Below, piece after piece: positions 1 through 64,000 of a stretch of DNA of 64,000 nt (positions are counted from its first letter, which is position 1; each line of letters starts with the position of its first letter). Position numbers and translations under genes: made by a program. This stretch comes from Eledone cirrhosa (taxonomy: Eukaryota): NCBI GenBank assembly GCA_964016885.1, contig OZ024743.1, forward strand, positions 56,854,001 to 56,918,000, given 5' to 3'. The notes under the pieces were generated by a model. That model saw only the letters and a program-made list of their open reading frames with translations, ran no database searches and had not been told where the DNA came from.

Positions 1-1070
1 AGTGGTTGATGACTAAATATAATACATCACAACCTCTCTTGTGCTGGTGCTTAAATAAAATGCACTAAGTACATTCTGTAAAGTGGTTGATGACTAAACA
101 GAGTACATCACAACCTCTTTTGTGCTAGTGCTGAAATAAAAGGCACCCAGTACACTCTGTAAAATGATTGGCAATCGAAGGGAGATAATATAAGGTAAAG
201 AGGACTCTTCAATGTGGTCAAATATAGATGACAATTCTCTTGTGCTGGTGTTATGATAAAATGCAACCAGTGCAATCAGTTAAGTGGTTGGCGATTTAAC
301 GAAGGCAATACAAGGTAGAGAGGATTCTTTAGTTTGGTTGAGGATATGACAGCCTTACTAGTGGTGGTGCCATGATAAAATGCACTCAGTGCACTCTGTC
401 AAATACTTGATGATTGGATGGAGACAATATAGGTTAAAGAAAACTCTTCACTCTGGCCTTGCACATGACAACTTCTCTAATGATTGGTTCTTGATAAAAT
501 GCAGCTCGTACACTCTGTAAAGTGGTTGGCACTGGGAAAGGCATTCCGTCACAGAAACCATGCCAAATATGGAACAGATGAGCTAGACATTTTTTTTGAT
601 TAGTCTTGTCTCAGACTGTGATGACCCATCCAACCCATGCCATCACAGCCACATTCTCATCCTCATAATCATTCTATGTTTTTCCATGCATGCATGGATC
701 AGGATAGGTCCTTTCCAGTAGTATCTCTCTAGTCATTGTCTTCCTTTACTGTAACTTCCTTTTACTGAGATCTCTTGGCACTTCTACACCCAATGATGAT
801 GATGATGATGATGATCATCACCGTTTTACGTCCATTCTTCCATGCTAGCACGGACGTAAAACGGTGATGATGATGATGATGATGATGATCATTGGGTGTA
901 GAAGTGCCAAGAGATCTCAGTAAAAGGAAGTTATCATCCATATGTATTGCATGTTTATACCAGTGCAATCATCTCTCTTGTACACTACATCTAATTCATC
1001 AGTGCTCTACTGTTCATGCACACTAACATTGTACCTCTTCACATACATACACAGACAGAGAGAGGCTTAC

Positions 1071-1193
1071 CTTAACAGCAACTTCAGATTCATGTTCTCG
1101 GAAGTCTACATAAGACATTATTTCAGCCATAATAAACCCTTTCTCAAAGTCAGTATGGATTTTTCCAGCAGCCTGGGGTGCTTTGGTATTTTT
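1071..1193 (-). CDS. OLA1: OLA1 coding exon 10 ([41 protein letters not shown]); terminal exon lies left of the window
   Basis: [21 protein letters not shown] signature; TAG/GTAAG boundaries; 123 nt. Confidence 0.98.
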
Positions 1194-2111
1194 CTACAAA
1201 AACACATTGAAACACAAAATAGAATTTATCAAATGATAATACATCCTCTTCAGTGAAGAGTATTAACAAATAGATAGACTCTTGATTGCAATTCTACATA
1301 GTGGTAGACGTTATTTGGACACAATATAACCAATGTGCCAAAGATAGATTAACTCTTAATGTCCTGTACTAAACGAAACTACATTAGCAAGATATTCTTG
1401 AAAAGCATAAAACAGCTTCAACATTAAAAATGAAAGCCTTTGCTCTAATGCTGCAGATTTTCATAAAGATCTGTCCAAAAATAAAGATACTATAAACATT
1501 TAAATTAATAAACCTGTTTTGGGATTTACTTCTAAATAATTACAAAGTGTTAAGGATGGGTTTTAGTAAGAATGTAAATAAAGTTTTAAAAATTGATTAT
1601 TTAACATTTTCCATGACCACATTTCTAATGAAATGCATTCAATTTTAATTAATAGAGAATTTTGAGGGTTTTACTAAAATTATTAATTATTTCATTACTA
1701 AAAGTAACTTAATGTAAGGTTCTTAAACAAAATTATGCTGGAATAATAGATGATTTTGGTATTGAATTTATTTATTACATCAAGATATCAACAGTTAGCT
1801 ACTCTCTCTATTATACCTCCAGCTAGTCAACCAGCTACACTGTGTTGAAACCTCTAGCATGTCAGCCAGCAGGACTGTGTATTGGAGCTTCCAACATGTA
1901 GTCAGACAACAAGAAAGCTCCAATATATAATAAGACAACAAGAAACCTCCAAAATGTAGTAAGACAACAAGAAACCTCCAACATGTCAGCCTGAAGCACT
2001 GTGTATTGAAGCTTCCAACATGTCAACCAACTATATTAAGAACTGAAACCTCCAACATGTAGTAAAACAAGAAACCCCAAACATGTAGTAAGAGAACAAG
2101 AATCAACTTAC

Positions 2112-2208
2112 CTGTATCGTCCATGCTTTGACTTCATCTTTACCAGAGGTGAAGAAGTAAATAAGTTGTAATATCTTGTAACCTTGAACAATAATCTTTT
2201 CAAGTGCA
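2112..2208 (-). CDS. OLA1: OLA1 coding exon 9 ([33 protein letters not shown])
   Basis: YFFTxGxDEVxAWTI marks the start of the TGS domain; CAG/GTAAG boundaries; 97 nt. Confidence 0.97.
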
Positions 2209-2821
2209 CTGTTGAAGGAACAGAAAATTAAGAAGATAGGTCAATGCAACTGGAAAAATAACACCTCATATATATATATATATCATCATCATCACCATTT
2301 AATGTCCATTTTCCACACCAGCATGGGTTAAATGGGTTGTCCTGCTGTGAGACAAGTCAGATCAGATGATTGTGTGTTGCTCACATAGAACCATGTCTGG
2401 CATGGTTTCTACAGCTGGATTCCCTTCCTAATGCCAATCACATTTACAGTGTGAACTGGGTGACTTTTAAAATAACCGTGGCCATATATATATGAATGCA
2501 TGTATAGTATATATGGCAATGTACTGTACGTTTAATTAAAAACATTTTGAAGACCATTCGCTATGAGTTTTAAAGTAGTGACTATGTCACTTACTTATTC
2601 TCAGCAAAAACAACATTGTTTTTGCCGAGAATAAGTAAGTGACATAGTTACTACTTTAAAACTCATAGCGAATGGTCTTCAAAATGTTTTTAATTAAACG
2701 AACAGTATATTGCCAAAGATACTATACATGCATTCATGTATACATCGCTATTTCAGAGCACCAATACTAATATATATAATAAATTAAGAGTGAATAATCA
2801 ATTTAGACTTATAACATAATT

Positions 2822-2910
2822 TTACTCTACATGTTTCAATGTATAACAGCTAGCCATACCTCAATATACATTGAGCATTAGTCTGCTGGTCTACATATCT
2901 TCAGGAATAC
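2822..2910 (-). ncRNA. Hammerhead ribozyme motif with extended stem II, on the OLA1 sense strand in an intron
   Basis: TATTC-CTGAAGA-T-ATGTA...CTCAAT gtat ATTGAG...TACAT-T-GAAA-CATGT-A-GAGTA: palindromic stem III ACATGT and GUA cleavage triplet. Confidence 0.68.
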
Positions 2911-4289
2911 AAAGCTTGGCATAAGATATCAACATAAAAACATGCACCCAGCACTCACTGTAAATGAGGTTGGTGTTAGGAAGGGCATCCAGCTGTAGAA
3001 ATCAAGCCAGAATCAGTTCCCATCCCACCCTTGCAAGCAAGGAAAAGCGGACGTAAAAATGATGATGATGATGATGTGTGTGATATATAAATAAATATTT
3101 GGAAATGTGGGACTATCAAATACAGAAAATAACTGTAATAGTTGATCACGATAAAGAGCTGGCAGCTGTGGCTACTGGCCACTTCTTTTTCTGTCTACTA
3201 TTAGATATAGCAATTGCCTGTTGTTTCACTTGTTTTCTACATTTGGGATTCTTACATTTTCAAATTACCCAATGCTGCAATAATTCATTTATGGCATTTA
3301 TAGTCCTTTCCTCTACAGCCAGATCTGCCCTTCTTTACTCCCTTCCCCCCTTTTTTCATTACTTAATTAAAAAAAAATTTTTTTAAAAATATTTCCACCA
3401 TAGTATAACTTCAGTTTGTAAAATATAGTTGACATTCTTTATATAAGGGTTGAAATAAAAAAAAACATTATAAAGTTTATTTACTTCTGGCTATGCTCTG
3501 TTTAGTATAATTTTCTAAAAATAGACAGAAGGGCCAGTCACTCCTTAGCCTAAAGGTAATGCATTCATACAGTATTCAAGAGATAGGTGTTTGATTCTCT
3601 GTAGATGCACAGGTCACTTTTTTTTTCTGTCTCTAGGGTTATTTTACAAATGATGGTGATGATGATGATACTCTACCTTGTGTGTCACCACCTCCTACCT
3701 TAATGGATAATTAGATATTAAATATATGTTCTTTCATTGAAATAGTGGTTCTTAGAGACACAAGACACTCATTTGCAATCCCAGGTTTTCTCAATTCCTC
3801 CCCCATCTCAAATTGTCATCTAATAATTCTTCACCCAAGCACCATATTAGCATGAGCAAATCTTTTCAAACCTCAATAAGAGTATAGTTACTAATGGGAT
3901 TAAGTTTGAAGCAGCATTATTTTTGTGAACTGTTAATTTAAGATTACCCTTATTGTAAGAGTCCTCCCCGATTCCATCCTTGGTAAAAATTCATTCCTTG
4001 GGAATCACGCACCTCCTGTTCATGAATCACTGGTTTGGAGGAAGGGGCTGTATACATGAACTTGCAGAACTCTTAAGACTAATGAGATTGATGTTGTTGA
4101 TGTTTAATTTAAATCGTTAAAGGTGTAACTTCTGCAAGGAAGACATATTATCAGAGAAAGAATTCCAAAGGACAACATTCGGGGAAGGAAGGACTGGGAA
4201 AAGTGGTTAATGTGAGGACCTGATTGTTGGACACAATATGGGTGATTAGAGTAGGTGAGGTGAATGAGATGAGCATGCTTTTACCACAA

Positions 4290-7262
4290 TAATATCAGCT
4301 TATGCACCGCAATCGGGGTTGCCAGACGAACTTAAGGATAGGTTTTACGAGTCCCTAATGCACACTACTACTCTAACAAACGACAATGACTTCCTAATTA
4401 TCGCAGGAGATTTTAACGGACACGTAGGTAAACACTGCGACGGCTTCAATAGAGTCCATGGAGGCCATGGGGTTGGCACAAGAAATGAGGAAGGATTCAG
4501 ACTTCTAGAATTCTGCGACGCCAATGACATGTCGATATGTAACACAAACTTCAAAAAACCCGACAACCACCTTATCACCTATAGATCAGGGGAGCATTCT
4601 AGTCAGATATATTTTATCCTCATCAGAGGACGTGACAGATGGACGGTCGTAAACACAAAAGCCTTCCCTAGTAAGGAATGTACATCCCAACATAGCTTAG
4701 TTGTCAGCGACCTCACAGTCAGAACTAGACGAACCTGGAAACAGAGGCCAACCTGGAGAAGAAAGATCTGGAAGCTGAAAGACCCCTCAACCAGTAACAG
4801 ATTTAAAGATATTTTACTTAACGCCGACGACAGTAAAGAAGAACAGATAGAGACATTCAATGTAGAAGAGAACTGGGAGTTGCTAAAAAATAACTTACTA
4901 GAGGCGACGGATGAGGTCTGTGGCTGGAGTAAGACCACAAGCAGGAGGAGAGTGACTTGGTGGTGGAACAATAAGGTAGATGAGGCAGTTAAGGCCAAGA
5001 GACAGGCATGGAAAGAATGGAAGAACGGGGGGAGCAGGGTACATTACATAGAGACCAAGAGGGAAGCTAGGTGACAAGTATACTTAGCTAGGAGGGAAGC
5101 ATGTTTTGCAACGTGAGGACCAGAAACAGGAGGTGTTCAAGATTGCGAGGCAGTGTGTCAGAGAGAATTGTGATGTCATTGGAGAGAAGTGTATCCGGAA
5201 TGATAAAGGTGAGCTTGCCCTCACAAGTGCTGAGAAGAAAGATGCATGGAAGAGTCATTATGATAGATTACTAAATGAGGAGAATGCATGGGAAGAAGAG
5301 ACCCTATAGAGGGGCCAGCAGTACAAGTCAGCAGCAGCGTAGTAAGGAAATCAAAGATATGCAGATGGGGAAGGCAACCGGTCCATCGGGTATAGCTGCC
5401 GAGATGCTGAAGGCATCTGGGTCTGTAGGTAACATTATAACCACACGTATTGTTAACCAGGTAATACTAGAAGGTGTCATACCAAAAGATTGGTGCAGTA
5501 GCATCATTGTCAACTGCTACAAAGGTAAAGGTGATGCACCAGATAGAGGAAACTATAGAGGTATAAAGCTGATGGACCAGGTCATGAAAGTAACAGAAAG
5601 AGTTATAGCACAGTTGATTAGGGACCGGGTGAAACTAGACGAGATGCAATTTGGGTTTGTAGCAGGAAGAGGCACCACTGATGCCCTCTTCCTTGTCAGG
5701 CAGTTACAGGAAAAGTACCTAGTTAAAAGTAAGCCACTCTACCTGGCATTTGTCGATCTTGAGAAAGCCTTTGACAGAGTTCCACGTGCTGTAATCTGGT
5801 GGGCTCTTAGAAAACTAGGAGTAGATGAATGGCTTGTGAAAGCTGTACAAGCCATGTATAGGGGAGCAGTCAGTAAAGTTAGGATTAGCAATGAGTATAG
5901 CGAGGAATTTAGCGTACAGGTTGGGGTCCACCAGGGCTCTGTTCTTAGCCCCCTCCTGTTCATCATAGTCCTGCAGGCAATAACGGAGGAGTTTAAGACC
6001 GGATGCCCATGGGAACTCCTGTATGCTGATGACCTCGCATTTATAGCTGAATCTATGGTAGAACTAGAGAAGAAATTCCAAACTTGGAAGCAGGGACTAG
6101 AAAGAAAGGGTCTCAAAGTCAACATGACAAAGACTAAGGTCCTTGTAAGTAGATGAGAAAACAGAACCCAGATCCCCTCAGGGAAATGGCCTTGCTCAGT
6201 ATGTAGGAAAGGTGTAGGTAGGAACTCCATTCTCTGCCCCAAATGCAAACAATGGGTACACAAGAGATGTAGCGGGATCTCAGGAAGCTTAATTAAGAAT
6301 GTAGGCTTCACATGCAGCAGCTGTGCTGGGACAGCAAGCAGCAAACAGCCACAGTAAACAAGTACCACCAATCTCTGGGAGGGCTCTGTAGAAACAGTAG
6401 ACAACTTCTGCTACCTAGGTGACCGAATTAGCAGCAGAGGTGGGTGTTCAGAAAGTACAATAACTAGGGTAAAAACGGGATGGAAGAAGTTTAGGGAACT
6501 ACTACCACTGCTAGCTGCAAAAGGCTTCTCCCTCAAAATGAAAGGCAGACTGTATGATGCGTGTATCCGAACAGCGATGTTGCATGGTAGTGAGACCTGG
6601 GCGCTGAAGGTGGAAGACTTACGTAGATTAGAGAGAAACGAAGCCTGCATGCTCCGATGGATGTGTAATAGTAATATACGCGAACGACAAAGCATAAATG
6701 AATTGAGAGAGAGACTGAGCATAAGAGGAATCAAATGCTGTGTGCAGGAGAGGCGGTTGCGTTGGTATGGACATGTGATGCGTATGAAGGATGACAGCTG
6801 CATAAAAAGGTGCAGAGCACTAGAAGTCGATGGAAACCGCGGAGTGGGGAGACCCAAGATGAGGTAATAAAAGCCGACCTTACCCAATTACACCTCTCAA
6901 ACGACCGTGACCTCTGGCGTCACCCAGTAATACAGAGTACCCGACCTCCCATGGGTACAAGCCGAAGCATATAGACAATATGCCCCCACACCCCCCACTG
7001 CAAGGTGGTCGTGGAGGTGCCACAGCAAAAAAGCACCCAGCCCACACTGTAAAGTGGACGTGTAGGCGCCACGAAAAAGCACCCAGCACTCACTGTAAAT
7101 GAGGTTGGTGTTAGGAAAGGCATCCAGCTGTAGAAATCAAGCCAAATCAGTTCCTGTATGAGCAAGGCATGGTCAGCCGACCAGACACTGCCCACAACAG
7201 GACAACCCGTCTAACCCATGCTAGCGTGGAAGAACGGACGTAAAACGGTGATGATGATGATG
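4290..7262 (+). mobile_element. 5'-truncated, degenerate RTE-clade LINE (APE endonuclease + RT + PHD-like zinc finger), antisense within an OLA1 intron
   Basis: APE motifs (SAYAPQ, GDFNGHVG, SQH), RT motifs (QFGF, FVDLEKAFD, GVHQGSVLSP, YADD), CSVC...CPKC..WVH..C finger, RRLRWYGHV and an (ATG)n tail. Interrupted by stops and frameshifts near 5072, 5300 and 6154. Confidence 0.95.
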
Positions 7263-7379
7263 CTTGAGTTCACCCAGTTTGGATTCTTTTCCTCAGGAAC
7301 CAATTGCTTCCCATCTGAGAATCACTGCATTAGAAACTCAATGGTAGAAGTCTTCAGTAGTGTTGCAGTAAGTACTTAC

Positions 7380-7520
7380 CTAGTGGTTCCAGCTTCTTTC
7401 AGATATCTCTCTCTTTCCTCTTCATCCATATCAAATAATTTCATCTCTAAAGCACAACTGAATGGTATGAGTAGGGCACCATTATCATGGCTATCTATCC
7501 ATGCTTTCAGCTTGGGGAGC
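7380..7520 (-). CDS. OLA1: OLA1 coding exon 8 ([48 protein letters not shown])
   Basis: Inside ORF 7376..7630; GAxxIPFS motif; AAG/GTAAG boundaries; 141 nt. Confidence 0.96.
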
Positions 7521-8883
7521 CTTTCAACAGAACAACAGAAGAATGAAAACACCAAATAACAAAGAACTAAACAGTAATTACCACACACCATACTGTTATT
7601 CATATTATCACTCACAACACTGATACACATCTAAACCTAACAATGACACCAGTTCAAATACTGTCACATCTCTATACCTAACAATATATTACTAGTTACA
7701 ACACTGTCATATACCTAAATCTAATAATATATTATGAGTCACAACAGTCACATACCTAAATCTAACAATATATTATCAGTCAAAACACTGTCACACACCT
7801 AAATCTAACAATATATTACCAGTCACAACACTGTCGTATACCTAAATCCAACACTGTCACAAATCTGAAGTAATGTTAACCTGTCACATATCTAAAATCT
7901 AAGCTTAATATTATCAGTCACAAAACTAACACATCCAAACCAACCAGTCACAATATTGTCATATATCAAAACAATACATTACAAGTCACAACATTGTCAC
8001 ATATCAATACAATACATTACCAGTCACAACATTGTCACACAGTCAAAGAATACATTATCAGTCATAACATTGTCACATATCTAGTTTCTAGTCCTGTAAC
8101 TCCTGATGGAGTTGTAGGGGCGCCACAGCTCAACTCTTAACATTCTGCAACAATTTAGAAGAAAATGTAATCCTTAACATTCTGTAATAATTTAGCAGAA
8201 AATATCTAAAAATGGCTTGTTTATTCAAATGTTTATAGTATCTTTACTAATGGACAAATTGTTGTGAACATTTAAATTATTAGAGTAAAGACGATTCTAT
8301 GGGCGTGTGGTGAGCATGTCTGAGGAAAGAATCGCTGGACAGGAGACCCAGAGTAAGATGAATAGATAATATCCATGACCTGCGCTGGTCTTGCCTAGGG
8401 ATCCAGCCAAATCAGTTACCGATTTTTTAACCCCTATATATACTCTCAGATCCCAAATAAGAGGGGTGGAGGTTGGAAAAAAAATATCTCACTTGTTAAA
8501 ATATAATCTGTGTAAGGGACATAATTCTGTTTACCTTTGTCTGTGTAACAAACAAGGACCTCTCCTAAACCAAGTGATACCAAACTGCCTGAAACCGGTC
8601 CTGGCTCTTCGATAATGTTCCATCATAATTTTATGGAAAAATCTTTGTTAAGTTATAAGTAACACCAGCTTCATATTGAGAAAATTAGTTATATTACTAA
8701 ATCTTTTGAAATTCATTATATATAAAATACATTTGAAATTCATAAGCAGTGTATTTCATTAGAAATATGGTAATGAAGGGGTTGTTAAAGTGTCTATATT
8801 TTTCTAAAAAAAAAACTTGTCATAAATTTATAGATCATAACTATGATTATATGTGAAAAAAATATACAAACAGATAGACATAC

Positions 8884-8981
8884 CATTTGTTTTTCTTGCG
8901 TGTATAATCCTTTTCAGATAGGTTAACCAAGTATATAACTGGTTTAGCTGTCAGTAAGAGATGCTTGTTTAAAACTTCAAG
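8884..8981 (-). CDS. OLA1: OLA1 coding exon 7 ([33 protein letters not shown])
   Basis: ATP-specific G4 variant NLSE; CAG/GTATG boundaries; 98 nt. Confidence 0.97.
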
Positions 8982-9701
8982 CTGTTCACAAAATAAAGAG
9001 TCTTAAATATATAAATCATTTCAGATGCCATTGTAAGAAATGTTGTTATAGAAAGTATATGGATATATAGTGAGACATGATGAAATGTAACTAATACATT
9101 CTGTAAATTGGTTGGTGTTAGGAAGAGCACCGAGCCATAGAAACCATGCCAAATAAGTAGAAAGGACTCTTCAGTTATGACAACCTCTAGTATTGGTGTC
9201 AATAAAACACACCAAGACACCAAGTACATTCTGTAAAATAGTTGGTGTTAGGAATGGCATCCAGCTATAGAAACCATACCAAAAGGTGTTGCGATGACTC
9301 TTCAGTTATCTCAAGGACAGGACAACCTTCCTAATACTGGTGCCAGAATAAAATGCACCCAGTACACCCTGTAAAATGATTGGTGATAGAAAGGCATGCA
9401 TCTGTAAAAAAATATACCAAAACTCGAAAGTATGTAAATAAAATGTGGCCCTGACCCATCAGGTTGGACAGTAACTCCGAATAAGTACTGACTTAGTTTG
9501 TGATGACCTTTCTAACCCATGTCAGCATGATAATGATGATGCATAATACCCCAGCACACTGACTGGAACTATTATTGATGTATAGGAAGGGCATCCAGCC
9601 GTAGAAACTATGCCAAAATATGATCTCTCAGACCTGTCTAACCCTGGATCATGACAGCTCATCCAACTCATGCCAGTATGGAAAGAGGACATAATATAAC
9701 A

Positions 9702-9736
<35 letters not shown>

Positions 9737-9756
9737 AGTGAAAGATTACAACTCAC

Positions 9757-9831
9757 ATCTTTTGTATCCCATAGTATTTTCCTTGGTAACTGGTTATTTT
9801 CTAAATGTTCTAAAACCTTCATGAGGGTATC
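9757..9831 (-). CDS. OLA1: OLA1 coding exon 6 (DTLMKVLEHLENNQLPRKILWDTKD)
   Basis: 75-nt phase-0/0 exon with CAG/GTGAG boundaries. It fills the gap between exons 5 and 7 and aligns loosely to D-x-x-x-KV...W-x-x-K-E of the coiled-coil region. Confidence 0.88.
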
Positions 9832-10991
9832 CTGGCAAAAATTTTAATTTAAATAAAATAATTACATTTTCCTCTCTCTTGAAAAATTTTGGTTTTAACT
9901 CTTCATATTCTGTAATGATTTAGCAGAACATATCTAAAATAGGTCTGTTAATTCCAATGCTTGTAGCATCTTTACTGATAGATAGAACATTGTGAAAATT
10001 TGCTTTATCAGAGTAAAGGTTCTAATTTTTCAACCCTTTCATAACAATATTTCTAATGAAAGACACTGCCTTTAATTTTCAAATAATTTTGTATGTAATC
10101 AGTAATTTGGAAGGATTTAGTAATATAATTAAGTTTCTCATTATTAAGCTGATACTTGGAGCATAAAGTAACAAAGCTTCTTAGATAAAATTATGATGGA
10201 AAGTTTTTTAGATGAACAAAAACAGTTTTAAATAAATATCTCACTATTATAAAACCAGCAGTGGTTTGGTATCAAACAGGTTAATGTGATACAGTCATAA
10301 TGTTTTATACTTTTCAAGATTTTTTTGCTAATGTAGTTTGTTAATCGAAATGTTTATAGTATCTTTACTGGTGGACAGATTGTTTTGCAGTATTTGTGTA
10401 AAGACTTCAATTTTCAACATAATGCAGTCACAGTGCTGTTTTGTACTTCTCAAGAATGTCTTGCTAATGCAGTTTTATGTGGCACATGACATTAAGAGTT
10501 AATAAAAATGTTTTTAGCATCTTTACTCATGGAGAGACCATTCTGAAAATCTGCAGTATTACTGTAAAGAGTTCAATTTTTAATGTGATGCAGTTGCAGT
10601 GTTGTTTTGCTAATGTGGTTTCATGTAGTGTAGAATATTAACCATTAAGTTACCAATCCAGCCAAAACTGGCTCTGGTTCTATGAAATAAAACCACCTAT
10701 TTTAAAGGTTTCCAATTTAAATAAAAATCTGCTAACATAATTTTATACAAGAACCTTACATTAAGTTACTATCTTAGTAATGAAATGATAAAATAATTTT
10801 AGTAAATCCTTCAAAATTCTACATTAATTAAAATAGAGTGATTTCATTAGAAATGCGGTTATGAAAGGGTTAAGAGTTAATTCAAATGTTTATATTGTTT
10901 TTACTAGTGTAAAGAATTTAATTTTTAATGTCATGCAGTACAGTTAAATAAAATATTTTTTACAATAAATCATCCCAGGAAACAAACCTAC

Positions 10992-11167
10992 ATATTCTGG
11001 CTTCCTTTTCTTATCAGATCCCCTCAGCACTGTCCGTTCTAAACTCTCAATTTGTTTTCTCAAATAATCCAAGTCTTTAAAGCGCAGTTCGTCATGAATA
11101 ATGTCGAGATCACGTACAGGATCAACCTCTCCTTCAACATGTACGATACTCTCCTCATCAAAGACCC
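10992..11167 (-). CDS. OLA1: OLA1 coding exon 5 (RVFDEESIVHVEGEVDPVRDLDIIHDELRFKD...KRKPEY)
   Basis: Inside ORF 10944..11402; HVEGxVDPxRD motif; TAG/GTAGG boundaries; 176 nt. Confidence 0.97.
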
Positions 11168-11292
11168 CTAAAAAGAAAACACAGCCATTTAACCCTTCCG
11201 TTATCATATTTTGAATGAAATACATTGTATCTTTTATATTGAAGCCATAGTATATTTCATGTAAAATTTCAGTCAGATTGGAAAGGGGATGG

Positions 11293-11353
<61 letters not shown>

Positions 11354-11490
11354 GGTGAGGTGGCAGCTGCAACATCGAAAATGTTTTTTTAATCATGGAC
11401 AATTATGTTATTTGAGTGTACACACACGTGTGTATGTATGTGTATATATTATATATATAAACGTTTAAAATGTCATATATATACTTGGTG

Positions 11491-14305
11491 GTAGACTAAG
11501 GTATAATGTTGGGTCATAGTAGGATAGATTAAGACTGTAATGTTGGGTTATAGTAGCATAGACTAAGGTATTATGTTGGGTCATAGTAGGATAGACTAAG
11601 GTATTATGTTGGGTCATAGTAGGATAGACTAAGGTATTATGTTGGGTCATAGTAGGATAGACTAAGGTATTATGTTGGGTTATAGTAGGATAGACTAAGG
11701 TATTATGTTGGGTCATAGTAGGATAGACTAAGGTATTATGTTGGGATATAGTAGGATAGACTAAGGTATTATGGTGGGATATAGTAGGATAGACTAAGGT
11801 ATTATGTTGGGTCATAGTAGGATAGACTAAGGTATTATGTTGGGTCATAGTAGGATAGACTAAGGTATTATGTTGGGATATAGTAGGATAGACTAAGGTA
11901 TTATGTTGGGATATAGTAGGATAGACTAAGATATTATGTTGGGTCATAGTAGGATAGACTAAGGTATTACGTTGGGTCATAGTAGGATAGACTAAGGTAT
12001 TATGTTGGGTTATAGTAGGATAGACTAAGGTATTATGTTGGGATATAGTAGGATAGACTAAGGTATTATGTTGGGATATAGTAGGATAGACTAAGGTATT
12101 ATGTTGGGTCATAGTAACATAGACTAAGGTATTATGTTGGGATATAGTAGGATAGACTAAGGTATTATGTTGGGTCATAGTAGGATAGACTAAGGTATTA
12201 TGTTGGGATATAGTAGGATAGACTAAGGTATTATGTTGGGTCATAGTAGGATAGACTAAGGTATTATGTTGGGTCATAGTAGGATAGACTAAGGTATTAT
12301 GTTGAGTCATAGTAGGATAGACTAAGGTATTATGTTGGGATATAGTAGGATAGACTAAGGTATTATGTTGGGTCATAGTAGGATAGACTAAGGTATTATG
12401 TTGGGATATAGTAGGATAGACTAAGGTATTATGTTGGGATATAGTAGGATAGACTAAGGTATTATGTTGGGTCATAGTAGGATAGACTAAGGTATTATGT
12501 TGGGATATAGTAGGATAGACTAAGGTATTATGTTGGGATATAGTAGGATAGACTAAGGTATTATGTTGGGATATAGTAGGATAGACTAAGGTATTATGTT
12601 GGGTCATAGTAGGATAGACTAAGGTATTATGTTGGGATATAGTAGGATAGACTAAGGTATTATGTTGGGATATAGTAGGATAGACTAAGGTATTATGTTG
12701 GGATATAGTAGGATAGACTAAGGTATTATGTTGGGTCATAGTAGGATAGACTAAGGTATTATGTTGGGTCATAGTAGGATAGACTAAGGTATTATGTTGG
12801 GATATAGTAGGATAGACTAAGGTATTATGTTGGGTCATAGTAGGATAGACTAAGGTATTATGTTGGGATATAGTAGGATAGACTAAGGTATTATGTTGGG
12901 TCATAGTAGGATAGACTAAGGTATTATGTTGGGTCATAGTAGGATAGACTAAGGTATTACGTTGGGTCATAGTAGGATAGACTAAGGTATTACGTTGGGT
13001 CATAGTAGGATAGACTAAGGTATTATGTTGGGTCATAGTAGGATAGACTAAGGTATTATGTTGGGTCATAGTAGGATAGATTAAGGTATTATGTTGGGTC
13101 ATAGTAGGATAGACTAAGGTATTATGTTGGGTCATAGTAGGACAGACTAAGGCATTATGTTGGGTTATAGTAGGATAGACTAAGGTATTACGTTGGGTCA
13201 TAGTAGGATAGACTAAGGTATTATGTTAGGTCATAGTAGGATAGACTAAGTTATTATGTTGGGTCATAGTAGGATAGACTAAGGTATTATGTTGGGTCAT
13301 AGTAGGATAGACTAAGTTATTATGTTGGGATATAGTAGGATAGACTAAGGTATTATGTTGGGTCATAGTAGGACAGACTAAGGTATTATGTTGGGTTATA
13401 GTAACATAGACTAAGGTATTATGTTGGGTCATAGTAGGATAGACTAAGGTATTATGTTGGGTCATAGTAGGATAGACTAAGGTATTATGTTGGGTTATAG
13501 CAAGATAGATTAAGGTATTATGTTGGGTCATAGTAGGATAAACTAAGGCATTATGTTGGGTTATAGTAACATAGACTAAGGTATTATGTTGGGTTATAGC
13601 AAGATAGACTAAGGTATTATGTTGGGTCATAGTAGGATAGACTAAGGTATTATGTTGGGTTATAGTAACATAGACTAAGGTATTATGTTGGGTCATAGTA
13701 GGATAGACTAAGGTATTATGTTGGGTCATAGTAGGATAGACTAAGGTATTATGTTGGGTTATAGTAACATAGACTAAGGTATTATGTTGGGTCATAGTAG
13801 GATAGACTAAGGTATTATGTTGGGTCATAGTAGGATAGACTAAGGTATTATGTTGGGTTATAGTAGGACAGACTAAGGTATTATGTTGGGTTATAGTAAC
13901 ATAGACTAAGGTATTATGTTGGGTCATAGTAGGATAGACTAAGGTATTATGTTGGGTCATAGTAGGATAGACTAAGGTATTATGTTGGGTTATAGTAACA
14001 TAGACTAAGGTATTATGTTGGGTTATAGCAAGATAGACTAAGGTATTATGTTGGGTCATAGTAGGATAGACTAAAGTATTATGTTGGGTCATAGTAGGAT
14101 AGACTAAGGTATTATGTTGGGTCATAGTAGGATAGATTAAGGTATTATGTTGGGTCATAGTAGGATAGACTAAGGTATTATGTTGGGTTATAGTAACATA
14201 GACTAAGGTATTATGTTGGGTCATAGTAGGATAGACTAAGGTATTATGTTGGGTCATAGTAGGATAGACTAAGGTATTATATTGGGTTATAGCAAGATAG
14301 ATTAA
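11491..14305. repeat. 33-bp minisatellite (ATAGACTAAGGTATTATGTTGGGTCATAGTAGG), about 85 units, in an OLA1 intron
   Basis: Direct tandem periodicity. Confidence 0.98.
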
Positions 14306-14442
14306 GAATGTAATTCCAGGTCATAGCTGGCTAAGACCAAAGCCATACTGGGTCATAAGAGAATAGACTAAGATTGTTATGTTAGATTGTAGTAAGATTT
14401 GAACATTTAACATTCCATGTTAAAGAAGAAAGCAATACTTAC

Positions 14443-14570
14443 TAATTACATGGAAGATGGCATCACAAGCACTTATATTTGAAAGGAAAGCATTTCCAAG
14501 TCCCTTTCCTTCATGTGCTCCTTGGACAAGACCAGCAATATCAACAATGTTCAAAAAAGCTGGAACCTTG
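14443..14570 (-). CDS. OLA1: OLA1 coding exon 4 ([42 protein letters not shown])
   Basis: G3 motif DIAG and GxGLGNAFL Obg-family signature; TAG/GTAAG boundaries; 128 nt. Confidence 0.98.
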
Positions 14571-16266
14571 CTACAAAAAAATGAAAAAAAATCCATTACT
14601 TATACGATATATAAACTGGAAGTCCATCAGTAATGATGATGAGTTTTCTAGTTGTTTTGATCAATGAAACAGCCTACTTGTGAAATTAGCATGAAAGTAG
14701 CTGAGCATTCCACAGACATGTGCACCCTTAATGTAGTTCTCAGGGAGATTCAGCATAACACAGAATATGATAAGGTTAGCCCTTCGATTTACAGATAGAA
14801 CTCTTATTTACCAGCTGAGTGGACTGCAGCAATGAGAAATAAAGTGTCTTGCTCAAGGACACAAAGAGTTGCTAGGAATTGAACTTATGACCTTACAATC
14901 GTGAGCCAAATACTTTAACAACTAAGCAACCTGCCTTCATGTATATATGATATATATGTGTGTGAAGGCATATGGCTTAGTGGTTAGAGAGTTGAATTCA
15001 CAATTGTGAGTTAGTGAGTTCGATTCACAAACCAGGCAGTGTGTTGTTTCCTTGAGCAAGAGACACTTTATTTCATGTTGTTCCAGTTCACTCAGCTACA
15101 GAAATGCGTAGTGACATCTCTGGTGCCAAGTTGTATTGACATGGTTAGGGTGTTAGGCTCATGATCATGATCATGCATTCGATTCCCAGATTGGGTAGTG
15201 AGCTGTTTTCTTCAGTAAAGCACTTCATTTCATGCTGCTCCAGTTGACTCAGTTGAAAATGAGTATTCAGCACCAGTAGCTGGAGATTAACCTTGCAAAA
15301 GATTGGCATTCCATCCAAGGGCGGGAGTGGAGATGGAGTTTTGTACTTTCAATGGCAAAACAACATCAAAATAAGGATAACCTTCAGCCTGATGGACCTC
15401 TAGAAACATAGTATGTGTTTCACAATATATAAGCACTGTGAGATGAGGACAAGAAAAAGAAAAAAAAGCTTGCTTTACACATTATCATTTTACTGGTTTC
15501 AATTATTAGATTATGGTTATTGACCCTAGTACTTATTTTATTGACCTCTTTTTGTTAGACTGCTAAGTTACAGGACATAAACAAACAGACACACGTGCAT
15601 GTATATGATAGGTTTCTGTGCAGTATCTGTCTACTAAATTTCATTCATAAGGTAGTGGCCAATCTGAGGCTATAGTAGAAGACATGCCCAAGAGGCCACA
15701 TAATGGGACTGAACTTGAAACCATGTGATTGTGAAGCAAATCCCTTAACCACACAACCATGCCTGCATCTAAAAATATCTTTGTTTTGTATGTCTAAGCT
15801 ATGTGGCAGAGTTGATTAGCTGATGTTTCTCTTATGCAATGACATTTAAAAAAATATTCTATAAAACAAGTTGAAGGAATGTTTAGTGAGAAATTGATAG
15901 GTATTCAGCTGGATCAAAAGATTCAATCTTTGGCATTATGTCAGTGCTTATAATAAATGGCAGCCAAAAAAGAAAAACTCTCATAATTTTATGTAAGAAC
16001 CATTATTAAGTTATGTTCCAAACACCAGCTTAACCTTTAACATCCTGTACCACATAAGACAACATAAACAAGACATTCTTTAAAAGCATGTAGAAAACAC
16101 TCAATGAAACGTGAGACCATACATGCGCACAGGTCCCTGGCCTGCTTAGGACATCTGACTTGGTCTATATGGACCTGTCCAACACTTGCTAGCAGGGAAA
16201 GAGGACATTCAAATGACAATGATGATGATGAAAACAGTGCTATGACTGCATCACATTAAAAATTAA

Positions 16267-16525
16267 CCCTTTAGTATTTACACTACTCTATATATACTAT
16301 TGTATTTCCACAGTAAACATTTTATCTCACATAATATCAAATGTATAAAATTTTGATACTATTTATTTTAAGAACAATACCTTAACATATGTGGTCCTAC
16401 CCATGCTAGCGTGGAAAATGGACATTAAATGATGATGATGATGATGAGTGGCTGGTTAAAGCCAGTTTGAACAGGAAGAGGTGAAAGAATTCTAGCCGGA
16501 TATGGTCAGTTTAAATGCTAAAGGG
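16267..16525. mobile_element. TTAA-flanked (piggyBac-type) MITE carrying a small RTE tail insertion
   Basis: TTAA|CCCTTTAG.ATTTA ... TAAATGCTAAAGGG|TTAA; homologous to 36627-36847. Confidence 0.75.
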
Positions 16526-16779
16526 TTAAAGCCTTTTACTCTAATACAACAATTTTCATAATCTATACACTAGAAAAGAAACAATAAACATTTGAATTAA
16601 CAAACTTGCTTTTAGATATTTTCTGCTAAACTATTGAAGGGTGTTAAAAGTTAATTATGAGAATATTAATTATATTACTAAATCCTTCTAAATTTTTCAT
16701 TATTTTCAAAATGATTTGAAATTCATAAGCAGTGTATTCCATTAGAAATATGTTGTCACAAGTTTCCATAGATACTCAC

Positions 16780-16840
16780 CTGAGAGGTTTGTAATGTTCA
16801 CAAAGGTAATCAAATCTCACATCTGGAACAGCAACACGGC
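16780..16840 (-). CDS. OLA1: OLA1 coding exon 3 (SRVAVPDVRFDYLCEHYKPLS)
   Basis: Matches the OLA1 RVPVPDERFDFLC region; CAG/GTGAG boundaries; 61 nt. Confidence 0.96.
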
Positions 16841-18865
16841 CTGAATAATACAAAATAGAGAGGCTGCAGAAATGATATAAGAGAAGGAAGATAACAACAT
16901 CAAATATAACAATAATTCAAATACCCTCTGTAAGAGGAGGGGGTCAGTAATTGTATAGTGTATGTTCGTAAATATTTCATGGGATTTCTGGTAGTGTTCT
17001 TTTTTGTCATATATAATGTTTTTTAATGTAAAATAAAATTATCAGATTCTCCAGCTGCTGTATCAATATGAATTACTTACAATAAAATTTCGTTGGGGAT
17101 AGATTAGAAAATTTAATAAGCGGGGGTGGGGGATGGGGACGGACGGACGAATAAAAGTGGGTGGTGGTGGTGGTGGTGGAAAAACACCCTGAAAAATTAA
17201 TAAGCGGGAGTGGGACGGGAAATGATTATTCAAGACCTGAGAGTATGTAACCAACAGTTTTAGAGTTTCATTATCCTTTAACATTCATTTTCTATACTGG
17301 CATGGGTTGGACATGTCACCACAGACCACGTTAGTGCTTAATCGGAGCTACTGTCCTCCCTGACTGGTCAGGAGGGGAGGGGGTCACATCTCACATACTT
17401 TCTGGTTTTGACATGCCTTTTACAGCTGGATTCATCTTGGCTCTTTACTTTCTGAGTTCAAATCCTGCCAAGGTCAACTTTGCCTTTTATCCTTTTGAGG
17501 TTGATAAAAAAAGTACCAGTCAAGTACTAGAGTAAATTGTTCATCTATATCTCTTTCTCACTGTTATTCTCTCACTCTCTCTCCATCCTTTTCTGCTCGT
17601 ACACTTTGTTTGACTGGATGCCCTTCCTAATGCCAACTATTTTACAGCATGTACTGGAAGCATGGTTTCAACCAAATGCAATTTGAAAGGCAAGTTCTTG
17701 TTAATTGTCGACAAACTTGGTTTTCATTAATGAGGGAATACTCTTGGGTCTTGAATAATTGCCCTTCCTCTCGCCCACTTATTAAATTTTGTTAATCTAT
17801 CTCCAGCGAAATTTTATTTTAAATGGTAATAACTAGAAAAATTATCGATTTTCCACTATTATTTGAGACCCGAGAGTGCGTGGTAAAAATTGTTTCAGGA
17901 CACTGACCTGAGTCAATATAGAGAGCAACTATGATACAAGGGGAGCAACTAATTGAGATAAAATTATCTTTCGTAAGAGAGACTACTCATAATTCTTCTT
18001 TTATATCACAGTTGTCAAATGATTTTCCTGGTCAATCTGTTAACAATGTCCCACTTTAAATTTCCTGTTGAGAGATACTGCAAGCTAATTCAGTATATGC
18101 AGTTTCTCAGACAGACAGAGTTCATCGTTGCATAAACCAGTAAAACATGGAGGAGCCCAGTTGACAACGTCCCAAGTTATTTTTACTGAGGCACGTATCG
18201 AAGCATATACAATATGTCTATGTATAATAAGCATATTATATATGCTTCCATTCTGAATCACACTATTTTAGTGTTCCTGTAAATTAGAATATAGTCCAGC
18301 AGTTGTGTCCTTGGTCTCAACAATTTCCACTATGTTACTTGCCTCAACCAATGTAAACCAAGTTTACTAATAATCAACAAGGGTTTTAACTTTACCCATG
18401 GTGAACATCTGAATGATTAAACATACGTTTTATGTTTATGAAACTCTAAGTGATAGATATTTTAATCAACAGCTATTCATCAACATCATCATTGCTTTAT
18501 GCCAGCATAGGTTGATGGTAAGATTTTGAGGGAGTGTTTTATACGCTTCCTGACTTCAAACCTTTTAGTTGCCTCTTACAAATAGCATTAACCTTTTTGA
18601 TACTAACCCAACCGGCCTTGGTTCTATGAAACAAAACCACCCATTTTATAGGGTTACTATTTAAATTAAATGTTTGCAACATAATTGTATATGAGAACCA
18701 TATGTTAACCATACCTTAGTAATGAAATAATTAATTATTTTAATAAATCTGTGAAAATTCCCAAAATTAGAAATACAGACATGAGAGGGTTGCGAGTGTT
18801 TCAATATATAACAATTAATGTCAGTAACAAGATATAAAAGACAATTAACAGAAATGGTTACTTAC

Positions 18866-18948
18866 TTTCATTTGGGTCTATTGTACAAAATGGAAAGTTC
18901 TCAGCTGATGCTTGACTTTTTGTTAGAACATTAAAAAACGAAGACTTC
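18866..18948 (-). CDS. OLA1: OLA1 coding exon 2 ([28 protein letters not shown])
   Basis: End of P-loop plus switch I motif [10 protein letters not shown]; AG/GTAAG boundaries; 83 nt; phase consistent with neighbours. Confidence 0.97.
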
Positions 18949-19612
18949 CTAGATAAAAGAAGATAAAAATGGATTTAGAAAGTCTTTAAATACTTATAAA
19001 CACATTATGATTAGATGTGTCCAAATAAAGCCATTTCATTTTCCTGAAATGTTTAACCATTTCGTTAGCATATTTCTAATGAAAGACTGGTCAGGTGACC
19101 ATGTTCTGCTTGTACACTCCATTCTTGGCTTGGTTTCTATGGCTGGATGCCCTTCTTAACACCAATCACTGAAAGCATTTTATCATTATTCCAGCACTAT
19201 CACATTATAGGGTGGACTGGGTACTTTTTTTTATCATCGCTCCAGCACGTCTATTTCACAGAGTGGCCAAAGTGCATTTTATTATGTCACCAGCACTACC
19301 TCATTGCAACACCAAGCTGTTTAGTGTGTCTTTTGCCAAACTGGGGAGAGTAATGGTTGGCAGATGTATGTGCAAAAAAATGTGGGGGGTGCAGGTTATA
19401 TTCTAATTGCTGGGGGAGAGGGTGTCCTTGAATTAAGTGGGATGTGCCTGACTTTCTGTGTTGGCCTAAGTCACCAGAAGAATTGAGTCAGGGATGTGAA
19501 TGTGAAAGTAGTGACAGAGGCTGGGCAGAAAAAAATGAATAAGAGAAAGTCTGCCCGGGCTTTCTATGTTGGCATATCAAACAGAATGTGATAATGTCTA
19601 TGTGTCACTCAC

Positions 19613-19710
19613 CCAACATTAGGAAGACCAACAATACCAATTTTTAAATTAGTACCAACACGACCCATTAAGGGAGGTATCTGTGCTTCTTCTTTCTTTT
19701 TTAGTGGCAT
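19613..19710 (-). CDS. OLA1: OLA1 coding exon 1 ([33 protein letters not shown])
   Basis: Manual translation matches the OLA1/YchF N-terminus and the first half of the P-loop. ATG at 19710-19708 is preceded 1 nt upstream by an AG acceptor (19713-19712); GTGAG donor at 19612. Confidence 0.96.
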
Positions 19711-20239
19711 TCTGGAAAATAAGAGAACCCATTATTAGAACTGAATAAATACAAAATAAAGATCTGGTATAGATTAGGTGAACACAGCCAATTTCTTCTG
19801 GAGAAAGTAGTACAAGAATCAACCTCAGTACTGGGTTTGTACTTTATTTATTGACCTGGAAAGGATGAAAAGTAAAGTTGACTTTGCTGGGATTTGAACT
19901 TGGTGTGTTGAAAGCTGGAATAAGTACAGCAAAGCATTCATGTGACATTCTAGTGACTCTACTAATTTGCCACATTGCCTCTAACACTCTGACAGGCTAA
20001 CCCCTACATTATGATATACTACCTTTACACTATGACATGCTACCCCTTACACTATGACATATTAAACTCTATGCTATATGCTACCCTCTATACTATAATA
20101 TATGAGACCCTACATTACGACAGGTTACCCTATATACTATGACATATTAGACATGCTACACCAGTGGTTCTCAACCTTTTTTTTTATCTATGAATCACTT
20201 AATTTCTATTTTACTCATTTGATATTTAAAAAATCCTAT

Positions 20240-22040
20240 TGTATGCCATTATCAACATCATCGTTTTAATGTCTATTTTCCTTACTAGTAAGAGATGGAT
20301 GGGTCTACATAAACCAAGTCAGTATTGGACCAGGGCTACTGACCTCCTAGACAGGCCGAGAGGTCTATATGTCGCTTACGTATGGGAGGAGCCCCCTAAC
20401 ACCTTGTTTGGCAAATTTTCTATGGCTGGATGCCCTTCGTATCACCAACCACTTTACAGTGTGCACCGGGTGCATCTATCGTGCAGGTCACCAAATATTA
20501 GGGAGGCAGTCATGTCCTTGACACGACTGAAGCGTCTTCCCAACTCTTTGTTTGGCAAGCTCTGCATAGCTGCATGCCATTCCCATCACCAGCTACTTCA
20601 CAAGGGGGCAGTGGCCAGGAATATGTGGGGAGGGGGCATGGTGTGTGTGTAGTGTGGATGGTGTAGTGGTGTTGAGAACAGCTGTTAGTGAGTGGTAGTG
20701 GAAAGGGGATATGTGGGGGTAGGTCAGGCCACATTGTATGTTGCAGGTCAGGTCTTCTTCAGCACTGCATAGCGCTAGCCCACGTGGTCTTTCATCATTT
20801 CTGTTGTGAGGTTTAGTTTTTTAAGGTTAGTCTTCACAACCTCATCCCATGTCTTCTTGGGTCTACCTCTTCCATGGGTCCCAGCCACTGGGATTTCTCT
20901 GCCTTTCTTTATACAGCTGTTATCTTCCATGTGCATTACATGTCCTTGCACAATATATCCAATTCCTCTTATACTGAGTTTTTCTCTCAGTTTGCTTATG
21001 CTATGTTACTCATGCACACTAACATTATACATCCATCGGTGCATACTTGACTCATTTCTTTCTAGCCTCTGCAGTCAAGGCCCATGTTTCACTGCCATGT
21101 AACATACGAGTAGCAGTCTGCACAAAGTCATCATACAGTCTACCCTTCACTCTGAGAGAAAAGTATTTTGTTGTTAACAGTGTAATAGATCTCTAAACTT
21201 CTTTGAGCCTGTTCTTATCCTAGCTATCACACCTTTGGTGCATCCTGCTCCACTGCAAATTTGGTCGCCTAACTAGCAAAAGCTGTCAACAACTTTTAAT
21301 GAACACTCCTGGCAGCTGAAGGAATCTATTTCACGTACGCTCTCTTCCCCTGTGCATCAGCCACATCTAAAGTCTATCTTTTCTGTTAGCCTACCTGCAA
21401 TCCTATTACATATCTTGTGCATCCATAGCTTATAGTGAGTGCACCTTATAGAATTTCTGCCCACCCCTTTCTGACATATCGAACAAGACCACTTTCCTGA
21501 TGGTATCACCATCCTGTCTTCTTTCCTACTTATTAAGACTTTATTCTTTGCTTAATTTACTTTTAAGCCTTTTAACTCAAGGTTTTTCTGCCACGCTTGA
21601 AATTTTACCTCTAAATCTCCTATGGATTCAGCTTTGTGGACTCAGTTATCAGCATATAGGAGCTACCATGGAGTGCCAGTTTTAAACTCCTCAGTGATGG
21701 CCAGAAGGATGATGATAAACTGCCAACTACACTTCAAATTTGTCACTGTATTCATTGCCAACTCTCATTCTACTGGTTGCACCTCAAAAAATGGCTTGCA
21801 TGGCCCTCACAAACCATTTGTTTACACCAAGCTTCTTAAGTGCCCACCAGATTATACAGCATGGGAGCCTGTCAAAGGTCTTCTCCAGATCCAGAAATGC
21901 TAGATGCAGTTGCTTACTCTTAGCTAAGTACCTCTCCTATAGTTGTCTCACCAGCAAGAGGGTATCGGTCGTACCCCTACCTAGCATAAATTCAAACTGC
22001 AGCTCATCTAACCTGATTCTTTCCCTAATTAGTCGTGCTA
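20240..22040 (-). mobile_element. Decayed RTE LINE (RT C-terminal half and 3' UTR)
   Basis: Reverse-complement similarity to the 5600-7260 element (FLDLEKTFDR-like segment, zinc-finger region, GRGRPKKTW, tail). Confidence 0.8.
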
Positions 22041-22348
22041 ATATATATATATAGTAAATGACTGATACATTTTTTTAAAAGCAGATACAATGCAGTAGAA
22101 AATATGAAGGGCAAATGATGGTAAATGAAACAAAACAAAGTGTATTTTAGCATATTTCAGGGTTATTACCCTTTTTTCAGATGTGAAGCTGAAACAGTCT
22201 AAGACAAGTCAAACAAATGATTAGAGTTTTCAGAGTTCTTCCCTAACTGGTCCTATGTGTTGGAAAAATGTATGCACATGTGCAAGGTTGCCAAAGCAAC
22301 CATTCTGCTTCATGTCTTTCTGACCTATTATTTATCTCTACATATATA

Positions 22349-22447
22349 CAGGGTGTCCCCCAAAAATGTATACACACTTCAACAGCATTCTAATAAATAT
22401 TGCCTGTACAGGTAATCAAAGTGTGTATACATTTTTGTGACACCCTG
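22349..22447. mobile_element. Tc1/mariner-type MITE (99 bp)
   Basis: TA|CAGGGTGTC..CAAAAATGTATACACACTT ... AAGTGTGTATACATTTTTG.GACACCCTG|TA. Confidence 0.85.
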
Positions 22448-23008
22448 TATATATGTAGAGAGATGTAGCTGCTAAAATAGCAACATGTTCTGCTACCTGT
22501 ACTCACTTTTTTTATACTGATTCTTAATATTCTGATATACGGTAAAATCCTCCCAGTCCACACTGTAAACGTGGTTGGTGTTAGGAAGGGAATCCAGCCG
22601 TAGAAAACCCGCCAGACAACCACTCTTGCCTCAAGTGGGAAAACTCCCGTCCAAACCCATGCAAGCGTGGAAGATGGACGTTAAACGATGATGAATACAA
22701 ACAGATTTCAACACAAACTAATGTAAAAGTATCGATAAAATAAAGTACCAGTAATGTAGTGGGTAATTGCTGGCCTTGTGCCTAACGTAGAAACAATTAT
22801 TCCTCATTATTGTATTATTATCATCATTATTATTGTATTATTATTGTTAATATGTAATTATTATTATAGCCATTACTATTATTATTAATATGGATTATAT
22901 TTTGCTTAGTTGTGTGTTTAATGAAAACTTTATGACAAAACAGTTGTAAAAATTAAATGATTTAAGAACTTCTATCTGTTATCTTAATTTGTTTTATATA
23001 TATATATA

Positions 23009-23807
23009 GGACTGTCTGGCGAGTTTTCTACGGCTGGATGCCCTTCCTAACACCAACCACGTTTACAGTGTGGACTGGGAGGTTTTTACCGTGTTACCTA
23101 CACGGCCACATTACAGCGTGGACTGTGTGTTTTTTTTGTCGTGACACCTACACGACCTCATTTATTTAGGACTGGATGTTGTGGTACCAACATAACTTTA
23201 CATTGAAAGGGGTTGGTGTGGATGGGGAGTGGGTAGTGGGATGGGGGTGTATTTTGGTAAGAGGTGCCTACTGACTGTAGGTTTCGCTTTGCACTTAGGC
23301 AAGGCGGGTCTTCTGTATTACTGTGTAGCGCCAAAGATCTCGGTCCAGTGACATTGTCTTGGAGAGGTGTAAGTGTGTGAGGTCGGAATTTATCAAGTCG
23401 TCCCAGGTTTTTCTGGGTCTGCCTACTCCGTGGCTACTGTCTATTTTGATCGCCCTGCACTTTTTTATACAGCTGTCGTCTTTCATGCGCATCATGTGAC
23501 CATACCAACGTAGTCTTCTCTCGAGTAAACAGCATCTGATCCCTCTTATTCCTAATTTCTCACTTAGTTCATTTATGCTTTGCCGTTCACGTATATTACT
23601 ATTACATATCCAACGGAGCATGCAAGCTTCGTTCCTCTGCACACAATGCCCAAGTCTCACTGCCACTGAAAGGCAGGCTGTATGATGTCTGCATACGAAC
23701 AGCAATGTTACATGGCAGTGAGACTGTGTGCAGAGGAACGAAGCTTGCATGCTCCGTTGGATGTGTAATAGTAATATACGTGAACGGCAAAGCATAAATG
23801 AACTAAA
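23009..23807 (-). mobile_element. RTE 3' fragment with a fold-back inverted duplication at its 5' end
   Basis: ORF 23295..23795 contains RNEACMLRW...RRLRWYGHM...GRPRKTW; 23555-23645 is repeated in inverted orientation at 23726-23806. Confidence 0.9.
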
Positions 23808-24027
23808 TATATATATATGATGACATGATAAAAATTTGAAGGGTCGGTGTCCAACAGAAAGAGGATTTGCTTCGAAATCACTAGACGTATAATTGTGTTC
23901 CGATGCATCACTAATTCTTCGTTTTTCATATTATTATACTCTGCTCCAAAGGAGCATAGAGTGCTCAACTGGCATACCACCTATGGACGCATCCAAGCAA
24001 CCTTACTACAAATATATATATATATAT

Positions 24028-24360
24028 GGAGGCACATGGCTTAGTGGTTAGAGCATTGGCCTTGCAATCGAAAGGTTGTGAGTTCAATTCTCAGACCGGG
24101 TGATGTGTTGTTTCCTTGAGCAAGACACTTTATTTCATTGCTCCAGTTTACTCAGCTGTAGAAATGAGATGGGGTCCCTATCATTCCACTGCAAAGCGGT
24201 CGTGGAGGTGCCACAGCAAAAAAAGCACCCAGCACTCACTGTAAATGAGGTTGGTGTTAGGAAGGGCATCCAGCTGTAGAAATCAAGCCAGAATCAGTTC
24301 CCGTCCCACCCTTGCAAGCAGGGAAAAAGCGGACGTAAAATGAAATGAAAATGAAATGAT
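24028..24360 (+). mobile_element. tRNA-derived SINE with RTE-derived 3' tail
   Basis: Box A (TGGCTTAGTGG) and box B (GAGTTCAATTC), core sequence, then a tail matching the RTE 3' UTR at 7000-7140; near-identical to 43169-43563. Confidence 0.85.
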
Positions 24361-26826
24361 ATATATATATATAAGAAAGAGCTGTGGCCAGGTGACCGAG
24401 CTCCTGCTGTTTCAACAGTTGTCGGGCCACGACTCTAATATCCTAAGTATTGAGTACTCTGTTGTATAACGGTCTACCTAGTTCAATCCTGATACATATA
24501 TAAAGTGTGTATGTATGTATATGTAAATAAATTTATACTTCATCACCACTGATTCTGGTTGTTGATTTTGTTTTTCTCCAGTATCATTTTCAATTTCTAT
24601 TAATTCTCTTGGGAATTTTTTTACCAACTACTTTGGTTGTTTTATTTATTTTTTAAAATTTGTTTTCTTTCTTTAAAGCTTAAGATATTTTCTTTGAAAT
24701 TAACATTTTTTCAGTGATGTAGTTGTTTCATGGTTCCCTAAAATACTATTTTTTTTTTGTGAACCTTTGAAATTCTTCTATGGACCCTGGTTGAGAACCA
24801 CTGCACTACACTACACCATATGCTACCCTATACACCCTAACATACTACCCTCCTACTCTATGACACACTATCTCCTATAGTGTATGTGAGACACTATGCT
24901 ATAACATGCTCCCCCATACTACGACAGGCCCACCACCAGCACTATGACATGATACTGTATACATCATGTTTAACTGTTGTCAACATTATACACCTTAATA
25001 TCTACAAGGGAGACTCTATGTCATCACTCAATGTGTGCGAAATAACAACCAAATCTTCCTCAAAAACACACCCTACTATCTTAAAAAGGTGTAATTTTGA
25101 TAATGTAGTCCCGGGTCCACAATGGCTGAAAAAGACAAGGATAGTTACGACTGGACTATATTTGATCATAGGTTTGCTGGATCAGGGATGACCTGGGGCT
25201 AAACAATATTAGCAATTATAACTAGAAGAAATTAATTTAAAAGACAATAGTTTGATTTTAAAAAAAGAGAAAAATATCAAAATTTATTTGTGAGTGAATA
25301 ATATTATATATTATTAATACATTTAGGTATCCACCACATTAAGAACGAAAACAATTTATTTATTTAAGTAAGTTTTAAATAATTAAAGCTGCTTAATTAT
25401 ATATGACAACAAAGCTAATTAGAAGGTAGCGAGGCAGTAAACAACAGAGTTACAATTAGTTTACACATGGTCATAATTACTTGCGTCTACGGTTTGGTAA
25501 AGGTACGTAGACTAGTAGTTAGGGCGTTGGGCTCACAATCATAAGGTCGAGGGTTAGATTCCCTCCTAGACGGAGCAACGTGTTGTGTTCTTTATTTCAC
25601 ATTGCTCCAATCCACTTGCCTGGTTAACAATGCGACAGACTAGTGTCTTGTCCAGGGCAGTCGTTCGCCTGCAACGATACTGGTGCCAAGCTATATCTAC
25701 CTTTATTTTCTTTTTGGACAACATCAGTAGTGTGGAGAGAGGAGACTGGCATGCATGGGCGACTGCTGGTCTTCCACAAAACAGCTTGCTCAGTGGAGAG
25801 GAAACTTCTAGATGCAAACCTATGGTTAGTCATAACACCGAAGGGGGTTCCTTTTTTTGACAGGTTGGAGGAGACAAATGAAATGCAATATACCTATTGT
25901 AATATTACAAGGAATACGGGTATTCAAGAAAAAATCCAATAATTATTTGAACTCTCTATAACTATTAGCAACTGATAGAATTGAAAAATAAATCAATATA
26001 ATTTACTGTTCGAGATCGCTTTTCACATATCTTTCGGATGAGTTAATGTTAGGGGATCCTAGCCACATCATTATAAGTAACGTGAATTGAAACGTCGGGC
26101 TCAAGAATACTAGATGTTGCCCAGTCCAAGAATCAAACCCACGACCTTATGATCGCAAGTTTAATATCCTAACCACTCGACCACGCACCTTCCCAACTGA
26201 TACAATTTTAACTCGCAAAAATTAATAGAAATAATTTGATTTTAAAAAAAGAAAAAGATTGTTTGTACCAACATTTGTACTTGATAATTGCATCAAAAAG
26301 ATCTGACCTGTTAAATGAAATGGATCGAGATACAATTATTTATTAATGTATATCTGTTGGTAAGAGCTGCTGAGAGAAAACTTAATGCAAGCAGTTAGTA
26401 GTATCTAGCACATCACAACTTTACCATAATAGTCAACATATACGAAATATGTTACTGTTCATGAAACTGCCCTAACCTAAATCAGGGGGTGATTTGATTT
26501 ACTAAATCAGGGTTTGGATTTGATCTTAGAATATACATATGTCAAAGTTTAAAGTTTAAGCTTTAAAATAAAACAAATATAGGGTACACGTGTTGACCAA
26601 GTAGTAAAGTAATGTGACCACTCTAACCCTAGCAAGGCATTCTGCACGGAAATATCCAATGTAGAGATGTTATTATATTCACATACCATCTACCAGATAG
26701 TTACAAATAATTAACACGATGGACCTTATAGATTATAGAATAGGAAGTAGATCATGGCAGTATATATATATATATACACATATATAATATACACGTATGT
26801 ATATGAAGCAATAATTGTAATCTCAC

Positions 26827-26975
26827 CTGCTGAGTAAAGATTCTGGCTATCGTTGAAAAATATCAAAATATGATGTAATATACTGGACTGTATTTACATG
26901 AATTAACCGGTTTAGTTGTTGTGGCTAGATAGCATGAGGTTAAGAGAGGGATCGAGAGGAAGAAGAGAGATGGAA
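26827..26975 (-). promoter_or_regulatory. Candidate non-coding first exon / TSS region of OLA1
   Basis: The acceptor just before the OLA1 ATG requires an upstream exon. There is a strong GCAG|GTGAGA donor at 26826 in unique sequence, with a pyrimidine-rich (TCT-like) tract upstream on the minus strand. The 5' limit is a guess. Confidence 0.4.
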
Positions 26976-29199
26976 ATAAAACAATACAGAGGGGAGGGGG
27001 GTAATTAGATAAATAACGAGTGAATGAAAGAGATATTGAGAGAGACAGACAGTAAGAGAGTGCGTGTGAGAGGGAAAGACTGTATGAGTGAAGAAAGGAA
27101 GTTGTTTAAAGTTATCTTCTCTTGATCTTAGCTTACCACGTTTTTTGTTTCATATTTCACCACATTCCTATAATTGTGCCATTGTTGTCATACCGATCTC
27201 TTATTTTGCATCATACAGTCTTTTATTGATGGTAAAATATGTTACAACTGTCATAACTGTTCTAAAACTTTATATGTATTTTCTAATAATTTTAAAATAT
27301 AATATTTTCTGTTCGGAATTGAGCTCTGAAAGTCTGGAATAATAATAGTTTGTAATATAGGCACAAGGCCAGCAATTGTACGGGTGGGGAAAGACAGTAA
27401 AATCGACTCCGAAAGAAAGATGAAAGGTGAAGCTGATCTCTGCGAGATTTGAACTTAGAACGTAAATGTGACAGCATTTTTTCCGACATTTTACCAATTC
27501 TGCTCTTAATAGATGGAGTAATAATCTTGTAAAATTCCTCGCCTTGCTTGATAGTTTCGTTTTTCATCTAATGGTTCCGTTTATTTTATGAAACTGTTTC
27601 GTTTTTCACTTGAGGGTTTCATTTATTTTTTTGTACTTAATAGTTTCGTTTTTCATCTAGGTTTCGAATTTTACCCTTTCGCTGTAACAGTTCAGCAAAA
27701 TTTAAGAATGGATTATTCTGATAGAAGACTACCTTAACGAATTAATGTTATTCATGTTTGGTGACGAAATATTTTTGGAACCAAGTTGCCTCGGATCTTT
27801 ATTTTTTTAGATTATAAGCCTGTTTGTTTTTGTTTCTTAATAACTATAGGTGAGATGTAGATTTTGGCATTTATACTTTCTTCCCCACCATCAAAGTAAA
27901 TTGGAAAGATTTAGTGAAATATTAGGTTGATTTTTCAATTTAAGATCATGGAGTGAAAATGACACTTCCGGCAATCTCCGTAAGTATATGCACAACGTAA
28001 ATAAGGCCTCACACGTTTATTTTTGTTGATTCCTGATTATCCATGTTACTGTTAAGCCTTGTGAAGCCATATGACCTAATGGGTGGGATGTTGAACTTAC
28101 TATCATAATGTCGTCGGTTCGATTCCTGGACAGGATGTTGAATGGTGTTCTTGAGCAAGATGATTTATTTCACGTTGCATAAGTACACTCTGCTGAGAGT
28201 GAGTACCAGCAGTAGTTGGGGAGTTAATCCTGCGATAGACAGATGTCCTATCCAGGGAGAGTCTTGTATCACAGTTGCTTAACGCCAAGGAAGCCGGCGA
28301 TAAAGAACCGGCTTGATGAGACTTCAGCTAAGAACAGACGATATAGCAGACCTATGATTAAAGTGTTTCAGTCATGACCTTACTTTCCTTCTTTTTTTTT
28401 CGGACATAGGTTAACTGAGACTAAATTATACAACGACTGGAGAGTGTGCCATTTTGATTACTGATTGTCACAAGTGCCATTTTTCACATGATCTTAAATC
28501 GAAAGATTGTAATGGCATCGTCCGTCATTTAGTTGGCTCATAAAAATATATTGGCAGTATCCGTGGAGCGTCGGACAACAAAACTCTGTGCTGTAAAGCA
28601 TGGTGTCTGACGCTCTACCGATACGACCAATCCATAGATAATTGTTTCTACTTTAGGCACAAGGCCAGCAATTACCCAGTGCATTACAGATAATGCTCAA
28701 GAGAAAGTTTAAAAACTACAAGCGACCAACTCTGGCTTGGCTCAAAAGTTTTTGTTGATATGTGTGATGTGCGGCCGATTGTCGCACTTGGTGGTGAATT
28801 GATGGTAATTTTTGTTTTTGTTTCCTTTTTTTTTTATTTCTCTCACTTTGATCGTATATTCGTGTGTGTTATATTTATAAGATGACACTCGTTCTCTCAA
28901 GTAAGCCTGCCTAGTACACTACATGAAAATGAAGTTTCACTGAAGCAGGTAGAGAGGTTCAAGAATCTCAGGGCCGTGTTCACGAATGATGGAAGGCATG
29001 AGGCGGAATTAAATGCAAGAATTGTAGACCCTGAGTAAGATAGTCGGATAACATCCATGAACTTGACTGGTCTCTCTTGAGGATCCAACCGGATCAGCTG
29101 TAGATAACTGCTTCTGACAGGACCCGCTGGAAGGAAAGTTTGAGGACTCTGCCTCCACGACCCTCTTAGAGATGTCTTCTCTTGTGAAAAATTAAAATA

Positions 29200-30150
29200 A
29201 ACTTCAAATGTAAAATTTTTTATTATACAGAGCATATAAATAAATTTACAGTAGAATAACATAACAAATATGTTTTAAATATATACATAAATAACATTAC
29301 AAATGCTTAGATAACATTATAAATTGCTCGCGATTCTTTCAGAAAGATATATTCTTTTAATATTACAATATTAAAGAATATGTAAAGGAAAGGGTGAATA
29401 ATCGAGCCAACACCAGAGCAAAAGACAGCAACGTCGCGAGGAGTACCGGGCAACCTCTCTAATGATTTTTTAGGCAAGCCAGCACACTCGCAGCGTTGCC
29501 TCGGGTGATGGCGAGGCTAATGCGCTGGAACAACCAAGCGCCCTCGCGAGATTCGCCAGTTACCTCTATTAGGCGAGCCGCCAGTGAAGAGAGGAACCTC
29601 GCAGTCAGCGGCCCGACTCCCCCAAACGTCTCGAAACCCACAGGCTGAACAATGTAGCTGGCCGACAGATCACAGTATTTGAGCGTCTTACTCCGCTCGG
29701 CTGCGGAAGCTGTGGCTCTCGTCCTAACCGCAGCATCCAGGATGAGGAAAAAAGCAAATGAGTCACTAACAGTGACGTCCCAGACAAGGCACCTGCCTCT
29801 CGACCAGGGACACAGGGTAAGGCTGTCAGGTCTTTTGCCGTCACTTCTGGAGAACCCAGATGGTTCTAAGATTGAGGGGATGTTCGCCTGGGTCAAAGCT
29901 CTCTTGAGAGTGAGGTTTAGCTGCGTGTGACGCGCGAAGCGGCCGGCATTCAGGCAGGAAGAAAGACCGTGGAGTCGAGGAGTTTGCCGCATCGGCACCT
30001 CAAACCCATGCAGACATCAGCTCCCACTCTGAGGGTGATCGAGACACGAAGTTCGTCCAGGCTGAGTAGGCCACCAACGTTAGCCACGGGTAGGGCATCA
30101 ACCCAGTCGCCTGAGTATTTGGCGCTGGCAGATAGTAAGCGGTACCTTAG
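29200..30150 (-). mobile_element. CRE-like non-LTR retrotransposon 3' fragment (zinc knuckle + restriction-like endonuclease)
   Basis: SGDWVDALP...LRVG..C.CG then, after a frameshift, HGLSSC...RH...EP...DGKRPDSLTLCPWSRGRCLVWDVT...ETFG...QRISLAITRGNA; GC-rich island followed by an AT-rich 3' UTR. Confidence 0.85.
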
Positions 30151-30341
30151 CTTTCATTATCTATATCAGTATCGGTAGAGGGTCGGACGCCATGCTTTCT
30201 AGCATAGTTACGTCCCTTTACGATCTGAGTTCAAATCCCGCCGAAGTTGACTTTGCCTTTCATCCTTACGGGGTCGATAAAATAAAGTACCAGTAATGCA
30301 CTGGATAATTGCTGGCCTTGTGCCTAAAGTAGAAACAATTA

Positions 30342-31253
30342 TCTATATATATAAAACTGAGGATGTCTCTGTGTGTGTGTGTGAGTTCGAATCCCTAAAA
30401 TTCGAAAACCACCCAACCGACTGTTTTCAAACTTTACACATGTAATACTTATGTTTCAGGGAGTGTTCTGAGCAAAATAAATTTCAAATTTTCAATGCAT
30501 TAGGCGATTTAGCGATCTCGCTCTATAATTCTTAGTCTTTCTCTTTTTAGATAGATACATACATATAACGTCGCGCCCTTATAATATCTGTCTGTGTCTG
30601 AATGTCTGCATTACGTCACTTCCCTGAGGATGTGTGTGTGTGTGAGTTTGAATCCCTAAAACTCGAGAAGTACGCAACCGATTTTTTTCAAACTTTACAT
30701 GTGTATTACTTATGTTTCAGGGAGTGTTATGCACATAAAAAAATTCGACTTTTTTTTTTTTTTATCTCCTAGGACCCGCATTAGGTGAAAAACTGCGTTT
30801 TAAAAGATTTTTAGGTTTTTTTTGAGTCGTTACGTCAGACCGAATTCCTTGAAATTGTAACTATGTATTAGTCAGTCTCTTCTTCATACCGTAAGCAAAG
30901 AAAATAAAACTTTCTTATGGCCTAGGGCCCGCATTAAGTGAAAAACTTCATTTTTTCAGCTTCTTAGGGCTTTTTGGAGGCGTTACGTCTAGCCGATTTT
31001 CCTGAAATTTATTGGCATATTATGCACATAAAAAAAAAAAATCATTTTTTTTATCCTCTAGGGCCCTCATTAGGTGAAAATCTGCATTTTTCCTGCTTCA
31101 TCTAGGAAAATCTTAAAGATTATCCAGCCATCAGAGTATTCGGTTTATTTTCTTTACATATTGTCCAGGCATGCAGTTTTTCCACGATTAGGTCTGTTGG
31201 CGGCCCGCGTTCCAAAATACCTTATTCCGTGCAACGCCGGGTACCACTGCTAA
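30342..31253 (+). mobile_element. Non-autonomous Helitron
   Basis: Begins TCTATATATATAAAA after an A; ends CCGTGCAACGCCGGGTACCACTGCTAA (hairpin + CTRR) before a T; internal duplicated blocks; no TSD. Confidence 0.8.
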
Positions 31254-32885
31254 TATAAAATAAGGCGGTAGATTGGCAGTATCGGAAGAGAGTCGGACGC
31301 CATGCTTTGACGCAAAGAGTTACGGCTCTTTCCATTCTGAGTTCAAATCCCGCCGAGGTTAACTTTGCCTTTCATCCTTAAGGGGTCAATAAAATAAAGT
31401 ACCAGTAATACACTGGATAATTGCTGGCCTTGTGCCAAAAGTAGAAACAGTTATATAAAATCTCCCCGTTTCGGGGTCCCTTTTTTCATTTGGAGTTTTA
31501 GAGGTCGGCAAGTCTTATGAAACCCAAGTTCATTGGAAACAGTTTCTATTCGCAGATATAAAGACGTTTCAAAACAAAACAACATACAACTTTAGGAGGC
31601 GAATTAACAGAGTCGTTAAAACGTTGAATAGAATGCTTAACGGTATTCGTTCCAGTTATCGCCGAGGTCAATTTTACCATGTATCCAATTGAGGCCGATA
31701 AATAAAATACCAATTCAGTACTGGGTCGATTCCTATATCTGGAAAAAAAATCGGCTATGTTTATATTTGGAAAGGTATGGACTCTGTTAGGGTCAAATGC
31801 CAAAGACGGTGTCACTACGACTCCGCCAGGAGTTAAGTGTCTATGCGTATATATATATATATATATATAAAACATCACTTATAATTTCACTATAAGTTCA
31901 TATTTTTATTTCAACCACACCAGTCCGTTCATGATAGAGTCCCGGAAAATTCATAGAAGTATTCTATATTTAAGTGAAAGTAAAATCCGATGAAAATGAC
32001 GGTTGTATCCAACGTGTAATAATGCACTAATATAATATACATATATATATTTCAACATACATATATATATTTCAAAATTTACTTTTTTTTTTTTCGCAAA
32101 CGTGTTTTATATTTGTAGTTAGAATATTTTTCACTTTTATTTTATTATTATCATTATATTTTTCTTTCCTTCGCTTTTTAAAATTACATTCGTTTTAATT
32201 ATATTCGGCACATCAGATCGATTGATGTTTTTTTAAAATTTTTACTTTCACTTTGATATAGAAGGCTTATAGGAGTTTGCCAGTCCCTTTGAAATGCGGC
32301 ACACGCGTGTGTGCATGCTTGTGCAGTATAATCATACATTTAAACTATAAAATATCTGGTGTAGTAGCATGTACTGCTTGCTGAATGAGTCACCAAGGTT
32401 TACTGTAGGCTTTCAAACTACATTTAGATCATTTATCGTTTGTGTTGTGCTATTTCACATGTATCTTTTTATTTTATTTTTAAATGAACGTCTATTATAC
32501 TAGAAATTATCGGCACACTATGTTTTTCGGTCTGTTTGGTGGAGCTGGGCCTCTGATTACGAGACTTGTTATTCCTGATGACTCGCTTTATTGGGTGCTT
32601 GGTTATTTCAGCGCCTTAGCCTCGCTATCACCCGAGTGTGTTGGCTGGCCTAAAAAAATATTAGAAGCAAACTTCAGCTCCTCTTACTGGAGCGTGTTAT
32701 TGTGTGAGCATATCTCCTACTACTTCTTTGCCTCTTCTTATTTTTTTTAAAATATATATTGTGTTTATATGGAAATAAAAGAATATACTTTTTTCTTTTT
32801 TTTCTTTCCCATGCTTTGGTCGTATATTTTGGTGCGTTGTATTTGTAATTTTCTTAGCAACAGTTAGATGTAGTTATTATATGTG

Positions 32886-33081
32886 CAGACCTGTCAACTC
32901 TTCCCGTCGGACGGGAAGATCTCTCATCCTCTTTGGGGTGGGTGAGCGATGTCTTCTCTTGTGAAAATGAATATAGCTTTCATTATGTAAAATCTCCCCA
33001 CTTTGCCCCATTTCTCCCCGTTTTGGGTCACTTTTCTTCGTGGTACTCTCCGTTTGAGTTTTTTGGAGGTTGGCAGGTCTG
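32886..33081. mobile_element. MITE (about 195 bp) with CAGACCTG TIRs
   Basis: CAGACCTGTCAAC ... GTTGGCAGGTCTG; homologous to 39304-39497; flanks tatgtg / gatgtg. Confidence 0.8.
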
Positions 33082-33361
33082 GATGTGTTTTTATTTGTCT
33101 TTATGTTTTCATTTTGAAAGAATTGTGAACAATTTGTAATGTTATTTACACAAGTGTTTAAGTATATATTGGTTCTTTTATTTACATAAATTATCAAAAG
33201 ATCAATAATTTGCAGTAAAAACGTATTCAGAGAAAAGAGGAAAAAAAAAGAAAAGAAAAAGAAAACAAGTAGAAAAAGGGTGACAGAAGACTTGTACACT
33301 CAATTATGTGCCACAACCAGGGGTGATGGAGTTTCCTAATGTTTGAGGCAAACCACTATGC

Positions 33362-34060
33362 TTGCAGCATTGCTGCAGATTATAGTGAGACTAAGAGGTT
33401 GGGTTAATCCAGGCTATCACACAGCATTGCTGCAGGTTATAGTAAGGCTAAGAGGCTGGTATAATCTAGGCTATCACACTCACAGCATTGCTGTGGGTTA
33501 TAGTGAGGCTAAGAGGCTGGGATAATCTAGGCTATCACACTCACAGCATTGCTGTGGGTTATAGTGAGGCTAAGAGGCTGGGATAATCTAGGCTATCACA
33601 CTCACAGCATTGCTGTGGGTTATAGTGAGGCTAAGAGGCTGGGATAATCTAGGCTATCACACTCACAGCATTGCTGTGGGTTATAGTGAGGCTAAGAGGC
33701 TGGGATAATCTAGGCTATCACACTCACAGCATTGCTGTGGGTTATAGTGAGGCTAAGAGGCTGGGATAATCTAGGCTATCACACTCACAGCATTGCTGTG
33801 GGTTATAGTGAGGCTAAGAGGCTGGTATAATCTAGGCTATCACACTCACAGCATTGCTGTGGGTTATAGTGAGGCTAAGAGGCTGGGATAATCTAGGCTA
33901 TCACACTCACAGCATTGCTGTGGGTTATAGTGAGGCTAAGAGGCTGGGATAATCCAGGCTATCACACTCACAGCATTGCTATGGTTATAGTGAGACTAAG
34001 AGCCTGGGATAATCTAGGCTATCACACTCACAGCATTGTTGGGGGTTATAGTGAGGCTAT
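33362..34060. repeat. 59-bp minisatellite, about 12 units
   Basis: GGGATAATCTAGGCTATCACACTCACAGCATTGCTGTGGGTTATAGTGAGGCTAAGAGGCT repeated in tandem. Confidence 0.97.
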
Positions 34061-36000
34061 GAATATCTTAGGAAAGAATCGCTGGACATATTTTATGGGC
34101 AGAACCAACCGGCAGGAGACCCAGGGGTAGACTCCGAGCAGGATGGTTGGATAACATCCATGAGCTTGGGGATCCAGCTGGATCAGTTGGAGATGATTGC
34201 TTTTGACAGGACCCACTTGAAGGAGTGTTGAAGGACTCTTCTCCACCACCCTCTCAGGAATAAGTGGGTGAAGAAGAAGAAGAAGAAGAAGAAGAAGAAG
34301 AAGAAGAAGCACTGTGATCAGTAAAAACGATATTAGTGAGTGCCTAAGCTTGTCTCTTAGAGAGAAACACTAACTCTCCATTATAGCTTGTAATGGAACA
34401 TGTGAACACTATACACAACATGGAAATATAGAAAGGACCTCCTCTGTTGGTTTTGGTGATAAACCTTCTAGTACACTCTGTAAATGGGTTGTGTTGGTGT
34501 TTACAATAAAATGCACCCAGTGCATGGAGTAAACTGGTTATGGTAGTGCCATGATAAAATCAATATTTCTCATGAAAGACACTGTAAGACATTCATGATT
34601 TGCAAATAATTTTGAAAATAATCAAGTATTTGGAGGGATTTAGCAATATAAATAACTTTCTCAATATTAAACTAGTGTTTGGACATAACTTAACAAAGGT
34701 TCTTACATAAAATTATGATGGGAGGTTTTTAGATAAATACAAACATTTTAAAGCAAACAGTTATGTATTCTAAAACAAGGGCCTAGGCTGTTTAATATGA
34801 AAAGGGTTAAATCTAACATCACAATTTTTTATATTTTCTTTATTATCTGGTCAATTAGTTTTAAACCTAACCTCACCACAATTTTTACTATGTTCTCCAT
34901 TACCTAGTCTATCACTTAAACCTAACCACACCACACTTCTTACCATTTTCTTCATTACTTGCTCTACACCACACCACACTTCTTACTATTTTCTCCATTA
35001 CCTGCTCTATCAGTTTTAATTCTCTGTCATTTCCTTTCTATAAATGTCAGATTCTTCTAGTCATTGTTGATCATTTATTTTTGATAATTCAATTAATTAA
35101 TTTGATTACTAAAATATTTCCGAAGTTGCCTGAAGATTTTATGATTATCCAATCTTGCCTCAGGGTGTCTGCAGTTTTCCTTCCTTGTATATCTTGCTTA
35201 AGAAATTTGAAACCACAATATTTATTAAAAATCAATCAAAAGCTAAATTTTGTTACATTTAACACAGATTAAAACTACAGATAATAACATATTTTTGATT
35301 CATATAAAAATGAGAAAACTCATCACTATAACAGCTGATATAAAACAGCCAAATGCTGTCAATGACAGCGATGGGCAAAAATATCTTAGAGGACAGTGGT
35401 TGCCAATGAGTAGTGATGAATTTTCTCATTTTTATATGAATTCAAATACACTTTGGCTTTGTCTCGATCAAAGTTTATTCATATTTCTTATTGACTTTTC
35501 AGGTTTATTGAAACAGTCCACTAGACAATTCTTCATTTTCAAGTGTTTTTCTGATGACAGAAGGCAGAATTTAAACTCAGTGGGATTTGAACTTAGAATG
35601 CAGAAATCTGGAACAAATACTGAAACATTTAACTATTTTGATACCAACTCAGCCAAAACTATCTCTGGTTCTAAGAAATACAAGCCCTCATTTTAAAGGG
35701 TTCCTATTTAAATTAAAACATTCAAACATAAATTTATATAAAACACTTTTGTTAAGTTTTTCAAAGCTATGGGTTTTTTTATGTCAATTTTATTTTACAA
35801 ATAGAAGTTGTACAATGATGGAAATATAAAAAAAACAAAACAAAATTAAGTAATAAAAAAAACAAGAGGAAAAGGGTAAAGAAGGGCAGATCTGGCTGTA
35901 TAGGAAAGTAGAGGAAAGGACTATAAATGCCATAAATATGAAGAAAGGGAGGGAAAGAGCAATGTTTCAAATATTATTTTAATAATTGTTTATTCATATA

Positions 36001-36191
36001 AGGGCGGTGGATTGGCAGTATCGGTAGAGGGTCGGATGCCATGCTTTCCAGCATAGTTACGTCCCTTTACGATCTGAGTTCAAATCCTGCCGAGGTTGAC
36101 TTTGCCTTTCATCCTTACAGGGTCGATAAAATAAAGTACCAGTAATGCACTGAGTAATTGCTGGCCTTGTGCCTAAAGTAGAAACAATTAT
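36001..36191 (+). mobile_element. Second tRNA-like SINE family (other copies at about 30166-30340, 31262-31452 and 59546-59738)
   Basis: GGCGGTGGATTGGCAG...GAGTTCAAATCC.GCCGAGG...GGCCTTGTGCCTAAAGTAGAAACAATTAT recurs at high identity. Confidence 0.8.
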
Positions 36192-36626
36192 TTTAATAAT
36201 TGTTTCTACTTTTGGCACAAGGCCAGCAATTATCCCAGTGCATTATTGGTAAATAATGATTTCTAATTTAGGCTGAAGGCCAGCAATGTGTGGGGAGGGG
36301 GAAAGCCAAATATACAAACCCTAGTACTTTTATCAACCTTGAAAGGATGAAAAGCAAATTGACCATGGCAGGATTTTTAACTCAGAACTTAAAGGACAGG
36401 AACAAATATTGCTAAGCATTTGTCTAACACTCTAACAACTCTACCAATCCAGCATCCTTATACTATTTTAATAATGAAATAAATAATTTTAGCACATCTC
36501 TATATTATTAATTGATTAATTGAAATACAGTGCTTTGGCAGAGTCGTTAGAGCATCTGTAGTTTTGGTTCACTGCACTTCAAGGTTAACTTTGCCTTTCT
36601 TCCTTAAAAAGTGAAGTCTGTCTTAA

Positions 36627-36847
36627 CCCTTTAGCATTTACATTACTCTATATTTACTATTGAATTTTCATTGTAAAGGCTTTACTTCACATAATTATCT
36701 CATATAGTATTGAATCTATAAGATTTTGATATTACTTATTTTGAGAACAATACCTTAACATCAGTATGAGCGGATAGTTACAGCCGGTTTGAACAGAGAG
36801 AGGTGAGAAAATTCTGGCCGGATATGGCTGGTTTAAATGCTAAAGGG
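36627..36847. mobile_element. TTAA-flanked (piggyBac-type) MITE
   Basis: TTAA|CCCTTTAGCATTTA ... TAAATGCTAAAGGG|TTAA. Confidence 0.8.
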
Positions 36848-37949
36848 TTAAGCCAGAAGGCTTATCAGGCTGGTGATTATCCCGGTTTCATGGCGTGAAG
36901 CGACTGAGAGTACAAGACTCCTTTCCTGGACAGGACACCAGTCCATTGCAAGGTTAAACCCCCAGCTATTGCTAGTACTCATTTTCAACTGGGTATACTG
37001 GAGCAACGTGAAATGAAGTCTTTTGCTCAAGAACACAACACGCAATCCAGGTATCGAAGCCACGGCATTATGGTCGTAAGTCTAACACCCTTACCACTAG
37101 ACCATGCACCTCCTTTTGGGGTTGATAAATAAAGTACCAGTTCAGGTAGCTGTGGATTGGCAGAATTGTTAAAGAATCAGACAGGATGGTGAGTTCTTAG
37201 TTCAACCCCTGCCTCCTTCAGTCAGGATTTAGTAAATAGTATCAATAAGGGATAGACAAATGGAAACATAGTTTCCTTGGTCTGATCTGATGATCACTTC
37301 TTTTCCTTTCCATTTTTTTTATTATTGAAACTATGGCTATGAAACATTTCAACACCTACCTCCTTCTGTCTGGAGTTCTGACTGGTGGACAGCATCAGCA
37401 ATGAAAAGAAACCCATAGTTTCTGTGGTTTGATATAATAATCAGCTCCTTTTCTTACCTACTGTTTTTTCATTAGAAATATGGCTATGGAAGAGTCAAGC
37501 CAATGCTGTAATGACTGCCAGTTCTTCAAACATGGTTTAAAAAATATATCCATGTTGAATGTTTAGAAGACAATAAACTTTTTTCATTAGAAATATGTTT
37601 ATGAAAGAGTTAAGCTGATGCCCTAGACATCTGATGTTCTTGACCCATTTGCTCATAATAGTGAGAGATGGGGGAATGGAAGAGAGGGTGGCAGTGATAG
37701 TGGGAGTTTGTTTTCTTTGTGTTCTGACCTGGTGTATATGTATATGCTCTATGGACACACTCACACTGAGGCGATATAATTTAAAATGAACATGGACTAA
37801 CTCTGCCAATTCTTCAAACCTTGTTCAAAATATATCCATGTTGAATATTTAGAAGACTGTAAACTATTCTGTCCATTCCTCTATGCTATGCTCACGTAAG
37901 ATGTTCTCTTGTAAAGTAAATTTAAAGAATTAATTTCTACTAAATAACA

Positions 37950-38295
37950 TCATTATCATTTTATATCATTAGCATCATAATTGTCATCATTACCATCACC
38001 AGCACCATCATACCCTCATTATCATCACCACCACCACCATTATCATCATCAGCAGCACCATTATACCCTCATTATTATCATTAGCACCCCCACACCACTC
38101 CACCACCATCATCACCACCACAATCATTATCAACACCACTACCTCCATGAGTAACAGCACCAAAACCACCCCACCACTACCAACCCCACCACAACTACAA
38201 CCACCACCACCAATACCTATACCACCATAACCACTACCACCACCACCACTACCACCAGCACTCTCTCCATGAGCAGCAACACAACCACCATCATC
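37950..38295. repeat. Degenerate (CAC/CAT)n low-complexity tract
   Basis: Direct inspection. Confidence 0.9.
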
Positions 38296-39094
38296 TTAAC
38301 ATCATATATTACATTATAATTCCTTTTGCTGATCTCTAATATTACTGTAGATATAGTTGCAAGGCTATTATTTATTGCTACATCTCATTAAATTACTTTA
38401 ATCTAATTAAGGCTCATTAATCTTATTGATATGCTCATTATTTTTGTTGCTACAGTAGTTTAATTAATAAAATACCTGTGGTTGATCTAATCAGGTTAGC
38501 TTACTTATTAATAATAACCTACTAATAAACTACATATGGTTTCAGTTCAGTCCTACCATGTGGCCCCTTAGGCAAATTTTTTATACAAGAACCTCGAGTT
38601 GACTGTTTTGTGAGTGAACTTTGGTGGATTGAAACTATGCAAAAGCCTGTTGTACACTCTAACACACACATACACATACTGACCTCGCCAAATTGCACCT
38701 CTTAAAGGTGATGACTCAGTACTGAGATCTCTGGCATTATACAGTAATACAGAAAATCTGAATTCCCACATGCACAGGCCATAACTGAAGTATATATACA
38801 GCTTGCACCACCCCACCCACTCCCATACACCCCTCATGATGTTTAACTGAAGCATACATCCAGTGAAGCCTCCAGCCCACACTGTAAAGTGGTTGTGTAG
38901 GTGTCATGACAAAAAGCACCCACTGTAAATGAGGTTGGTGCTTAGAAGGGCATCCAGCTGTAGAAATCAAGCCAAAATCAGTTCTGTATGAGCAAAACAT
39001 GGTCACCTGGCCTGGCATTGCTCACAACCAGATAACTTGTCTAACCCATGCCAATGTAGAAAAGTGGACGATAAATGGTGATGATGATGATATA

Positions 39095-39205
39095 CGAGGG
39101 GGTGCTGAAAAGTTCCTGGCTTTGGGTAAAAGAAAATACAAGAGGATCAGTTAATTATGATTTTATTCAACATATTCCCCTTTCAGATTCACACACTTAT
39201 TGCAG
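39095..39205 (+). mobile_element. Mariner left-end fragment
   Basis: TA|CGAGGGGGTGCTGAAAAGTTCCTGGC mariner-like terminus; no matching right end seen. Confidence 0.55.
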
Positions 39206-39303
39206 GAAAGAGAATATGATAGTTTCAGAGCATCCTCTTTTCCAAAGTGGATTAGTTCAAATTTATCCTCGTTCAATAGCATATTGTTTTTTTCTGCCTA
39301 TTT

Positions 39304-39497
39304 CAGACCTGTCAACTCTCCCCATACAATGAGGAGATCTCCCAACCACTTTGGGGTGGGTGAGAAATGTCTTTTCTTGTGAAAATGGGTACAGCTTTCA
39401 TTATGTAAAATCTCCCCATTTTGCCTCATTTCTTCCTGTTTTGGGGCACTTTTTTTCATGCACTCCCCGTTTGGTTTTTTAGAGCTTAGCAGGTCTG
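39304..39497. mobile_element. MITE, second copy, with 6-bp TSD CTATTT
   Basis: ctattt|CAGACCTG ... CAGGTCTG|ctattt. Confidence 0.8.
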
Positions 39498-39751
39498 CTA
39501 TTTGATAACAGCAATTAGATCCAATTGAAGGCATGTCCGGTCTCCCACTCCATTGATGACCTTCTGAAGTTTGGAATCATCTGTGAAGATTTTTATGTTA
39601 CTGACACATATGTGAGGGTGTGGTAGTTTACTTATATATATATATGAGTTGCATAACATAGAGGGTTTTTCTTACTATTACATCATAGTTTACTAACCGG
39701 AATGATTAGTTCTACCAACTGGTAAACCATACAACATAAATGATATATATG

Positions 39752-39826
<75 letters not shown>

Positions 39827-40107
39827 GAAAAAAATGAGTTTCAATTAAAGTTTCATTTACATATGAAAAATATTTATTGCGCATCAATATTTTTCATATG
39901 TAAATGAAAGTTCCTCGTTTTTTCTATTATATACACTCTGCCTGTGCATAGAGTGCTTGATTTGGTATCAACACCAGTATTTCACCGTACTACCTACACT
40001 ATATATATATATATGCTAAAAGGAAAACATAAATAACAAAGCAAACAGCATAATACAATGAAGAAATATATTATTAGTTTCAAGCTTGATATGGTAGGAA
40101 AAGAGTT

Positions 40108-40140
40108 TTGATCTTTCAGACACTAGTCCTTCATCAGAAA
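40108..40140 (-). ncRNA. Degenerate minimal hammerhead motif
   Basis: CTGATGA-A-GGAC tagt GTCT-GAAA-GATC; stem I and cleavage site unclear; sits between (TA)n tracts. Confidence 0.5.
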
Positions 40141-40247
40141 ATAGAATGAGAAATTAAAGAAGAAATAGAAAGAATATATATATATATATATATATTGTTT
40201 CTGAATATATATATATATTCTTTATCTGAAAACATATGTTGAAACCG

Positions 40248-41932
40248 ATATTGTTATACTTTGGGAGGGTCATGTTGCCAATAAGAAACACACGCACCAG
40301 TTGCTTTCACTCCAATTTATTATAAATTAAATTATAAATTTAAAAAAATTTATAAATTTCCAGTTGGTTGGTTCCACAACCGGACGGTTGTTCATATATT
40401 GTCAAAGTTCTTTTGTCACACATTCTGTGACCTCTTCAGTGACTGGGGATTCTTTTCTTTGTTTTGTGCCTCTCCTTTGTTCTGTCCTACGCCATCTTGT
40501 TTTTGTGTGTGTTGTGTGCTTAGTTTGCGCATGTGTTACATCCGGGTGTCTGTGGTGTTTTTATTTGTTTATTTACATGTTACTGGTTGGTTGTTTGTTC
40601 TATGTGTGTGTGTTTACATTTTGTCCTTAATTGTAAGTTGTGATGTTGCTATTCCATTCATGTTTTCTATTTAATTTTGGTTGGAGTTCATTTATGTTTA
40701 TTGCCTCTGTGATTTGTCTAAACATTGCGTCTTTTCTGTGTGTAGATTTTATTTTTATTTCTGTGTTCTCTATTTTGCCCTTATGTTCTATTTTAGCATG
40801 TTGGTGGAGTACTGATGATTCTTTTCTATCTTGAAGCTCTCGCTAGTGTTCATTTAATCGTTCTCCTATACTACAAGCTGTCTCACCTATGTACACTATA
40901 TTCTTATCTTTACATTGTCCTTCAGTACATCTTATGCTATATACTATGTTTCTAGTTTTGCAGTTAATATGGGGGCTTAGTTTACAGATTATGCATTTCT
41001 TATCTATACAGGGAGGTCTTTGAAAAGGGTATGTATTACTAATAAGTGTTTTTATGGAGGTACCTGGTCTTTCTACTATCTTAATATTTAGTTTAAGTTT
41101 ATCTAGGGCCCTTCTAAATTTGTAAGCTAGTTCACCTCTAGGGGTTGTATTGATGAACATTACACTCTGGTATTTATTGCTATAATACCATGAGTTTATT
41201 CTATTAACCTTATTCCTAGTTCTTTCTATTCTATTTTAAAATTTGCTCCTATACAAGGGGCAGGTCCCATTTGTATCATTATTTACCATTTTTTCCCATT
41301 TGGTTCTGGCTCCTCTATATACTCTGATTTTATCTCTCTGATTGTAACCAGAGAACTGCATACGGTGGATGAAGTGTTGTATATGTCTCTCTAGTTCTTT
41401 GGGGTTGCACATGCGGGACACGTTTCTCATCACCCTTACTAAATCTGTAATCAATATGTTGATTTTGGTGTGATCCGAAACAGCTGAGTTTCGGTGGATC
41501 AGATATTTGGAAGTCATGGGTTTGGCATAATGGGAATGGAGGATTTGTTTTTTGTTATTAATGGTTTCTAACCAGAGCTCTGTGTCTAGTACAGGTAATC
41601 AATGGTTGGGGTGTTTGCTTGGGTAGTCTATAGTAACTCTAATACTCTGGTGGATGGAGTTAGCTATTTGCTGGATGCTTTCCATGGTATTTTTCTCTAA
41701 TTCCTGACTGTTCTCTAGTGGGGGTGTTTTTACTACGATGTTTATATTATCAACGTAGCGAGAGTACATTATCAGGGTTAAGAGGTTGCTGTCTTCTAAT
41801 TGTTCTTTAAGTTTATTGTCCCACCATACCATGAATAGGTTAGCTATATCACCTGCAATGCTAACACCAATGGCTGCTCCCTCCTTTTGGGCATATGTTT
41901 TTCCATTAAATTTGAACATATGTTCCTTAAGG
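40248..41932 (-). mobile_element. Penelope-like element, 5'-truncated (RT C-terminal half + GIY-YIG endonuclease + 3' UTR), left arm
   Basis: FKFNGKTYAQKEGAAIG, YSRYVDN (YVDD), CxxxxCxxC linker, NIVYSIRC...YIGET...ERLNEH, RQITEA...LN. Confidence 0.92.
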
Positions 41933-41944
41933 GTTAAAACTAAT

Positions 41945-43155
41945 CCTTAAGGAACATATGTTCAAATTTAATGGAAAAACATATGCCCAAGAGGAGGGAG
42001 CAGCCATTGGTGTTAGCATTGCAGGTGACATGGCTAACCTATTGTTACAATCAGAGAGATAAAATCAGAGTGTATAGAGGAGCCAGAAACAAATGGGAAA
42101 AAATGGTAAATAATGATACAAATGGGACCTGCCCCTTCTATAGGAGCAAATTTTGGAATAGAATAGAAAGAAGTAGGAATAAGGTTAATAGAATAAACTC
42201 ATGGTATGATAGCAATAAATACCAGAGTGTAATGTTCATCAATACAATCCCTAGAGGTGAACTAGCTTACAAATTAGAAAGGCCCTAGATAAACTTAAAC
42301 TAAATATTAAGATAGTAGAAAGACCAGGTACCTCCATAAAAACACTTATTAGTAATACATACCCTTCTCAAAGACCTCCCTGTATAGATAAGAAATGCAT
42401 AATCTGTAAACTAAGCCCCCATATTAACTGCAAAACTAGAAACATAGTATATAGCATAAGATGTACTGAGGGACAATGTAAAAATAAGAATATAGTGTAC
42501 ATAGGTGAGACAGTTCATAGTATAGGAGAACGATTAAATGAACACTGGCAAGAGCTTCAAGATAGAAAAGAATCATCAGTACTCCACCAACATGCTAAAA
42601 TAGAACATAAGGGCAAATTAGAGAACATAGAAATAAAAATAAAATTTACACACAGAAAAGACGCAATGTTTAGACAAATCACAGAGGCAATAAACATAAA
42701 TGAACTCCAACCAAAATTAAATAGAAAACATGAATGGAATAGCAACATCACAACTTACAATTAAGGACAAAATGAAAACACACACACATAGAACAAACAA
42801 CCAACCAGTAACATGTAAATAAACAAATAAATAAACAAATAAAAACACACACAGACACCTGGATGTAACACATGCGCAAACTAAGCACACAACACACACA
42901 AAAACAAGATGGCGTAGGACAGAACAAAGGAGAAGCACAAAACAAAGAAAAGAATCCCCAGTCACTGAAGAGGTCACAGAATGTGTGACGAAAAACTTTG
43001 ACAATATATGAACAACCGTCCGGTTGTGGAACCAACCAACCGGAAATTTATAAATTTTTTTAAATTTATAATTTAATTTATAATAAATTGGAGTGAAAGC
43101 AACTGGTGCATGTGTTTCTTATTGGCTACATGACCCTCCCAAAGTATAACAATAT
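41945..43155 (+). mobile_element. Penelope-like element, inverted copy (right arm) with an internal deletion of about 490 bp
   Basis: Reverse complement of the left arm; jumps near 42043 from the GDMANL region to YNQRDK; ORF 42495..42764 encodes the GIY-YIG C-terminus. Confidence 0.92.
42961..43002 (+). ncRNA. Minimal hammerhead ribozyme motif in the PLE 3' UTR (mirror copy at 40401-40443, minus strand)
   Basis: GTCA-CTGAAGA-G-GTCACA gaatg TGTGAC-GAAA-aactt-TGAC: core boxes, stem II hairpin and stem I GTCA/TGAC. Confidence 0.7.
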
Positions 43156-43168
43156 ATATATATATAAT

Positions 43169-43560
43169 GGAGGCACATGGCTTAGTGGTTAGAGCATTGA
43201 CCTTGCAATCGAAAGGTTGTGAGTTCAATTCTCAGACCGGGTGATGTGTTGTTTCCTTGAGCAAGACACTTTATTTCACATTGCTCCAGTTTACTCAGCT
43301 GTAGAAATGAGTTGATAGGACTGGGGTCCCTATTATTCCGCTGCAAAGTGGTCGTGGAGGTGCCACAGCAAAAAAAAAAACACCCAGCCCACACTTTAAA
43401 GTGGACGTGTAGGCGCCAGGAAAAAAAAAAGCACCGAGCACTCACTGTAAATGAGGTTTGTGTTAGGAAGGGCATCCAGCTGTAGAAATCAAGCCAGAAT
43501 CAGTTTCCGTCCCACCCTTGCAAGCAGGGAAAAGCGGACGTAAAATGATGATGATGACGA

Positions 43561-43563
<3 letters not shown>
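43169..43563 (+). mobile_element. tRNA-derived SINE with RTE-derived 3' tail
   Basis: Same family as 24028-24360; ends in (ATG)n and sits within (TA)n. Confidence 0.85.
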
Positions 43564-43638
<75 letters not shown>

Positions 43639-43644
43639 AGACAG

Positions 43645-43680
<36 letters not shown>

Positions 43681-44038
43681 CTGTCTGTTTATGTATGGAA
43701 CTTAGTGGTTAAGAAAAAAAAAAATGAGAACAAGAATTTTTTTTAAAAGTGCTGGTATTGATATAATCGATGAAATACCTTAAAGGCAGTACCCAATCAT
43801 GGTCGCAGTTTAATGACTAAAAGAAGTAAAAGACTGAAGGAATGAAAGGGAAAAATCTGCAGCTGATTCTCAAATTTCTGTTCAGCATCTGATAGCATCA
43901 GTATGTCTGTGAAACTACTCAGGATTCTAAAGGGATGGGGAGGGGGGGGGGGCACATCCTACCATCCTATAGATTATGGTAGAAAGATGGGAACAATAAT
44001 TTAGCAATGCCCTAATTTATTTAATTCTTTATTTATCA

Positions 44039-44161
<123 letters not shown>

Positions 44162-44227
44162 ATGTGTGTGTGTATGTGTGCATATATATATCATTACAAG
44201 ATCGGAGGCCATATTTAGTTGATTCTC

Positions 44228-44285
<58 letters not shown>

Positions 44286-44338
44286 CGAGAGACGTAAAAT
44301 AAAAAAATTATAAAATTAACTTACTTACTAAAATATCA

Positions 44339-44418
44339 CTTCCAACTAATTAGTTTCTGGAATGGAATAAATATATTTTCCGAAGAAAACATGGAGAATC
44401 ATTCCGTCGTCAGGGAAG
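44339..44418 (-). ncRNA. Hammerhead ribozyme motif
   Basis: CTTCC-CTGACGA-C-GGAATG...CATTCC-A-GAAA-CTAATTAGT-T-GGAAG: stem I CTTCC/GGAAG, stem II and palindromic stem III AACTAATTAGTT. Confidence 0.78.
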
Positions 44419-44840
44419 ACTATTCTCATCTAAGTATCCAGGCAAGGCGTGGACTCTGGAAACTTATTAAAAAATAATTCAGTGGATAGAAAATAGCAAC
44501 GCGTGGACTGAATTCCTAGCCATTGAGAAAATCACTGCCTCTGCGTCGGTGGCAAATTCAAAAAGAATCAATCACGTGACATCGAGGTCAATCAGTGGAA
44601 AGTGGTTTGCTAATAAGACAGCGGCCTGCCTGCTACCATAGCAGCAGTCATGGCCAATATTGCTCGACAAATAATTGGAGATAATTATAAAGAATTAATA
44701 TCTAGTAACATATATATACATACAGATGCATATCAATGCTAGCAAATATATAGGTTTTGTCTTAGTAACTTTGTGGTTCAATGCATGGGTTTGCAGAACA
44801 ATAATATGAGAGACGTAAAATAAGAAAATTATAAAATTAA

Positions 44841-44920
44841 CTTACCTGACGACGGAATGATTCTCTATGTTTTCTTCTGAAAATATATTTATTCCATTCC
44901 AGAAACTAATTAGTTGGAAG
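44841..44920 (+). ncRNA. Hammerhead ribozyme motif (inverted copy of 44339-44418)
   Basis: CTTAC-CTGACGA-C-GGAATG...CATTCC-A-GAAA-CTAATTAGTT-GGAAG. Confidence 0.72.
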
Positions 44921-45249
44921 TGATATTTTAGTAAGTAAGTTAATTTTATATATATATATATATTGATCAGCAATTCAGAACAAGATATGTAGAGCCATAT
45001 GAAGTAGCCAGGCTAAAACTTCAGTCATTGCTACTTTTCTACTCAGAAAATATACATACGTATATGTATTGAGTGTTCATCCTACAATGATATTTTAAAC
45101 TTTAAACACATATATATATATTATATATATAGATGTTGTCATCATCAATATCATCATCATCATTTAACATCTACTATGATGATGATAATGATATCTCTCT
45201 CCCCCCCTCTCTCTATCTCTCAATATATATATATATATATATAGAAAAA

Positions 45250-45732
45250 CCTGGGACAACTTGATAAATTCCGACCTCACACACTTACACCTCTCCAAGA
45301 CAATGTCACTGGACCGAGATCTTTGGCGTTACGCAGTAATACAGAAGACCCGCCTTGCCTAAGTACAAAGCGAAACCTACAGTCAGTAGGCACCTCTAAC
45401 AAAAATACACCCCATCCACACCACCCCTTTCGATGTAAAGTTATGTTGGTACCACAACATCCAGTCCGAAATAAATGAGGTCGTGTAGGTGTCACGACAA
45501 AAAAACACACAGTCCACGCTGTAATGTGGCCGTGTAGGTAACACGGTAAAAACCTCCCAGTCCACACGGTAAACGTGGTTGGTGTTAGGAAGGGCATCCA
45601 GCCGTAGAAAACCTGCCAGACAGTCCTATACGAGCAAGACAACCAATCTTGCCTCAAGTGGGAAAATTCCCGTCTAAACCCATGCAAGCGTGGAAGATGG
45701 ACGTTAAACGATGATGATGATGATGATGATGA
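45250..45732 (+). mobile_element. RTE 3' end, near-identical in sequence to 23009-23410 (opposite strand)
   Basis: Shared sequence (gagatctttggcg...acagtcagtaggcacctc...ccagacagtcc) and (ATG)n tail. Confidence 0.85.
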
Positions 45733-45765
45733 TATATATTCTTTGTTAAGGCTAAATGATAAGTC

Positions 45766-45812
45766 ATATTACTCTGGGGTTTCACCTGTGCACTTACAGG
45801 ATCATCAGACAA
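45766..45812 (-). ncRNA. Minimal hammerhead ribozyme motif
   Basis: CTGATGA-T-CCTGT aagtgc ACAGG-T-GAAA-CCCCAGAG-TA: near-palindromic stem III, GUA triplet, weak stem I. Confidence 0.62.
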
Positions 45813-48435
45813 GATGCATCACTTAGCCATAATAAAGAATATTTAAATTCTATTTTTTTGCTACAAGGGCAAAGGTAATGCTCTAGAAAGGAGAAATTAT
45901 AGAGGAATAAAACTAATGGACCAAGTTATGAAAGTGATGGAAAGAGTTATAGTGCAACTAATTAGAGAAAGAGTCAAATTAGACGAGATGCAGTTTAGGT
46001 CCGTGTCTGGGAAAAATACTAATAAGAAATTATCAAATTAAATGATTTTTATACTATAAATCCTGTGGTTGTTGACAGGTATTATGCTAGGAGTTCCACC
46101 AAAGGGTCTTTGAAGTAACGTTATTCAATAGAGTGTGTATCTTGGAGATAGAATTACATCAGGTATAGCTGCTACTTCTCCAAATTTTGAGAGATCACAT
46201 CTCCGATACTATGGACATGGGGTTAGAATATCTAAGGAAATAATTGTTTGACTGATTTTACTGGCAAAACCTATTGGCAGGAGACCCAAGGTTAGACCCT
46301 GAGCAAGACGGCTGAATAACATCTATGAACTCGGCTGGGTCAATTGGAGACAGGACCCGCTGGAAGGCCTATTTGAGGACTCTGCTCCCACGACCTGCCC
46401 TAGGCATAGAGCCTATCACCCTCTTTTCTTCCTCCTCCCTTTCTTCCATTCCCTAATAGTCCTTGCTGTTTCACTCCCTTTTTTCACATTTATGGCATTT
46501 GTAGCCCTTTCCTTTGCTTTCCTATACAGACAGATCTGCTTTTCTTTAACTCCCATTTTTTTTCATTAGTTAATTTTGCTTTTATCCTTTTGTTTTTCAT
46601 ATTTCCATCATTGTATAACTTCTGTCTGTAAAATATAGTTGACATAATGTTTATGTATAACAGATAACAAAATAAAATTTTCCCGTTATTTGTACTATCG
46701 GCAAGTAAGTCCGAATATATACCAATACAAGGGTTTCTAATTTCGGTACAAGGTCAACAATTTTGGGTGTAGAGGAAAGTTGATTTACTTTATTCTATCA
46801 ACCCCATAAGGATAAAAGGCAAAGCTAACCTTGGTGGGATTTGAAATCTGAATGTAAAGGTCTGTAACTCTGTGCAACACAACATGTTGACCGATGCTCT
46901 AACGATACAGCCATAATATGGAATAGTCGCTAAAATGATAAATCAATTCATATCGTCCAGTAATGTCTTATAAATCATTGGTTTTCATGGTCGTATTTCT
47001 GACGAAAATTCTAATAAATTTGTTTTGAATTCAGTATGAATTACATGGAAATGTAAACAATCAAACGTAATTTCTGTTTCTGTTTAAAGAACGAAATGTG
47101 TTAATTTTGCGTGGAATGGGCTTTCGTCGGTACCGACAATGAGTGTCCTAGTTGTTCGATCAACTGAACAATTTGCTCGTGAAATTAACGTTATTCCATA
47201 GACATATAAACCCTTAACTTAACTCTCGGAGGTCCTTCGAATTATAGGTACAGTTCCTCCGACGGGTTTCCAAAAATTTCTATCTACCTAAAGCATAGGT
47301 CAATTCAAAGCTACGGATAAATGTCACTTTCTCAAAATATCACACAGTATGATCTAACCCGAGACATAACGATTGAGAAGCGAAATCCTTAACCATTCAG
47401 CGATGCTGTGTCCACTCATTATGTATATATACGCTACCACAATACGAACGTACTGTCTTCAAAACAGAAACAACGAAATGAAAATACAATTTCCATTACA
47501 TTTAACAGTTTCCATTTTTCTAGTTTAGTTACAATATCAGCAATTAGTGTGTGTATATATCGCATTACATTTAACAGTGTCTGTTTTTTATCCATTTTAA
47601 ATATAACTTTCCACTTGTTGCAACATGTATAATTTCGTTTTCTCATTTCTATTTATATTTCAACTTTCGTCTGGAAATTTAATTTTTACTTTAATCTAAC
47701 CTTAAAACAAAACTTCGCCGATTCTCATATTTTTAATTATTCTTTTATTAATAGCAACAACACAGCCAATTTTCTCCAAACTGAAATGAACACAAATTTA
47801 TTGATATTTAATGGAATCCTAAAATAGGACTGTACCTCCGAATCACGTTGAAAGAAAAACTGAGTGCTTGTGAGAAATCCTATCAAAAGAGTCGGTGCTT
47901 GTAAGACACAGACGTAACTAATCGCTACTTCACACAATAATTGTGATCGAGTAGTTGGTTTTGAAATACGAAAGTGAGGCTGTTGTATGATGCCGGTCGA
48001 CGGACACTTGACCAAGAAGACGTCTCTCCTCCTGTTGGTAAGCCACACATTGACCATACAAGACAAACCTTTCAATTATTCTGGCTCTGGCAAGGAAATG
48101 GATCCAACTACCGTTGCAGCCGTGCCAGCAACGCATATTAAACCTTCCACCACAAACTAACTGGCCCACAACACATTCCTCCAGGGGACTAATTTACGTG
48201 AAAAAACAAAAACAAAAAACAAATCAAAAAAGGGGAGAGAAAAGCAACAAAAGCTCTGAATGGAAATAGTCTTAGTTGTTGGCCTTCACTTCCTCTTTCT
48301 TCTATGTGTGTAATTAGCTGTCTATTGTTTATTAACAGAACCTACTACTACTAATATTGCCTCTGTCTATTGAACTTGACACAATTATCGCAGTCTTACA
48401 TCTGTCCACCGTAACAATACACATCGCTCTTCCTT

Positions 48436-48478
<43 letters not shown>

Positions 48479-48482
48479 TACA

Positions 48483-48521
<39 letters not shown>

Positions 48522-49005
48522 TACATCTATATATATATACAAAACAATAGAGCGTTCAACATTTCGACTAAAATCTTTCATCAACTCTATACCTATTTCT
48601 TAACATTTGCTGTCAACTTCCCAACAACAACACATGTTTATAAATAATATCTACTTTTCCACTTTTCACTGTTCTATTTTCTCATTAATCCGAATGTCAT
48701 TCTCCCCACCTCGTCTGATGTTGAAGCCAACAGTAGTTGTACTGTAACAACAACTACAACAACAGTAAATCCGTCTAGTCAGCTCTGAACAGAGATTAAA
48801 GCTGCTTGTATTTATGGCTTAGCACACAATAGACATTCATAAAGATAGCTGAAAACTTTCAAATCATAATATTAGCGGGAGAAAAATCAATTAATTTCCA
48901 ATAATCCATTTGTTTTCTACAACGACCAGAAGTGTTTGAAGAAGTTCGTGTAATTTGCTCGAGGTTTCAGTGTGTCGAACTGTCTGGCTATATCGTCCTC
49001 TAGAT

Positions 49006-49219
49006 ATGGGACATAGCCAGTCATGTTGTGCCTACTCCAGTCCCAAACAGATCCGGATCGGTCAACAGAAACGGAAAGAAGACATCTACCAGCCTGCTCG
49101 GACAGAAGAGACCGGGGGTTCGAGTCACGGTGGTGCGGGAGCAGCGACTGGATTATCCAGTTCAGGGCGACACCACAGCCACAGTAATTTACAACATATC
49201 AGCGACAGAGAACCTGAAG
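49006..49219 (+). CDS. CCNY: Cyclin Y, first coding exon (MGHSQSCCAYSSPKQ...SNLQHISDREPE)
   Basis: MGxxxSCC..SSPK N-terminus and NLQHISDRE motif characteristic of cyclin Y; ends at a GAAG|GTACGT donor in phase 1. No downstream exon was identified in the window. Confidence 0.9.
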
Positions 49220-50214
49220 GTACGTGATAATTATTTATCAAATATTCTTAATTCGCTGTAAAACACTTACGTCAATCGTTCAGGCGGTATTGTCGTCGAA
49301 AAATATATAATTATATTTTGAAAATATATTTTAACTATAGTTAAAAATATATCATTAGACAATAAAACACATTAGCCATTGCTTTGTAAATATACAAAAT
49401 ATTTTTCTGTTAATAGTTGACGTAATAATAATCTTCTTCATCCCACTTATTTATTACAAACATTCTATTACTCATCTAACAGAACTTTACCTTATAATTA
49501 TTGTTTGCAACTTTCCGTATCTGGGTTGTTGCATAACTTACTCCTACATTAACGATGTATTAACGTTATATTAATTAATTTAACCTTGTTATATTAACTT
49601 TACTCCCCGAACAACTGAATACAGTTAAGTCCTTCTCTATAACAGACACTCCCTCACACCTATACATGTTTCCAATTTCTACATATGAAAGCAGCGGACA
49701 CTCCGGGTTCGAGGTCAAAGTGTAAAAATCCCTCGACTAATAGCATAGCTAATTATCTAAATAGTTCAGTGCATGTGTGTATATGTTTCTTGTCTGTGTA
49801 TGTGTGAGAAAAATGCACTTTTTTGGAAGTGTGTGTGTGTGTGAACATATCTCTCGGTATTTATACAAAAATGTCGGTTGTTAAGTGTTTTTGCAAAACA
49901 GTTTCTGGCGCCTCTGAATTTGCCAACACTATACCGCTTCCACTTAATCCCTACAACTGTACCACCAACTCCTACCGTGTCTTCCTCCTTTCCACGACTT
50001 CTGTATTTAACCCAATCCTTTCATCTCGGAACTCCATTTCTTTGCTATTTGCTCCCTCCTTTACTCTTTTACTCAAATCGAACAGCAACTGTATTATCCT
50101 AACAAACCTAAAACATCCCTATTCTAGGATTGACTGAAAGGGCTACTGACATCGGTACACATACACATATATATCATCATTATCGTTTAACGTCCATCTT
50201 CCACGCTAGCATGG

Positions 50215-50248
<34 letters not shown>

Positions 50249-50946
50249 TTATTTATTTACCTTCCATGTCCAACTCATGTCTGCATGGAAGAAAGATGTG
50301 TTTTTTACTCCTTCCCACATTTTTGTTCCTTGTCCAACCCATGCCAGTATGGAAAGCCTGGCATACCACCAGATGCAACTCACTCTGTTCCCGGCTACCT
50401 CCATGACCTGATACTTCCTCTCAGAGTGGTATGACCCCCCCCCCCTCCTATCAATGCCTCCTCAATGCTGATGCCATGATAAACATGCACCCAGACCACT
50501 CTATAAAGTAGTAGTGCTGGTGCCATGATAAAAGCACCCAGTTCGCAGTGTGAAGTGGTAGTGTTGATGCCATGTAAAATGCATCTCGTACACCCTGTAA
50601 GGTGGTAGTTTGAGAGTCATAATAAAATGATAACAGTACATGCTGTAAAGTGATTGGCATTAGGAAAGGCATCCATGGGGGAGAAACCAGGTCCAAAATT
50701 TAGTGTATGAACAAGACATTTTCACGCATAACCTGTCTAGCCTCAATATGTGACAACCTATTTAACCCATGGAAGCATGGAAAATAGCTATTAAACAGTG
50801 ATGATGTGATATCATCATTATCACCATCATCATTTAACATAAGGTAGAATGGTTGTTAAATGATGGCGATGATGGTATATATACAAATATACATACACAT
50901 ACATGCACATACATATGTACATACATAATGCATACATGCATATGTT

Positions 50947-50988
<42 letters not shown>

Positions 50989-51076
50989 TATGTATATGCT
51001 AGTGTGGAAAATCAACGTTAAACGATGATATATGTCTGCGTGCATATATGTGTATATGTATATATATGTATGTATT

Positions 51077-51110
<34 letters not shown>

Positions 51111-51189
51111 TGTATATATATATATGTATATATATATATATGTATATATATGTATGTGTATATATATGTATGTATATATATATGTTATC

Positions 51190-52581
51190 TCTTTCTCTTA
51201 ATTTCGAGTATATTTTTTTTTGACCGGCCACCTACCTGGTGGCAAAGCTGTAAAAGAAAAGAAATTGTCATCCCTTGAATCGCAAGAATGTTTTGCAAAT
51301 TTTGAAGGTGCCAGCTATCGCAGCCATTTGTAGACTATGAATTAGGGAGCTGCGCTTTTTGTCCGCAAATCCAAGTTCAGTCATACTTTGGTCCAAGCGG
51401 GTTGATATATAACCCGTAGCTCCAGTAATGATGGGTATGAAGCTAAAGGTGTATCTTGGATACTGGATTTGTAAACTCCTCATCAATGGTCCGTAGATGT
51501 CCTCCTTCTCCTGTATTTTTCTGACAACGTTTACATCAAGTGAGCAGCTGATCTCCACAACAGAACACGTTTTCAATGTGTGGTCCCAAACAACAATATT
51601 AGGCTGGTTGTGCTTTAATTTGGTGGCAGTTTTTATTTTCAGGTTCCACCAGTATTCCTTAGTGCCATCTGTCTCAATATATTCTTCCTTGTTTGTTGTT
51701 AATTTTGTTTTCCGAAGTGCGTTCCAGATGGTTCTAGCTATCCCATCGTGTCTCATGGGGAGGTAGTAGCGAGATGACATTCTTTCGCAGCTGGCAACAA
51801 TGTGGCTTACATCCTCGATCTTTGTTTTACATAGCCTACATTTATTGTCAGCTGATGGCCCTCTTCTTTTGTGCAGCAGATATTTGGTAGGGAGTTCTTG
51901 TTCCTGTATTGCATAGAGATATCCCTCAAGGTGTGATGTCATAAACTTGTCGGAACTCCATGCCAGGCTTTTTGAGTGGTTTATCCCCTCTATGGTCTGT
52001 GTTTTACGTCTCAAGTATCCATGCACAACTTTTTCTGTAAATTGGTCAATTTTTTTATCTTGTTTGAACATTGAATAGGATCTTCCGATTTCTCTGGGTG
52101 AGAGATTTATATCAGGCTTTATTCCATATCTCTCCTCCAGATCAGTCGCTATTCTAATGATATTTTTTTTTCATGCTCATAAACCTTGTCAAGATGGTTG
52201 CCGATCTTTTTCCTCTGTTGAAGGTGTTGCTTCAGTGTTACTATCCGGGTCTCATATGTTGTTAATATTGATTTTAGACCCCGGCCACCTTCCTTGCGTG
52301 AGAAGTATAGCCTATCCACATCACCATTGATGTTAAAGTTCCCAGTAACACTGAGAAGTTTGCGAGTTCTAACATCCATCTCACTTAGTTCTTGCAATGA
52401 CCAGTTCAGCAGGCCAAATATTGGCGTTAGAATTGGCACAGCATAGGTATTGTGGGCAATGTATTTGTTGTACGCTGTCAGTTCTGATGACCATATTTTC
52501 TTTACTCTTCTGAGGTATTCAGTTCTGGTTCTCTCCTTATTTATGGGTCCATCATATCTGACATTCTCATCCTGTCCAAGA
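51190..52581 (-). mobile_element. R4/Dong-like RLE non-LTR retrotransposon, 5'-truncated
   Basis: YLGQDE...GGRGL (RT thumb), AIQEQELPTK, CRLC...HIVASC knuckle, RHD, NQPNI (degenerate PD), VVEISC; flanked by (TA)-rich microsatellites. Confidence 0.85.
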
Positions 52582-52775
52582 TATATATATATGTATGTAT
52601 ATATATATGTATGTATATATATGTATATATATGTATGTATATATATATATATGTATATATATATGTATATATATATGTATGTATATATATATGTATGTAT
52701 ATATATATGTATATATGTATATATATATGTATGTATATATACGTATGTATATATATGTATGTATATATACGTATG

Positions 52776-52806
<31 letters not shown>

Positions 52807-52807
52807 G

Positions 52808-52840
<33 letters not shown>

Positions 52841-53013
52841 GTATATATATATGTATATATATATATGTATGTATATATATATGTGTATATATATATGTAT
52901 GTATGTATATATATATGTATGTATGTATATATATATGTATATATATATGTGTATGTATATATATATGTGTATGTATGTATATATATAAATGTATGTATAT
53001 AAATGTATGTATA

Positions 53014-53060
<47 letters not shown>
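52581..53060. repeat. Compound (TA)n/(TATG)n microsatellite (similar tracts at 39745, 43563, 44056, 48437, 51045, 62236)
   Basis: Direct inspection. Confidence 0.97.
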
Positions 53061-53062
<2 letters not shown>

Positions 53063-53064
53063 AG

Positions 53065-54260
53065 GCATCATCATCACCATTTAACATCTATTTTTCCATG
53101 CTAGCATGGGTAAGGTGGGTTGTCCCTTTGAAACAAGGCAGATCAGATGACTTTGTCTTGCTCATGCAGGACTGATTTTAGCTTGGTTTCTATGACTGAA
53201 TGCTCTTCCTAATGCCAACCGCATTTTCTGTGTATACTGGGTGCTTTTTGTTGTGACACCTACACAACCACTTTGCAGTGTGGCCTGGGAAGTGCGTGGG
53301 GATTGGAGACGTAGATCTAGGGTGGGGTGTTAGGACATGAAAGGTGTATAGAAGGGTGAAGGTGGTGCATACTAGATGTATGCTTCAACCCATGTACATG
53401 GGAAGGAGAGTCTTCTGTATTGAAATCTTGATCCTGTGACATTGCTTTTGACAGGTGCAATTGTGCAAGATCAGCTTTTATCACCTCATCCCAAGTATTC
53501 CTTGGTCTTCCTACTCCATAGCTTTCATCAACTTTGAGCGCACTGCACCTTTTTATGTTGCTGTCATCCTTCATATGCATCACATGTCCATACCACCACA
53601 ATCTCCTCTTCTGTTCACTACATCTGATCTCGCTTATGCTCAGTTTTTCTCTCAGTTCATGTATATTACTTGTATAGTCATTGCTGTTCATGTATATTAC
53701 TATTACACATCCATCAGAACATGCAAGTTTCATTTCTTTCCAATCTACTTAGGTCCTCGGCACACAGTGCCTGTGTCTCATTGTCATGCAGCATTGCAGT
53801 TCATATAAACGTCTATGTATATATGTATCATCATCATCATTTAATGTCCATTTTCCATGCTAGGGAGGGTGGGTTGATACGTTATGAGATAAGTCAGGTC
53901 AAAAGACCATGTCTTGCTCATACGGATCTATGTGTCTATGTATATACATATATGTATATACATGTATGTATGTACTTGTATGTATGTATAGACATATGTA
54001 TCTACATATATATATTCATGTATGTATGCATGTATATATATTTATTAAGTGAACTGAGAGAAAAGCTAGGTATAAGAGGAATCTGATGTAGTGTGCAAAA
54101 GAGAAGATTGCATTGGTATGGACATATGATGTGTATGGAAGGTGACAGTTGTATACAGAAGTGCTGAAAAATTTCAGAAGATGAGACTTCCGGAAGAGGT
54201 AAATCCAGAAAGACATGGAATGAAGTATTGAAGACCGACCTTAGGAAGCTGAGCCTCACA
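53065..54260. mobile_element. Cluster of decayed RTE 3' fragments in both orientations
   Basis: ORF 53317..53733 contains RRLWWYGHVMHMKDDS...GRPRNTW; a second fragment lies at 54050-54260 on +. Confidence 0.75.
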
Positions 54261-55324
54261 ACATCATCATCATCATAGTCCATTTTCCACGCTAGCATGG
54301 GTTAGACAGGTTGTCCCATTTGAAGCAAGTCGAGATTAGGTGACCGTGTTTCTGGATTGGTTTCTACAGCTGGATGCCCTTCCTAATGCCAACCACATTT
54401 AAGGTGTTTAGGGTGCTGTTTGTCATGACACCTACATGACCACTTGACAGTGTGGGCTACAGAGATGACAAAGGACTGGCAACTTTCTGTATTGGAGAAT
54501 AGCTGCCTATCACCATGAAAATATGACCTGACCCTTACATGTTCCTTCCTCATAATTATCCTCACCATCACTGTACACCCCACCCCACCTCTACTCAGGA
54601 CCACCTCTACCCTATTTAGATCCTAAAGCATCAGAAATTACTCAGTAGCAGTTTGCATCATCACTGTACCCTGCTTCTATCTGAGATTACTATCTTCCCC
54701 TCCCTCTCATCACCTTATCAAATCCCAGCACACATATACACAGATGATATACTTCTCTCCTCTCCATAGGAAGGCTCTTCAGTTGTGTTAATGATCCGCA
54801 ACCTCTCTAGTGCTGGTGTCATGATAAAATGCACCCAGTACACTCTGTAAAGTGATTGGTGAGGGAAAGGGCATCCAGCCATAGAAAACTTGCCAAACAA
54901 AAGGGTAGAGAGGACTCTTCAAGTGTGTCATAGACCTCGCAACTTCCCCAATGCTTGTGCAATGCAAACGCACCTGGGGAACTCTGTAGAGAGAGAGATA
55001 TGAGTATTTGTGCGAGATATGGTACCTCCCTCCACTCCCCCAGCCCATGTGAGATGTCAGTAGCTCTGGATAAAGATTAACTTGGTTTATGACAACCCCT
55101 CCAATGCTTGCTAGCTGAGGTGATGCACATTAAATGATGATGATATATCAATATATAGATATGTCTGTAGCATACGTCTAGTATACACCACCTTCCCTCC
55201 CATCACCCTCCAATACATCTCCCACATTATAATCACCCCACTCCAATACCTACATCCCCAGTTCCCCATGCATCCTCCCACCTAAGTCCCCAATCAACAC
55301 CATAAAGCGACTATCCTAGAGCCA

Positions 55325-55745
55325 CAACAAAAAGCACCCAGTCCACACTGTAACGTGGTCGTGTTGGTGACATGACAAAAAGTGCCCAGTCCACACTGTA
55401 ACGTGGTCGTGTTGGTGACATGACAAAAAGTGCCCAGCCCACACTGTAAAGTGGTTGTGTAGGAGTCACGATCAAAAAACACCTAGCCCACGCTGTAAAG
55501 TGGTCCTGTTGGTGACATGACAAAAAGTGCCCAGCCCACACTGTAAAGTGGTTGTATTGGTGGCATGACAAAAAGTACCCAGCCCACACTGTAAATTGGT
55601 TGTGTCGGAGTCATGACAAAAAACACCCAGTACACTGTAAATGTGGTTGTATTGGTGACATGACAAAAATGCCCAGCCCACACTTTAAATTGGTCGTGTA
55701 GGAGTCATGACAAAAAACACCCAGTACACTGTAAATGTGGTTTGC
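55325..55745 (+). repeat. Tandem array of about 48-bp units within an RTE 3' UTR
   Basis: CCCAG.CCACACTGTAAAGTGGT.GTGTTGGTGACATGACAAAAA repeated about 9 times, followed by the standard RTE terminal sequence. Confidence 0.85.
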
Positions 55746-55874
55746 TTTAAGAAGGGCATTCAGCCATAGAAACCAAGCCAAAATCAGATTTGTGTAAGCA
55801 AGACATGGTAACCTGAGCTGACTGTCTCACAATGGGACAACTCGTCTAACCGATGCTAGCAAGGAAAATGGATG

Positions 55875-58502
55875 TTGGTGACATTGATATTGTTGATGTT
55901 TAGTGTGACATATGACTGTCACCCACATTGTTGACACTGGTGTTGTTGATGTTTAGTGTGACACAGGACTGTCACCCACATTTGTGACACTGGTGTTGTT
56001 GATGTTTAGTGTGACACAGGACTGTCTCCCACATTGGTGACACGAGTTGTTGATGTTTAGTGTAACACAGGACTGTCACACACATTGGTGACACTGGTGT
56101 TGTTGATGTTTAGTGTGACACAGGACTGTCTCCCACATTGGTGACGATGATATTGTTGATGTTTAGTGTGACATATGACTGTCTCCCACATTGGTGACAC
56201 TGGTGTTGTTGATGTTTAATGTGACATATTATTGTCTCCCACATTGGTGACACTGGAGTTGTTTAGTGTGACATGACTGTCTACCACATTGGTGACACTG
56301 GTTTTGTTGATGTTTAGTGTCACATATGACTCTCACACATTGGTGACACTCATGTTGTTGATGTTTAGTGTGACATATGGCTGTCTCCCACATTGGTGAC
56401 ACTGGTGTTGTTGATGTTTAGTGTGACATATGGCTGTCTCCCACATTGGTGACACTGGTGTTGTTTAGTGTGACATATGACTGTCTCCCACATTGGTGAT
56501 ACTGGAGTTGTTGATGTTTAGTGTGACACAGGACTGTCTCCCACATTGGTGACACTGGTGTTGTTGATGTTTAGTGTGACATATGACTCTCACACATTGG
56601 TGACACTCATGTTGTTGATGTTTAGTGTGACATATGGCTGTCTCCCACATTGGTGACACTGATGTTGTTGATGTTTAGTGTGACATATGGCTGTCTCCCA
56701 CATTGGTGACACTGGTGTTGTTGATGTTTAGTGTGACATATGGCTGTCTCCCACATTGGTGACACTGATGTTGTTGATGTTTAGTGTGACATATGGCTGT
56801 CTCACACATTGGTGACACTGATGTTGTTGATGTTTAGTGTGACATATGACTGTCTCCCACATTGGTGACACTCATGTTGTTGATGTTTAGTGTGACATAT
56901 GACTGTCTCCCACATTGGTGACACTCATGTTGTTGATGTTTAGTGTGACATATGGCTGTCTCCCACATTGGTGACACTGGTGTTGTTGATGTTTAGTGTG
57001 ACATATGGCTGTCTCCCACATTGGTGACACTGATTTTGTTGATGTTTAGTGTGACATATGGCTGTCTCCCACATTGGTGACACTGGTGTTGTTGATGTTT
57101 AGTGTGACATATGGCTGTCTCCCACATTGGTGACACTGGTGTTGTTGATGTTTAGTGTGACACAGGAATGTCTCCCACATTGGTGACACTCATGTTGTTG
57201 ATGTTTAGTGTGACATATGGCTGTCTCCCACATTGGTGACACTGATGTTGTTGATGTTTAGTGTGACACAGGAATGTCTCCCACATTGGTGACACTGGTG
57301 TTGTTGATGTTTAGTGTGACATATGGCTGTCTCCCACATTGGTGACACTGGTGTTGTTGATGTTTAGTGTGACACAGGAATGTCTCCCACATTGGTGACA
57401 CTGATGTTGTTGATGTTTAGTGGGACATATGGCTGTCTCCCACATTGGTGACACTGGAGTTGTTGATGTTTAGTGTGACACAGAACTGTCTCCCACATTG
57501 GTGACACTGGTGTTGTTGATGTTTAATGTGACATATTACTGTCTCCCACATTGGTGACACTGGAGTTGTTTAGTGTGACATGACTGTCTCCCACATTGGT
57601 GATACTGGAGTTATTGATGTTTAGTGTGACACAGGACTGTCTCCCACATTGGTGACACTGGTGTTGTTGATGTTTAGTGTGACATATGACTCTCACACAT
57701 TGGTGACACTCATGTTGTTGATGTTTAGTGTGACATATGACTGTCTCCCACATTGTTGACACTAATGTTTTTGATGTTTAGTGTAACACAGGACTGTCTC
57801 CCACATTGGTGACACTGATGTTGTTGATGTTTAGTGTGACATATGGCTGTCTCCCACATTGGTGACACTGGTGTTGTTGATGTTTAGTGTGACATAGGAA
57901 TGTCTTCCACATTGGTGACACTCATGTTTTTGATGTTTAGTGTGACATATGGCTGTCTCCCACATTGGAGACACTGGTGTTGTTGATGTTTAGTGTGACA
58001 TATGACTGTCTCCCACATTGGTGACACTGGTGTTGTTGATGTTTAGTGTGACATATGGCTGTCTCCCACATTGGAGACACTAATGTTTTTGATGTTTAGT
58101 GTGACATGTGGCTGTCTCCCACATTGGAGACACTAATGTTTTTGATGTTTAGTGTGACATATGACTGTCTCCCACATTGGTGACACTGATGTTGTTGATG
58201 TTTAGTGTGACATATGGCTGTCTCCCACATTGGTGACACTGATGTTGTTGATGTTTAGTGTGACATATGGCTGTCTCCCACATTGGAGACACTAATGTTT
58301 TTGATGTTTAGTGTGACATATGACTGTCTCCCACATTGGTGACACTGATGTTGTTGATGTTTAGTGTGACATATGGCTGTCTCCCACATTGGAGACACTA
58401 ATGTTTTTGATGTTTAGTGTGACACAGGATTGTCTCCCACATTGGTGACACTGGAGTTGTTAATGTTTAGTGTGACACAGAACTGTCTTCCACATTGGTG
58501 AC
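55875..58502. repeat. 53-bp minisatellite, about 50 units, downstream of the CCNY exon
   Basis: CCCACATTGGTGACACTGGTGTTGTTGATGTTTAGTGTGACATATGGCTGTCT repeated in tandem. Confidence 0.97.
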
Positions 58503-60737
58503 CCTTATTTACCTGAGGGATTTAAAGCAAAGTTGATGTCAGCAGGATTTGAAACCAGAACATAAAGCACCGTAACTAAATGGTTCAAAGTGCTTTAATC
58601 AAATCTAACACTCTGACAAATTCTTGATACATCAAGCCAGCAACATAATTTTGATTTCGAGTTGAATCCTCCTCCCTCTACATCTTCTATAGATACATCT
58701 GATGGCTGAGCTAACAAGGGTGCTTCTGTGTAGTTATCCTACTTGATAGAACTAGCAATCAAATCTTCCTCAAATCACAGACTTTCTGTCTTAAAAAAAA
58801 AGAAGACACGTTTAATAATGTATTTCTTGCACTTCAAAAAACGATGGCATGATCATGGTTGGAATAGGTTTGATCATAGATCTGCTCAATCAGAGCTGAT
58901 CTGGGGCTAAACAACAATAGCATATCTGAAGGATCTGGACCTTAGCTTATCATAACCCTTTCATTATGATATTTCTAATTAAAGACACTGCCTATGATTT
59001 TCAAATCATTTTGAAAATAAATAGGTATTTCAAAAGATTTAATAATGTAACTAACTTTCTCATTAAAAAGCTGATGTTTCGAACATTAAGGTTCTTATAT
59101 AGAATCATTGTGGAAGGTTTTTACATAAATATAAGCACTTTTAGGTATTGGACTGATGATCATCAATCCAATACCTAAACCACTATGCCACACATCTTCA
59201 TATATATATGTTGTAGCTATTCTCAACTATATTTAAACAAATTATCCGTGTGGGTGAGTGTGGACTATATCGTGGAAAATGTAAGCTTAGTAATTTCCTC
59301 AGTGTGGTCAGTTAGAAACGTAAAAATATTAGGTTTGTCAGCTTGTCAAACTATAAGTTGAAATTATTTTATTTAGGTGAAAGGGGCACATTTTGTTGGA
59401 CTACCTTAGGGTGCTAAATATCCAGGTTAGATAGATACATAGATGCTCAATCAGTTGATATTTGAATATTTTAAATACACATTCTAATAGATATGTGGCT
59501 AGCTAAGTAGACAGACAGACAGGCATAGATTATTATATAGACAGACGGGCTGGTGGATTGGCAGTATCTGTAGAGGGTCGGACGCCATGCTTTGACGCAT
59601 AGTTACGGCCCTTGCCATTCTGAGTTCAAATCCCGCCGAGGTTAAATTTGCCTTTCATCCTTACGGGGTCAATAAAATAAAGTACCAGTAATGCACTGGG
59701 ATAATTGCTGGCCTTGTGCCAAAAGTAGAAACAATTATTATATAGACAGACAGAAGGGTAGGTAGAGAAGAGGATATCAAAGCACATGCATGCTCAAATT
59801 ACTAGATAGATCTATCACAAAGTGGTTTTCATTGTTTCATTTTTATGATATATATATATATATATATATGATGATGACGATATACATACTTTTTGAACAG
59901 GCAGTTCACGTTGACTTTGTTGAGCTTTAGTAGATGCAAAAGGTGGTTGATAGACTGTGTAGGAGGTGGTGAGTTAAGGTGAGCTGTGTACATTGTCTTT
60001 TTCTCTCAGACTGAATGAATAAAGGAAAATATTTTTAATGTCTACTTTAAATGTCAATATCCTGCCATCTAGAAATGTCCTCTTCAGTTATCTCTTGCAT
60101 TATTTAATTGCTCCGAAAACTTAATGGACAGGTGTTTGACTCATGATTATAACATCATGGGTTTGATTCCTTAACTGGGTGGCATGTTGTGAACTTGAGC
60201 AAGATGCTGCATTTCATGTTTTGCATGATAAGACTGAGTCCTTTATCATTAGAATACTCAAGAAACCTCTTATAAGATGAAACCTCATTGTAGGCCAGCC
60301 AAACCTGCATAGATGTGAGCTATAAATTACCCCCCTCCCCATCTGTTATTTGAAGATTATACCAGATAATCCTTGTCATGTGAGATAAACACTGCATTGC
60401 TCTGTGATTAAGAAGGTTGCTATACAACCACATGGTTTTAGGTGTAATTTCACGGCTTAACATCTAAGACAAGTCACATCTGCTATAACATTGCACTGAA
60501 CAAGATCCTGTGAATAAAGTTATTGTAGATGAGAACTGTGTGGAAGTCCTACATAGCATGTGTGTGTATGCGTGCAGAAGTGCATGTCTTAGAGGTGAAG
60601 AGTATGGTTCATTTTTGTAAGGTTGTGAGTTCAATTCCTAGCAGCATGTTGTGTCCTTAAACAGCAAACTTTTTTTTACATGGCTCCAGTCCATTTAGCT
60701 GAAAAAATATGCAGTTTTATTCATGGAATGTTGGATG

Positions 60738-62147
60738 TAACATTGAGGTAGACTGTTGGACATTGAGGTGGACTGTTGGACATTGAGGTGGACTGTTGGA
60801 CATTGAGGTGGACTGTTGGACATTGAGGTGGACTGTTGGACATTGAGGTGGACTGTTGGACATTGAGGTAGACTGTTGGACATTGAGGTGGACTGTTGGA
60901 CATTGAGGTGGACTGTTGGACATTGAGGTGGACTGTTGGACATTGAGGTGGGCTGTTGGACATGGAGGTGGACTGTTGGACATTGAGGTGGACTGTTGGA
61001 CATGGAGGTGGACTGTTGGACATTGAGGTGGGCTGTTGGACATGGAGGTGGACTGTTGGACATTGAGGTGGACTGTTGGACATTGAGGTGGACTGTTGGA
61101 CATTGAGGTGGACTGTTGGACATTGAGGTGGACTGTTGGACATTGAGGTAGACTGTTGGACATTGAGGTGGACTGTTGGACATTGAGGTGGACTGTTGGA
61201 CATTGAGGTGGACTGTTGGACATTGAGGTGGGCTGTTGGACATGGAGGTGGACTGTTGGACATGGAGGTGGACTGTTGGACATTGAGGTGGGCTGTTGGA
61301 CATGGAGGTGGACTGTTGGACATTGAGGTGGGCTGTTGGACATGGAGGTGGACTGTTGGACATTGAGGTGGGCTGTTGGACATGGAGGTGGACTGTTGGA
61401 CATGGAGGTGGACTGTTGGACATGGTGGTGGATTGTTGGACATGGAGGTGGACTGTTGGACATGGTGGACTGATGGACATTGTGGTGGACTGTTGGACAT
61501 GGTGGACTGATGGACATTGTGGTGGACTGTTGAGCATTGAGGTGTACTGTTGGACATTGAGATGGACTGTTGGACATTGAGATGGACTGTTGGACATGGA
61601 GGTGGACTGTTGGACATTGAGATGGACTGTTGGACATTGAGATGGACTGTTGGACATTGAGATGGACTGTTGGACATTGAGGTGGACTGTTGGACATTGA
61701 GGTGGACTGTTGGACATTGAGGTGGACTGTTGGACATTGAGGTGGACTGTTGGACATTGAGGTGGACTGTTGGACATTGAGGTGGACTGTTGGGCATTGA
61801 GGTGGACTGTTGGACATTGAGGTGGATTGTTGGACATTGAGGTGGACTGTTGGACATTGAGGTGGACTGTTGGACATTGAGGTGGACTGTTGGACATTGA
61901 GGTGGACTGTTGGACATTGAGGTGGACTGTTGGACATTGAGGTGGACTGTTGGACATTGAGGTGGACTGACGGACATTGAGGTGGACTGTTGGACATTGA
62001 GGTGGACTGTTGGACATTGAGGTGGACTGTTAGACATTGAGGTGGACTGTTGGACATTGAGGTGGACTGACGGACATTGAGGTGGACTGACGGACATTGA
62101 GGTGGGCTGTTGGACATTGAGATGGACTGTTGGACATTGTGGTGGAC
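60738..62147. repeat. 20-bp minisatellite (GGACATTGAGGTGGACTGTT), about 70 units
   Basis: Direct tandem periodicity. Confidence 0.98.
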
Positions 62148-62230
62148 TATTGTACTTTACATTGATATATAAAAAGCATTAATATATATATACTTACATT
62201 CATATTGTTTTTGTAAAAAAACGATATCTT

Positions 62231-62285
<55 letters not shown>

Positions 62286-64000
62286 TGTGTGTGTGTGTGA
62301 AAACTAATGTTAAATATTTGACTGAAGAACGCTTGTGAAAATAGAAGTGTAAACAAACAAAGTTGCTTGAAGATACATTTGGAAACTTGAAGTTTGAAAT
62401 GTGTTCATCCCAAACACAAATATGCATAATATTAGTTGTTGTTTTTCTCACAGCCATGTAACATCACACCTTTTACACATACTTCATACAGTCTGCCATT
62501 CTCAGAGACAAATATTCTACATTCACTCGATGGTGAGAGAGAAGTAGAGTCATAAATGATGATGTGGATTATATTCTAGCTTTTTCTCACCATCACCTCT
62601 TCTACTACTTGACTGTTCTTGCATCTGGCATCTCTGTTATAAAGGATTGCATCAGATCTGTCTATATTCTTATATCTTATCCAATGCCCATAAGTGAGAC
62701 AGTAAACACAGCATTATGCCAACGATCTCTGTTTCCCATCTATGTTTGTAGGCTATCCTTGTAAATTCCACTGTTTTTTGCTATGGTATCCTGGTATCTA
62801 AGCTTTCTGGTAGAGGTTTTCTCCCTCAACAAGAGGCTTGAAACTCTTATTTTTTGCGTGGAAGCAGTGACCAGAAAACCTTGTATGACGTTCAATTAGT
62901 CGTGGACATACTTTTGGGATTTTTCTGTATATCTGATTAAACATTTGATAGGTCTGCCAAGGAATATTTTAAGCCCTTCTCAGAAAGTTAGTGTAACATC
63001 CATCTAAATGGCTCTGTAAATGGGAGTGCAAGATCCAAGTTTCAGAACCATAGAGAAGGATAGGCTCTACTGATGATCTAACAGGTTGATTTTAAGTTTG
63101 TTTGGTTTAGGTTTATTGGATTTCCAAATTTTATCCAACTTATGAAATGTATTCTAGGTCAGGTTTTTCTGTATATGGAAGTCGTTTTCTGAGTTCATTA
63201 TAAAAGAACCAAAGTACTTAAAGTCTTCTATTTGTCTTAAGATTTAAAGCCTTTTCCTGTTTACTGTGATTATGGTAGCAACAGATTCTGATGAAAACTC
63301 AGTTTTTGAGTCATTGTAGTCAGTCCAACATGAGTAGCAGTTGATTCTAGTCCATATTCACCCCCCCCCCCCCCCCTCTCGCATTACTTTTGGCTCCATG
63401 TGGCTCTTAATTGCCATCTACCACTCTCACATGCCATCTCACACTTCTGTTGCTGCCCATCATTCATCTTGTTTGACACATCTATATTCCTAGCTCACCA
63501 ATTCCCTACCAACCACCAGCAGGTAGCTTTCATAATCTCACTTCCATTACCCTCCCCCTCTTTCTCCATCATCCTAACACTCTATTTTGCCTATCATACT
63601 TCTACCTTGTCTTCTTTCATCTTGCTTATCACTTTTTTTTCCATCCACCTTCTTGTTAACATTTGCCTTGGAACAACAGTGACTATGTAGCATAGAGAAG
63701 ACTTTAGAGTTTTGCAGAGGATAAGGCAACCACTGTAGTGTTGATGGCATAATAAAATTCACCAAGTACACTTTGTTAAAGTGGTTGACAATCAATGGGG
63801 ACAGTATAGAGTAGAGAGAGCTTGTTAGTCATGTTGATGACATGACAACTTCTTTAGTATTGGCATCACAATAAGATACACTCTATAATGTGGTTGGTGA
63901 TGGAATGGAGACAGCATAGTTAGTGGGAACTAATTTGTCACATCATTGATAAAACAATCTATCTAGTATTGGTGTCACAATAAAATGTATGCAGTACGCT

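What the first reader, a model, noticed from the sequence alone, without database searches (positions are those of the whole stretch)
44285..44950. About 670-bp non-coding element with two inverted hammerhead ribozymes, inserted in (TA)n
Seen: the segment is bounded on both sides by (TA)n. 44309-44413 and 44846-44950 are inverted repeats, each with a full HHR core (CTGACGA...GAAA), a 6-bp stem II base, a self-complementary stem III (AACTAATTAGTT) and stem I CTTCC/GGAAG. A 38-nt direct repeat (gagagacgtaaaataa.aaaattataaaattaacttac) occurs at 44287 and 44808. No ORF is present. Known: Penelope-like elements carry minimal HHRs in pseudo-LTRs that cleave as dimers through palindromic stem III, and retrozymes are non-autonomous HHR elements. 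Inference: this is either a solo pLTR pair or a non-autonomous, microsatellite-targeting ribozyme retroelement family in a mollusc, able to self-process RNA from either strand.
Basis: partly seen in the sequence, partly recalled or inferred. Interest (0 to 1): 0.75.

Follow-up and report, generated by a model that had tools for sequence, protein, structure and literature searches.

The report
Two-armed hammerhead retrozyme, Penelope-style insertion
This is one copy of a 521-base non-coding repeat with a predicted self-cutting RNA motif, present thousands of times in TA microsatellites of this animal genome; its mirror-image second ribozyme is likely a by-product of a Penelope-type retrotransposon enzyme copying one RNA, likely a circle, onto both ends of a DNA break.

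Summary
It is one 521-bp tandem unit of a non-coding hammerhead repeat (a non-LTR retrozyme) plus a 110-bp inverted arm. A 26-nt ribozyme motif has 2,228 exact genomic matches; a 17-nt motif shared with sister families has 13,041. The right-arm ribozyme has a broken stem I and arises from the inversion, so cleavage 'from either strand' is not supported. Insertion footprints: 62 of 63 inverted insertions with two canonical ends have one short and one long end; arms of one insertion share family-diagnostic bases (3.7% vs 40.5% discordance); 5' truncations are 3.2-fold enriched just after the predicted cut; a co-varying helix opposite the cut would lock the ribozyme in a circle; a sister family shows dinucleotide stutter at its long end. 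Best reading: a Penelope-type (probably Neptune-like) enzyme primes both target strands at two fixed sites of one RNA. Cleavage, expression, circles and the partner enzyme are untested. This scan noted the two-end rule earlier in other families.

The parts
44231..44282 (.). (TA)n at the 3' end of the main arm (target microsatellite, possibly lengthened at insertion)
44283..44343 (-).
44339..44418 (-). Intact type I hammerhead: stem I CTTCC 44418-44414 / GGAAG 44343-44339; core CTGACGA 44413-44407; stem II base 44405-44400 / 44364-44359 with C-A at its foot; apical UUCG hairpin; GAAA 44357-44354; palindromic stem III; predicted cut after GUU between 44344 and 44343
   Evidence: covariation
44325..44845 (-). 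One complete 521-bp tandem unit (family units 519-525 and 542 bp; sister families up to 571 bp), non-coding; whole element 33% GC
44589..44604 (-). Segment complementary to the sequence across the cleavage site, half a unit away; predicted lock/splint helix, co-varying between families
44686..44686 (-). Internal position of end site B (179 nt after the cut), the second fixed 3' end used by other copies
44804..44845 (-). Upstream copy of the 42-nt repeat = start of the unit; a consequence of tandem periodicity, not an LTR
44841..44845 (.). Head-to-head inversion junction with 5-nt overlap (CTTAC in place of CTTCC)
44841..44950 (+). Inverted second arm: hammerhead core from 44846, stem I broken, ending at an atypical TA site 35 nt after its cut position instead of site B
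44951..44964 (.). Short (TA)n at the outer end of the inverted arm

Best explanation
This is a copy of a non-coding, tandem 521-bp hammerhead repeat (non-LTR retrozyme) that was likely written into a TA microsatellite by the reverse transcriptase and GIY-YIG endonuclease of a Penelope-like element, which likely primed both target strands on one RNA. SHOWN: unit, tandem arrays, copy number, conserved co-varying type I hammerhead, two fixed 3' end sites 61 and 179 nt after the predicted cut, the one-short-one-long rule for inverted insertions, same-template identity of arms and units, excess of 5' ends just after the cut, and a co-varying helix across the cut. INFERRED: (1) an array is transcribed and the hammerhead cuts at GUU, perhaps as a dimer through the palindromic stem III; (2) the monomer's two ends are held together by the mid-unit complementary segment and ligated to a circle in which the ribozyme is locked; (3) a Penelope-type protein, probably Neptune-like and acting as a dimer, nicks both strands of (TA)n and starts reverse transcription inside the RNA, one strand at site A and the other at site B, with stutter on the first dinucleotides; (4) each cDNA runs for a variable length, more than once round the unit in many copies, and stops more often at a cut 5' end; (5) the two cDNAs join head-to-head by microhomology (inverted copy), or one arm is lost (direct copy). 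The window copy is one unit plus a short second arm; its second ribozyme is a by-product.
For: Family: 2,098 candidates, 40 scored, full-length hits 96-100% identical, 522-bp period; 2,228 exact matches to a 26-nt ribozyme motif, 3,558 to a 27-nt tail motif, 13,041 to a 17-nt motif shared with sister families, reversed controls 0; in three public runs of one sample, contig depth over the element is about 1e4-1e5 against 4-10 on unique flank. Structure: 24 diverse hammerheads, 96.7% of 427 cells paired, 7 of 18 pairs with changes on both sides, slid controls 32-49%. Ends: of 135 de-duplicated elements, 76 inverted; 62 A+B, 1 B+B, 0 A+A, 13 with at least one atypical end; 57 of 59 direct copies end at A or B; binomial p=7e-18 for 62 of 63; sister families 30 A+B, 2 A+A, 4 other of 36. 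The best (TA) match inside the unit (9 nt) is the end of only 2 arms, so pairing alone does not pick the sites. One template: at 28 non-CpG diagnostic sites arms differ at 40 of 1,085 comparisons (3.7%), tandem units at 39 of 1,344 (2.9%), separate elements at 40.5% (L110 left out). 5' ends: 26 of 209 fall in the 19 nt after the cut, hazard 3.2-fold, p=4.6e-7, 1.2e-5 after 27 windows; sister families 12 against 5.0 expected after dropping 4 reference-edge cases, p=0.005. Lock helix: same homologous place at 0.51-0.55 of the unit in 21 of 21 unit clusters; own junction fits better than the swapped one in 17 of 18; pairing probability in the circle 0.99/0.94 for the main family. Stutter: in the sister family 18 of 21 terminal site-B copies have an expanded (CT)n, 0 of 15 internal copies. 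Non-autonomy: 0 of 59 direct copies joined to a PLE ORF, no shared 5' flank. Candidate machinery: 10,596 GIY-YIG candidates, RT+GIY-YIG ORFs with a CxxC linker ending in (TA)n; one such family also has two fixed end sites. Literature: PLE tandem/inverted insertions with a one-sided tail (PMC8557442); two internal RT start sites and extension of both strands in vitro (PMC11167929); retrozyme circles and the PLE hypothesis (PMC7229834).
Against: No cleavage, expression or circle was observed. No sequence link to a specific PLE: 9 local alignments of three unit types with the 3' regions of three PLE families scored within shuffles (best 2 of 100). The window copy itself breaks the rule (second arm ends at neither site). 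The rule is weaker in ORF-related PLE families of this genome: family C 2 A+B and 1 B+B, family B 2 A+B, family A 2 of 2 same-site. In vitro, the anole PLE showed no difference in start site between strands and did not need hammerhead cleavage. The 5' ends lie 1-17 nt after the cut, not exactly on it; the excess was not significant in the best-hit subset (1.8-fold, p=0.13), and about 85% of passages read through (25 stops in 175). The lock helix also forms in an uncut linear multimer, rests on about one or two independent changes, beat shuffles clearly (<=2 of 100) in only 12 of 21 clusters, and is weak in the linear monomer for 3 of 6 units. The ribozyme has C-A rather than G-C directly next to the core and a GUU site (a poor triplet, recalled); 8 of 9 Xenopus retrozymes did not cleave in vitro. 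The (CT)n count came from a best-hit set whose query carried a short (CT) run.
Confidence: 0.72

Rival explanations
1. Same element and enzyme, but the template is an uncut or partly cut linear multimer, or a cut monomer that the enzyme re-enters by jumping from 5' end to 3' end; no circle is needed.
For: 5' ends pile up after the cut, which needs some linear cut ends. The anole PLE uses unprocessed RNA in vitro. The lock helix would also silence the ribozyme in a multimer.
Against: A stop rate of 0.0026 per nt should shrink arrays every generation, yet arrays of 3-5 units exist and their units look born alike (2.9% discordance at diagnostic sites; 0-1 differences in 486 nt in L180, L002, L083). 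The helix sits half a unit from the junction in all 21 clusters. Template jumping is not excluded by these data.
Confidence: 0.3
2. The two arms are copied from two separate RNA molecules held in an asymmetric protein dimer (or paired through the palindromic stem III), one read from site A and one from site B.
For: Both arms can be long at once (697 and 1,180 nt in L206; 1,000 and 597 in L014), which on one RNA needs strand displacement. Stem III is an invariant palindrome.
Against: Arms match at subfamily-diagnostic sites (3.7% vs 40.5%); the worst of 34 scored elements was 2 of 10. That needs both RNAs to come from one source.
Confidence: 0.25
3. The element is the truncated 3' pseudo-LTR of an autonomous Penelope-like element not met in my sample.
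For: Retrozymes resemble pLTRs in Xenopus; the sample is about 135 elements of several thousand.
Against: Going 5' from the ribozyme, copies run into another unit, an inverted arm or flank, with junctions spread over the whole unit; 0 of 59 direct copies joined to an ORF; the two same-strand PLE hits lie 808 and 1,228 nt away behind microsatellite.
Confidence: 0.07
4. The element is a purpose-built two-ribozyme cassette with terminal inverted repeats that processes RNA from both strands, or a MITE-like DNA element.
For: Arms are 97% complementary and both keep the catalytic core.
Against: Arm length and junction differ in every copy and 59 of 135 elements have no inverted arm; right-arm stem I is broken; the arms sequester each other in a full transcript.
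Confidence: 0.03

Closest known systems
Metazoan non-LTR retrozymes (Cervera and de la Pena 2020, PMC7229834; Li, Clavereau and Pollet 2026, bioRxiv 10.64898/2026.07.22.740005)
   Same: Non-coding, low-GC tandem units with one type I hammerhead each, dispersed as monomers to multimers, no LTR, co-occurring with PLEs; a ribozyme blocked by self-pairing was predicted for some mussel circles.
   Different: Unit of 521 bp is above the 150-450 bp of the 2020 paper but inside the 51-972 bp of the 2026 preprint. Head-to-head arms, two fixed end sites and (TA)n flanks are not described in the parts I read. RNA and cleavage are shown there, not here.
Canonical EN+ Penelope-like elements, Neptune-type (Craig et al. 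2021, PMC8557442; Cervera and de la Pena 2014, PMC4209133)
   Same: Partial tandems, 5' truncation, inverted 5' copy, tail often on one end only, microsatellite bias; hammerhead with short stem I, long stem II, extra base after A9 and palindromic stem III.
   Different: No ORF; the two end sites are 118 nt apart instead of 30-40; stem II carries a long apical extension and an extra A before GAAA; no detectable homology to three PLE families tested here.
Poseidon of Anolis, in vitro (Frangieh et al. 2024, PMC11167929)
   Same: Two internal start sites downstream of the hammerhead, AT-rich target, both strands cut and extended, predicted dimer.
   Different: There the start site did not differ between strands and was not homologous to the target; here inverted insertions use one site each and both sites end in AUAU/UAUA matching (TA)n.
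L1 twin priming and LINE 3' template slippage
   Same: Second target strand primes a second cDNA giving an inversion with microhomology; short repeats grow at the start of reverse transcription.
   Different: In L1 the second priming site is variable and the arms cover different parts of the RNA; here both sites are fixed and the arms overlap in sequence.

Membership tests
Non-LTR retrozyme | Type I hammerhead motif in each unit | tested here: met
   core positions 95-100% conserved in 182 segments (partly selected by the motif); Rfam models did not hit
Non-LTR retrozyme | Short head-to-tail tandem units, two or more ribozymes in a row at some loci | tested here: met
   521-522 bp period, up to about 5 units; the window copy itself is a monomer plus inverted arm
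Non-LTR retrozyme | No coding capacity, low GC, no LTR layout | tested here: met
   frames <=59 aa, 33% GC, no tRNA gene; PBS/PPT not searched separately
Non-LTR retrozyme | Dispersed by retrotransposition, independent of an ORF | tested here: met
   many contigs, fixed 3' ends, variable 5' ends, 0 of 59 direct copies joined to a PLE ORF; a sample, not the whole genome
Non-LTR retrozyme | Self-cleavage of the RNA | not testable with these tools
   indirect only: excess of 5' ends after the predicted cut
Non-LTR retrozyme | Expressed as monomeric linear and circular RNA | not testable with these tools
   no RNA run available; indirect only: helix across the junction
Autonomous Penelope-like element | ORF with RT and GIY-YIG endonuclease | tested here: not met
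Autonomous Penelope-like element | Partial tandem / inverted insertions with a one-sided tail | tested here: met
   description in PMC8557442
Non-autonomous derivative of a named PLE family | Sequence homology to the pLTR of an autonomous family in the same genome | tested here: inconclusive
   no homology to three families or to 49 GIY-YIG loci beyond AT-rich chance matches and two unlinked older copies; only 150 of 10,596 GIY-YIG candidates were scored
PLE-type minimal hammerhead (PMC4209133) | Extra base between 9 and 10.1, G10.1-C11.1 pair, palindromic stem III | tested here: inconclusive
   extra C, a conserved G-C pair (23 of 24) and the palindrome are present, but an invariant extra A lies between that pair and GAAA
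MITE / DNA transposon | Fixed terminal inverted repeats and constant length | tested here: not met
   arm lengths 30-2,392 nt, 59 of 135 without inversion

The most novel reading that the evidence does not exclude
The copies record the whole retrozyme cycle in DNA: a hammerhead that cuts in vivo, a built-in splint that closes and locks the circle, and a Penelope-type enzyme dimer that primes the two target strands from two different fixed sites of one circular RNA, stuttering like telomerase as it starts and so lengthening the microsatellites it lands in. This would explain the Penelope inverted repeat with one-sided tail and prove that Penelope elements mobilise animal retrozymes.
Probability: 0.3. 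Interest if true: 0.8.

Novelty: new member of a known kind. Interest (0 to 1): 0.5.

Why it matters
Two questions are open in the papers read: which enzyme moves animal retrozymes (PLEs are proposed from co-occurrence and pLTR likeness) and how PLEs make inverted insertions with a tail at one end. A young, high-copy, non-coding 521-nt RNA with exact end sites, a near-strict one-short-one-long rule, a predicted cut site marked by truncations and a mutable lock helix is a small, defined substrate on which both can be tested with a purified PLE protein. The element class itself is known.

Tried and rejected
Rfam scan: no hammerhead family hit, only low-complexity miRNA matches. No RNA holder listed, so expression was not assessed. 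Contigs of three runs of one sample showed no piece spanning the insertion and no empty allele. Search for the partner PLE: GIY-YIG loci, HHR and tail listing, local alignments with shuffles: no homology; a shared CGTCT word near the end of PLE family A is not significant. tRNA-derived head: none. A TA-rich or helix-stall cause for the 5' pile-up: the other TA-rich windows (0.0016-0.0040 per nt) and the partner side of the lock helix (0.0031-0.0037) are far below 0.0082, so less likely, not excluded. The alternating unit pattern in L110 (units 0-4 vs 16 differences) was not used as evidence for a circle because later local duplication or assembly error explains it; L110 was left out. Apparent chimeras with other ribozyme families (L005, L135, L257) were read as later nested insertions with deletion, not as template switches; not tested further. 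Four 5' ends at reference position 1 were dropped as edge artefacts. Target-site duplications cannot be read inside (TA)n. A taxonomy look-up says nothing on the host; the host was not determined.

Full report
Observation. The arms (44309-44418 / 44841-44950, 110 nt, 97%) and the 42-nt direct repeat 521 bp apart are there, between two (TA)n runs. Both arms hold a hammerhead core, a 6-bp stem II base and a palindromic stem III before GUU, but only the left one (minus strand) has stem I CTTCC/GGAAG; in the right arm the 5' strand is replaced at the inversion junction. No frame inside the element exceeds 59 aa. Rfam did not recognise the motif. The predicted cut lies between 44344 and 44343.

What it is. 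A search of the own genome (3.0 Gb) with 44287-44845 gave 2,098 candidates; the 40 scored gave 137 matches, full-length ones 96-100% identical, often in tandem at 522 bp. Exact motifs count 2,228 (ribozyme), 3,558 (tail) and 13,041 (stem III, shared with sister families at about 70-85% identity), with 0 for reversed controls. Contigs of three runs of one sample show the repeat at very high depth. The direct repeat is simply the start of the next unit. The window copy is one unit, a 61-nt tail, and a short inverted arm.

Sample. I mapped 135 distinct elements: 92 from loci taken mainly from the first 100 listed matches of two patterns on contig C1 (one, L260, came from another lead; neighbours in the same stretches were included) and 43 from best-hit lists. 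Elements touching a locus edge, under 60 nt or under 85% identity were dropped and not counted; L234 was set aside as a sister family. 76 are inverted (head-to-head), 59 direct.

Ends. 3' ends fall at two sites, A and B, 61 and 179 nt after the cut, each running into (TA)n. 57 of 59 direct copies end at A (38) or B (19). Of 76 inverted copies, 62 have one A and one B end, 1 has two B, none two A, and 13, the window copy among them, have at least one atypical end (p=7e-18 for 62 of 63 against one half). Sister families give 30 A+B, 2 A+A and 4 other of 36, classed by hand. Junctions mostly overlap by a few bases. The longest (TA) match inside the unit ends only 2 arms, so the sites are not chosen by pairing alone. 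3' flanks of direct copies are TA-rich in 50 of 59, 5' flanks in 27 of 59.

One template. Arms of one insertion differ by 2.3% and tandem units by 2.2%, against about 5% background. At 28 non-CpG diagnostic sites discordance is 3.7% (arms), 2.9% (units) and 40.5% (between elements), L110 left out. In several copies neither arm is contained in the other (e.g. L120), so the inversion is not a fold-back copy of one cDNA.

Ribozyme. In 24 diverse copies 96.7% of 427 cells pair and 7 of 18 pairs change on both sides; slid controls give 32-49% (related sequences inflate such counts). 5' ends of arms are enriched in the 19 nt after the cut: 26 of 209, 3.2-fold, p=4.6e-7; 4.1-fold in the position-sampled set, 1.8-fold and not significant in the best-hit set; 25 of 175 passages stop there. 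Sister families: 12 against 5.0 expected after removing 4 edge artefacts, p=0.005, or p=0.03 if two more doubtful ones go. I read this as a trace of cut RNA ends in vivo; stalling at structure is not excluded.

Lock helix. In the folded monomer the sequence across the cut pairs with 44604-44589. The best partner lies at the same homologous place, 0.51-0.55 of the unit, in 21 of 21 unit clusters; it beats shuffles (<=2 of 100) in 12 of 21. Where GGAAGTG became GGAGTG the partner changed too: own junction fits better in 17 of 18, which reflects only one or two independent changes. Pairing probability is 0.99/0.94 in the circle and 0.80/0.75 in the linear monomer for the main family, and low in the linear form for 3 of 6 units. 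It would silence the ribozyme and could splint ligation; it does not prove a circle.

Stutter. In the sister family site B reads TTCTCTATA inside arrays (15 of 15) but carries a longer (CT)n in 18 of 21 terminal copies, up to more than 20 repeats. The query had a short (CT) run, a selection bias; position-sampled L283, L285, L293, L294 and L306 show the same. This points to slippage at the start of reverse transcription, as recalled for LINE tails.

Partner. No direct copy is joined to a PLE ORF (0 of 59; upstream 587-2,500 nt scanned with 22 PLE frames; two same-strand hits 808 and 1,228 nt away behind microsatellite; no shared 5' flank). The genome is rich in RT+GIY-YIG elements, several with the CxxC linker that PMC8557442 gives for Neptune and Nematis, ending in (TA)n. 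Family C has two end sites with 2 A+B and 1 B+B inverted pairs, family B 2 A+B, family A 2 same-site pairs. None is homologous to the unit, so the partner is inferred, not identified.

The window copy. A transcript through both arms has all hammerhead helices at probability 0.0 on either strand; the local minus-strand ribozyme folds (stem I 0.69, stem III 0.70) and the right arm loses stem I once 145 nt of upstream context is included. The second ribozyme is a by-product.

Literature seen. bioRxiv 10.64898/2026.07.22.740005, parts 1-3 of 5; PMC7229834, passages and sections 14 and 17; PMC11167929, parts 1-2 of 4; PMC8557442 and PMC4209133, passages. Supplements were not opened and may list this family or show the end rule. 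Eight searches returned no listing that states a one-site-per-arm rule, a truncation excess at the cut or a junction-spanning helix for animal retrozymes; the library lacks most subscription papers and Repbase. A one-sided tail is described and blocked mussel circles are predicted. L1 twin priming, LINE slippage and the weakness of GUU sites are recalled.

Earlier notes of this scan. These notes are not independent support.

Verdict. New member of a known kind (non-LTR retrozyme) that works like a non-autonomous Penelope-like element. Interest 0.5: the class is known, but the footprints make the retrozyme-PLE link and the PLE inversion mechanism directly testable.

Noticed in passing
window 43635-43690: A short inverted repeat (about 10 nt each side) encloses a (TA)n run; it gives spurious miRNA matches in Rfam.
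   Followed up: no
window 43345-43576 and 45245-45740: Two copies of an extremely abundant repeat end with 48-53-bp sub-repeats and a (GAT)n tail running into (TA)n; contig depth about 1e6.
   Followed up: no
L091, L092, L100, L102 (family C) and L031, L108 (family A), 3' of the ORF: PLE families whose minimal hammerhead has U3-A8 in place of C3-G8.
   Followed up: partly
L104:5000 onward, L172 near 1576: An ORF-related PLE family (B) also shows (TATC)n or (TC)n expansions at its long end site.
   Followed up: partly
L093, L094, L096, L101, L106, L109, L050: Several further unrelated hammerhead families with stem II regions of 26-116 nt occur in this genome, some in tandem at about 511 bp.
   Followed up: no
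L005, L135, L257, L111, L066: Copies often sit directly against the (TA)n tails or truncated ends of other PLE, ribozyme or SINE-like families, suggesting nested insertion hot spots.
   Followed up: partly
L110 (G000:C1604:4000-13900): A 3.4-kb inverted array whose units alternate in sequence (0-4 vs 16 differences), suggesting later duplication of a dimer or an assembly artefact.
   Followed up: partly
window 44572-44596, minus strand: A CTGATTGACC...TCACGTGATTGATTC stretch is conserved across sister families next to the lock segment and resembles CCAAT/E-box-like words in the pLTR of PLE family B; possible internal promoter.
   Followed up: no
window 11492-14306, 33365-34059, 55875-58502, 60740-62152: Long minisatellites with 33-, 61-, 53- and 20-bp units.
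   Followed up: no
window 4268-6156: Two long plus-strand frames (268 and 293 aa) not examined.
   Followed up: no
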